A program made the position numbers and the translations under genes. The notes under the pieces are model-generated. The model was given only the letters and a program-made list of their open reading frames with translations, was not told the DNA's origin and did not search any database. Shown here piece by piece: positions 1 to 64,000 of a DNA stretch of 64,000 bases. Position 1 is the first letter of the stretch. Every line of letters begins with the position of its first letter. The stretch lies in the NCBI GenBank assembly GCA_951804945.1, contig OX638154.1, positions 43,772,001 to 43,836,000 on the forward strand, written 5' to 3'. The DNA is from Podarcis cretensis. Lineage: Eukaryota.

Positions 1-3000
1 AGGCTGGAAGCAAAACAGTGCAATGGCTATAAAAAGTCCCACAGGCTATACCTGTCCATGAATAACACTCTGGGTGGTTTCAGCAGCTCCAGGAAAGTTA
101 GTTTTCACATGGCTTTGTAATGTGTGCTCAAACTGAGTCTCTTGGTACCGTGTTCCAGTTTAGAAATGAAACAGTACTTGAAGGTAGAGTGCCAAGAAAG
201 AATAACGATCAGGTAAATTTACACCAAAGCTAAGAAATATTATAATGCATGCAATAGCCCTCATAAATAACAGTAGTAGTAATAATATAGTACAGTACCT
301 TCAAGATACCTGGCTCTTTACAAGTGAATAAAAAAGACAGGCCCCTGCCCCGAGGACCTCACACTCTAAAGTTTTAATAATGGGGAAAGTCACAAGGGAG
401 ATGCAGGACGGTAAAAGCAAGGGGAACAAATAATGGATGTGGGCAAACACAATTGTAGGTACTTTGTTGTTAATTGGGAATGGTGATGGGTTCAAGCAAG
501 AGTTTCTGATCTAACATTGTTGCAGAACACAGTGCTAACAGGTACAAACACTAGTTCTCCCTCTGAATTTGGTGCTGGGTATGGACTGATATTGTCCACG
601 TCAAAAGTTTATGCCTGTCTTCTCATATGAAACACCCCCATCATTCTGGCTTGTCTCTGTAGTTAGGAAGCGAGACTCTGCCTCTTGTATGTCTCATTGC
701 CATCCTTACATGGTCACTAGCTATGCTGTAACTCATTTTTTCGAGTGCACTAGCATAAACATAACAGTATCATCTCCCCCCACCCCCATTATTATTTTTT
801 AAAAAATCTGTTTTGGGGACTTTTGTTCCTTTATTTTCTCAATTTAAATGCAACATTATTTATTTGAGATGTGAACTAATAAAAAATTCTCAAGTGACTT
901 GGTGGGAACAAAACATGAAATGGAATTATGTACTGGCTATTTTTCATGCTTTCTACTGAAACTGTGTACTTTCAGAACTTCGGTTTAGTGACAAGGCTTA
1001 TTTATCCTACTCAAAACACAATTGCAATATATTCTTGGCTTGCATGTTGACATTGTGCAAGGTGATGAACCATTTGGATAGCCTAGCCTAGACCCATCTC
1101 TACTAGGCAAAGGAACCAGGAAGTTGGGGGGGGGGGGTCATATACCTGTAGAAATAGATAAAGCACAAGACTTTAATTTAGATGCTGGGCTGGGAAATGG
1201 AAGACCTCAAAATAGACCATCATAGTAGCCTTGGAGAAAGTTGCTTCATGCTGCTTTGGGCTTCAATTCCTGAATGTAAAATGGAGATGTGGGCATCCTG
1301 ACAATTGTGATGGAAATTTATCTTGAATTAACAGGTGGTGGATTGCATTTTCTTGTGTCATACCAGAGGTAAAACCAGCCACATATTAGAACCCTGAGAA
1401 GCCCAGGAAGCAGAATATTCAGTTGAGTTACCTCTTCTTCCTCATCGTACCCTGTGTCATTGTTACGCTGCCTCCCAACTGGAGTTCACTGTTCAACAAT
1501 GCTTAATGTGCCCTTCTCAGAGGATGCAGCCCAGGGCAATTGCTCTGCTCTCCCAAAAAGGCATTTGTCAAAATTAGAAATGATATATAGATGAGAAACC
1601 AACTTTTGCAGATCTCAATGTTTATTGCAATTGGCACCGCTGTGAAATTATTGAAAGATGATATTCTCTTCCCTTACCTGTTTGCTACATGCAAAACTGA
1701 AAACATCCACCACACACCTGCCAGGTTTGAAATAGGCCACATGAATTTTCTGGCAGAATCTGCAGAAGAGCCCCAGATCTCCACAATTCCACCTTTATGA
1801 GCTCTTGAACCCCATCTGTGACTGCTCTCCACAGTTCCTGCAGGGTTAAGCTCACAAGTATCTTTCACCTCACCCCATCCTAGGATTTTCATATTGTCCT
1901 GTGCCTTGCAATCGAATTTATCTTACTACATTTTGACATGGTAAATTTACCCTTGGAAGATATTGCATGCTACTTCTGTGTTATGAATACTTCATTTGAA
2001 GGTGCCCTCATTTGGGGACATCTGATATTTGCCATCAGGGTCACTTTAGCTTCCAAGGATAAGTCTCAGCTGATGATTGGTGTTTGCATTCTAGGTGCAC
2101 TACAAAATTACAAGAGCATCATCTGTCTTGATCCTTCATTATGTTTCATACCACCACAAATAAATGCCAAGATAATCCCAAATCATAGACAATTAGTGCA
2201 ATATTGGATTATTCTAATGGTTCATCAGGCTATTACTTTAATAGTGGAAGAGCACCTTAAATATTACTGAGTTGTACATGGTAGTGCAGTTGTGCAGGGG
2301 CACTGCTTCAGATTTCAGGAAGGGGTGAGGGCAATCTGGACACACACTATATAGAACCAAGTTCAGATATATGTGCTGTCCTGAAGGATGCCTCCTGTTT
2401 GAGGATAAATCCCACAGAGGTGAAATAAGCCTGTGGAGAGTATTTATGTGCAATAAATAAATTAAAAAAATAAATAGACAAGATCATGGATCAGCAGGCA
2501 GGAGGCAGCAGTAATCGTCGTGAACACACAGTGCAAGAGAGAATAGGAAGAAAGTCGTCAGGACCCTGGACAGAAGCCAGTGGAGCTGGAGTCAGCAGGC
2601 AGGTAGTGTTGTTCCAGCACTGGTCAGAAGCCAATTTAAGGCTGAAATAATGCTGCAAGGAGGTGTATAATCCACCATAATCAACTAGTCAAAATTGTAG
2701 CTCTTTGGTTCTGAAGTGTTCGCTTCAGTAATGAAGAACTATATTGGCTACAAAATGCCAGGAGACTAGGGAGCTTCTGGGAGGGGTTGTGGGTGACCAA
2801 AGACATCAGCAGGGAGATAATCCCAAGGTGGCGAGCAGAGAAAGCATGGCCTCTGGCAGTTCATCTGTGGGATATTCCCCAACAGCTGTTTTCCTGAGAT
2901 GGTTGATCACTTTGCATTGTTTTAAACCAGTGCATTACATTTTCTATCAATTTACAAGCCTTGTTGTCTGCATGCGGATGCTGAGGCATGCATACCAATT

Positions 3001-3180
3001 GGCAGAGGAGAGGGAGACCAAGAAAGGGTAGAAGAGGGTGCCTTTAAAGAGTCGAGATCCACTATCCCAAAATGCCAGTGGAAGTCAGGGGAGGAGGGAA
3101 CTGTTTTGAGGGGTGAGTAGGGAGGAAACAGGTTTGCTATTTTGGTGATGGAGAAAATGTGTTTTGGAAGAAGATGCGGA

Positions 3181-3311
3181 GGGGAGAGTGCTCTTGTGCT
3201 TGGGCCCTGCTTGTGGGTTTCTCCACGGGCATCTGGTTGGCCACTATGAGAACAGGATGCTGGGCTAGATTGGTTGTTAGCCTGACCCAGCAGGCTCTTA
3301 TTATGTTCTCA
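3181..3311 (+). mobile_element. CR1 3'UTR fragment
   Basis: Contains ggcatctggttggccactatgagaacaggatgctgg and cttattatgttct. Confidence 0.65.
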
Positions 3312-3400
3312 GGGTGGGTGATTGGGAGGCAGAGGACTGTGGAGAAAAATTAGGTGAGAATGGGAGAAGGAGACAGGCACTGAAATTGGGGTCAGCAAAA

Positions 3401-3648
3401 GGGAGCCAGTGTGGTGTAGTGGTTAAGAGCAGTGGACTCGTAATCTGGTGAACCGGGTTCGCGTCTCCGCTCCTCCACTTGCAGCTGCTGGGTGACCTTG
3501 GGCTAGTCACACTTCTTTGAAGTCTCTCAGCCCCACTCACCTCACAGAGTGTTTGTTGTGGGGAGGAAGAGAAAGGAGGATGTTAGCCGCTTTGAGACTC
3601 CTTCAGGTAGTGATAAAGCGGGATATCAAATCCAAACTCTTCTTCTTC
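3401..3648 (+). mobile_element. tRNA-derived SINE with L2-like tail (Squam3-like)
   Basis: Head gggagccagtgtggtgtagtggttaaga, B-box-like ggttcgcgtctcc, (CTT)n tail. Highly similar to 62469-62785. Confidence 0.85.
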
Positions 3649-5625
3649 AGCATCATCTTCTTTTTAAATCTACCTCCTGCCTCATCTCTCAATTCCATGA
3701 TGGTCTCCTCTTGTTTCTTTTAATAGGTAGTTCCTGTATCAGGATCTGAGTAAGGAATGGCCTCCTATGCACTTTTCCTTACAACTCCTGCTGTTTTGTT
3801 ATGTAACGCTATTCATGGTCTCATTTCATACTCTAGATAGTATCATTCGGATCAAAGCAAGGTGTGCCAGTTACAGCTTGTTACCCAGCACCTGCGTTTA
3901 ATCTGCTCCAGGAAATTTCTGTGGTCTTAGTCCAAAGCTCCTTGAAGCCAGCAGGATCGCCTTGATTGCCATGGTCTCTGCCCTCCCCCACTTCGGTTTA
4001 TGGATGCTTCACCCTCAAAGCACCTTTCTCCTATGAGTTAACTTGTCTTGTGCATGTCTGATATAATGAACTAGAGTCTGAGTTTTGCAGCTGGCTTGTG
4101 AAAATGAGTTAAGGGGCAGGGAGCTCAAAGGGTATGGGTGTGTGTTGGAACTGATAATGCTTAAAGACTAGCCCTGCTCTGCTTTACTGCTTGCATGCAT
4201 CCCCATGTTCAGTTTTTTATTTTAAAGCCAACCCAATTATTAGAGAAATGCTATCAGCCTTCAGCATTCCTTTAGCACATGGAAGTTAACCCCTTTCATA
4301 AGTTGCAAGTGGTTTGGAAGCTTTGCTGAGATTGGCAGAACCCACTCTGTTTTATGTTGATCTTGGGTTTTATAACCCTACCCACAACTGGCTTTGGGGA
4401 AAGGGTGGAGGGTGCTGTGGTTGAACTTGCCACTCCATAAACATTTCCTAGAAAGGATGTTATCAAATTAAGAAAAACAATTCAGTGAAAGTAGATTCAG
4501 GTTTAGCAGGAATGGCAAGTTTGGCTTTAAAATGTTTAAATCATTTCCTGATTTTAAGGACTAGACTTCTGTAGTTGGAATATATTGTAAAGCCTTCATA
4601 ACCTCACAAGGAAGGATTTGTTTTAGAAACTAGTGATGAAGTGCTGCCATGAAGGTGATTGGGAGGGGCAGCTGCTGGCCAAGTGATATTCAGCCTGCCA
4701 AGTTGTTCATCCTGGGGAAAGGGTCAGACTCCAGAGTAATTCTGGGGGTGTAAAGAGAATACGGCAGCCCAACCTGAGTAAGCTGGCCATTGTGTCACTG
4801 AGTCTTCTGTTATTTATGCACACACTCCACACTCATGTTCACTCATACCTCACTGATAACCATGTCTAGGCTCCAAATTGTCAAGGGACCCTGAATTTCT
4901 TTGCCGTCCTTGTGTGGTTTAGCTCCTTGATTTGCAATAAACTTTCTTCAGTGCTCTTCTTGTCAACTCTTTGCCCTAAGATGATGCCTGGCCATTTAAA
5001 AGCTCAGAGGATGCACAGAAAGAAGCTGCAGCGAGTGAGGAGGAAAGGCTTCCTTTGTGCAAGGGACAAATTGTGTGGAATTCCTCACGTGCAGCCAAAC
5101 GTGTGATTTGTTCTTATGTAGTTCACACAACAGGTTCATCATGTGCACACTCAGTTCATGAGATCAGGGCATAAACACACACAATGGGCCTTAGACAACC
5201 TCCCTTAGGGTGGGGTGGAATGAAAACCGTTGGTTTTTTGTTTTGTTTTTGTAAACAGGCCCAGAGAAGTAACAATGCCCAGCAGGCCAAGATAACAGAA
5301 TATGTTCTAATTAAAATCTGTGTCTGGAAAAGCACATCACAGAGTGCTGCTGCCTTGATTTGTTTTGGCTTCTGTAATTTAATATCTTTTTGTTTGAGCC
5401 AGTACACTTCAGTGTTATTTGGAAAAGCACTAAATGCTTATGGGGTAGGTCTTGTTGCTGGATAGCTCTGTTGTTCTGTGTGGGGTCTCTGTCTCTGTTC
5501 TCCCCCACTCCCAGATACAGTGTGTCTGTCTGTATCTTCCTTGAATGTGGTAAACTTAGCATAAATAAGGGTATCCTCAGTCTTTCTTTCTGGTGTGAAT
5601 CTGATGCACAGACATGGGTTCATTA

Positions 5626-5865
5626 AAGGTAAAGGGACCCCTGACCGTAAGGTCCAGTCACGGACGACTCTGGGGTTGCGGCGCTCATCTCGCTTTATTG
5701 GCCGAGGGAGCCGGCGTACAGCTTCCGGGTCATGTGGCCAGCATGACTAAGCCGCTTCTGGCGAACCAGAGCAGCGCACGGAAACGGCGTTTACCTTACC
5801 GCCGGAGCGGTACCTATTTATCTACTTGCACTTTGACGTGCTTTCGAACTGCTAGGTTGGCAGGA
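5626..5865 (-). mobile_element. Sauria SINE, 5'-truncated
   Basis: ACCTTT-type tail on the minus strand and recognisable Sauria body. Perfect 12-bp TSD atgggttcatta (5614-5625 and 5866-5877). Confidence 0.9.
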
Positions 5866-6130
5866 ATGGGTTCATTAGAGGAACATTAAAAAATAAGACT
5901 TCCTCCTACCTGCATTCTAAAGTGGTCTTGTCCAAAATTGTCCCACCTCTGCTTTGCGCAATGTGAAAATGATCTCTTAGCTTTAACTAGTTAGCCCCCT
6001 GAATGGCGTCATCCTTTCGCTAAATTCTCTCTCATTGTTTAGCACCAGTGGAGTGACAGCTTCCTGTACCAATGTATTTGTGAAGTGCAGGTCCATGGCA
6101 CTTTCAGAAATGACACAGAGGTGCCACTTA

Positions 6131-6178
<48 letters not shown>
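6131..6178. repeat. (AT)n(GT)n microsatellite
   Basis: Read directly from the sequence. Confidence 0.95.
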
Positions 6179-6180
<2 letters not shown>

Positions 6181-7971
6181 TGAGGTACTTGTTTGTCAGC
6201 GGATCATGGTGGAGGTGGGGCATTTTTGAATTTTACCATTGCAGTTGCTCACTGAGAGACATGAAAAATGGATGGAGTCATTTCTTTCATTCCTATCAGC
6301 AGCAACGTTTACACTGCAGGGCTAGTCCTGATCTGGCAGCAACTAGCCCCAAACCTGTAGAATGAGTTCCTATCTTCTTTAGCATATGGTTTAAATCAGT
6401 GGCATTTGGCCAGAGTTTGCAGTGTTCAAATAGTCGAATTCCCAGAATGTTTCACTGGCAAAAGGCTTGGGGAAGGCTACAAAGCACTCTTTCCAGATTT
6501 CTGCCAGCAAACAGAGGCCATTTTAGCCCCTGAACAGAAAAAAACCAGGCTGTGTAGCTCTTGATGCCTCATTCAGGAGGGTGCATGAAAAGGACTGTAT
6601 TAATATTCTCCCTCCACTGTAATATGCTTTGGGCCTCAGGTGTGCAATGATAATATTTCAAACTGAATCACAGTTGCTGTTTGTGAAGACTTAATTATTG
6701 TGGTTGGTGTGTGCATTTGTGTGTGTGTGGTTAAATAACTGACAGAGAGAGCTGGGACCATGAGAAAGGCTTTCTTTTGAGTGGCAGGGTGAAATTTACA
6801 GGTTGCTGAGCTCACAGCTTGTTTCCTGGTGACTGCGCAAGTCTTTCATTGGTGTATTATGTATGCTGCTTCCTTTTCATTAAAGCCATCAATACAGATG
6901 CTGTTTATTCCAGGCGGTGTCAGATCTGTATGGAAAAAACTCCGTGCAGGGTGAGATATGCCTCCACAGAAGTTGACAATAAGATTCCTGGCTGCTGTGA
7001 TTGCGTAGCTCCCCAAAATGAGCACTTACATTGAACTGTATGTGCTATTATGTGTTGATGGTTGATTCCTTGGAAGCATTCTGTAGGCTATAAGCACATT
7101 TGAGACAGCAATGACGGGGTAAAGCTTTTGTAGATTCTGTAAGTTAGGTTCAAAGGCAGATTGCAATTTCCTTCTCTGATATGAGCAAGGGGAAAACATA
7201 AACATATTTCTATACCTGCAGTGAAAGTAGAGACATTTATAGTATCCCAATTGATCACTGGGCCAGGTGTAGCAATAAAAAGGCCAGAACTTAAAAGCAA
7301 AGGGTCTCCTTGCACACTGGCACTCCCTCTAATAGTGAAATCAGGTGGTGCGTGCCGACAAAAATGGAGCCAAATTGGTACCAGTGGAAAATGAGATGGT
7401 AGTATAAAATCTAAGGGGGCAACCCCACCCCCAAACTCAGGATTGAATATACTCAATCCTGTGGCCATATAATGTTGAGTCTCAGTTGTAATTATTTGTA
7501 TACCCAATTCATTTCACTGTTAATATATTGTTATTATTTTGCTGCTGTTACTACTACTACTACTAATGTAGTTACCGGTATATACCTTGAATTGTTTTCT
7601 TTTTCTTTTTGAAAACCTTGTGTGGCGGCTCTTTCCCTTTAAGTCACTTCAACAGTCTTAATAATTCAAAATTCAGTAGAAATAATTAACCAATAAGAAA
7701 TTATTAATTGATTAATGGTTATAAATCAAGTGGCACATGCACTGAAGTACTGCGTAAAGGGGAGTTTATTGAATTAACTGATGCCGCTGGTCACGTAAAT
7801 CCACTGCTGCTGAATAGTTATAGATACTGGGTGATCATTCTGAAAGATGGATTGTTTGGACAGGTTATTAATTCTGTGGTATCTAACGAATCCTCAGCCA
7901 ACATGGGGAGTGTACTTCAACCTGAGCCACCTAATTAATGCATAGCCCATCTCTCTTGTGTGTTTTTCCAG

Positions 7972-8052
7972 CCATAATGAAAGACGGAACACTTTTATTC
8001 ACCCAGTGACTGGCCAAATCCCAGAAGAGAACAACCAGTTTGACTTGCAAAG
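7972..8052 (+). CDS. PLEKHA6: PLEKHA6 exon, C-terminal half of WW domain 2 (HNERRNTFIHPVTGQIPEENNQFDLQ), phase 2-2
   Basis: Acceptor tttttccag, donor AG|gtaggt, 81 nt. HN.....HPVTG is the WW2 end in the paralogs PLEKHA5 and PLEKHA7. Joins the next exon in frame. Confidence 0.85.
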
Positions 8053-11000
8053 GTAGGTCCTCTCTCTCATTTTGAGCACAAGAGTGGAGGTTCATGAAGG
8101 AGACAAGAAGGCTTAAGTGGGCTGCCTGAGAGCAAATGGCATTCTTCTTGCCCTAGAAATTCAGCTCAAGAAAGAATGGCAAGGATTTGCTGCAAGGCAA
8201 CTTCTGATGGACGTGAAGGAGCATTTGTGCCAGTCTTCCCCAATCTGCAGCCCTCCAGATGTTTATGAATACTGCTTCCATGAGCCCTAGCCAGCTATAG
8301 TCCAAAACATCTGGACAGCACCAGGTTGGAGAAGGCTGAGGGCTTGTCCACACTTCTGCTTGTCCCATACCTAGAGAGCATTGAGCCAGACATTTTTCTG
8401 CTTGCCCCATGTTTTCTAGATGTGGGTCCAAGTGGTGGTGCCTTTGCTCCACCACTTTCCCCCAGAATAACTTCTCTCTAGCACTAGTCTGGAGGAAACA
8501 TCCATCTGGAGAAAGCCCAATTGACGTTTGCTTTGATTCAGCAGTCAACAGTGGGTTTTCTCTGGGGGAAAGCAGCAGGGCAAGTGGAAGTGTGGAAGAG
8601 CCCTGAATAATACAATGTAGCTCCTGACATAGTTGAAGCTGGTGTAAAGGTGCTCCATTGATTTCAATGAATTGTGACTGTAGACCAGCACCCGTGACTT
8701 TATCTGAGTGTGCAAATGACAGCATTATATATAAATAAACCAGACGGCATTATGTGCTAAAGATACTAGAAAATATTTATTTACTTGTTGTATATAGTCG
8801 TGCATCAACAAATTTTACCTAGGCAGCTTACCTGCAAAAATAGAATATTAAAAATGCAAAATGCAGAAATTAAAGCACACCCACAAACCAGTACAAATGC
8901 AGCATAATTCTTTCCTTCTAGCAAAATATGCTGGAATATTATGCTTCTCTTTTCGTCTCTCTATTGCAGATCTGCCTTGGACATGTCAAGCAAATCAGGC
9001 AGCAAACGGCCGGCAGCAGTCAACAGTGAATCATCCAATCATACCATGGTTTCAGACTTGCCTCAGGAACGACCAAATGGCAGGGTATGCTTTGTTCTCT
9101 CATGGAGACCTTGGTTCTCTCCCCCCACCCTTTGTGGCAATGTTCTGCTTAAGCAACATGCCCAAGTTATTTGGGCCTTAATTTCCTTCATCTGTAAAAT
9201 GGGGACAGCATTACTGACCTTGCATTATGAAATCCTGAAAGATAAATTATAAGTGCAGATTATAAGTGACAAGAAGCCTAAAAAAACCATGGCTGCCTTT
9301 ATGATCATCCATGGAGCTCTTGTGAGAAATGGAATTTCTTAGCATAAACAACAAATAGTGATGGAAACATCACTGTGGGTTGGTTTAAATCATGGATGAG
9401 GAATCTGATATCCTCCAGATATTGTTGGATTCCAACTCCTATCAGTTTCAGCCAGCCTGGCCTGTGGTCAGGGATATGTAGTCCAACAACTTTTGGAGGC
9501 TGGCATACAGGTTTCCCATGGTTTGAATGCTTCATCTTTCTTATATGATGGGTCTTTTCTAGGTCTTAGGAAATCAGTGTTCCACCCAGCATTCCTCAGC
9601 CTAACATACGCTATGTTATCCTGTGCTGTTCCTCCTGGAATTGGTTGTGGTTTTGTGAGTGATTTCTGCAGAGGAATCTGTACACTCCATCAGTAGCCTT
9701 CCTTCCTAAACCTTTCTCTTTCATTTCCCAAAGGCCTCACGCTCCTCTCGGAAAGGGATTGCTTTTGGGAAGCGCTCCAATTCCATGAAGAGGAATCCCA
9801 ATGCTGCAGTGACTAAGAGTGGCTGGCTCTTCAAGCAGGTATGTTACAGAGGCTATTGGGTACCCAATCATCATCTATCCATCCATGTAACTCTAGGATG
9901 GAGGACCAGTGGTCCTCCAGAAGTTGGGGGACCACAACTCCTACCATCCCTGAACATTGGCTATACTAAATGGGGCTGATGTGAGTTGGAGTCCGTCAAA
10001 TATCCAGCACCACAACTTTCTCCATTCCTAATGTAGCCGAAACGTTTCCACAGCCAAGGACACAATGTAAAACCTAAGTCTCAACTATTTGGTATCCACT
10101 CCACTTGGAATCTTATCCAAAGTACCACATGCACTTGTAACTGAGAATACTGGGCATTGCTATCCTGCCATCCACCTTGTCAGGATCTCAGCTTGATTTC
10201 AGAGGTCTTCTGGGTTGTTTATCTGGAAATCCCCTAAGAATTCCAGCGATCCCTTGCTTCTGCTGAGCTCAGCACCAGCTGTTCCATCTCTTCATGGGAA
10301 GCTTTTCAAACTTCTACAACTCTTTATTGCATACAGTGCTGTAAATGCTGTGGCCTTGATTTGCTTTCAATATCTCTTTACAGGCGAGTTCTGGGGTGAA
10401 GCAATGGAATAAGCGCTGGTTTGTACTGGTGGATCGCTGCCTTTTCTACTACAAAGGTATGTAGAAGAACCAAGGTCTGGTGTGTGGGCACTTTGAGTAA
10501 CTCACAAGTGCTGAAAACAGTGTGAAAGCAAAGCCATAAATTATGCCTTTATTTAGTCAGGAGCTTGCATTCATCTCCATGCTTTGGCTGATCTTTTCCT
10601 ATTGGAGTCCAGTGACCTGTATCAGCAATGTGTTCATCTGATGAAGATGGCATACAGCCTCTGGAGAAATGCTGGCATTTAAACTGGCATGAGTAGACAC
10701 AAAAGCAACAAGTCTCACAGTGATGTCATGGGTAATAACCAATGGGTGTCTGTGATACTTGCAAAGTCACCTTCCACATGAAAAAAGATTCATTCTTTCA
10801 GGGCCAAAAAGTGTAGTTTACCAGCAAGTGGGACTCATTATTTGAGTGCACCTAAAACACTGCAGTGACAGTGGCAAAATCCCCCTGGGTGAGTCATAGC
10901 TTTGGGGAGGATTCTTTCTCCCTCCCACCCACATCTCTGCCCATTCTGCCTTTTCTTCTCTGATTGTTCTGCAGACTGCCAGCATTCTGCCTCTTCTCTG

Positions 11001-14000
11001 GTTGCCCGATTTGCTCAGAAAATTTCAGCGCAAAATGAATCTTAGCAAACAGAGAGAGATAATGTTGTGGGGTATCTGAGGGCTGACTGCCCCTTCTCAG
11101 TGTTTTATTTTACTGTTGGAAGAGATGGAGAAATGGGTGGAAATCTCTGGCAGATGCTTAAAGCTAACATATACAGCAACTCTGACGTGATTTTATAATG
11201 CACTGGGAAATCCCTTCCCTTGGTTGTATAGCCTTCCATATATCTGGCATCAGCATGGCATTTTGCAGCTTTAGGAGAAGATTACACATGAGGCAGAAAA
11301 TGTTTGTTAGTAAACATGCCTCTCTTTCCTCCTCTCTGCATTATGGTAACTTCTAATGCAAGCTGTGTGATGATAAACTGTGGAAGGGAATGTACGTTTC
11401 ATTATGTCTTTGAAGGCCAGACTTGGTACAGCTATTGCCATATTTCTCTGGAGCAGATGGCCTGGATCATTGGTTCTTTCTTACACAGAGAATATGTGCT
11501 GACATTAACATTCACACACACACCCTTTTGTCAATCATGCTTTCCTCTGAAAAAGGGCTGGCACTGGTCCTCCAGGCCAGAGTTTAGTGAACTGGACTTG
11601 TAATGGTACAAAAAAGGCTAAAGAGGCTTGTGAGGTTCCTATAAGATGAGGGCCTCCAGTCCATGAGGTGTGTGGCTTATTTCAGTCCTTGGATGACTGA
11701 AAAATGCCCAATGAGAATTCAAAATTTCAGTGCATTTTCATCTTCAAATATGTGTATGTATGTGTGTGTATTCAGGGATGGAGGACTTGTTGCCCTACTT
11801 GTTGGACTCCAACTCCCAACATCTCCAGCCAGCAAAACCCAGTGGCCAGAGATGATGGGAGTTGTAGTCCAATGTATTCTGGAGGGCCACATGCTTCCCA
11901 TCTGTCATAAACCCGCAACATACGTGTGGGTTACGTTTCAGTGATCATACCTAAACCAAAATCACATATAGTCAAAACACACTGGGTTCAATGGTGGGTG
12001 GGATTGTCAAAGTCATTTCCCCCAGAACCCTGTCCTCTTTCTCATTTTGTTTGGTCATGCGCGCAAAGCTGAATGTGCACAAGTTAAATGTGCATAAGTT
12101 GTGGGCTTACTGTATATTCATATATACATACATATACAGGGTGTGTGTATGTATGTATGTATGTATGTATGTGTATAGATTTTATATTTATATATAAAAA
12201 TAAAATCTGCCTCACAACCTTTGGTTCTCGGAAACCTGTTGCCTGAACTCCTCTCTGGCAGTGAATCTAGAAGGTGGGGATGAATTATTAACTAGACAGT
12301 ATTGTGAGCTGTAAACGTAACTGATATGTCTGTGAGGGTGCTTGCCAGCCTGAGACAGAGACAGTAGCAGGTACGGATGTGACAGGGAGAGGAGCCATTT
12401 TTCCCAGGTACGTAGATATGTAGGCCCACTTGGGGCAATTGTTGTTCTTAACGCTCCAGCTCTTATTTTGCCAGTAAGGTGAATCCTTGGCTTCTTCTTT
12501 CCCACTGATGGTGGTGAAGGAGCCCATTTGTGTGAGACCTTCCACAGCGACGGCATTTCTAGCTTGTTGGCTGAGAGAAGGGGATGCCTCCGTATGTGTC
12601 TAATTCTTTGATCTCTCACCTTCCTTCATGCAGACGAGAAGGAGGAAAGCATCTTGGGCAGCATCCCACTTCTCAGTTTTCGGGTTGCAGCTGTTCAGCC
12701 ATCGGATAACATCAGCAGGAAATACACCTTTAAGGTCAGTAAATGGCTGAGCTTCTCACAGAGGTGGCAGGATGTTTTTGAATGTGCAGCTAGAAGTGTG
12801 GTTGGAAGCTGGAAGCTGCTCTGCTCTAGCTGTGTGTTGGTATCAGAAATGGTCCTTAGGCTCCTCTTAGGCTGTGGTGCTCGTGACCCTGTGAATTTGG
12901 TCCTTAAAGGTGGGCAGGTGACTGGCGACTGAATGAAGAGGTATGAGCAAGTTACACAGACCATATACTTGTCAAATATTACATGTAAATAATTGGATGA
13001 GTGTACAGCTCAACTGTTGAATGCACAGATACACAGATTGTACACTTGTTGAATGTAACACATGGACACCTCTTTTGTAAGACTTTATTCCCTTATTTTC
13101 CAAGAGCGTGGTATCCTAGCGTTCCTTTCACCACTTGGTTATTTTAATTTTGACAACTTTCCTTTGTTGTGAAGTCTCTAAGGGACTGGGACATGAACCT
13201 AGAAGTATCCACTTCAAATCTCACTGCAGCTCAACAGGTTTGAATTTAGGCAAGCCATTCTTCTGTTACCCTCAGCCTGACACCTATGCAATATGAGAAT
13301 GATAACACGGACCTACTACCTTTCAGGGCCATTGTAACCACTGCTGACATGTGTGAAATGTATTGAATAGTTATTGCTGATGATGATGCTCACGATACTG
13401 ATGATGGGGGACATGAGGCTGGGGAGGTTATTGACCTTAAACGCAATGCAGCCCCCCTGAGGTTGCTGGACGACAGCTCACATCAACCCTGACCAGGAGC
13501 CATGCTGGTTGGGGCTGATGGGTATCGGAGTCCAGTAACACCTGAAAGGCCACAGGTTTCCTGTCTGTCCCTAAGTATTGCAACAGGAAGTAATGAGCAG
13601 CACGTTCAGGGATACCATCACCCACTTCCCATTTTCCTTTGGAAGATGTTCTTTCATAGAAGTCTTTTGTGATACTGGAAGATTGATCTGCAGTGGTCTT
13701 TAGACACAAGACTGAGCTGTTGTTGGAGTTTCTGGTTTTTTGTTTTTTAAAAAACGCAGTTCCGTGTGGTCCCCACCAAGCTGCCTAGGAGAGATATTCA
13801 CGCCCTCTGACTAATAGCACTGAGGAGTTGTTGCAGAGGGAGGACTGGCCAAAAGGGAAGAGCACAGCAGCTAAAGTACATTATTTCCGGATGCTTGACT
13901 GTGGTCCCTCAAGCTTGCTTGCAGGGACTTTGAGGCTGTTTCTGAGCCTCGGCATCTGAGAGGGAAGCACGTCTTGTTGACAGACATATTTACTAGGAAG

Positions 14001-17000
14001 GCTGTGTGTACAAACTGGAAAAATGCTGAAGAGCTGCAGGAGCCCTTGCTGTTCTCATTTATCAAACCCACAATGGTAGTTGAGCTCAACTCAAAGGCTG
14101 TGGGTAGGAGTCTCACGTTGGGCATCTGGGAGGAGGAACCCTTTGCCTAATTTTGAAATGTTGAAAACTATTTTGCTCCTCTTCCATACATTTTTTCCCA
14201 AACAAGATTTTAATATTTATTTGCTTGTTTATTTCTAAAATGGTTGATTGTGCACAGGGTATTGTCGAGTAGCAAAGGAGGAGAGGTGCTTTGCCAGTGG
14301 ACATCATTTTCTTCCCTTTTAATACATCAGTACTCATGCTGTACACTCTTGGGAAACCTTGACCTTGGAAAATGCTTTAGATTGTTAAATAACTTAGTTT
14401 CACCCACCCCCACAAAAAACATTGCACGGGACAAGGAATGGTGTTTGTTAATGTGCCTTATTCATATATTTATCCATTACATATGTATATTTCTCTTTCT
14501 CCCAATGAGTTTGGGGTGGCATTCTTGATGGCCTCACAGGTTATGGCTTTTTCCCCCCATATGAGGATGATGACTGGACCCAGATCTCCCTGACCCAAGT
14601 GCTGCAGTCTAACCTAGCCTTTCCCAACCTGGTGCTCTCCAGATGCTTTGAACTGCAACTCCCATCCCTCCCAGTTAGCACAGACGTTGTAGTCTGAAAT
14701 ATGTGGAGGGCATCAGGTTGTGGATGGCTGCTCTAACCAATACGCCACAGGGGCTCAGTTTCATGCCTATTATCCAGTGAGTGGCTGAATTTTTCCAGTA
14801 TGCGGGAGTGGCACATCCAATTTTGCTCATATCACAGCCTAAAGCTACTTGGTCTGCCTCTGCACCTCAGAGTTGCCACAGGTCTGAATTCCTGCATGAT
14901 TCAACTAACAGGGGAGGTATAGCAGGTGCTGATTATTTGAAATGCATGTGCCTCTTCAGCCAGCCCCACTTTGGAAGGAAAGCCTGAGCATTTGCCCCTT
15001 AGTCACAGAAAGCTTCCTTCTGTCCTGATGGTGGGTGATGCCTCCTCGTGCTAGAGCAACAGCAGCAGCTCTCTGCCCTGCTGCACTAGATCTGGGGGGA
15101 GCAGTTGGGGAGACCAGAGGTGATGTAAACATGCCATCCATGCAAGGGACATTGCAGGAAAGAGGAGAAGTCGTTCCCAACCTCTGGCATCACATCCTAA
15201 GGGCTGTGGCACTGTTCCAGGAGTACCTGCACAACTCTGCGTTGCTGGAAGGGTGTCACACATTGGTTATTGTGAGTTAGTTTTGAGGGATGAGCAAAGA
15301 AGAGCTGGGAAGCTTTGCCTCTCTTGCCTGGACCACCAAATTGCTTTCTGCTGTAACAGCCCAAGGCTGAGTCAATATATTTACATGCCAACTTTTTTTC
15401 ATGTGCAGACTCACACATCCAGTTTCCCTTTTGAATGAGGGATACAGATCCTAAGTCTCTAAACAATGTGATCTAATACACAACATCATGTTTCCTGTTT
15501 TTTTTAAAAAAAGCATAAATAAATCAGGGACATTGAAAATTTATGAGGGAGAGTTTAGAAACACTAGCTTCAAATCGGGGTGCTTGAGAGGTCTTCCTAC
15601 CTATGCAAAACAAATCTTAGTAGACCCAATAAGATTCATGATGTGAACACATACCAACCAATCCATACATTACATTCCTAAATCATTTTGTTTATAGGCA
15701 TCCCTTTAGAGGGCTCTTCCATTATACTGCATGCAAGCTACTTACTGCATGTTGAAATAGCACCATAAAGCACTAGTTCAGATGTCCCAGGGGTGTGCTA
15801 TGGTATCTATACCCTCTTAATGAGAATAAATGGGACTGAAATGGGACAGGGATGTTTTAAGAACCAGAAACTATTGATATGTGGGGTTCTTTTTTTACTA
15901 ACATTCCTGCCTGCCCCATAGAGGGGGGAGAGAAAAGAAGAATGTTTAGCTAGAGATGCTGTGGCTCCATTAGAAACTGATGAGCTTTGAAGTATGCTTG
16001 TCTGGGCATCTTGCCTGCCTCTGGCTCAGATGTGCGCACAGGGACCCTCTTTTCTCTCTATAGTGTCACCTTGAGAAGAAGCCTGAGCTTGCCCTCTGGA
16101 AAGCTTTATTGGCACCAGTGGTGTTGGATGGGCTGTCAGATCCCAGATTACTAACAAAGCAAGGATCCGTTTTAGGGCACAAGCATCTTCATTTGGGTCC
16201 TACCGCACCAAGGTTTGATAAAAAGTAGGGATTTGGGTCATGCTTACATGCTCCCCTCAGCCTGGAGATACTTCTAAGAACTCAATGTGCACCCATGCTG
16301 CAGAGGACTGGTGATACCATTATTAATGATCTGTTGAGCACTTTAGGGTAGGGAACCTTATAGTTGGGTCATAGGCACCCTTATGGCATATTATGGGGCT
16401 GATTACCAAGTAAGTATGGCTTTCAGTCTTAGATGCTGATTCTTGTAGCATCCCCCAGAGCCAGACATGTGTTGGTTAGTAAGGTAGCAGAGAATAGTCT
16501 CTGGTTGCTTCTGTGTTTTGTTCCTTTGTTTATTGCTAAGGGGGATTAGATAACCAACCCACAATAAAGTTTCTCGTAGGATGGATAGATTGTTCTGAAT
16601 AGATAGACCTAAATAGTGTTGTTCATTTCCTTCATCCCACATTCATGCTGCAATATTGTTTATGGCATGCCCTGCTGCTGCAACCCTTGCATATCTGCAT
16701 TTCCCCTTGCCTAGCAGGATACTGGCTCAGGCCTGTTCCATGGGCTGAGATGGAGAGGAATCAGCTCCCCCAATTTTCTCTTAGATTATTTTAAGCTCAG
16801 AACAGGGCCAATGTGATCCTTCAGCCTTAGACTCATAAGGCATCTGGCATGTGCCCAGTTACATAGGACGCTGTAGTATACTGAGTCAGACCATTTGCCC
16901 ATCTATCTCGGTATTGTCTACATTGACCGTCAGCATCTCTCCCAGAGTTTCTGGCAGGGAACATTCCCAGCCCTACCACAGATGCTGGGGATTGAACCCA

Positions 17001-20000
17001 GGACCTTCTGCATGCAAAGCAGATGCTCTGCTGCTAAGCTAAGGCCCTTCCAGTTCTGCTTCAGCTTCCCTTCTACGGCAGTCAACTCTGCTCCTGCCAC
17101 GCTTCGCCTGCTTGATACTTCTCCCCATTGGATTGCTTGTTGGGTGTGGCTGACCTGTTCTCTGTCTTCCCTCTTTTTCCGCGTGAGGATGCCCCCGGAC
17201 AGGAGATCTCTTCTGATAACCCGTCTGCAGTGCCATCACCCAGGCACCAAATAGGTAGTATTTTCCTTCCTTTTCCAAACGCATGCATGCCAGAAAGGAA
17301 ATATGAAGCTTGGATGAGTGCAAATTGTCCCGCATGCTTTATTCACCTCCAATCATTTCCCAGATAAAACTGCAGTGAGGAAATCCTAGATTTCTTCATT
17401 AGGCTCATCAAACACCTAGAAATTCCTAAACAATGGAGACTGGTGAAAGTACAGAGGTATGTAACCTAATGACAGTGCACAATATCTGAATATGTCAGCC
17501 TTGTGTTGTATGTCTTCATAATAGCCAAGCTTTCAGACCTAATCCTTGGCTCTTGGTGTAGAGTATATGTACTGAAGATACTGATCTGGCTCAGCAAAAT
17601 ATCAGTCAAGAAGGCAGATTTGCAAGAACCCTCAGATCTCACTAGGTTGATGAGTGGCCACCGATCATTAACCAAAGTTGATGGGCAAAACTAAATAAAT
17701 GAATAAATTGTGCTGTACGTTTCTTCTGAAATACATTCAGCTGAAATAAAATAATAATAAAAATCACCAAGAGGGGAGTTTTCTTACATAATGAAAACCA
17801 AACAAATGTGAAAGACACAAAACCAGAAAACTGCAAGCAAAACTATTTTATACTATAATACAAAATAAAGTGTTCATGATAAAAGGAAAAGGAAAAGATC
17901 TGCAAAGATTTCAGTGTCAATTGAATGGATATGTTGCAAATGATAGAAGCGTCAACAATAAGCTGGTCCAATCTGGGTTAAGAGTTTGGATTGGAAATAT
18001 TTTTTATCTGGGCCTGGAGCCATATTAAGGTCCAGCCTAGGATGGTATTCTTTGAAGATGTTGGGTGCCAATATTTTGATGCTGTACAAGATATGTCTTT
18101 GTTTTTTGCAAGTCTTCAGCTCCTATATACACCTCAGAGACTAAGAATCAAAGCAGCATGATAGATAAAAAACAGTTCCTAGGCTTTGCTGCACTCTAGC
18201 AAGAAAGGAAAATGGCCTCTGCTAATAAAGAGGGATCAACCCTAAGCGGCTCTCAGTGATTTCTGTGGAGCAAAGATCGACTGGATATAACATTGAACTG
18301 GAGAAGATGTTTGATGCCATAACAGAGAAGTGAGGAATCTTGTCCTTCACATCAGACACTGGGATAATCCATGGTTTGGGGGGTCAGATTTATTACTCAC
18401 CCCAATGGTGTCTTTGACTTCACTCTTGGAAGCCCTGAAATTAGAGGCATTATTGTGGTGAAAGCATAATATCATGGGGATCACGCAAAGGAGTGCAGCA
18501 TGTTTCCATGTACAAGTGGCACATATATCCTTGGAAAGGTGCCCTGATAATTCGTGCCTCTTCCTATAGTCAAATAAATATGGCCAGTCTGCAGTTGAAC
18601 TATTGGCCTATCTAGTCCAGCATCCTGTTTTCACAGTGGCCAACCCGTTGCCTGTTGGAAATCTGCAAGGAGGACATGAGCGCTGCCTCCTGAGGTTACC
18701 AGCAACTGGTATTCAGAAGCGTTATTGCCTCCAGAGCCACCTCCTCCATGTCTACTCCTCTTTTCAAGCTGTCCAAGTTGGTGGCTGTCACTGCCTTCTG
18801 TGAGATAAGCATTTGGAAAGGAATACGAAAGTATTTTCTTTTCCTATGTTTCATCAGGAAGGCAGATTTAAATACCAAGGTGGTTGGATCAGTAGATCCA
18901 TAGGAAATCTCACTCTTGTTTTGACTCAACATAGGGAGCTATAGTTGACCCTGACTCCCCATATTGTTCAGTCAGTCTCCAGCCCCAGTGACTTTTTATA
19001 GGGGAGGGGATACAGTGTCCCCTCATTTTTGCAACGGGTGAGGCAGCCAAATCATTAAAATGTAAAGGGATACACACCTCCCCTTGTTTCTGGCCACAGT
19101 TAAAACCATTGCCATTAGTTTAACAAGTACTCCAGATAATATTAGGCAACATAGCTTTTATTCAGTGATGATGCATTTATTTTAATTTATTTGTAAAACT
19201 TCTATCCCACATGTCACCATCAAGTAATCTCAGGGTGGGCTTACAACAATAAATACATTAAAACCATCAGAAAATATTAAAGCAGCTATATTACAGCAAT
19301 TCAAAATTGAAACAGCATTCCTGACCACCACTTAGAAAAAGGCAGTTCTAGTTTACTACCTCTCAATAAACCTGATGGAAAAAAGAACATTTTCAATTCC
19401 TTGCATGCATGCAAATGTGTACACTGATCTGGGGTGATGGGTTCTATGTTGTGGCTGATTTTTGCATGCTATTCCTCTGCTGCATGTGGACCCATGCATG
19501 TAAACAAGTGTGTTGGTGTTGGGAACGGGGTTGGTAGGCAGGTGGGAGGGGCCTTGTCCAGCAGTGGGGGGGGGAGGGGTTTGCATGTTGCTGGGTGGGT
19601 TTAGTGAAGGTGTCTCTGGATAGGAATTTTGACCTTTGGTGTCACTCCTGTGATTAAGCTGCTCAGAAACTGGGATTTATCAATATATTAAAAGGCAAAT
19701 TTTCCAGCATCCTGTTCTCACAGTGACCAGTCAGATGTCTGGGGGAAACCCCTCCCCAGCAGGATTAAAACACAAAAGCACTCTCCCTCCTGTGGTTTCC
19801 AGCAACTGGTATTCACAAGCATTGCTGCCTCCAAGGAATAGCCATTGATAGCCCTCTCCTCCATGAATTTGCCTAATCCTCTTTTAAAGCCACCCACCAC
19901 CACCAAGGACAAATGCATATAAAGCTAAACTATAGCCATTATGGCCTAAAAACATGCTTTTTCACTTCAATTTTCCCCAGCTGAAAACTAGAAAATAAAA

Positions 20001-23000
20001 GTTGGTTGAAACTATAGTAGCCAGTCCAGTATATGCTGGAAATTATGCCAAATGAAAGAGGGCACAATTTCTCCTATAATCCTTGGTGACCTCAAGCTAA
20101 TGCTGCAGAGATTAATTGGTGACTTCTCTTCTCTTCTCTTCTCTCCCCCTCCCCTTTCTCCATTTCTACCTGCTCCACAGGTGACTGTGTGCTGGATGGA
20201 AGAGACACCAGGGAATAACAAGAAGTCCCTCTCTCCCCAGGCTGAGCACGCAGGCATCCGGACTTACTTCTTCAGTGCAGAGAACAACGAGGAGCAGGAA
20301 TCCTGGATTCAAGCCATGGGCGAAGCTGCCCGGGTGCAAATCCCACCTGCTCAGAGGTCAGTTGTTGTTGTTGTTGGGGGGAATCTATGTAGCATGCGGT
20401 CCAAAACTATAAGGGTAACCAAATGGTGCTTTCTAGATGTTGTTGGACTATAATAGTCAATGTCCTGGACCATTGGTCATGATGGCTGAGGCTGATGGGA
20501 GTTGTAGTCCAATAGCATCTGTTCTGAGAGATCTCAGTTGGCATTAGCTATGTCTTTGGAAAACCAGTAAAGTAAGAGCACCCCAAAAATTTTGATCCAC
20601 CCCCCTTAAAGCATCAAAGTAGTCATCATGGCAAAAATCAGAACTAGGCTAGATTTCCTTACAGTCCACTGTATAATCTCCCATTTTTACGTTATCTTTT
20701 TATTATCCCCACCTAAACCAGGAGGGTGCCCTACTAACTTTTGATCAAAATAATGCAAGGAAAGCAGATCCTGTCATCTGTTGCAGTAAATTATGCTTTA
20801 ATTTTTTATTACTTTGAAATTTTATTTTATGGGTTAGTATTGTTTTCATTTTGAATTGGGGAGGCACCATAATCTTTTAGTGCTTGGGACAACTGAAGGT
20901 CTTAGTCCAGCCCAGGGTGTTCTATTGTGTTCAAGTCACATAGTTTATCTGCCTCTCCATTAAGATGTTTCCTCTGTCCTTTAAATTTGTGAGACCAAGT
21001 CATCGTTATAAATAAGGTTCACAGATCCTGCAGAAAAGTATGGAAACTCTCTAAAATAGGCAACATCTAAAAGGCATTGAGGCTCTTTGAATGGGATGAC
21101 AGGAAACATAGCTTTGGAGATCTTTAAGCAACTTGAAAAAGAAAGCTTATTGGGAGAGTGCAATGTCTGGTTCCCCCCTCCAGGGGCCATATCAGAGCTG
21201 GAAAGTTAGCAGTAATGTACTTTCAGGAGGCGAACTAGAATCATTCCTAGGCTAGTGCACATTTTCTATGTTGCTCGGAATGAGAGCCATGACCGTTTGT
21301 GGCCATTTCTACTTTCCCATGCTTATCAGGCACGAGAAGACTGATTCTGAGAACATCCCTCCCAGCAGGAACCATCAGCATCACCACCACCGCGGTGTCC
21401 CTACCAGAGAGGCTGCCAAAACTGAGCCAGAAGCCAAGACCAGAGGCGAAGGAGACGGGCGTGGCTCTGAGAAGATTGACAGGAAAACAGAGCGAGCCGA
21501 GAGCAAGAAGGAGCCTCTGGTGAAAGCCAACGGCATTGGCAGCCAAGAAATGCCCTCTGAACCCGGAAGCCCTTATCCTGATGCTTCCCGTCTGCCTGCT
21601 GGAGTGGAGAGGCCCACTCAGCCAAATGGCTGGCAGTACTCATCTCCTAGCCGGCCAGGCAGCATGGCCTTCCCACAGCACGATGGTGAGAGTGCTATGC
21701 CTCGTCGGAGTTTTGCTCCACGCACCAATCCTGAGAAGATTGCCCAGAGGAAGAGCTCCATGACACAGCTGCAGCAGTGGGTGAACTTGCGCCGTGGGGC
21801 TCCACCTCCTGAGGATCTCCATAGGTGAGGTGATTCAAGCTAGGCGTGGTTATAGCTTTTCTGCGAATTAAATAAGGGAGGAATCCCACTAAACACAAGG
21901 CATCACATCTGCATTATGCACTTATGGGAGTCTTAAGAGGTATGGCTTCCCACCTTCCCCCAAGGGTCCTGGAACTGTAGCTTGTTAAGGACTACATTTC
22001 CCAGGATACTTTAGGGGAACCCATGACTCTGAGGGCTCATCCACATTTACCTTTTGCCCCTTGTTTTCTAGGTGCAGGTCTGCGCTTTAAAGCTCCATGT
22101 CCAAACACTTCCGCCCCTTTTTTTTGCCACATCGCTTTCCCTATGAAGTCCCATTCTTTAACACTGAATCAGAACAAATGGCAATTTCAGTTTTCCGCAG
22201 ACTACCATTTGCTCTGATTCGGCAGTAAAGCGTGGGCTTTTGTGGGGAAAGAAGTGGTTTTAAATGTATGGTGTGGATGTAATCTGAGAAAAGGTGAGAA
22301 AGTGATGTGTACACTTCACGTTTAAATCAATATAGTTATTGTGATTCTCCCCTCTTCTCCCAACCAGAGAGTCCTAGGAGGACTGTAAGCGCTGAGGACA
22401 TTTCGTTTTTAACTGTCCCAAACCATGTGGCAATTCCACATGAGAGTTGTAATATTTGTGAAACGGATTGGCCCAGTTGTGTGGAGGAGGCTGTTCATCA
22501 CAGCGCTACGATTCTGCTGTGCTAGCATGGCTGGCTCACATGATACACAGTTACAGAGACCTCTTGTTCAACTGCTTCCATTGGGAAGTGTTTCTTATGA
22601 CCTCCACATGGAGGCTGCAATATTTGAATCTCCCCTGACAAAGAACCAGAGTTTTAACACAGCAGGCATCATGGCTTTCATCAGAATCGAACCCTTTAAT
22701 CCTCAGTATGCTTTTGATTTCTTTTTTGAAAAGAAAAAGATACACACTTAATACTATGTTACTCAAGCAGGCAGCTCATTTGCAAAGAAAATATGTGCAG
22801 CCTTAATCATTAATAAGGATAATAATTCATGACACACCAGCAAACAGCATTAATAGTGAGAAGATATTGTGCCATCTCTGCTGTTTAATCTGCAGTATAG
22901 TTGGAGGGTAAGAGGGAACCACTAGGACGTAAGTATGAAAAATAAGATCTGTACTAAATTCATATCTGTCAGAGCTGCCCCTAGGTCCCAGCTCACAGAG

Positions 23001-26000
23001 GACCAACGCCAGGCTGTCGTTATGTACAAAAGTCTTTATTGAGGTTCAGTTTCCATTTCAAAGCCGCAGCGCGCAGCTCTACGTCTTAAACCCTAGACCG
23101 GCGAAGTCCCGTCTGAATCTCCTCCCCTCTGACACCAGTTTAAGATCCTAGCCCTGCTCCACCTTTTCCGCTGCTTTCTCCTCCTCTGGGTCCTCCTGCC
23201 CGCTGGGGCATCCCCCTTTCTGGACTCTTCTGACGCTGAGTCGCTTAACTCCTCCCCCTGCCTCCGGCGGGCTTTAGGACCCGGTTCCCAATCCTCATTC
23301 TCTGCTGTCCCGCGCTCCTGTACATTTGAACTTGCCTCTCGCGCCAACCCAGTGACCTTCCTCCTGACCGTTACACTACTTCTGTCACTGCTTCCCTCTT
23401 CCGGGATACTGGCCGGATCTGACCTCCCCTCCGTTGTCTGACTCTCCGATGGAGGTGTGGTCAGCCCTGCCTTATCTTCTCTCCCTGGTGGGGAATCCAC
23501 TGGCCCCGATACCTGGGACTCTTCCCCCCCACTATGCTCTGGTGGGGAAGCTGGTCCTGATTTCCAACTGCTGCTCTGGGAGTCCCTGCTGCCCCCTTGC
23601 TCCTGGGGCGTTCCCCTTGAGAACCCCCTTCCCCTGGCCACTGGCGCCCCCTTCTGTGAATCTTCCGATTCGCTGGAGAGGCTCATGGAATCCCTCGGGC
23701 CACTGTCATCTTCTCCTACGCTGCCCTCAGATTCTTCCCCTTCGCTCTCCATCTCCCCTCCCCTGTGCTTCTGCTCCTGCACCCCTGACAATATCCTTTG
23801 CTCTAATAACTGCTATAATAAGAAATCAGTCGAATCAAAAATTTAAAAAGGAGTGGAAATGTTTTGATGAATATATGGCAAAATATTGCTCAAAAAAGAT
23901 ACGCTAATATGCCTAGATTAAAATGTGAAGTACTGGATGGAAGAAAAATTAGTAAGGAAAGATAATAACAATATATAGATGATTTGAGAAGATTGTAGAA
24001 TGCAAAGATTATTGTAAATTGTATAATGTGGAGGAAATCGAGTGGGGGCGGAGGGAATTGGGAGGAAGGAGAAAAGAATAATATGATGGACTGAGGAAAT
24101 AGAAATGTAAAGGTATGGGGGGATGGGGAGGAAATGGTGTTGGCTTTGGCACACCTGTATTGTAAACCAATAAAAAAAAGAAAAAAGAGGGAAATAAGAA
24201 AAATAAGATCTGCACTAGATTTATATCCTCTGTGGATTTTGGTACAGAGATAGACAGATAGGTAAGGTAGGGCAGATGATGCTAAAATTGCTTTGCAAAC
24301 TCGGGGTTTGCATTCGTCGTCCTCATTCTTTCCTTCTGGCCATCTAGCCCCACCAGGTTCTACCCGATGTCCCGAAGAGTCCCTGACTACTATCCCCCCT
24401 ACTCACCTCAGTACTCTGAAGATTACCAATACTACCCTCCTGGGGTGCGTCCCGACAGCATCTGCTCTATGCCTGCCTTTGAGCGTGTGAGCCCTCAGTG
24501 GACTGTCGACGACAAGCGCCACTCCTTCCGCAACAGCGGCTCCTACCAGCTTCGGGACTGGAAAGAGCAGCCAGGCTACGGCAGGCAGGATGTTCCCATC
24601 TGGATGTCAGGCCCGACCCGGCCGCCCGTGTACTATGATGAAATGGATGCCGCCTCAGGCTCCTTGCGCAGGATGTCCCTCCAGCCTCGCTCCCGGTCGG
24701 TCCCCCGCTCACCGAGCCAAGGCTCCTACACCCGAGCCAGAGTGTACTCCCCTGTCAGGTCGCCAAGTGCCCGCTTTGAAAGAGTGCCTCCCCGGAGTGA
24801 GGAGATTTATGCGGAGCCGACGACATACATGATGAGGCGATCGGTCAGTTCACCAAAGGTAACCCTCCCTCGCGGTCTCCGCTCCTACCCTCGGGGCTTC
24901 CTGCCACTCTTTGGGGGAGTACTGAAACTGCACACTGAGGGAATATTAGCACAGTCTTAGTGACCTAATCATTACCTGTGTTTGTATATGCTGTGTACTG
25001 AGACTGAGGAGCATTAGGAAGGGTGAGGGGAAATTACCATGGCAGGAGTGGGAAGGCACACTAGGTTTGATGAAGGTGAGGAGAGGCAGTCATGGGCAAC
25101 ATAGGTTTTTTCTGTTGAGGGCTGCATTTCCTCAATTGATTACTTGTTGTGGCTCACGTGCCAGTGTTGGGCAGAGCCAGAACTGATGATGGCTAGAGCC
25201 AGAGACAAAACTATTCTTGATTAACTGATCTGGAATGGAGACCACCCTGCTTCCTCATGGTTTAGAATTCCCGGTTCAATGCATATCTAATTAGAAGCAA
25301 GCCCCACTGAGTGTGATGGGGTTAGGCAAAGGTAAAGGTAAAGGGACCCCTGACCATTTGGTCCAGTCGTGGCCGACTCTGGGGTTGTGGCGCTCATCTC
25401 ACTTTATTGGCCAAGGGAGCTGGCGTACAGTTTCCGGGTCATGTGGCCAGCATGACTAAGCCACCTCTGGCGAACCAGAGCAGCACACGGAAACGCCGTT
25501 TACCTTCCTGCTGGAGTGGTACCTATTTATCTACTTGCACTTTTATGTGCTTTCGAACTGCTAGGTTTGCAGTGATGGGGTTACTTTCAAATAAACAGAG
25601 AACTTTTTTTTGGTACCAAAGACCAATGCAGCCACTGCTCCAGAAAGGAAGTAAGAGTAATTCTTACCGATATATTATTCGACAGTTTAGGGAGGAGAAA
25701 AGTCTTTCCCCCAAGCCATACAACCAGAGAAGAAGGTTTTAAAACATACACATATTAAAGAAAGTACTACATCTTCCATTTCTGTGTTCTGAAACAACAC
25801 AGAAAGAGAGTGAAACACAAATGCCTGAAAAAAGGGGAAAATGGATAAAAAGCATGGATGGTAGAATGGGGCAGCTTCAGGAGTCAACAGAGGAGCACAT
25901 AATATGAAGTCACAGATTGCATGTTTTCCTAAGGCCACAGTTTGCTCACCCGTGAGCTAGAATAAAACCTTTATTCTTAATCTCTGACATGTCAGGGCTT

Positions 26001-29000
26001 CTTCTGGCCACTCAGCAGTCCGTAAATGCTCAGTCACAGTCTGTTTTTATTTCACTTGTCCCAAAAAAATAAGGGTCTGGGCCAGACTCAGTTGAAACAT
26101 GAGGTATAGGGGATTCAGCTCTCCCAATTGAATTGAGGTACTGGAGTCACATGTTCAGGCTAAACAGAACTGGCACGTTAACTGTGCCGAGAGCACACAG
26201 TCAGCACAACATGTTGAAAAGGTTGCTGGTGAAACTTTAGAACATTGTTCACCGTGCAGACAAATATTAGTGAATATCAGGCAGAACTGAGGGTGAGAGC
26301 AGCCCAGGAACTGAGTGGCACTGGAAGTTCCAAGGGTAGGAGCCTGGAGAAAAACCTGCCCCTTCTTTTCCTCTTCTCCTAACAGAACTGTACTCCCAGC
26401 TTGTAGAACCAACTCCTCTTTTCCAAGAGCATCTTAGTTGTTCTTATGTCTAGGCCACATCTCCTTGGCCCTCCTACCATTGACCTGTCCCTCACCCTGA
26501 CCGAATAACCCTGGGCAATTCCTTTGCCTTGCCTGTTGTCTCCATTGTGGGCTGTGCCAACTGTTCCGTATTGTGGGGAAAGGTAGCGTGGACTATGGTC
26601 ACCCTACAGTGATATGAGCCTTCTTCATGCATGTGTGTGGTTTCTTCTCTTTCCTCAGTATGATTATCTGGGTGACAGGAGGCCTGTCCCTGCAGGAATG
26701 TTCCCCTTCAACTATCCAGCATCCCCTACGGTCCACGACAAAATGGTATGTCCCATTGGCATCCCAGCATTCCACTAGGGATGCTGGGTTTCCTTCCCAA
26801 GGTTGGGATCTAATTCAGAGGTGGGGTGAAGGATGTTATTATGCAATGGGCAATTTCTTCCTGGATATGAAACCACTGTCCTGTAACAGTCATATTCTCT
26901 AGTGTTTCAGCCTACAGGGATATGTTAGCTGTGTGAGACCAGTCTGGATATGTAATGCACCGTGACTATGCAAACTGACAGATAATTCTCTTGAAGACAG
27001 GGCTGCCCTTTTTTGGCGGAGCAAGGAGGGAAATAGGCATGTGATTTATAGAGATAGTGAAACAGCTCCTGTTCACACATTCAGCCCCCAGTTTTTACAT
27101 TCGGTGCTTTGTTAGCATCCTGCAAGAGGAGTAGCATGTAATGTAAAATGGGTCCACCCCCCCCCACAGTTGCCCAGAAGCATCATCCATGTGATTCTCC
27201 TTTTTCTACAATTAATAAATAAAAAGGTGCAATCAGGAGTTAAAGCAGAGGCTTCATTTCACATCACAAGCTACATCTGCATGGCAGAAGGGAAGCCTCC
27301 ATCCTGGCTTGCCCACCATGCCACTGTGGAATATAAACTGAGGCACAGTGCTCATTGCTGCTGCAAGCTTAACTCAAACATTTCCCTTTAGCGATCATGA
27401 GCTGCTGTTCAGAGTTTTGATCTGGCATGTGATTTGAACTTGGTACCATTTTGCTCCCCTAAATCAGGGGTGGGGAACCTGTGGCCTTCCCAATGTTGTG
27501 AGACTCCCATGAACCTCGGCCTTGTGGCCAGTGGCCCAGGGTTGATGGGAGCTTGAGTCCAAACAACTTCTGGAGGACCACAGGTTCCCAATCCCTGTCC
27601 TTAAATGAGCAGCACCTTGCCCGTAGCTATAGTGGCAACCATAATGCAGAAAAGGGCTTTCTGGAAGAGCACATTTTTCCTCCGGGATTCCTCCCCTATT
27701 CCAAGGATGTATTGCTTTGGCAGCCCATAAAGGAGAAGTGAAGAGAGCAAAAACCAGGGCAGCGGCAGCTTCCACTGCCAGAGCTTGCAATCCTTCAGTG
27801 TAGTTTCTGGGACAGTGCAAAATTGGGTGAGCTTGAAAAGGACATGCAGAAAGCCCTGTTCCCTGTTGCTGGCTGTCGTTTCTTTCAATGCTGTATTTTC
27901 CTCACTCCTTCTTGCTTCTCTCTTTTGTTTGGTTATTTGACTGCGGGGGCGGATCCATGTGGTGGGGGCAGAAACCACTGTGAGTGGGACTCTGCCAAGT
28001 GAAACTGCCAACTTCCATTTGCTCCATGCCAAGGTTCTTGACCCTGCCTGACACCTTTCACCTATGAGAGCAACCAGTAATTCCTGGACTGGATTAAGGT
28101 GCCCTGCGGAACAGATTCTAGTTGCACGGACTGTTGCACGCAGCTTCTCCCCTCACTCCCCCTGCCTTCTCACCAGCTATGCACACAAAGCGGATGCATG
28201 TGGCTGAACCAGGAGTGCACTGAGATGATCCTGGTATCACCGAGCACATCATGAACAGTCTCTCTCATAGCAGGTGCTCTGTCCCCATCTCCAGCTGCTT
28301 TGGGGGGGGGGGCAAATATCTGGTGGCAGGACTAGATGTGGAATGCGGGCGCAGGATAGCTCCTTTGAATGAGCAGTGCTAGCAGTCTGGACTCTTTGGC
28401 AATTGCTCGTTGCTGAGCAAGATTGTCTACCCATGAACACAGTCTTAGTAGTGTGTCCGTAGGTGACTGTGAAGGCCAATTCTGGACCCACATGTCCTTC
28501 CACAGTGGGGACATAGGTTTCTGGGCAGGAGTTGATCACATTGAGGATTTGCCAAATGTGCCTTCCTCTTAGCTCGTTTCTTCCCTTTGTCCTGAGTCCG
28601 TGCTTCTTCAAAGTCCCCGATGCCTTTGGTAAAGGCTGTTCTCCAATTGGAGCGCTCCAGCAATCTGGACACATATCTGTTAATTACAGACACAGAGCTC
28701 AGGCTGCCCCGGCCTGATAGTAAAGCTTCTGTGTATTTAGAAAGAGACAAATTGTTTCCAAAGCAGATCAAAATAATTTCTGTCTATATCTGAGAAGTAG
28801 TTTACCTGGGTCAAAAGCACACTGTTGGTGTCACGCTTGCAGAGAATAATGCACAGGAGCACCATTTTTGTAAGGGTTCCTTGGTGTGGTGCTCCTAACT
28901 TTCTTGCCAGGTGAAGAAGCTGTAGGGAGAAGCTGTAGCTATGCTTGCTGTCTCGGGTGATAGCTCAGTCATAGAGCATCTGCTTTGCATGCAGAATGTC

Positions 29001-31208
29001 CTAGATTCAATCCCTGACATCTCCAGGTTGATCTGTGAGGGACCATGTCTGAAATCCTGGAGAGACATTTCCAGTTAGCATAGATGGACTAATGGTCTGG
29101 CTTGGTATATGGCAGCTTCCTGTATGCCTGTAGCTAGAATAGGTAGACCATCCCCAGCTTTTCCAATGGACATCCATGTAGAGGCTGGGTAGAGATTGAG
29201 TAAAATCCAATTTGCATGACCCAAAGTGATGCCCCAGGAATGTAGACTGAGTAAATCTGTGCAGAGTTTGATGTGTGCAGAATCCGCTGTTTGTTTCAGC
29301 ACGCTGCCAGCTTTCAGCTTAGCCAGTTTTTGCTGCACAGTTGTGAAGCCGTTGAAAGGGTTGCTGAGCTTTTGGAAGAGGCCATATGTGTGGAGCCAAT
29401 AGCGCAATCCCTTCTTCCCCTGCAGAACTCTGAATGGATGTGCTGAGCCCACGTTCTCAACATGCCATTTTTGGCATAAAGACTGTAGAGCAGTCACTGT
29501 GGACGAGAGAATTTCCACCTAATCCTAGGCTTTCAAAGCCAGGTGCCTTGCTGGGAAAAATGTGGGAGTGCTAACTGCGGGGACAAACCTATTGGTAGCA
29601 AACTTTGCCTCTGCAGCAGGAGTGAATTAACAATTCTTATAGGCCTATGCCACCAATAAAACAGATTATAATAATGGCTTAGTGGGTATTACGGGTGCTA
29701 CATTGCAATGAAAAGTGAGCCCTGTTTGGAGCAAATATGTGTGGGCTTCAAGTCAGAGGGGGCCTGTGCACCAGCTCCATTTCAGACCTTCCCATGTTGG
29801 CAGGAGGACTATAGCTCAGTGACAGAGCATCTGCTTTGCATGTAGAAGGTCTCAGGTTCAGTCCCCAGCATTTTCAGGTAGGACTGTCTGAAACCCTGCA
29901 GAGCTGTGCCAGGCACAGGTGCTCACTTTAGCACTCATGGCCCAGCATTTTGTTATTATTTTTGTCTCAAACTTTCCCCTTGAAACCCTGCTCCTTAAAA
30001 CTGAGTCAGAGCAAACACCAATTCAGGTTTTCTCTGACTAAGCTTTTTAAAGAGCAGGTTTTTGCAGGGGAAGTTCTGGAGCAGGAACAAAAAGGCACTG
30101 GGACACAGAGCTTTACATCGTGGACCGTGCCTGGAAAGAGCAGAGGAAAGGTGTGTATAAGCCCTGTGCTAGATGGACCTGCAGCCTGACTCAGCAGAAG
30201 GCAGCTTCCTCATCTGGAAGGTCTGAAGAGGAACTCTGAGTGCGTTCAGTTGAACATGCTGAGGATCCTCCTTCACACTGCATGTGGGAAGGTCTGCAGT
30301 GAAGCCAGCGCATGTGGGACTGTTGGAGTGAGGCTTGTGTGTGTGCATGCCCCACCCCACCTTTAGCCCACAAGCGTTCAACCCAGAGACCCTCAAAGGG
30401 CTACATTCCTTACTGTTGGGGGAGAGCATTAATATATTTTACCAGCTTAGTGGCCTACTCCAGTGGCCTGGAGGAAGGTAGCATGGCCCTCTTGTTAATC
30501 CACACCTGTCCAGCAGAAGGCGACACATGGTATGGGGACAGAGCACTGACTATATGAGAAACTGCCAGGATCTCCCATTGAGAGTCCCTCTAAGGCAGCC
30601 TTCCCCAACTGGCTGCCCTTGCAGATGCTGTGGATTACAACTCCCCGTTGTTGCAGTCTGAAACATCTGGAGGGCACCTGACTGGGGAAAGCTCCTCTAG
30701 GGAATATGTCCTGGGCTAAAAGGACCGCTGAGCAGCCATCACTCACCCCACCCACCTACCTCTTTTTGGAAAAAAATGCTTGTGAGGCTGACTGTTCCCT
30801 TTCCTGTCTGGGGAGCTCTGTGCCTCTCTCGAGCTAAGTCGCACCTAACTGCTTTTGCTTCTTCTTTGTTGTTGTTTGTTTTTGTGTTTCCATTTTGCCG
30901 CATGCCTAATGGCTCCTGATAGGATGAACTTTTAGACCTTCAGTTGCAAAGAAACCTAGAGTATTTGGATCAGCAGGTAGGCCAAGCTGGCTGTCTCCCT
31001 CTCACTGCTCCCACCACATTTTTGCCTCTTGTCCTGCAACCCCCGCTGCCCCCTCCCCAGCCGTGCTGTCAGGTCAGTGTTGCCTTTCCCTCTCCCCTTT
31101 ACCCTTCCTGCTCCCCAACATCTGTCCCTCTCCTTCTCTTGGCATTGCGGCAGCACTAGCGGGTCAATGTGGTTTGTTCCTTTCATCTTTCTTGTGGACA
31201 GTGACACA

Positions 31209-31241
<33 letters not shown>

Positions 31242-31732
31242 GGATGAATTGGGGAGGTTGGGGAGGGACAGCTGCTTTGCTTGCTTGGACATCTATGGAT
31301 TCTGCTGCGCTGCAATTGCAGCCATTATTATTGCCGTATTTGGTGACTGTTGTTGGATTTCTGTGCAATTTTCCACACTAGTCTGCAGGATGTAAGCAGG
31401 ATTTAGGGCAGGAATCAACTCTGTTGATAAGAGAGTAATCATGACCCTAGAACTCTGGGTGGCAACCTATGTGTGGGTTTGGTTTTCTTTAATGTGAACT
31501 GTATTTGAATTTAGTTTGCACTCTGCCCACTGATTCATTCCATCCCAAGCAGGGTTATTTTAAATACAACACTCAGCGCTGTCACATCAGCACCCAATGC
31601 TCTCATGCAGTTGCTGGCAAGACCCGCTGGCACCAATGCCTCCTTTGTTCCCTCTCACTCTGGCCATCTTGCCTTCATGTTCCCCCAGCTGCTGGCTTAT
31701 CTGGTGACAGTGGCTTGATCTGGGAAGTTGCG

Positions 31733-31780
<48 letters not shown>

Positions 31781-33806
31781 TCCGACAGTGACATGGAGTG
31801 CCTGATGTAGTGTATGGCCCTAGGGCTTCGTGGGAAATAAAACCGGTAGGTGGCTTTCATTCAAATATGGATCTTGTATCCAAAGAGCTAATGCATTTCA
31901 TGTTCGTGGCAGACGACTAAATATTTCTTAGCATTGGATAAATACTGAAGGAGTAACCTTAGAAAAATGGTATTGAAAATTATGCTTTGTGGCATCTACA
32001 GAATATTAAACTCACCCTTTGAAAGTAATGAGAAGCCGAGACAATACATAATATTTTTCTTTACTATCAGGTATGATTTTTATAAACGTGGATATGGGAA
32101 GATGAGTATCAATACAAAGAAATTGATAATGACAGAAACTTTGAAAAATGCCTGCATTACTGTTGAGCAGTAGATATTTCTCTTTGTATTTGGTTCATTG
32201 GTCATTGTTAAGTGTGCATTGTTAAGGTGTGCCACTGGACGACTGTGAAGCCACTCTGAAAACTGTAGATCCACGAGGGAAATTGGAGTCTCCTGTGGGA
32301 AGTCATGACTGTTTAAAGTGATTGATGTGGCTTTAAGTGTGTAGTGCATATGGGGTCTTAGATTTTGCCTAAGCCATCTAAGTCAGTCCATTACAACATA
32401 TTGTGGCAGTAAACCCCATAGTTTAACTATGAGCTGTGTGAAGAAGTACTTTGGTATGTCCTGGATCTTCCAGTGTTCTGCTTCATTGACTGACCCCAGG
32501 TTCAAGAATGATGAGAGAGGCAGCAAAAAAAAAAAGCCTTCTCTCTATCCACACTATTAAGTTTTATTCTCCTCTGTCATGTTCCCTCTTACTCAATTCC
32601 CCCCCCCCCAACTAAAAAACCCTCCAATTATGTAACTTTTCCTCATAGGGGAGTTTTTTCCAGCTCCAAAATGGAATGGGCAGCATTTCAGAGAAAGCTT
32701 CCTTGTAAGTCCTGGCCTCCCACCTAGCAACCCAAATTTCTCTTCCAGGATCACATAATAACATTTCTCCTCAGTGTATATGCAGCATCCAGATTACGTG
32801 TGACAGGCAGACAAGTTACTGTGTGGTCCACATGCCCATCACAAACTCAACTACCTATGAGGCCAGTGATAAAAACTGCCACTAACAAGAGACCCCCAGA
32901 AAAGTATCCTCCATATGATAGGATGACTCTTAGTCCCACAAAGTATGTGTCCCGCTTTGAGGATTATTTGCCTCTTCCTTAGATTGAAGCTCTTCTTCCC
33001 CAAGACCATGATTCTCCATTATAATGAAAGAGATGGCACTGTGTGAGTGGAATGCCATTATTACGTCTACCAACTGCTCTGGCTCTCTCAGGTCAGATAA
33101 TAGGACCTAAAGGGAACATACTTGTTCCCTGAGGACCAGGAAGTCCTTGCACTGAGCAGACACCCATGACCTCTGTCCAACATGCACATACCGGTAGTTG
33201 CATGTGTGACATTCTGAACATCCCTGCTGGCTTTCTACCTGCATACTTGTTGCAGGATCATAGGATTAGATAAAGAAGGCAGAAGGGGAGGGAGGCATAC
33301 TATCTGATCTTTAGTCCATGTCTGTTCCCAACAAGAGTCTGGCTGATCAGGTGAAAAGGTGCAGATGGCTCAGACCCGGGGGGCGGGCGGGGCGGAGGAT
33401 GTGACCCTGGTGCTTTCAGGTCCCATGGGTGCCTTGGGAGTAAGGCAAGTGAAGGTCCACATGAAACCTTTAAAGCCCTAAACGGCCTCAGTCTTGTATA
33501 CCTGAAGGAGCGTCTCCACCCCCATCTTCCAGCCCAGACACTGAGATCCAGTGCTAAAGGCCTTCTGGCAGTTCCCTCGCTGCAAGAAGTGAGGTTTACA
33601 GGGAACCAGGCAGAGGGCCTTCTTGGTAGTGGCGCCTGCCCTGTGGAACGCCCTCCCAGCAGATGTCAAGGCAATAAACAACTATTTTACTTTTAAAAGA
33701 CAACTGAAGGTGGCCCTGTTTAGGAAATTTTTAAATGTCTGACGCTGTATTGTTTTTAATATTCGGTTGGAAGCCGCCCAGAGTGGGCAGGGTATAAAAT
33801 AACAAT

Positions 33807-33850
<44 letters not shown>

Positions 33851-35250
33851 CCACCTTTTGCCTATGAAACAGTTTGGGAGACTGATAGTAGTTTGTCCAT
33901 GAGTGGAAGTAAGCTCATGAGTTTTTGTGAAATTTCATTTGTTGGAATATGAGATCATCTGTATGTGTCTGTGAATATATCAAGTTTGCATATGGAGCCT
34001 TCCCAACCTGGTGCTCTGCAGATGTTTTGGCTGGGGCTGAATGGGAGTTGTAGTCCAAACCAGCTGAAGATCAGCAGGTTGGGGAAAGCTGGTATATGAC
34101 ATTGCATACAAACTCAGCTATCTGACTCATTTAACTTTATCCAGCTTTTGGATAGTCAAAATTGGGTTACAGTTTGGGAAAGAACAGACCAGGGTGTTTA
34201 AAAAAAAAATTAAAATAAAATCATTCAGGTCAGGTACTTCACGTTTAAAAAACAGGGACAAAACAGATGCTTAATCTGAGGTATTGAATAACTAAGCATC
34301 AGATATCTAACATATATGTATTTTGTGTGTAAGAATGTTTAAGTATGTAAAGGTGTGCTAACCAGAAAGAATGGTTCAGTGTGCATGTGAAATGCGTGGG
34401 GTGGGGGCAGAAATCAATAATATAAAACCAGTTTTTACCATAATGGTTTTGTTAAAAAACAACAAACCCATGAATATAAAGCAGCTCAGTATACTGTGAT
34501 AATTCAAATACCAAGCAACTAACCCAAACAGCCTTCCCCACAAGCTTTGCCTTGAGCTGAAACAATCTTTCATGTACATTTTGTCATGTTACGGGACACT
34601 TGCTGACCTACCCTTAGAGAAACAGGGAAAGAAACCCCTTTTGGGAAAACATCAGCAGAGGAGATTAAGTTGGATTTTTTAATATATATAAAAAAATGAA
34701 ATCTCATTGCAAGTGCTGATGGATGTCTGATGCTGGCCTGAAAAAGTCTGCATTTCAATAAGCAAGCCTGCTCCAGAGACAATCTCATTACAGCTTTGGA
34801 GTCAGTAAATCCCCCATCAGTAGAGTAATCATGAAGATGTGCTTGTGTCTGTGTTGGACTGAAGCCACTGAGGAGGAGGCGGCACTTAAAAGTGCTCTGG
34901 GTTGGGCAGCCGTTATTGATAGTAGGCTTTTCTCCCTATAAAAAAGGATTCTTCAAGGCTTTCCATTTCTTTCTGTTCCCCTTCTGACCCACAGAGAAAG
35001 ACTGATTTAAAACAGCACAATGAAATGCAACATCAGAGCCCTATTTGTTTGTTATGCCCTGGTGCCTTCTGTTTGAAAGTGCATTTTGTGTGCGTGTGTT
35101 TAGAGAGAGCTATAGCACCATCAGCTTCACTTGACTAATGGAGAAGTATGTGAGCCAAATATCATCTGACTCTTGGGATTTTTGTTTAAGCAACTGTTTT
35201 ATTATTATTACTCCATTCCATAAAACCTTATGGAGTTGGAAGGAATTGCA

Positions 35251-35339
<89 letters not shown>

Positions 35340-38300
35340 TTCAGGCACTTCTTCCAGAATCCCCCTTCTTCCAGAATCAATCTGTGTAACCTAGGCTACA
35401 GTGTGCTCTGAGCATGAAGGGGATGCACAGTGGAAGGAACTCTTCAAATCAATCAGCTCCAGATGATTCAAGCAAACAAAGGCACGAAAACCAAACAAAC
35501 CATGGATCATTAGCTAGTGTGGAGTAGCCCTGGAGGGAGGGATTTATTATCAAGCCCAGATACAACAACCAGTGAGATTTTGTGCATGGACAAAATCTCA
35601 GGCAAAGGCCGGTCCACTGGATCAGCTGCCTCCTCCTTAGTTTGAGCATCACCAATCTGGCTCTGCCTGCTGGTGTCTCTGGCTGCACCTACTGTTGGTC
35701 TCCTTGTCTTGGTCCCTACTAGTCCTAATGGGCACCAGCCTCCATTGGATAAAACCCATCCCTCCACTTCAAGTGTATCCTAATGAGGAAACTATAAATC
35801 CTCCTCTGCCAGTCTTAAAATCCTGAAAAAGGGAGCAAAGCTGATTCCCACCAGGAGCTAGAGGAGCTTATAGAGACTGGCTCAACCAGGAGCTAGAGGA
35901 GCTTATAGAGACTGGGAAGAGAGAAGAGGAGGGACCTCTGGTCATCAAAGAAAGTGCTCCTGTTTAATAAGCAGAAGTAGCTGTTTACTCAGTAAGCCCC
36001 CGCCCCCAGGTTGGTGGTCTTTTTGTAGGTGCATTCTGCAAAGTGTTCTCAACACAATAATCGTGCATTACCGACAAATTTATTCCGCTTTCATTTGTTC
36101 TTTGACGCTGCCCCCGTGCTACTACTTTATTGCTATCTGGAAGAGCTATAGGGCAACAAAAGCAGGAGAAAAATGAAGCAGGGTGTTTGTGGTATAACAA
36201 GTCGCAGGATTTCAGTGGGAAATTACAGCATATGCACTGATCAGAAATGATGCAGGTGGACTGCCACAACACTTCTGCAGGCACAAACAGTGTTGAAAGT
36301 GGGACAGTGGTATCATTATGATTTTGCTTATTCATTACGTTTGCATCCCACCTTTCCTCCAATAAACTCAAGGTGGTGTATATAGTACTCCTCCTCCTTG
36401 TTTTATCCTCACAACAACCCTGCAAGGTAGATGAGGCTGAGAATGAGTAACTGGCCCAAGGTCTCCCAGTGAGCTTCATGGCCAGGTGGGGATTTGAACC
36501 CTGTTCTCCCAGGTCCTGGTCCAACACCTTAACCACCACACCACACTGGCTCTCATTTGTGCTCTTAGGAGCACAAATCATCATGAATGTGCAGTATGTA
36601 TGTCTGGCAGGACCTGAAGTGAGGTACTAAGCCTCACTGGGATTTCAAAGCAGGCAGAGGGAGGCCCAAACATATCTTCACTCAAAGTCTGCCTTTTGTA
36701 TCAACAAGGTAAATCTTGTAAGTACAGCTCCACCCCATCCATCATCCTATTGTTAAAGGCTGAAACTGATATGACGTGGGAGATCCATGATCAGATTTCC
36801 TGATCTATATATAAAATATCTCCCTTTAAATCATTTGTGGGTGGCTGTTTGGTAGGAGCAGTAGTACTGAGGGAGGGGGTGTTTAAACTTTTGATCTAAA
36901 TCCCCCCGCCAAGCTGTTATTATTATGTCCCAAAATACAGCTTTGGATGGGTGTGTGATTAGGGAAATTGCATGGGGGTTGGGGGTTTAGGGGTTTAGGA
37001 TGAAACATTATTTCCCCAGCACTGCTACTCCCCTGTGATGTGAATGGGCTAAGCAGAGGGTGTTATATATGATACACCTGTGTGATATGCCTCTTTGGGA
37101 ACTGTAGGGTGATGTTTTGCCCCAATCATTTCTTTTTAAAGTTTCATTGGCAAGCCCATTTGCATGGGAAAGGAGCAACTCCAGAAAAGTACATGGAGGA
37201 TTTCCTCCAGATGCAAATGGTAGTTAGATGAGTGTGTGTGAGAGAGTATCAAAACCATGTTTTGTTTGGAACTATGAGGGAAGAAGGAGGAGGACTCAAT
37301 TCTTCCTCCCTGCACCCCTGTAGTGGTATTCAGGCTTCATTTCTTCATGATGCACCAAGTGCACATTAAATGCAGCCATGCAACTAGCATCACATCTTGT
37401 TTAGCCCAGTAATCACTCTGAACATTGATGTGCTTGTCAGTCCCGTGGACTTCCTTTGGGTGTGTCTTTGCCTTGTGACATCTGTTCTGAGGCACCAGTC
37501 TAGGTCTTTTCAGATTTATATGTTAGCGCTCACATGTGTTCAAGGCTGAGCTGCAGTGGCTGTCCCTCCTCTAGCATCTTGACGTTTTTTCTTCCTTGTC
37601 TGCCGCAGATGAGCGAGAGCGAGACTTTGATCAGTATGGTGAACAGAATGGTGGAGAGCTCTTCCCCTAGGGCTCAACTGTACATGCAAGTAAGACATCA
37701 CAGCAGCTCTGCCATCAACCATGCCATTCCAGCTGCTTTTGCATGGCAGAACCATTCCCTAGTGTCACCCTTCTGCACCTCACATCCGCATCCATTTGTG
37801 AGATGCCCATTCAACATCTCATTCTACAAACGGCATTTATACATGGAGCCCAGTGAGGCACCTGTGCCCCTGCCTGACAGTGATCCTAATTCCCTGAAGC
37901 ATTTTAAGTCACTCAAAATCCACATCTTAACCCACAGGTTGGAGGCAGATGGGACCCTCAACATTTGTGGATCTTAGTCTCAGCTGCATCAACAGCTCTG
38001 TGCCACCTTATGCCAACCTTTCTCTCTCTCTGTTCTCTGTAGATAAGATAATAAATGCATATATGGCTTAGGTTAAAACCTGAAACTTTCAGTTATGAAC
38101 TGCTTGCCATGGCTTTTGGGGCTGGAGAAAAAAGCCTATCAATGGTTTGTGGGGGTGGGGGAAGACAAATTTTCCTCTTTCCTTTCTGGTATTACTTCCA
38201 GTGCACCACTGGAAAATGGTTGGGTATTAACATTAGCATATGTGAGCCAAGACGCTGAAGCAAACCCTGTTTTTAGCGCTGATGCTTAGCATTGGAATTT

Positions 38301-40031
38301 GTGAAGTGGGACACTTAAGTTTGCATTGGTATCTCTTGCTAAGGTTAGAGAGTCCTCTACCTTTTGCCCACACCCTTGTCCCAAAATAGTTTACTATAAA
38401 AATCTATGTGGATATGCTAGGATATAGAACAGGCTCTATCTAGGCTCCTACCCAAGGAACATATCTGTGCATCAGATCTAGGGGGGTGCACCCTCCACAG
38501 TGGGAACGTCTACTGGGAAGCAGAATGATCAGCTTCTGTGCTTAATTTTATTAAAGGGTCATCAGTACCAAGCCCTGGAATTTAATTCAGAAATCAGTGT
38601 TGAGCTTCAGAAACCACTTGTTGTAATTATTTGTATGTTTTAAACAGAGTTTATATATGTATATAGTTTTAATTCTATTAATTATCTAATTGTTTTTTAA
38701 ATTATTGTCCCCCCCCCTCTAACTTTTAGCAGTTCTTGTTTTTATCTGTAAGCCACCTTGAGTCCTGTCAGGGATAAAGGTGGGGTATAAAATAGATAAT
38801 GATAATAATAACAGTCACAGCCTTCCATATCAAGTGCTAGGTGTATCTATTTTTGTCAGATCCCCATGTTAGCCAGAGAAGATAATGTCTCTGAGCCATG
38901 TGGTGAGCGCCACTGGGACCAGTTCAATTGCATGTAGTCAGGATTATCAGTGTTCAGAAACTTCTTCTTCCTGGCAGGATTGGAATTCTTCATTTGTCCC
39001 GTTAAGCAATACAATTGGTGATATCATCATAAAAGCTGCATCTCATTGCCGTTGCAACAAGCCAACCACCATCCATTTATATCTCTAAAGCTTCAGTCAT
39101 CATTTGGTCACCTTTATCACCAAAATGTACTTTCTGATGCGTTTGCCACTCTTTATATTGTCCAGGCAGACTGTAGCAGAACAGGCTAATGATCACTGGG
39201 TAGATGAGATCCTTGACTGAGTTTGGGGATGGGTTCAGCACTGCATTAACTGAATTTGAAAACAGAATGACATGTTTGATGAGACATTGTACCTCCTATC
39301 TCCTGCTTTGTTCACAGCACTGTGCCAAATTGCCCCAGAGAGTAAGGATATTCTGACAGAAGAGTGCCACATAGCTAGAATTTGTCTAACTCCAGCTCCA
39401 CCTGGGGGTGGTTTTCACCCCCTGAGAGAACATTCTAACACAGTTTCACATTGGTGCCTTGTGAAGAGTAGTGACTTGCACTTCTTACACATAGGAGCCA
39501 ACTCCTAGGGACCAAGGTCCCTTCAGCCCCTCACCCAATAATTTATTTTTTTTACCCAATAAAATATTTGAGGGGGTCTGCTCACCCCTCCAAGTTGATG
39601 GGCATTTCCATTCAAGTGGTGTGCAAGTGCCACACCTGGTGATGAATTAAGTGTAGCAGGGCTTACCCGCCTGTGCTCCCAATATTTTATTCAAGTTGGC
39701 GCTGCTGTCTTTCCATACTGATTATCAGGGTACATATAAATATGTGATTAGTACAGGTAAGGGATAGCTGGAACTGACATGAAATCTATGCTTTCCTTTG
39801 TTGTTTCATAGGATCTGTTCAGTCTTATCGTTCCTCTCAGTAAAATTGTGTCCCTACAGCATTGTGCCAAGTAATATAAAGTGGTCACTTACTGGGCAGA
39901 GCTTTAGCACCACTCAGGGCAAAACAGTGATCTTAAAATTATAAAATCAGGCACTGAAGATACTCAGATAATTACCATTCTACTTTCTTGCAGGCTGTGT
40001 AGCCTAGCATAACCAAGCCCCTCCCTCTCTC

Positions 40032-40090
<59 letters not shown>

Positions 40091-43000
40091 CCCATATGGT
40101 CATGTGACATCTGGCAAATTAGATTCTGAACAGGCATCTTTCCATTGTTTTTAGCTACACACACAGAAAACAGCAACCACTTCCTACTTTATAGGGGGAA
40201 AGGTATGGCTAGTGATTTAATGAACTCAGCAGTTATGGCTCAATTATTATTTTTGAGGAGAACGATGCAATCCAAAACATTATCCATTACATTTCAAATA
40301 GGGCAGGATTTGATTCAGCATTTAGATTTGATCCCATCTAGAATCAACAAGATTCACAAGGGGCCTCAGACAAAGATCTTTCCTGGTCCTATATGAGATA
40401 CTGCATATGAACCTGGGACCTTCTGTAGGCAAATCATAGAATCACGTGCCTTGCCACTGAGCTACAGCTCTTTTGCCTAACAATGAAGGTGATAACAGTG
40501 TTACAGGTGCTACTTAAAAGGAGAATGACATCTGTAGCATGGTACATCATGCTCATATCACCACTCTCTGTGTTAGAGGAGTTCCTGTTGATCAGGTTCT
40601 GCCAACTAGCAGTTAAGAACTTATTTTTTCTCGATGTATTATCATAACATGGTAGCTTGCTTGATAATAATAAAACTTTGGTTCTGACGTGATACTTTTC
40701 TTCTGTGCTGGATTGCATCAATTCTAATCAGTGCCCTCCTGTGATACCCGTACACCCCTTCTGGGTAAGTACTGCTGGATATATCACTGTTCCAGAGGGA
40801 AATGATGCAAAGCTGAGTTTTGGTTTTATGAATTCACACCAAAGGCCAATGCTCTAAAAAGGCCACCTTTGACCTGGCTTTCTCTCTGCGTTAGTTGTCC
40901 CGTCTGTAAAATAGTGGTTGCTCATAAGCAGGGGAGCTGGACATTGTGTGAAGAACCTCAAATCACAACACTACATGGTTGCATCTTGTGAAATCTATTA
41001 CCCTGGGCTCGCGTAGCTTTGAAATTCAAAGCAGGAAATAAACTGGGAATAAAACCAGAGGGTGGTGGCGTCTGACTATATTTCTGGATCAATGCAAAGT
41101 CTCAAGTTGAAAACAAAACAGGATCCTTCCGTGTTCTTCTTAAAATTTCTCTTTAATCCAGCCTCCCACTTATCCTGGCCTCTCTGTTTCCTGAGGACAG
41201 GACTCTGGTTACCTGTTCATCAGCCACCCTTTTATAGCAACATCCTAGACATTGGCCCCTGTTTGGCATGTAAAGATCTGCACTGCACATGGATAGCCAA
41301 CACTGCTTTTAGGCCTACAAACCCCAGCAAAAATTCTTTCTGGTCTTCCTTGTGTGCTGTATACTAGCTCTGTATATATCTATTAACTAAGTGTTTGTTA
41401 GTAGATAACATGGAGCAGCTAACTTTTGGACCATAGCAATTATCGCATTTAGGGGAACTCCCCCATCATCAACCTGAATTCTGTGAGTGCCGGGCAGGCC
41501 GGGGGAGGGGGAGGAGAGGTCACATATTTAAATCTATTCACAACTGCAGTTGCTGTGATTGTGAAGGTGAGCTGCCATTTTTTTATGGTATGACTGGCCA
41601 TGTGTAATTGCTTGGTGATCTGTAACGTAATGGAGGTTGCATGTCTAACATGCATGCATAGTAGAATAGCTGATTTGCTCATAATCTGAGCAACTGCCAT
41701 ATATATATAATTTGTTATAAACTTGACATCTGTAGGGATAGGAGAAAGAGCAATTCTATGCAGTTAGGAAAAGAGCAATTCTCTCACTACATTGTATGCA
41801 AGAGCTGCCTCCCTTGATGAGATGAAAGACGGCTGATTTTGAAAGATAGTGAGGAGTCTGCAGTCTAAGCTGGATAGATCCGTGGGAACTGAGAAGCAGA
41901 AACCCCCAGACCACAGTGATGGAAATGCTAGACAGTGTGTGCCTTTCCCTTCGGTTATTCTACCCAGTAAATGTTGCTTAATTAAAAAAGACTTGGTGAA
42001 AGAAGGTTGGGGCTTGAGCTGCAGGACCTGAAAACATGGAGGGCTTCCCACCCCTACGCACTAAGCAGAAGCAGCCTTGGATTTCCCCAGGGGCTTGTCA
42101 TGACATGTCAACTTCACAGGCGGAGAGAGCAGGAATGATTTGTTCCTGTTTTTGCAGGTGTCTCATTTCCCTGAAGCCTATAGAGAGTCGCTGCACACCT
42201 ACAAGATAAGCGAGCAAGATACAGATGTAAGAGCACCTCCTCCCTCCCTCTCTCTTGCCTGTCTGCCTCTTCCATCCCCTCTTCCGCTGCCCCCTCTCCA
42301 TCCTCCACCCCTTGCAGGCTGTGCCTTCCCTCTCCATTTCTCTTGACATCATTAAACAGGCATCTATTCTGCTAGTGGAGCTGCAAGGTCCCAAGCACTT
42401 GTGGTTGCCATTGTTCACCAACCCCGGGCTGTCGCTTTTCCTGCTCCATCCTCACCCATTGTACTCTGGGTTTGTGTTTTCATGCTGGCATCATTGTTTG
42501 TGAGTCTGCCCTGCTCAGATTGTGCAGCCCCAGCAACCGAGGCTCTAATACCCGGAGGCCAGGTTGAGATCTGTTCAAAGCAGATGAATGCCTTCTACTA
42601 TGTGAACCAGGGTGGAAGACCTTTATCCAGCTCAAGGGCCACTTTTGCTCCTGAGCAACCTTCTGGGGGCCACATGCCAGTGCTGGGTTGAGAACAAAGG
42701 CAATGGGTGGGTGGAGCAATGAATGCACATCTTTGGACAGCAGGCTAGTTCCTACACACTTGCACCTTTCTCTCTTTTCCATTCACACTTGCAAGAATCT
42801 TTATCAGAGTGCAATGACACATTCTAGTGGGGTGTGTGGACACCCAAGAAGAGTGCAAGGCAGGGCCAGAAAGGATGTGGCTAAGGAGGGGGTGTGACCT
42901 GGGAAGAGGCCAAGAGAGACTTAGAGGGCTACATTCACTTACCCACCCCAGACTCTGCTATGAATCTTATATTTCACCTTTCTTTTCTCGCCTTCCTCCA

Positions 43001-46000
43001 TGAAAGAAGCTCCTGGGAAAGCTCTGTGAGCAAAACAAGGTGATGAGGGAACAGGAGAGGCTGGTGCAGCAACTTCGTGCAGAGAAGGTAAGGGGCATGT
43101 ATCATAGCACACTTAATGCCATAGGCAAGCTGCTTTCTGATTTTTGGCTAACTTTCCAGAGGCTTTTTGAGGCTGGAACCTTATTGCATTTGCTAGGCTG
43201 TGGGCATCATCAAGAGGTTGTTATTTTTGTGGCAAATGTTTCCAGTTTCCCCAAAATAGGAGGCAGAGATGCTAAAAGTGGCCTTTGTAGCTTGTAGCAG
43301 GAGTATTGCTCATAGAGGGCTGTATCCAACAAAGTCATCCCATTGGTGCAAGGACTTCTGCTATACCTCTCTTCTCCCTGTGTGCCTCCCCAAATCTGCT
43401 TTTCCCCCAACCCTGCAGAGCAGGTCTGGGGCCAGGCACATGAGGAGAGAAGTGGGAGAGGAAGTCCTATTGCACAAGCAGAAAGAAATTTCAGGAAAAT
43501 GTCTTCATGCAACACCAGGTTCCTTCTTTCCAAGACTGTATGTGTGGTGGAGGTTATGGGGGGGGGGGTGACCGTGTGACCTACATCTCTGAATGCTGTG
43601 GAAGAAGGCATGTCTAGATATTCAGGCAGATGAGCAAGTCCAACTCAGCCTACACCTGAACTTTATAGCCTTCAACCCAGTTCAGTTGCAATAATGCTTT
43701 GTCCTACAGAACAAATGATGGTTTTAGAAATAAGACCCAGAAAGGCTGAATGCTTGAGGCCAGAAAAAGAATTTTAACTATCCCCTAGTCTGCTGAGCTC
43801 CAGATTGCTGCCTAACCATCAGCTTAAAAAATAAATAAATTCCTTACTCTTCTCTTCACTTAGGAAAGTCTGGAGAGTGCATTGATGGGGACACACCAGG
43901 AGCTAGAGATGTTTGGGAGCCAACCAGCCTACCCTGAAAAACTGCTGCACAAGAAGGAATCCCTCCAGAACCAGTTGATCAATATTCGGGTGGAGCTGTC
44001 CCAAGCCAGCACGGTAATAAAGAAAATGCCCTGTTTATTCTTGCAGAAATCCCAGACACTCAGGAGCCTTCAGGAATCAAGAACAATGGTGGTGGAGGTG
44101 GTGGAGGGAAAATACATACTTGGTCCCTGTTGATCAAGTATATTTGACCCATCCAAACATGCACTGCCACTACCATGCTCAGCTGTGCCCAATAAGCTTG
44201 CTGTTAAATGGAGCAGAGAGCACAGCCCAGCCTATGGTTTGTGTGCAGCCTGCATGGCAGAATAGTGCAAAGACGGCCCTCTCTTCTGGCTCTACATGGG
44301 CTTTGCCCTACAGTATTTAATGCTTCTGCAGCAGCACGAGCTGCATCAGTGGAGCCTGTGTCTCCAGCTGAGCTGAGCCTGCATGGGCTGCCTGCTCTTG
44401 TTGCATTGCCAACGCTGGTGCTGCATGTGTCAGGGGAAACCTGGAGATGAAGAGAGGAATGCTTTGCGGGCTTGGCATTGCACAATAAATCTTTCTTTTG
44501 TCTCCCTGTTTCATTTCCTTTTTCTCTTATTTAAAAAAAAAGGAAGAGAGAGTGAGAAGAAAGCTTCTTTCAGCCCAATGAGAAGGTGCAATAGCATCCA
44601 AATTGAACCCCTCTGGTTCATGAGTGCATGCTGTGAGTTTGCTCTGTGCAAAACACGTGGGGAGAACTGGGGGAAAACCTCCTGTTCATTTCACTTTGAG
44701 TGAAGTCCTCTTTTCTGTTCTCATTGTATGTCCATTAGCTTCCCCCAGCGCACAAATATGATGCCAGTTTGTGTCTTCCAGAATGCAGCAATTAAATGCT
44801 AGCATGGGAAGCATACAAGGGTGATCTTTGTCCTCCAAAGAAGCTATTTGGAAGACAACAGTTTCTACCAAATGCAGCTTTCACCTCCTAGGTGAAGATT
44901 TACTCTGTACTGTGGTGCACAGCCAGGCTGGGCTGGCATCCAAATGAATGGCTCAGTAGTCAGTTAGCGTTTTTAATATTAGTTAGTTCCTCTGCACTCC
45001 AGGGACATGGAGAGGAGATTGCGAGTGAGTGTGTTGGTATCTTGATGGGACTGTTTGCAAATCCCCACAGGCTTTGGCCAACAGCACCATAGAATATGAG
45101 AACCTGGAGGGTGAGGTGTCAGCCTTGCATGATGACCTGTGGGAACAACTGAACTTGGACATCCAGGTGAGAGAACGAAACCTCCAGACCACCTGCGTTT
45201 AAGGAAAATGCTAGGGAATCCAGAGCAAAACTGGGCACAGACCTGTGGGGATGTCTAAGCATTTGTTGATAGACAGATTTGATCCTGGTTCTCTTCTTAC
45301 AAAGTTGTAAACGAAAGAATAAAACCACCTGTATTCAGTTCAGTGGTACCTCGGTTTAAGAACAGTCCTGTTTAAGAACGATTTAGTTTACGAACTCCGT
45401 AACACCGGAAGTAATGTCCCAGTTTGCGAAGTTTACCTTGGTCTAAGAATGGAATCCAAATGGTGGCAGGGCACCGGCGGCGGGAGGCCTCATTAGGGAA
45501 AGCGCACCTCGGTTTAAGAACGGTTTCGGTTTAAGAACGGACTTCCGGAACGGATTAAGTTCGTAAACCAAGGTACCACTGTACAGTTATCATTTCACAT
45601 AATTAAGCCATCATTCTCACACATCCATCCTTAAGGAAACTGACTATTGGACTGGGCTGCTTTTCCTAGATGCAAGTAAAAACATCAGAGCCAGATTTTA
45701 AGCGTTATTCATGTATGTGCACCTAAAATACTGTGCACTACTACCATGACCAGTCACACCTATTGTGCATGCACAAAACAATTATGTGAAGAGCTGGCAT
45801 GTGATTTTTAATGGACCCATGTGCAAACTTTCATATAACTACTGGTGTGCTAATCCTATATGGAAATATGTTAGGAGAGACTCCAGTGCAGACAGTTTTG
45901 ATCTCTCCTACAGTAGTTGTTAATACAGAAGCCCCACATTTGCATTTAGTTGTCATTGCTCCCAGTGTATGCTTTGGGAAATTTTTGATTGGGTTTTCCT

Positions 46001-49000
46001 AACGTAGAGCCTTATATTTCCCCAAACTAGGGTCCATCTTCTTAACTGTACCCTACCAACCCTGGATTTATGCAGCTTCTGCTAGGCATCTCTGACCCTT
46101 TCTTCAGTAATTACGCATTTTAAAACAGCCAAGAAATTATGTAGACATATGATGTGGTTGTAGTCTGTTCTTCAGTTCCAATGTGGGCTCCATTACCTCT
46201 TTGTTTGGAATTACCTGGAAAGAAAATTGCTGGTGCTGGGATGCATTTCACTGATGACCTGCCAGAAGCAGCTTCACAGTAGTGCTTAATTATCCTTAGA
46301 AGCCTTGTAAACAGGGGGCCAATGTTGCCCAATCCAGCTTCCCACCCCTCTTGCTATGCACGTCCCTCTGCTGTCATTCTGAAAAGGCAGATGGTGAGAT
46401 ATGGGAGACGCTGAAGCAGAAAGCAGGCACAGAGGTTGGCTTGCTGATGTTGTCCATGTCATTGACACCAGATAGAGTAATGATGTCTAATCCTTGCTTC
46501 CCTTCCGATGTAAACGACACTTGACCTTCTCGCTGCCACACTGAATGAAGGCATTGTTTTCCTTCCTTGCTCTGAGGTCCGCTTAGTCTCCAGACTCCAC
46601 ACATTTAAGCACCTACCAGATTTCTGTGAAACTCTGTCTCTGTGTGTGCGCACGTTCAGTGCAAATAGAAAACCTTCTGTTCTTAGTATTTATTTGCAAA
46701 GGTGCGGAAGTGGAAACAAACAGTTCTTAACCCCCTGTTGCCATCCCCCAGCACACACTCAAATGGTATGAGGAATGTGGGAGTTGAGTCGACAGGCCTT
46801 CTTTTGGTCCTTGTCTAAAAAGCAAAGGGTTCAGTGTTCCTGCTCTGGTAGATGTAGCCAGAGTTCACTTAATTGCAGGAGTGCTTTGGGGAAGAGTATG
46901 CTTGCCTTGACCCTAGGAAGCATCACCACAGAATCGTGTGGAAGATGCCACCATCAGAGTGAATTCAAACATTGAGTTGAGCATGTGGTACAGGCTGCAC
47001 ACAGGTATGCTTGTTTGAAACTTATGCATGCATCAAAATTTCCTTCCACGTGCAAAATTAGTAATTCCACTAGAGCAGACAGCTAGGCTGGAAGTCTTCT
47101 CCCTGATCTGCAGCTAGCCACATGCGTATCTGAAGTACAACAGGCAGGTAAGGACTGCTCACCATTTCCTTTGGCAAATGACCCACTTTTAAGGATCCCA
47201 TATTCTCTGAAGTAAGTCCCATTTAGTTTAGTGAGACTTCTAAAAAATGCTTGCGATTGCAAGCTTAAGGGCAAACAAGACAAGATGGTGGAGGAATTCA
47301 TTACTGGATCTCCTGTGACTGTTCCCCCACCCACCCACACTCCTTCCACCCTCCCCTAAATTATATCCTGCATCCTCCCCCCCCCCCCGAAAAAAGAACT
47401 CAAAGCAGGTTTGAACAAATAAGTTACAACTAACCATATTAAAACACTAAAACATAATCATAGCATGAAATCACATCTGTTCTCCACTATGTAACAACCT
47501 GATTGGATGCGGAACTTCTTTCACTTCATTTATTCCAGAAGTTTGCATCCCAGAGTGTTATAAAACAGATCACTCTTCATTGAAGAGGGTCTGTTGTGTG
47601 CCTAGCAATTTATTGCTGTTTGTGTCCTGCCTGAGAGTAATTAATTCTGGAACAGCTCCAGAGGGAGGGAGAGATGTTGTGATAGAGCAGGGAGTGGCTC
47701 TCGCAGTATGCCCTGCTTGCAGTCCTGGAGTCTGCAGCCCTCCACAGCTGGAGAACATCCAGCATCTGTTCCAAAGTGGCATAAATATCCAGGCCAGGAT
47801 GTTTGTGAGTGGCTCTTTCAAAGGGAAAGCAAGAGCTCTGCTAGCTCCTGATGGAACTAATTGATTGTAATGGTAGAAAGAGCAGGCGATGTCTGTGCTT
47901 TAGCTGGAAGGATGATGTGCTCAGCCTGTTCTCATGTTTTAAGTGATAAGCCTGTGCTTGTATGCAGCCTTGTTCACTGAGTAATTACAATGGGTTTTAA
48001 ACTCTTGCGGTAACCATTTCGTTTCTGGTTTGTCCGCGCACACATTTCCAATCTGATCCGATTCATCATCCTGATTTGAACTGTAATCTCTGTGTTTCAA
48101 TGGAATAATAAGATCAGAATATTTGTGGCTGAGAGTTGGGTGAGCAGGACATCTCCCAGGTGTGTGCAAAAGCTACATCTGCACAGATTCTCATGAAAAG
48201 TGGAACAGGAAAGCAAAAATGCCTGTGTGTATCCTCTGTGTTATGGATTGTGCTGTGCCAGAAAGGGGAAGGACCACAAATGCTGTTTTTAAAACTACTT
48301 GCACACTTGTAGCAATTTAGTGCCGTTTGCTCAAACTTTACTACTTGAGTCTGTGGGTTTATGGAAAATTTGTCGTGCTGGGGCAGAAATTGCGATGTGG
48401 CAGGAAAACAGATATAGGCAGGTGAATATATGAGACTAGAAACACATGGTGGAGTGGCAAGGTATTATTGTGAGACATGCACTCTCAGCACTGATGCTGG
48501 TCGTACATGCAAATGCATAGGTCTCAGCCATTTCCACATCCTGAGCTTGAAAGCAGCAGTTTCCAACAATCAACATTTTGAACCAGTTTTTGCACTCACA
48601 AAATCACTAAGACAAGAGTCTTCAGTATGTAACTTCTGTCCCTGGGATGCTAAGCAACATCCCAATTTTTTAAGGGGTGGGAAATAGGGTTTCTGGGCCA
48701 GTTGCATTGTTTTCATAAACCTCACAACTGATTTCTAAAGCACTCTGGGCTGATCCCTGCATGCCAGCTGGCTGCTTTCTTTTTCTGCATCTCAGTTGTC
48801 CCTGGGCCTGGGGAAATGTAATGTGTGAGCAGGCAGTGAACTGGAGCTACATGGATACACTCTGCTGTGATTGCAGCTGTTCCAAAAAGTGTTGCTTCAC
48901 TTGTAGAAACCAGAGCAGAATATATGTAATGCATTATTGCTGCTTCACATGTTATAGTTCTCTATGCAGTTCCGCAATCAGGGACAATTAGGGGGCCAGG

Positions 49001-52000
49001 TCTTGGAGCACTCTTCGAACTCAGATATAAACATTCACAACTGCCTGGATGATTATATCAGTGTTCTGATAGCTTGTTTCTTCACAATGATTTTTCAATT
49101 TGCACTCTTGTTTGAAACTGTACAAACTTCTGATTATAGGCTGTTCATCGGCTTCCTTGACAAGAGGAGCAGTTGCCCAGGGTTGCCATAGCAAAGTGTG
49201 CCTTTTGCAGAACCTAGGCTAAGCTTGAAGAAAAAGATCTCTTTGGGATTACGGAAGCTTGTAAAAGTGGCAATTTTTGCCAAGAGAAATTGAGTGGGTG
49301 CTTAAATCCCTCTTCCTCCAGCTGCTTTTCCCATTGCAGAGTTCTAGCTGTATACTTAGAAGTGCCAAGCAGGGATAGCTAATCTGTGGCCCTCCTCCTG
49401 TCGTTGGCAGTGGTGGACCTAAATCTGGGGGGAAATATATACAACAAAAAAGTAATCAACTTGACTCAGATCAATGTGGCTCACAAATTTTAAGCAATGT
49501 GGACTAAATTGCTTTTGGGGCCCTTCCAGGATTAGGAGCCCTGAAGCCTAAGTTTCATTTGTTTAATAGTAGATTTGCCCCTGATTGCTGGACTCCAGCA
49601 CTCATCAGCCCCAGACAGCATAGCCAGTGGTTAGGGATGATGGGAGTTCTAGTCCAACAACATAAGGTTAGCTACCTCTTATATAAAGGGGAACGTATAG
49701 TTTTTACCTAAAAGAAATAGAAGCATAGGAAACTGCCTTGTACCAAGACAGATCATGGCTCCAGCTACCTTGGAGTTGCTTGCAGTGACTGGAAGCAGCA
49801 ATCCAGGTTTTCAGACAGGGGTAGTCCCCAGGCCAACCTGAAGACTGCAAGGATTGAATTTGGGACCTTCTTGCATGCAAAGCAGATGCTCTACCGATAA
49901 GCTACGGCCCTCCCCCCTACCCTAAGGATCAAGTTCAGGAAGCAGTGCTAGTTTACTTACTATTATTTTGGGTGCTTTGGCCCTTTCAGAATGAAATGCT
50001 CAACCGGCAAATCCAGAAGGAGATCTGGCGGATCCAGGATGTGATGGAGGGGCTGAGGAAGAACAACCCATCTCGGGGCACAGACACAGCAAAGCATAGG
50101 GGTAAGTGCAACAATTTGCAGGCTCTTTGGAGTCGCAGGCAGAAGTATTGGCTTCTTATCTCAATATCTGCCACTCCTTCCACAATGCGTACACCCAAAA
50201 TTTGCTATCTGCCACCTGGAAATGTTTTGCAACCAGGATAGGAGTGTCATTTATCGCATTTATCTATTTGAAGAGTGGCACTGTCATTTAGACCAGGGGT
50301 AAGCAGAAGATAGATCAGGAACTAATATTAGATTGCTGTGTAATTGGCCGTGCATCAGCAAGAGTTTCGTAGAATCATAGAGTTGGAAGGGACCCTACAG
50401 CTCCCTGTGCCATAAACCACATCAGTCCATTTGCCAACAGCATGACAACCAGGACAGAGGTGCAGGAGGGCAGGACAGTCTCTGCATCAGTCTGGAGTTG
50501 GCACAAGCAGAGGACCTATATCAGGACCAATACCATCATAACTTTTTAAAGGGTACTTTCCTTTGTTTTCAGATCTTTCAAGGAAGGTTCAGTTCCTCCC
50601 TCCACCCCCCCACACACTTTCCGTTGGCCTCTCTAGGTGGTCCCTTTCCTGCTGATCCATCCATCAGTTGGTTTGCATGAATGGCTTACCTTTTCCGTCT
50701 TATTTTTCCGCAGTATCCCTTGGCCCATCAGGAACCTACAGCTCCAACAGCCCTGCCAGCCCTTTGAGCTCAGCCAGCCTCACCAGTCCCCTGAGCCCTT
50801 TCTCTCTTGTGTCGGGATCCCAGAGCTCCCCTACTAAGCAAGGCAGCAATGAGGTGAGCAAATTTATCATTGCCCAGGGCAGCCTGAATGAAAATGCAGC
50901 AAAATGGGAGAGGGGGAAGTGTGTGGCCAAGATGCTCTCGTAACACTTCTGTTTCCAGGATTATCATTCCACCAGTAGGTGGCAACCCAGGCCTTGCTCT
51001 GGCATGGGTGATGGAGGCTGCAATACATTTTTTTCAGAGGAAAGTCGAAGGGGCCCTGGCAATAGACCCAACCACTTAAAGATCGTAATATTGGCTTAAA
51101 CAACCTGAAACTCTGGGTGCTTCTAGACTAACAGACCCCCTGCTTCCAGTTGCAATAGTAGTTCTAAACCAAGATATGCAATAGGAGGGGAGATAAAGAA
51201 AAGGTTGGTAGAGCAGGGTAGCGCTAACCTTACTCATTTGATATTCCTGTAGCTGTGTTGATCCTTCTAGTTTCAAGACTATAAGTATTCAGCAAAGGAA
51301 TTGGCCACTTGAAGTATAGATTCCAGGTAACTGGCACTCTGATACAGCAGGCCAATCACCTGCAGCACCCATTAAAATTTAACACAATTTGTGCTTGTGC
51401 TCACCTTTTTTTAAAAAAATCCTTTAGAATCAAAAGACCCAAAGCTGATCACTATTCTTATTTATTTAACAGGATTTGTATATTGTTTAATCAACAAAAA
51501 TCTCTAAGCGGTTTACATAACACAATTTAAAATATACATAAGAAAATACTACTAAAACCAAACTGTAAAACTAATTGACGTAAAATAGATCAAAATATAG
51601 ATAAAATCAGTAGTGTTGAAACAAATGTGCACAATGCAGTGTGCACACGTCGAGACAGACTTGCCTAAACAAAAAAAGGTTTAAGCTGGTGCTGAATACA
51701 GTACCACAGGCGTTCTTGCCCACTGCAGAGAGTAGGCACTGCCACTCTAAAGGACCAGTTCTTTGCAAGAGCAAAATACCCGTTACGTGACACTTATAAA
51801 AGTGGCCTTTATGCAGATCAAAGCAGTCAGGTGGACACATAGGGGTAAGACAACCCCTCAAGTAGACTGAATTATGTGATAGATGATATAGCCACTTTCA
51901 CTGCTCTGCTGGCTTTTATTTGGGAAACTGCGGCAATGAGCAATTAGGATAATTATTTGAAGGCTTTTTACTCTGCAACAAGACTCCCTCCCTTCTTCCA

Positions 52001-55000
52001 TTATGTCTGCTCACTTATCGAGTTACTAATCCTGAATCATTGCTGGTATCGTTGCAGAGCATTAGGCAAGGGCCATAGCTCATTGATAGAGAATCTGCTT
52101 GGCATTCACAAAGTCCCAGGTTCAAGCCCTGGCATCACCAGGAAGGGCTGGCAAGAACTACTGTCTGAAACCCTCGAAAGCTGCTACCAATATTGAGCTA
52201 GAATGACCAGCGGTATGATTCCGTATAGAGCAGCGCTATATTTTCCTGGTGAAATTGCTCCTATTGTGTGTGTTTTTCGGGTGGGGGGAAATAATGTGGG
52301 CACAGCCTTTGTGAGCCATTCATCTCAACACCACATCAGCAACTATTTTAAAGAAGATTGATAGCACAGAGAAAAGCTGCTACACAAGCAGCTCTCCATG
52401 TAGTGATAGCTGCCTTAAGGTGCAATGTGAACTGGTCTTCACGTGATGCACATAAAAATGGCAAGGTGCTCAGATATGACAGCAGCTGACATGCACCTTA
52501 GGCTAGGATACGTCAAGCACCCTAAAACTTTGGAATGATTCAGTTTCAGTAGTTATGAGTTGGTGGGAGATTAGCAACTTCTTTTACTGCTACAACCTCT
52601 GCCCATCCTAAATAGAAGCCTGATCCAATAGATTGGGCCAAAAGGCATTGGACAATTATATATGGTACTTCCTATGCTTCTTCCATGCCTATAAAAGGCA
52701 TTGCAGATACTGGCATATCGTATTCCAACTTGTACAAATGACCAAATACAATGAGGGAAATAGCCAATGGATGGGCATCTTTATTTTTTGGTCACTCTGG
52801 CTCCATCTGTCATCGAACCTAAATTTCTGCCCCAAATCAACCATCAACCCCAGACCCACTCATGTTCCACCCCCATGCATGTTTTGGGGGGTATCATTTT
52901 CTGTGTTCCCGAAACCTTGGGATTTCAGCACGTATGCAATCACCATTGGGTCATTCAAACCTACAGCAGTTGTGTCTATAGATATAACTTCACATTGTGG
53001 GGCAAGCAGCAGACTGCAAGGATCATAAAATATCTGCATTTTGGACAATGTGCCTTGAAAGAGATGCATTCTTATTTTTTGAAATGGCAGATATTTTGGA
53101 AGCAGCTGAAAATCCCCTCGCAGTTTGCACCTTTGGTCCAGTAACACCAGGCTCATTCCAGGCTTGCGTGGCTCAATGTTGGGTTGCCCAGCATGAAGAG
53201 AGAGGCCGGCCATTTGGCGTCGGGGCTCCTGGGTGCTTGGTTGCAGCTGTGCCCTGTCCTGGGTGTAACACCTGTCTCTGTTGGAGTCTTTGTCTCACTA
53301 ATTCTCTTTTCCTTCCCCTTCTCACAGTTTCTCTGCTCTTACTCCTAACACTTCTCGGCTTCCTCTCCACTTCAGGAGCCCGGTCCACCTCGACCTCCCC
53401 TCCCCAAATCATATGTGCCCTTGGAATCTCCTCCGACTGTCCCTCCGCTCCCTACCGAAAGCCGCCTCTGGCCGTATCCTAACTCCCCTTCTTGGCAGCA
53501 AAGCAGCGAGGCGAAGAGGGGACAGGTATCAAAATGGAGTTTGAGAGCTGGAGGCATGCTCTATCCTTTGCCACACTCACCTTGTTTCCTGCTTGGCAGG
53601 GGGTTGGACTCGATGGCCCTTGTGGTCTCTTCCAACTCTATGATTCTATGATTCTATGGAACTGGGGAGGGATGTGGAGCCAGGTGCGGGAGCAGCTTGT
53701 GGGGAGGAGCCATGCTGTGTCATTGTCGTGTCCTGCAACAGTGCAGGGCTAGGGTTAGGCAGTGCAGTGCAGTGCAGGTGAACCCACACTGCCCAACCCT
53801 TTCACCATCCTGGTACATGGTAATGGGATTGGTGCCCAGAGACCAGGACCACAGCACTAGCACCTCTCCCCACCAGCTGCTCCTAGCCGGATGGTTAACC
53901 AGCCATCTTTCTCAAGCAACCTATGCTCCCTGAAGCCCATTACATGATATTTTTCCTACGTGTAGATTTTGCCTAGGTATGAAAAATGTCATCTGCCAAA
54001 CAGCCTTTGGAGCAAGTTGCCTTTTTGAGAATGTCCGAAGCTACATCCTCTCAATGGCAGGTTGTGATATACCCTAATCATGGATGAGAACAGAAGGCAA
54101 GAGTGGGACACAGATTTCAAATCAGAGACTTAGGCTGGAGACACACAATATTTTTTCTTTTCTTCAGAGAGCTGAAGCCGTCCTGAAAGAGAAATTGCTG
54201 CTTGGTGTGCCTCCTTAACTGGTGTTTGCTTTTGGTGAAGTGGTTTTGTGGGTTTTTGAAACAACTCAAAAACCTGTGAAACCTTTTTGACCAATGGCAA
54301 TAATGAGACAAAAGAACTATTAAATGTACATGCAAAGCAATGCCTTTGTCAGACTCCATTCATCTCTCTCAGAAATGACTGTCTGCCTCCAGCCTTAGAT
54401 TGCAATTCTGTGGCCGCAATTGATTGTGGCCTATATTTATACTGATAGCCAAGTATCCTGTGGCTTGTGGGCCTCTTTGCCCAGTGGGAAAGTGATATAC
54501 AAAACACATCAGTCCACAAGAATATCATGAACAATGACACGTTCCTCAGAGAGTAACTCTCCACTTAGTTTGTAAGATAACCTTGGATTAATATCTGCAA
54601 AGGTTTCACATCTCCACCAAGCAGAATCTGATCCATGTTAAACCCCATGAAGGTAGTGGAAATGTTTTAAAGCTGCTGAGCTGGTTTTTCATCTCCCATG
54701 TTGAGAGGGGATATCATGCCATTGGGATCTCATAAGAGCTGGCTGGGGGGAAGCAACCATTATAGGTCAGTTGCAAAGTAGGTGGGGGAAGAAAACCTCC
54801 AAGCCTTCTGCTGCTCTCGCTTCAAAGCTGCCTTTGCTTTTCCCCAAGTGGAATTTCACAGGTTTTGCACATCCCAAAAGTCAGATAGTGGCAGCAACGT
54901 TTAGGGCAAGGCCATATAAAGAATTAAGGAATTAAAGTGAGGAATTAAGGTGGTTGTTTTATTTTCTAAAAGGCTGGTGCTTTTTTTTTTCTCAAACCCA

Positions 55001-58000
55001 AAGCATTTCCCCCCCAATCATAGTAACAAAAGTAACCTCAAAAGTTAAGTTTTAAAACATGCCTTACTGGTGGCTATGGATAAAGTTGCCATTATAGGAT
55101 TAAGTCATTCCTATGAACTTATCAAGAATTGGATGCTATTGTGATAAAAGAGAGAAATGAGTCAAATGTTCACTCTGGACCAGATTGAAATAGAACCCTC
55201 AAACATTTTACTGCCTAGAAGTTCAGCACAAGATGCACAGAGACTCATACCTTTTATTCTGGGTGTTTATGTTGTAGCAGAGGCCCACATACAGAGTTCA
55301 TTATGATGTACATAAAATGCCCAGGCTGACAGAAAGGCTGTTTGGTGCAAGGGACCAATATAATGGTTGCAACTGCTCTGGCTCATTCTGCCATTCCTCG
55401 CTGTGGTTTTACTTCTATTGTCCTTTCCCTTCCCTGCATTCATCCCCTGTGATAGTCATCTGTGTTAATAGCAGAGACTGCCCACAGAGATGCTCTTGAG
55501 ATGAAGCAGAAGGAGAGGGACTTGGGGAGGTTTTGTTGCCAATGTTAAAATGCCCATCTTTCCCAGAGGAAGGGGTGGGGGTGGGGAAACACCTCTTCAA
55601 GCTGTTGCATATTTTCTGATCAAGGGGGCAATGATTTTCCAAAGCTCTGTTGCTCTTGTATGGTTTTGAGTCTCCAGTTCAGTGGAGTGGTGACGACAGC
55701 TTATGTAATTGGCTTCATTCACCAGTACTTATATCCGAAATGTCTGCATCCTGCTAGCAACAGGAGTAGATGGGATGGAGACAAACCTTGTACCTAAGCT
55801 GTTGGTACCATTTCTACTTGGACTGTTGGCTCATACAGGCTTGCCTTTCAATTGAACAAAACAGCAACGACAGTGGAAATCTTATCCACAGATAAGAAAC
55901 ACTCTGGAAGGCTGGGACTGTGTTAAGCACCACTATTTTGAGATAGAAGCACAAAAAATCCACTGATCTTTGCTCCCAAATGCCTGTGCTTTGGATACAG
56001 TGTGCTCTGAACCACCACACCTTTGATTTGCTTTTGGTTCTTCAAATTTGAGTTGAGCAAGAATTTGCCCCATTTTCTCCAGCTGATTGGTTCTTGGGCA
56101 TTGGACACTCCTCGGGGTCATTTTTGGATGATGGGCAGGGGGCAAAGGTGCTTCTTCTGATTACTGCTTCCTTTCACTGTTTCTGTGTGGGCATTTCTGT
56201 TCATTTTTGGCATGTGTGTTTGTCTGTGTCTGAAATCCTGTGTAGTTAAGGAAAGTGGCAGCTGTTTGGAGACAGGACCTCTCTTCAGCTTCCCTTGCAG
56301 TTCCTCACAGGGAATTGTATTTGCCCCCACAGTCCAAGTCCAGCTTTGAGCAGATCAAGAAGGACCATCACCGGACGTCAGCCTCAAATTCTGCTGTGGA
56401 GGCTGGTCTCTTGCAGACAAGGCAAGACCCGGATGCTGATAAGCAAGTTGCTCTCAACAAAGGTACTGGTAAACAATGTGCATCCTAGGAGGGGATCTGA
56501 TTTGGCTTACTGTTTAGGACTCCCCCAAACAACCTGTCTATTTAGTAGTCCTCCTGACTTGCAGATGGATTGTATGGATAGATCTGCTCCATATTGTTGC
56601 CCTTATGGCCTGCTTGTGGACTTCCTTGTGGGCATCTGGTTGTCAACTGTGGGAAGCAGAATGCCAGAGTGGGTGGACTTTTGGTCTGATCCAGCAAGAC
56701 TCCTCTTTTGTCTTTAATGGGACTCAAGGAGGAAGTATATTCAAAGAATAAAGCTTCCATTTCCATTATGGTCCATTAAGATGGGCTTAGGAATGATGGC
56801 AATTTAGTGTTAATAGATGCAAAAGCAGCTTCACTACAGCAGTACATTTCTAGTGCAGGCTGCTGTTGAAATCTGGAAGGACACAGATGTCTAGTCAACA
56901 CCATTAGCACTCTTCTGCTCTTTCCCACGGAGATGACCAGATGCAGTGTGGGACAAGGCTCCTGCATCTTCGGTTGTTTGGAAGAAGGAATTTCGACAGG
57001 TGCAGCTTGGCTCACCCCACTGGTCCTATGATATGACAAGCTGCACCTGTCCAAACTTCCATATCTACAAAACTATTAAAGATGTAATGGGCCTATGGGC
57101 TTGCTTGATCTCTAGATACAAGTCTCTTACACTTCTGTTTAATTTGAATAAAACTAGTTGTTGTGTACAGTGTTCTGATTGTAAACTGCCTTGTGTGTAG
57201 CTGTATGCAACTGAAAAGTGGCATAAAAAATACTTAGAAGCAGCATTTTCAGTGACAGTTGTGGTTGTCAAATCCTGCTGTTCCAGCCACTTGGTATCTG
57301 AAAATAATGTAGGTTTTTTAATCTTTGGGTGGGTGTGGGAAGCCATCTCTCCTTGCAATCAAAGGGCTATGGTGTCCCAAATAAAGAAAACATGGTTATG
57401 TTTGTCCATACCTATTGCCATTGCCGGAAACTTGACTTTTCGCTTCTTGCTGATGAAACACCTTTCTCCCTCCTCTGCATTCTCCCAGTTGGCATTGTTC
57501 CCCCAAGGACCAAATCACCCATGGATGACGACACCATCCCCATGTCAGGTGTGGTGCGGAGGGGTGCCAGCAACTTAGCCAATGGGCTGAATGCCCGGGT
57601 AAGATCAAATTCTGTCATCTTTTCCTAATTATAATTACCATCAGAGGGATTGAGGTGATACAGAGAGGGTTATGCAGCTTGCTAAGATGGGAAAGGAGCA
57701 GGAGGGTGGGAGGGGAATTTAAGAAGATCTCAGGTTATAGTCTCCTTCCTTTTTTGTTTCATTTTACTAGTTAGAACACCTTGGGGCTGCTTCGAAGGGG
57801 CATGGCAATTTTGAGAGAGGGTGTTTAGCCTTTCTCTCCACACACCCCATGCCTTTTCCTTGATGTAAATCTCGAACACTCACACACGCATAGACACACC
57901 CTGGGGGAAGAGACACGTACTAGACAAGTCCTGGTGCTGTTCCTGTTAGTAGCTGGAGAGGAGATCCTAATCACAGTTCTTTCACCTCTGCTCATGTTTT

Positions 58001-61000
58001 GGAAAAGTTGAAAAAGTTTGGGAATGGCAGCAAAAAGCTCATAAAAAGATTGGTGTTATCTATTCACTTGTGAATCGCCTTCCACATATATGTCCCAAGA
58101 CAATTTACTGACATATCCTTAAAAGCAGCTAGAATAATTTTAAAAAGCAGCACAAGAACAACCAAGTATATGTTTTTTAAAAACCAACACAAAATGGACC
58201 CCAGAGGCTGGAAAAGATCTACCTGCCCCACCTCTGCACTATGAGCAAAGCTATAAAGGTAAGCTAGATGTCATTGTGTCTGTTCCTCTGTATGATCACA
58301 CAGGTCTTCTGATTGTGAGGAGGAGACTTTGCAAGCACAGCTGGCGTCTACCTCAGAAGCTTGCCTAATGCAAAGAGGGCAGAAGCAGAGCCAGTGGGCA
58401 TGCGGCATTGGGCACCGAGCCCACAAAGCAAGGCACCCCTCCTCTGCATAGATGGCAAGAGAACTTTAATATTCAGAGGGAAGGAATACCAGTCAAGGAT
58501 ATACAGTGGAACCTTGGTTGTTGAACGTAATCAGTTCCGGAAGACCGTTAGACTTCCAAAACATTCGACAACTGAGGCACAATTGCTGATTAGCAAAATC
58601 CATTGAAAAAATGGAGAAACATGCCTCAGAAGCCATTCGACTTCTGAGGCATGTTTGAAAATGGAAGCATTGCTTCCAGGTTGTTGGCATTCAAAAGCTG
58701 AAACGTTTGACTTCCGAAGCATTTGACAATCAAAGCTCTACTGTATTGCTTTTTAAGCATTGAAAGGAGTTTGTATACACAATTCCTACCATCTTTACGA
58801 CAACCCTATGAGGTAGGTCAGTGTTGCTATGATCCCCCTTATTGCAAATAAGGGCTAGAGGGCAGAGAGAATATGGCTTACTTAGAGCTAAGTCAATTGA
58901 TGGCTTTAGAGTTAAGGTTTGAACAGGAATCTTCCTATCGCAGGCTCTTAGGGAGAAGCAAGACATGGCTGCTGCTCAAAAGGTGGTGCACTCCATTGGC
59001 TGCTGCTTGAAAGAATGCAGTGACATCACATCTCTCCTCCTCTCCTTTTTACGAGGCCTTAATAGGTAGAGAAGAGGTGGGGAGACAAGTCTGCTGTTTT
59101 TGTTTCTTACTACTGGATATCTGGTTAGAAACATTGGAAGCTGCCTTATACTGATTTGCACCATCTAGCTGAGTACTGTCTACACTGGCTTGAGGATTTG
59201 AGGTGGGGTTCTCTCCCAGTAGTACCTGAGGGTGCTGGGAATTGAACCTGGGACCTTCTTCATGCAAAGCAGATTCTGCACCACTGAGCCACAGCCCTTC
59301 TGCCCTTGAATTACACCAACTCTCCTCTTTTATTCCAAAGATAGTGTTGCCAGGAAAGAGCACTGGGGCTTAACTAGATTAGCATTTAACTTTCTCTTGC
59401 AGTGCTCTGGAAACTCTCCCCTAGGGTGCTGAAGTTGGTCAGCATCTGTCTTTTTTCCTTTCTTTTCACTCAGTAACTGCCGTTCTGTTCCCAAAAAATG
59501 CACAAGCAGCAGTAAACTCGCAGCTGCAGAGCGCAGCCAATGGATTGTTAAATTGCTTCCTCTTTTCTCCTCCCAAATCTGTCACCCCTTTCAGAATCAC
59601 CATCTCTCAGACTCACTTTGCTCGTCCTGTCTCCCCCAAACTGTTTTGCCTAGTGGCTGTCCATCCCTTGGCTCTCCATCTTGAAGGGCCATAATAGCTC
59701 AGTGGTACAGCATTGCTGATTCAATCCCCAGCATCTCCAGGTAGGATGGAGAGAGATCCCTGTATGAAATCCTGGAGAGTCACTGCCAATTAATGTATAG
59801 ATAATATTCAGCTAGGGTTGCATATGCACCATACATTTAAAACACATTGCTTCCTCCAAACAACTCTGGGTGTTCTAGACCCCTCAGAGCACCACTATTC
59901 CCAGCACCCATAACATACTACAGTTCCCAGAATCCTTTGTGGGAAGTCATGTTCTGCAAGCTTATGGTGTGTATGCAGCCATGGACCAATGGCCTGACTC
60001 TGCATAAGGCAGCTTTCTATGTTTGCGTATTTCTCTCCTGATATCTCACGTGAGCCCCTTCTTCTCCTCACAACAGAAACCAAAAAGGTTATGTATAGCT
60101 CTATCAATAGTCACATTGGGAAATTCAGGGGAGCTTTTTGAGCAGCGCATTTTCCTACTTAAGATAAACCAGCTTCTTTCCATCGCTATATATAACCACG
60201 AGGCTCGTGTATGTGTGTCTCCCCAGGACAGGCCAAAGAGTGCAGTATTTTCGAATGAAATGAAGGCAAAGATGAGTGTAGAGGAGCAGATTGATCGCAT
60301 GAAGCGCCACCAAAGTGGTTCTATGAAGGAGAAGAGGCGGAGCTTGCAGCTTCCAGCCAATCAGCAACAGGCAGACAGCCTTCTCTCTAAAGCACCTGCC
60401 TCTTACAAAGTGGTAATGTATCCCTGTTGTTGTTTATTAGTTACATTTTTGCACAAAGGTGTCTCAAAGTGACTTGCACAATAAAAGTACTGTATAAATT
60501 ACAAAGACATTAAAACCAGATATGCAGCAATAAACAAAATACTCATCTGAAAATGTATTTCAGAGAACAAATCCTAACCCCCCCCCACTTACACCCCCCC
60601 CAAAGCCCACTGACATAACGAACTACTCTCCCAAGACCCGGGTAAATGAAAATGTTTTGGCTTGGCACCTAAAATTGCACAACAATGGTAGAGATGATTC
60701 AGCCATGTGAGTCTGCCCACCTGGTATAAGGCAGCCCACAACACAAAGTTGCCACCTTTGAGAGCAAGACCACAGAGCTGCCCTTTGCATGGTGAGTTCC
60801 CACCAGTGGAAATAATGACACGTGACACAATTATTAAGGTTAATGGGCTAAATAAGGCCACAACTTTATTGGTTACATGTGATGAGCGGTATTGGCTTAG
60901 GCATTGGTCCTAACAGACTATATCCAACTTCAGCCCGTCCACTTGAAGTCCGGGAAGGGTTAACCACCAGTAGGGGGAGTTCTGCTGATGCACATCAACT

Positions 61001-63139
61001 AGGAACTCCCCTAGGGTTACCGCTCGGGAGTGTGCCTTAGGCCCTCACCTCCCCAGGCTTTGGACAGGGCCACACACCCCGGAATCCTTTATCGGACTAC
61101 CCTTCAATATGTGGGGCAGGTGATGGCGCTACCTCTCCTCTTCCATCTACAGAACAATACCAATGCCTAACCGCCAATACCCAGAAAATTGCGGCGATTT
61201 GCTATGAGGTAGGTGAAAAACCAAGTGGCTGGTGCCAATTTGCCAAGTGGAAAAAATTCCTACCGGGCCCCTCAACAGTGAAGGTCCATAGCAAGGTCAA
61301 AGAACGTAAACCTTATAGGGTGGGAGGGCCCACAACCCCACCTCCTCCGTAGGGCGGAAATGGCTTTCCCAGCATGGAGGCTTCTTACCGACCTTTTGGG
61401 TGACAATTCCCATTGGACCCAGGCAGCATGACCAAAGGCCTTAGAGTGTGGCAGGTGAGAAAACGGTGGAGGCAACGTGCAAGGAATGAAATATAAAATA
61501 ACAGCAAGTGCTTATGGAGAGTGATCTACATTTCTATCACATCCCGACTCTAATGTGTGTGCTGGTGGGGGCATGATATGTTCTAGGTGCGCAGACATCG
61601 CAGCATCCATGAGGTGGACATATCTGATCTGGAAGCAGCGTTACGCTCTGAGGACTCTGGAAGGATGTATGAGACTCCTCGGGAGGAGATTGCACGTCTG
61701 CGCAAAATGGAGCTGGAGCCAGAGCATTATAATGTGGACATCAGCAAGGAGGTGAAGTCCATGCTTCCTCTGTGCCTTGGCCTACAAATCATCACTATCG
61801 TAAATTTATTATTTATACCCTGTCCATTTGGCTGGGTTTCCCCAGCCACCACCAAAAATAGGATCCTCCTCCTTCACATGAATTTACAGTGTGGTTTAGG
61901 TGCCTGGTTTGAAATTCACAGACGTACATGTAAAGATGGAGCAAGATCTCAGGGCATGGTCCGAGGGCAGTGGAGTCTTTTCCCTTAGGACGAATGGGGC
62001 ATTGCTCCATCCATCTTAGTCTGACCTCAGCCAGCCTCCACCTGTCTTCCTGCTTACAACCAGTCCAGGCAGCGGGTGCTGCCTTGTCAGCTTCCTCCTC
62101 CTTAGTCTCAGTATTTCACTTACAGAACTCAGCAGGCAGAAGGATGGGGACAAAAGCAGAATTAAGTTGGCTCTGCCTGTCATTGGCTCCGACTCCACCT
62201 GCTGTTGGCCTCTCTGCCTTCTCTCCTACCAGCTGTCACTGTGGCACACGATGCAGCCACCTTGCTGAAGCTAGGTAGATTTGGGTCTGACTGGTGCCTG
62301 GGTGTGAGACTACCTTGGGTTCCATAATGGGGGAAAGGCAGAATATTAGTGTACTAAATAAGGAAGATAAAAAAGATGGTCCCCACTTTGTATGGGGTGT
62401 GCGCCCTGGCTAAATGATTACGCTGTATGTTTGCAGGGGTGGAGGGGATGAAGAATGCTGTCTTCATTGAGAGCCAGTGTGGTGTAGTGGTTAAGAGCGG
62501 TAGACTCGTAATCTGGGGAACCGGGTTTGCATCTCCACTCCTCCACATGCAACTGCTGGGTGACTTGGGCTAGTCACACTTCTCTGAAGTCTCTCAGCCT
62601 CACTCACCTCACAGAGTGTTTGTTGTGGGGGAGGAAGGGAAAGGAGAATGTTAGCCACTTTGAGACTCCTTCGGGTAGTGATAAAGCGGGATATCAAATC
62701 CAAACTACTACTACTACTACTACTACTACTCTTCTTCTTCTTCTTCTTCTTCTTCTTCTTCTTCTTCTTCTTCTTCTTCCTCTTCATGTCAAGATGCCAG
62801 GACAGACAAGGGGACAATCTGGAGAGAATTATGTAGCCCAATTCAGAGTTAGGGTGCTTTGTGTGAGATCTGATCTAGAACTTATATTAGAAATAGATGT
62901 GGGTAGTATCATGGCCAAGGGTTGGATGCTCGAGAAAGGTTATTATGTCAGTTAATCTTCATTGCCACTTTTTCAGCTCACAGTCTGTCTTGTTCTGCTC
63001 TTCAGCTTTCCACCCCAGACAAAGTCCTCATCCCAGAAAGGTACATTGAGCTGGAACCTGATACTCCACTGAGCCCAGAGGAGATGAAGGAGAAGCAAAA
63101 GAAAGTGGAGAGGATAAAGACGCTGATTGCCAAATCCAG
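7972..63139 (+). CDS. PLEKHA6: Pleckstrin homology domain-containing family A member 6 (PEPP3); spliced partial CDS, 23 exons, incomplete at both ends
   Basis: Exons join in frame with GT-AG sites and consistent phases. Peptides such as KRNPNAAVTKSGWLFKQASSGVKQWNKRWFVLVDRCLFYYKDEKEESILGSIPLLSFRV, QRKSSMTQLQQWVNLRRG and LSTPDKVLIPERYIELEPDTPLSPEE closely match mammalian PLEKHA6 as recalled. Confidence 0.96.
8970..9084 (+). CDS. PLEKHA6: PLEKHA6 exon (SALDMSSKSGSKRPAAVNSESSNHTMVSDLPQERPNGR); ATG at 8983 corresponds to the short-isoform start
   Basis: Acceptor ctattgcag, donor AGG|gtatgc. Resembles the human N-terminus MSNKTGGKRPA. Confidence 0.92.
9391..9520. mobile_element. Palindromic non-autonomous hAT-type MITE (abundant squamate family)
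   Basis: Inverted arms ctccagatattgttgga and tccaacaacttttggag. 8-bp TSD gtttaaat/gtttgaat. Confidence 0.75.
9734..9838 (+). CDS. PLEKHA6: PLEKHA6 exon, start of PH domain (ASRSSRKGIAFGKRSNSMKRNPNAAVTKSGWLFKQ)
   Basis: Acceptor aag, donor CAG|gtatgt, 105 nt. Confidence 0.95.
10384..10456 (+). CDS. PLEKHA6: PLEKHA6 exon, PH domain (ASSGVKQWNKRWFVLVDRCLFYYK)
   Basis: Acceptor tttacag, donor AAG|gtatgt, 73 nt. Contains the PH beta1-beta2 basic motif. Confidence 0.95.
11773..11905. mobile_element. Palindromic hAT-type MITE (further copies at about 8231-8338, 9895-10030, 13445-13565, 14615-14730, 20415-20525, 30595-30695, 33995-34092, 49370-49680)
   Basis: Inverted core ttggactccaactccca...tgggagttgtagtccaa. 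Confidence 0.7.
12634..12734 (+). CDS. PLEKHA6: PLEKHA6 exon, PH domain (DEKEESILGSIPLLSFRVAAVQPSDNISRKYTFK)
   Basis: Acceptor tgcag, donor AAG|gtcagt, 101 nt. Confidence 0.95.
16861..17049 (-). mobile_element. tRNA(Ala)-like SINE (Squam2-like family)
   Basis: Reverse complement has the head agagcatctgctttgcatgcagaaggtcctgggttcaatcccc. About seven related copies occur in the window. Confidence 0.75.
18598..18810 (-). mobile_element. CR1 3'UTR fragment
   Basis: Shares cagcatcctgtt.tcacagtg and cagcaactggtattca with 19706-19900. Confidence 0.65.
19402..19587 (+). promoter_or_regulatory. Cluster of six TGCATG (RBFOX-type) motifs, candidate intronic splicing element
   Basis: TGCATG at 19402, 19406, 19463, 19481, 19495 and 19582. 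Confidence 0.45.
19706..19900 (-). mobile_element. CR1 LINE 3' fragment
   Basis: Minus strand translates GGFKRGLGKFMEERAINGY (CR1 ORF2 end), followed by CR1 3'UTR. Confidence 0.8.
20241..20356 (+). CDS. PLEKHA6: PLEKHA6 exon, end of PH domain (AEHAGIRTYFFSAENNEEQESWIQAMGEAARVQIPPAQ); alternative upstream in-frame acceptor at 20181
   Basis: Acceptor ctccccag, donor AG|gtcagt. Encodes the PH C-terminal helix with its conserved Trp. Confidence 0.94.
21330..21824 (+). CDS. PLEKHA6: PLEKHA6 exon (HEKTDSENIPPSRNH...QLQQWVNLRRGAPPPEDLH)
   Basis: Acceptor ttatcag, donor AG|gtgagg, 495 nt. Lies in ORF 21268-21828. Confidence 0.95.
22967..23790 (-). mobile_element. Solo LTR (Ty3/Gypsy- or ERV-type), 824 bp, antisense to the host gene
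   Basis: Termini TGTCAG...CTGACA, perfect 5-bp TSD atatc (22962-22966 and 23791-23795), minus-strand AATAAA at 23035-23040. GC- and CpG-rich relative to the flanks. Confidence 0.88.
23093..23752 (-). CDS. LTR-internal ORF, 219 aa from ATG; acidic, Ser-rich and probably disordered, with a C-terminal Arg-rich motif (hypothetical)
   Basis: Frame is open from the LTR edge to the stop at 23093, first ATG at 23752. Contains RRTQRRRKQRKRW. No evidence of expression. Confidence 0.35.
   Translation of the reverse strand: MESEGEESEGSVGEDDSGPRDSMSLSSESEDSQKGAPVARGRGFSRGTPQEQGGSRDSQSSSWKSGPASPPEHSGGEESQVSGPVDSPPGREDKAGLTTPPSESQTTEGRSDPASIPEEGSSDRSSVTVRRKVTGLAREASSNVQERGTAENEDWEPGPKARRRQGEELSDSASEESRKGDAPAGRRTQRRRKQRKRWSRARILNWCQRGGDSDGTSPV
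23801..24197 (+). mobile_element. 5'-truncated L1/Tx1-type LINE 3' end
   Basis: Translates as LITAIIRNQSNQKFKKEWKCFDEYMAKY, like an L1 ORF2 C-terminus. G-rich 3'UTR, AATAAA and A-rich tail from 24169. About 35-bp TSD (22937-22966 plus 23796-23800 versus 24198-24232, 31/35 identical). Confidence 0.75.
24348..24858 (+). CDS. PLEKHA6: PLEKHA6 exon (PTRFYPMSRRVPDYY...MMRRSVSSPK)
   Basis: Acceptor catctag, donor AAG|gtaacc, 511 nt. Overlaps ORF 24367-24960. Confidence 0.95.
25325..25571 (-). mobile_element. Sauria SINE, 5'-truncated
   Basis: Highly similar to 5626-5865. Perfect 12-bp TSD gtgatggggtta (25313-25324 and 25572-25583). Confidence 0.9.
26659..26745 (+). CDS. PLEKHA6: PLEKHA6 probable cassette exon (YDYLGDRRPVPAGMFPFNYPASPTVHDKM), phase 0-0
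   Basis: Acceptor ttcctcag, donor ATG|gtatgt, 87 nt, open in frame. Confidence 0.85.
27465..27597. mobile_element. Palindromic hAT-type MITE
   Basis: TIRs caggggtggggaacctgtgg and ccacaggttcccaatccctg; approximate TSD ccctaaat/ccttaaat. Confidence 0.75.
28393..28658 (-). mobile_element. RTE-clade LINE 3' end (5'-truncated) with C-terminal C2H2 finger
   Basis: Translates as WRTAFTKGIGDFEEAR...CPHCGRTCGSRIGLHSHLRTH, typical of RTE ORF ends. TSD agcagtctggac/agcaatctggac (28381-28392 and 28659-28670), 11/12 identical. Confidence 0.82.
28956..29128 (+). mobile_element. tRNA(Ala)-like SINE (Squam2-like)
   Basis: Contains tagctcagtcatagagcatctgctttgcatgcagaa and the tail ggcagcttcctgtatg. Confidence 0.7.
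29803..29910 (+). mobile_element. tRNA(Ala)-like SINE fragment
   Basis: Same head sequence; 3' part missing. Confidence 0.65.
30923..30976 (+). CDS. PLEKHA6: PLEKHA6 probable cassette exon (DELLDLQLQRNLEYLDQQ), phase 0-0
   Basis: ctaac branch point at about 30845, long AG-free U-rich tract, acceptor gatag, donor CAG|gtaggc, 54 nt. Confidence 0.82.
31061..31072 (+). CDS. PLEKHA6: Candidate 12-nt microexon (PCCQ) or alternative donor extension of the preceding exon
   Basis: Sequence reads cgcTGCcccctccccag|CCGTGCTGTCAG|gtcagt; frame-preserving. Confidence 0.45.
31211..31239. repeat. (TG)n microsatellite
   Basis: Read directly from the sequence. Confidence 0.95.
31730..31775. repeat. (GT)n microsatellite
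   Basis: Read directly from the sequence. Confidence 0.95.
32355..32660 (-). mobile_element. Degraded CR1 ORF2 fragment
   Basis: Contains tttaactatgagctgtgtgaagaagtact and tttcctcatagggg, a reverse CR1 ORF2 pattern. Confidence 0.55.
33463..33851 (+). mobile_element. L2 LINE 3' end with (AAC)n tail
   Basis: agggccttcttggtagtggcgcctgccctgtggaacgccctccc encodes the RAF.V.AP.LWN.LP motif of L2 ORF2; followed by agccgcccagag and (AAC)n. Confidence 0.8.
35254..35335. repeat. (CT)n(CA)n compound microsatellite
   Basis: Read directly from the sequence. Confidence 0.95.
35850..35915. repeat. Perfect 31-bp direct repeat with 4-nt spacer
   Basis: accaggagctagaggagcttatagagactgg occurs at 35850-35880 and 35885-35915. 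Confidence 0.95.
36323..36554 (-). mobile_element. Older Squam3-like/MIR-related tRNA SINE
   Basis: Reverse complement begins gagagccagtgtggtgtggtggttaagg and contains ggttcaaatcccc; core resembles the two copies above. Confidence 0.75.
37609..37689 (+). CDS. PLEKHA6: PLEKHA6 probable cassette exon (MSESETLISMVNRMVESSSPRAQLYMQ), phase 0-0
   Basis: Acceptor ctgccgcag, donor CAA|gtaaga, 81 nt. TGCATG lies about 50 nt downstream. Confidence 0.85.
40037..40090. repeat. (CT)n(CA)n compound microsatellite
   Basis: Read directly from the sequence. Confidence 0.95.
42158..42226 (+). CDS. PLEKHA6: PLEKHA6 exon (VSHFPEAYRESLHTYKISEQDTD)
   Basis: Acceptor ttttgcag, donor GAT|gtaaga, 69 nt. Confidence 0.92.
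43007..43087 (+). CDS. PLEKHA6: PLEKHA6 exon, coiled coil (KLLGKLCEQNKVMREQERLVQQLRAEK)
   Basis: NAGNAG acceptor aag|AAG, donor AAG|gtaagg, 81 nt. Confidence 0.93.
43864..44013 (+). CDS. PLEKHA6: PLEKHA6 exon, coiled coil (ESLESALMGTHQELEMFGSQPAYPEKLLHKKESLQNQLINIRVELSQAST)
   Basis: Acceptor cacttag, donor ACG|gtaata, 150 nt. Confidence 0.95.
45071..45166 (+). CDS. PLEKHA6: PLEKHA6 exon (ALANSTIEYENLEGEVSALHDDLWEQLNLDIQ)
   Basis: Acceptor ccccacag, donor CAG|gtgaga, 96 nt. Confidence 0.95.
45341..45581. mobile_element. Non-autonomous Tc1/mariner (Tigger-like) MITE
   Basis: 23-bp TIRs cagtggtacctcggtttaagaac and gttcgtaaaccaaggtaccactg (21/23 match). TA on the right flank, TT on the left. 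Confidence 0.85.
49723..49913 (-). mobile_element. tRNA(Ala)-like SINE (Squam2-like)
   Basis: Same family in reverse orientation, about 80 bp upstream of the exon at 49990. Confidence 0.7.
49990..50101 (+). CDS. PLEKHA6: PLEKHA6 exon (NEMLNRQIQKEIWRIQDVMEGLRKNNPSRGTDTAKHR)
   Basis: Acceptor ctttcag, donor GGG|gtaagt, 112 nt. Confidence 0.95.
50714..50853 (+). CDS. PLEKHA6: PLEKHA6 exon, Ser/Pro-rich (VSLGPSGTYSSNSPASPLSSASLTSPLSPFSLVSGSQSSPTKQGSNE)
   Basis: Acceptor ttccgcag, donor GAG|gtgagc, 140 nt. Confidence 0.95.
51455..51870 (-). mobile_element. Degraded L2-like LINE 3' end
   Basis: Reverse-oriented tail of the tttatttaacagg...aagcggtttacataa type plus remnant body. Confidence 0.5.
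52068..52247 (+). mobile_element. tRNA(Ala)-like SINE (Squam2-like)
   Basis: Head gggccatagctcattgatagagaatctgc followed by ggttcaagccc. Confidence 0.65.
53376..53525 (+). CDS. PLEKHA6: PLEKHA6 probable cassette exon, Pro-rich (EPGPPRPPLPKSYVPLESPPTVPPLPTESRLWPYPNSPSWQQSSEAKRGQ), phase 0-0
   Basis: Long pyrimidine tract, acceptor ttcag, donor CAG|gtatca, 150 nt. Contains PPRPPLP and VPPLP motifs. Confidence 0.87.
53586..53658 (+). mobile_element. Young CR1 3' terminus with (ATTCTATG)n tail
   Basis: Reads gggttggactcgatggcc...ttccaactctatgattctatgattctatg, with the CR1 octamer tail. Confidence 0.85.
56333..56462 (+). CDS. PLEKHA6: PLEKHA6 exon (SKSSFEQIKKDHHRTSASNSAVEAGLLQTRQDPDADKQVALNK)
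   Basis: Acceptor ccccacag, donor AAG|gtactg, 130 nt. Confidence 0.88.
56605..56715 (+). mobile_element. CR1 3'UTR fragment
   Basis: Contains gggcatctggttgtcaactgtgggaagcagaatgc and ggtctgatccagcaag. Confidence 0.6.
57489..57598 (+). CDS. PLEKHA6: PLEKHA6 exon (VGIVPPRTKSPMDDDTIPMSGVVRRGASNLANGLNAR)
   Basis: Acceptor ctcccag, donor CGG|gtaaga, 110 nt. Confidence 0.93.
58504..58743. mobile_element. Non-autonomous Tc1/mariner (Tigger-like) MITE, older
   Basis: Reads TA|cagtggaaccttggttg...caatcaaagctctactg|TA, with internal cgacttc/gacaac subrepeats. Confidence 0.75.
58770..58935 (-). mobile_element. MIR-like core SINE remnant
   Basis: Contains acaaccctatgaggtagg and ccccttattgcaaataagg, the reverse CORE pattern. 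Confidence 0.5.
59128..59298 (-). mobile_element. tRNA(Ala)-like SINE (Squam2-like)
   Basis: Same family in reverse orientation. Confidence 0.7.
59684..59815 (+). mobile_element. tRNA(Ala)-like SINE, internally deleted
   Basis: Contains aagggccataatagctcagtggtacagc and ttcaatccccagcatctccagg. Confidence 0.6.
60227..60412 (+). CDS. PLEKHA6: PLEKHA6 exon (DRPKSAVFSNEMKAKMSVEEQIDRMKRHQSGSMKEKRRSLQLP...SYKV)
   Basis: Acceptor ctccccag, donor GTG|gtaatg, 186 nt. Confidence 0.94.
60747..61477 (-). mobile_element. Probable solo LTR, about 730 bp
   Basis: Inverted ends GTTGCC...GGCAAC, minus-strand AATAAA near 60865-60870, raised GC and CpG. Flanks cacaa/tgcaa are only a degenerate TSD. Confidence 0.5.
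61587..61751 (+). CDS. PLEKHA6: PLEKHA6 exon (VRRHRSIHEVDISDLEAALRSEDSGRMYETPREEIARLRKMELEPEHYNVDISKE)
   Basis: Acceptor ttctag, donor GAG|gtgaag, 165 nt. Confidence 0.94.
62469..62785 (+). mobile_element. Squam3-like SINE with expanded (ACT)n(CTT)n tail
   Basis: Same sequence family as 3401-3648; tail runs from about 62704 to 62785. Confidence 0.85.
63006..63139 (+). CDS. PLEKHA6: PLEKHA6 exon (LSTPDKVLIPERYIELEPDTPLSPEEMKEKQKKVERIKTLIAKS); gene continues past the window
   Basis: Acceptor ctcttcag, donor AG|gtgcat, 134 nt. Confidence 0.95.
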
Positions 63140-63847
63140 GTGCATTGCAGACCAGAAACTTCTTTCGCCCACATCACATGTATTTGCTTTCTCATTATGC
63201 CATCCAATCACTGATCATCAATCCATGCCTGCTTATCCATGGACATTTACTGAGGAATAGCCATGCTCTGTTCACTCACTTTTAACAGGGCATCTGCATG
63301 ACATTGTAAACAAAACATCCGGCTCCCATGCTTTCCCTACTTAGCTTCTGTTTCTCCCCCACCCACAAGCCCAGATTTTTAGAATACAATAGAAAAGCTG
63401 TGCAGCTTAACCAGTTGTAGATAACCTACGACAAGGGATGTAAGAAGCTGGCAATTTCCATAAATCACCTAGCTATTTACATAAGATACATTCATGTCAT
63501 TGTAAAGGAAATGTCAAAACAATGTAAAACAAAATAATAAAATATGTATCATTTGTGGAACTATGTGAACAAATACTGATTGAATTTGCTTGACTGATTT
63601 TCATTCCTGAGCACAGATGAGCACTCGCCTGCTGCAATTTTTGTTTCCTTTTCCATATTTGTCAGAATTCCTCCCTATCACTCAGCTGTTGGTTTTTGAG
63701 GATACTCCATTCCATTTCCACCTATTTTCCATTTCTCCCCTCTCAATTAACCGGTCACTATTCTGTGGCTATTGAACATGCTTCATTCTCATGGGGCTGT
63801 TTTTGCAGTGGCCCCTCCCCAGGGAATAGTGATGTTTGTATGTGTGT

Positions 63848-64000
63848 ACGCAGGTGGCGCTGTGGGTTAAAGCCTCAGCGCCTAGGGCTTGCCGATCGAA
63901 AGGTCGGCGGTTCGAATCCCTGCGGCGGGGTGCGCTCCCGCTGCTTGGTCCCAGCGCCTGCCAACCTAGCAGTTCGAAAGCACCTCCGGGTGCAAGTAGA
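63848..64000 (+). mobile_element. Sauria SINE, 5' portion with tRNA-derived head (runs off the window)
   Basis: A box gtggcgctgtgg and B box ggttcgaatccc, then cctgccaacctagcagttcgaaagcac shared with the two truncated copies. CpG-rich, so probably young. Confidence 0.9.

Follow-up and report, generated by a model that had tools for sequence, protein, structure and literature searches.

The long open frame of a Podarcis solo LTR is very probably the C-terminal end of a Ty3/Gypsy chromovirus Pol

The window, a 64,000-nucleotide stretch of the Podarcis cretensis genome, contains a young solo LTR derived from an LTR retroelement of lizards, and the long open frame carried by this LTR is very probably the last ~230 codons of the Pol/integrase reading frame of a Ty3/Gypsy chromovirus. 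We also hold with good confidence the fuller explanation, in which the frame encodes this Pol tail and would likely form the distal part of a disordered integrase tail aiding nuclear import or chromatin tethering. The features of the LTR are as follows.

22967..23790, minus: solo LTR of Ty3/Gypsy chromovirus family A (long-LTR type), 824 nt, TG...CA, with ends TGTC...GACA; full-length relatives are known
23791..23795, minus: 5-bp TSD, upstream copy (GATAT)
22962..22966, minus: 5-bp TSD, downstream copy (GATAT)
23093..23788, minus: 231-codon open frame and its stop, very probably the LTR-encoded C-terminal tail of Pol/integrase
23750..23752, minus: in-frame ATG picked out in the earlier note, absent in 5 of 6 outside relatives covering the site
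23540..23560, minus: first SGP..SPP unit (SGPASPP)
23486..23509, minus: second SGP..SPP unit (SGPVDSPP)
23372..23434, minus: ~63 nt (21 codons) particular to the long-LTR type, breakpoints approximate
23135..23197, minus: basic end of the tail, RRTQRRRKQRKRWSRARILNW, with omega ~0.45 for shared variants in the segment
23139..23143, minus: putative TATA-like box TTAAA, ~29 nt upstream of the predicted start and overlapping the L-N codons of ILNW
23104..23114, minus: predicted self-primer, also the predicted RNA 5' end; its 11 nt are complementary to the bases directly after the 5' LTR of full-length copies
23035..23040, minus: AATAAA polyadenylation signal, 53 nt after the stop of the open frame

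An earlier note on this DNA had described an 824-bp TG...CA young solo LTR with a perfect 5-bp TSD and a long frame open from the LTR edge with an ATG at 23752, and both descriptions were confirmed. The open frame begins at LTR nt 3 and runs to a TAG ending at 23093, and from the ATG it would yield a protein of 219 aa with the C-terminal end RRTQRRRKQRKRWSRARILNWCQRGGDSDGTSPV. The placement of this ORF in U3 held in part: the frame lies across U3, but its stop falls ~21 nt beyond the start of the predicted self-primer, so that the frame likely ends inside R. A frame open from the LTR edge is found in 21 of the 30 nearest copies, among which the window copy is unique in being 2 nt short near LTR nt 30, putting its first ~10 codons out of register with its relatives. 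Length differences between LTR subfamilies add up to multiples of three (210 vs 232 codons), with the ~63-nt segment missing in frame from the 760-bp LTR type and from the outside relatives P0001-P0003. Tandem Repeats Finder reported no repeat within the LTR. Since the frame of a solo LTR lies upstream of the predicted transcription start, the window copy's own promoter would not drive expression of the frame.

The relation to Pol is seen in full-length copies. Where these are unbroken, one frame runs through protease, RT, RNase H, integrase, SH3, the chromo-like domain and the tail, crosses the PPT and all of U3, and terminates where the window ORF does. The stretch between the integrase SH3 motif and this stop, at LTR nt 697, is unbroken in 4 of 30 loci; two of the eight family-A full-length elements retain a single unbroken frame (1591 and 1545 codons), and four further ones have frames of 965-1055 codons ending at the same stop. 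The tail is also present in UniRef, as the end of the Podarcis muralis Pol P0007 (1498 aa, 65% identity across the whole 575-aa query) and, for the most part, in the Pol entry P0006. In total, ~390 residues of Pol follow the chromo-like domain, and the LTR encodes 232 of these. The same arrangement was observed in family B (55% Pol identity), with the stop 24 nt past the self-primer start, and in family C (44-47% Pol identity), with the stop at LTR nt 355 directly before the TATA-like box; in families A, B and C alike, Pol runs into the LTR and has a basic stretch at its end. Searches with the 219-aa ORF gave no Pfam family at E 0.1 and no usable ESM Atlas match, and the tail retrieved only chromodomain clusters, under 0.8, from the ESM Atlas.

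This continuity bears directly on the proposal of the earlier note, a U3-encoded accessory gene like MMTV sag, nef or Rev, which was not borne out. A stand-alone accessory protein (sag-, nef- or Rev/Rex-like), starting at the in-LTR ATG or at the PPT ATG and produced via a distinct RNA or through re-initiation, would agree with the purifying selection on the frame, its Arg-rich end, the in-frame Met in the PPT of family A (GGMDVR) and the 30 of 43 family-A junctions that are out of frame with Pol. We nevertheless regard it as very improbable: Pol runs into the frame without interruption in intact copies of three families and in the UniRef Pol entries, the in-LTR Met is replaced by T, I, I, L and T in the five outside relatives lacking it, the LTR part of family B is under selection though its copies share no Met, and out-of-frame junctions are not passed on by lineage. 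MMTV sag, lentiviral nef and Rev/Rex are retroviral genes in their own right, each with a spliced RNA and a start codon of its own. The lizard frame resembles them in being coding sequence in U3 with an Arg-rich stretch, but it forms the end of Pol, in a Gypsy element that lacks env. A search for expression listed no RNA dataset containing the sequence. Contigs from four runs presumed to be RNA span the LTR and the greater part of the internal region, although such contigs cannot establish transcription, starts or lack of splicing; no GT..AG ends were present among the joints listed in them.

The junctions themselves raise a second alternative, that slippage at the G-runs preceding the LTR yields two integrase forms, a short one that stops 20-25 codons into the LTR and a long one bearing the complete tail, both in working elements. 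Junction length changes are indeed frequent in family A, where 13 of 43 junctions are in frame and the remainder are 1 nt short (17), 2 nt short (12) or 1 nt long (1). In one element both LTRs are 2 nt long at another G-run, which suggests that some changes are real, and P. muralis P0009 has the short ending. However, the short forms make no lineages: nearest neighbours share a junction length in 9 of 27 cases against a shuffle mean of 7.8 (p=0.39), which fits lengths that are not inherited by lineage and arise from copy-by-copy slippage or assembly error. As homopolymer assembly error could contribute, and as 24 of 25 family-B junctions stably keep one frame, two working forms appear unlikely to us.

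A third alternative is that the tail is tolerated read-through, its frame open through a purine-rich, T-poor U3 and its protein sequence without a role of its own. The earlier note had cautioned that such composition could open a frame by chance and proposed a shuffle check, which came out in favor of the frame: dinucleotide shuffles of the LTR gave at least 231 open codons in 9 of 3000 cases and at least 219 in 15 of 3000, and shuffles of its first 700 nt, which contain only 82 T, gave 15 and 28 of 3000, respectively. The other two sense frames have 6 and 9 stops. The low complexity of the tail, the lack of a Pfam or usable Atlas match, the tolerated 21-codon length difference and two middle segments near neutrality (omega 0.92 and 0.73) are all consistent with read-through, but the pattern of substitution is not. 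Among 66 open family-A copies, omega was 0.93 for variants seen once (n=129), 0.46 for those in 2-4 copies (n=78, z=3.6) and 0.50 for those in at least 5 copies (n=149, z=4.3), with the z values approximate since shared variants are not independent events. The expectation that the ORF would be kept with dN/dS below 1 across copies was thus upheld for shared variants (omega ~0.5). Omega was 1.05-1.57 in the other two sense frames of the family-A LTR, and net dN/dS between the long and short LTR types was 0.29-0.55. In family B the LTR part gave omega ~0.39 (n=99, z=4.9) and its basic end ~0.24. In both families the synonymous excess was limited to the Pol frame and the one antisense frame whose third positions coincide with those of Pol, which largely refutes read-through and leaves it, in our estimate, very improbable.

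These results indicate that the U3 part of Pol is under purifying selection at the amino-acid level, weaker than that on RT-RNaseH; in the same 8 elements omega was 0.24 for RT-RNaseH vs 0.57 for the LTR part, the latter with z=2.1 only. The copy sets consist of top-scoring matches, and about half of the LTR set came from protein searches, which favor open frames; differences between 5' and 3' LTRs were too few and mixed for a neutral control.

Judged by domain order and primer site, the parent element is an env-less Ty3/Gypsy chromovirus of the Tf1/sushi type, predicted to be self-priming. Pfam detected gag, protease, RT, RNase H, H2C2, rve and SH3_Tf2-1 in full-length copies and no env between pol and the 3' LTR; the pol order is PR-RT-RH-IN, with GPY and SH3_Tf2-1 at the integrase C-terminus. 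Of the two classes considered in the earlier note, Gypsy and ERV, these elements thus belong to the former. The match to the Chromo domain (PF00385) is weak for family A, at 16.3 bits against a cut-off of 25.1, and exceeds that cut-off for families B (40.7) and C (57.5). The primer binding site matches the LTR of the element itself, exactly over 11 nt in 7 of 11 elements and over 9-10 nt in 3, the boundary being mis-called in 1. This site and the self-primer fold as a stem, overall not above shuffles (z -1.1), and the RNA start is predicted. As a separate observation on these families, family A is strongly piled up at chromosome ends, a suggested example of family-specific insertion targeting.

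PMC4600332 and PMC6317226 describe the self-priming mechanism, and Table 2 of the latter gives the GyDB V-clade of Tf1/sushi chromoviruses (Sushi-ichi, Amn-ichi/ni/san). Like vertebrate Tf1/sushi chromoviruses, the lizard elements have gag with CCHC followed by PR-RT-RH-IN, GPY/F, SH3_Tf2-1 and a chromo or chromo-like domain, no env, and a primer binding site complementary to their own LTR. Unlike them, the lizard Pol goes on for ~390 residues after the chromo-like domain: ten chromodomain Pols from the same searches (P0012 and P0015-P0024 without P0017) end 113-165 residues from GPY/F, and P0017 ends at 173. The nearest layout is that of plant CRM group A, whose integrase frame runs into the 3' LTR (PMC3059260); the likeness is one of layout. 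CRM group A is described there as having a tRNA-Met primer and a CR motif in place of the chromodomain, whereas the lizard element keeps a chromo-like domain and a self-priming site, is hosted by a lizard rather than a plant, and has as the LTR part of its Pol an extra tail over all of U3. We found no paper on a vertebrate chromovirus Pol extending into the LTR in a search that left subscription papers and Repbase notes largely outside, where the layout may already be recorded.

The same tail contains, ~140 residues before the LTR-encoded part, a helix-linker-FxGF motif that occurs in two families and in an Anolis element. The core S/E-x-F-x-G-F is present in P0006-P0009 and in Anolis P0011. 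FxGF itself is located beyond the chromo-like domain in 28 of the 32 family-A copies and twice in 19 of 23 family-B copies; family C is without the motif. Across 12 copies of families A and B, F8, F13, T16, F22, G24 and F25 are invariant and in register with an 8-residue linker; the helix is putative. A search of the source genome with the Anolis tail returned families B and C via the SH3 region and no family matching the distal part.

TIM/IBM motifs that bind the TND of LEDGF/p75 and HRP2 are described for DPF3a, JPO2, IWS1, MLL1, PogZ and JIL-1 (PMC9987994, PMC7337902 and 10.1101/624023). The lizard motif is similarly built, with a hydrophobic helix-like stretch, an 8-residue acidic or Ser/Thr linker and then S/E-x-F-x-G-F, and P0007 has STFHGFD in common with the DPF3a peptide given in PMC7337902. 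By this resemblance in sequence it is of the kind that binds LEDGF/HRP2 and a candidate ligand; unlike the known TIM/IBM motifs, it lies in a retrotransposon integrase, where binding is putative. A complex prediction of a 34-residue family-A motif with the vertebrate LEDGF domain (P0025, residues 43-135), run without alignments and with a tool unproven on peptides, scored 0.06 vs a mark of 0.34. Literature searches found no report of FxGF in a retrotransposon integrase, the one paper listed being on JIL-1/JASPer, which is not a transposon integrase, and no paper on the acidic-patch theme covering all aspects together.

We suggest, by composition and analogy only, that the integrase tail somewhat more probably than otherwise works in nuclear import or chromatin tethering. 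Since U3 is present in genomic RNA at the 3' terminus alone, translation would yield the tail solely within Pol. Proteolysis would then release an integrase whose chromo-like domain is followed by ~390 residues; this stretch would be largely acidic and rich in Ser and Pro and would bear short motifs at both ends. The proximal one would be the FxGF motif directly after the chromo-like domain, outside the LTR; the distal one, basic, Trp-containing, inside the LTR and overlapping the TATA box, may act as an NLS or as a nucleosome/DNA-binding element. The tail sequence would be passively inherited by every LTR copy.

LEDGF/HRP2 is the reader used by lentiviral integrases. More tentatively, and at a little under even chances, the integrase C-terminus of squamate Gypsy chromoviruses may be a long modular tether, in which a proximal TIM mimic would dock on LEDGF/HRP2 via a short linear motif, a distal basic end written across U3 and the TATA box would bind the nucleosome or act as an NLS, and the modules together would set insertion sites per family.

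Lizard solo LTRs can resemble intact genes because LTRs of this kind very probably carry the end of integrase, and annotation pipelines already name such LTR pieces hypothetical proteins (P0004, P0005). The plant CRM layout, with integrase running into the LTR, would thereby extend to chromoviruses of vertebrates, where the same bases serve as promoter and encode protein. Should the FxGF motif bind LEDGF/HRP2, a retrotransposon integrase would reach the lentiviral host tether via motif mimicry, and, if true, integration targeting by vertebrate Gypsy elements would be directly testable with short peptides.

The 824-bp TG...CA element had been called a young solo LTR with a 5-bp target-site duplication, and this was confirmed: GATAT stands on both sides, and the 40 of 3549 candidates that a genome search scored were all 98–100% identical, indicating that the window insertion is young. 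Translation returned the 219-aa product as described.

22967-23790, minus strand: solo LTR of 824 nt, TG...CA, GATAT on both flanks
LTR nt 3 through the stop (TAG) at 23093, minus strand: open frame of 231 codons (translation)
23752, minus strand: in-frame ATG giving a 219-aa product (translation)

Dinucleotide shuffles of the LTR yielded at least 231 open codons in 9 of 3000 cases and at least 219 in 15 of 3000 (15 and 28 of 3000 when the first 700 nt were shuffled), and the remaining two sense frames contain 6 and 9 stops. The frame was open from the LTR edge in 21 of 30 fetched copies. In the other 9 it is interrupted by a stop codon or by a G-run of altered length; a 2-nt shortfall near LTR nt 30 was seen in the window copy only among these 30. 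In one contig from run X1, 147 nt of the LTR frame (window 23294-23442) are missing; the gap is divisible by three and lacks GT..AG ends, and the contig probably represents a shorter LTR variant. A separate ~360-bp repeat lies next to the LTR (window 23926-24284; many 89–96% copies, 190 candidates); it contains, at 24187-24227, an 83% copy of 41 nt found at the insertion site (22926-22966).

Two of the LTR matches delimit an element of 6.7 kb. Its gag comprises retrotransposon gag, Ty3 capsid and CCHC, and its pol comprises protease, RT, RNase H, H2C2, rve and SH3_Tf2-1. No env was found in this full-length element, so that, of the two classes previously left open, Gypsy, specifically a chromovirus, is retained and ERV is not. 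There is a purine tract ahead of the 3' LTR. No TGG-type tRNA site was found directly after the 5' LTR; the sequence there is complementary to LTR nt ~679-689, with all 11 nt matching in 7 of 11 elements and 9–10 nt in three; it was mis-called in one. Such complementarity is the self-priming signature of the Tf1/sushi group (PMC4600332, PMC6317226). The RNA start, as predicted from sequence, likely lies at window 23114, ~29 nt after TTAAA. The earlier note had placed the ORF in U3; from this predicted start, the frame would cover all of U3 and likely end ~21 nt into R.

In family A, the Ty3/Gypsy chromovirus family of this LTR, the internal end was used to find 30 loci, and at 4 of them no break interrupts the frame between the integrase SH3 motif and its stop at LTR nt 697. 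Of eight full-length elements, two carry one continuous frame up to this stop (1591 and 1545 codons), four reach it with 965–1055 codons, and the junction is broken in the remaining two. The same tail ends a UniRef Pol of P. muralis (P0007, 1498 aa); P0006 carries most of it, whereas in P0008 and P0009 the end is out of frame. The named relatives come from Podarcis, which makes a lacertid lizard the likely host. At the Met of 23752, 5 of 6 outside proteins covering the site have T, I, I, L and T. The undescribed U3-encoded accessory protein proposed by the earlier note was rejected, as the frame is continuous with Pol in unbroken copies and its Met is not conserved. We conclude that the LTR frame is a real, selected coding sequence, the integrase tail of a Gypsy chromovirus.

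Two further families extend this layout. Family B (Pol identity 55%, LTR 408 nt) has Pol frames of 1333–1354 codons that stop 24 nt after the self-primer start, and in family C (Pol identity 44–47%) Pol runs to LTR nt 355, directly before the TATA-like box, with terminal RRSARL. Pol ends in a basic stretch in all three families, and L-x-W overlies the TATA-like box in A and B. An integrase frame reaching into the LTR is already known from plant CRM elements; within our partial literature coverage, none was found for vertebrate chromoviruses. Family B is very young (LTR pairs 99.8–100% identical, many open 1333-codon Pol frames; loci L122, L131 and further matches). Family C (loci L155, L158-L165) has a canonical chromodomain and, in one copy, gag and pol in a single frame; its element L161 lies within a tandem array of ~186-bp period, possibly a satellite.

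Against a Pol tail stands that the frame is kept at only 13 of 43 family-A junctions, the others differing by 1–2 nt in three G-runs, changes which may stem from reverse-transcriptase slippage or assembly error. Since either source could account for them, a two-form integrase is a minor alternative. Junction length was common to the nearest neighbour in 9 of 27 family-A loci (two loci without readable junction; p=0.39), no more than by chance, suggesting that changes arise copy by copy, and 24 of 25 family-B junctions are stable.

Selection was estimated from real copies only, and dN/dS, which the earlier note had asked to be tested, fell below 1 across family-A copies and in family B. Comparison of the long (826) with the short (760) LTR types gave a net dN/dS of 0.29–0.55 (four group pairs, two kappa values), and of 1.0–2.0 in other frames except an antisense frame with common third positions. 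For 66 open copies of 84 examined, with CpG, transition and transversion classes controlled, omega of the LTR frame was 0.93 for once-seen variants, 0.46 for those in 2–4 copies and 0.50 for those in 5 or more, compared to 1.05–1.57 for shared variants in other sense frames. As limits of these estimates, shared variants do not represent independent events and the copy sets consist of top-scoring matches. Omega was 0.49 (n=165, z=4.7) in a copy set picked independently of the LTR frame, 0.39 (n=99, z=4.9) in the LTR part of family B, with 0.24 at its basic end, and 0.24 in RT-RNaseH. The LTR part is under moderate, uneven constraint, with its two ends most constrained and its middle near neutral. 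The long- and short-LTR subfamilies (L123-L129, L031) show 57 fixed differences in RT-RNaseH and 53 in U3, but the integrase core has only 3 and the chromo-like domain has none, a distribution that suggests recombination between them.

Most of the tail is acidic and rich in Ser and Pro, whereas its last 30 residues are basic; it is therefore likely disordered. The basic ends may resemble NLS or CENP-C motifs, or the HMGN motif (RRSARL in family C). The tail would be translated only from full-length RNA, with U3 at its 3' end, and would remain on integrase, where it likely serves nuclear import and chromatin tethering. This role is proposed from two parallels: in CRM group A, the part of integrase encoded by the LTR contains the CR targeting motif (PMC3059260), and in Ty3, TFIIIB is contacted by the C-terminal domains of integrase (10.1101/2021.07.27.453949).

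Chromosomal distribution was counted among the matches listed, with second LTRs of one element dropped and a 1 Mb cut-off. Among these matches, family A lay within 1 Mb of a chromosome end in 50 of 147 short-LTR copies and 14 of 40 internal matches, which amounts to 34–35% of its older or full-length matches against an expected 2.5%; the figures for families B and C were 9 of 150 (6%) and 0 of 22. The youngest long-LTR set, to which the window copy belongs, had only 5 of 39. Among 40 end-proximal family-A copies fetched (L173-L212), two pairs had a common junction and 16 had a flank made up of family A, which indicates that they are for the most part separate insertions, often nested. The pile-up is compatible with targeting as well as with slower removal.

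A further motif was identified upstream of the LTR-encoded part.

L124:5860-5961: putative helix-linker-FxGF motif, LEDGF/HRP2-type, directly after the chromodomain
L122:6318-6419: the same
P0011 (Anolis element): the same, DIFAAPSDEESFEGF

Families A and B have in common an ungapped 34-residue block directly after the chromo-like domain, ~140 residues before the LTR-encoded part and doubled in B, in which F8, F13, T16, F22, G24 and F25 are invariant (12 copies, A and B). The published TND-interacting motif consists of a helix, an 8–16 residue acidic or Ser/Thr linker and FxGF, which is required for LEDGF and HRP2 (PMC9987994); its consensus is S/E-x-F-x-G-F in PMC7337902, where the printed DPF3a peptide has STFHGFD, as does P0007. 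Judged by sequence, the block and the Anolis motif fit this description. Omega of the motif blocks was 0.20–0.30. Among 20000 shuffled tails per family, S/E-x-F-x-G-F occurred in 107 for A and 387 for B; a fuller pattern, written after the data were seen, occurred in 3 and 42. The motif was absent from family C and from ten unnamed chromodomain Pols checked, and the partial literature covered yielded no FxGF in a transposon integrase. LEDGF-domain exons are encoded at two loci of the host genome. The FxGF motif in the tail is a candidate host tether, amenable to testing.
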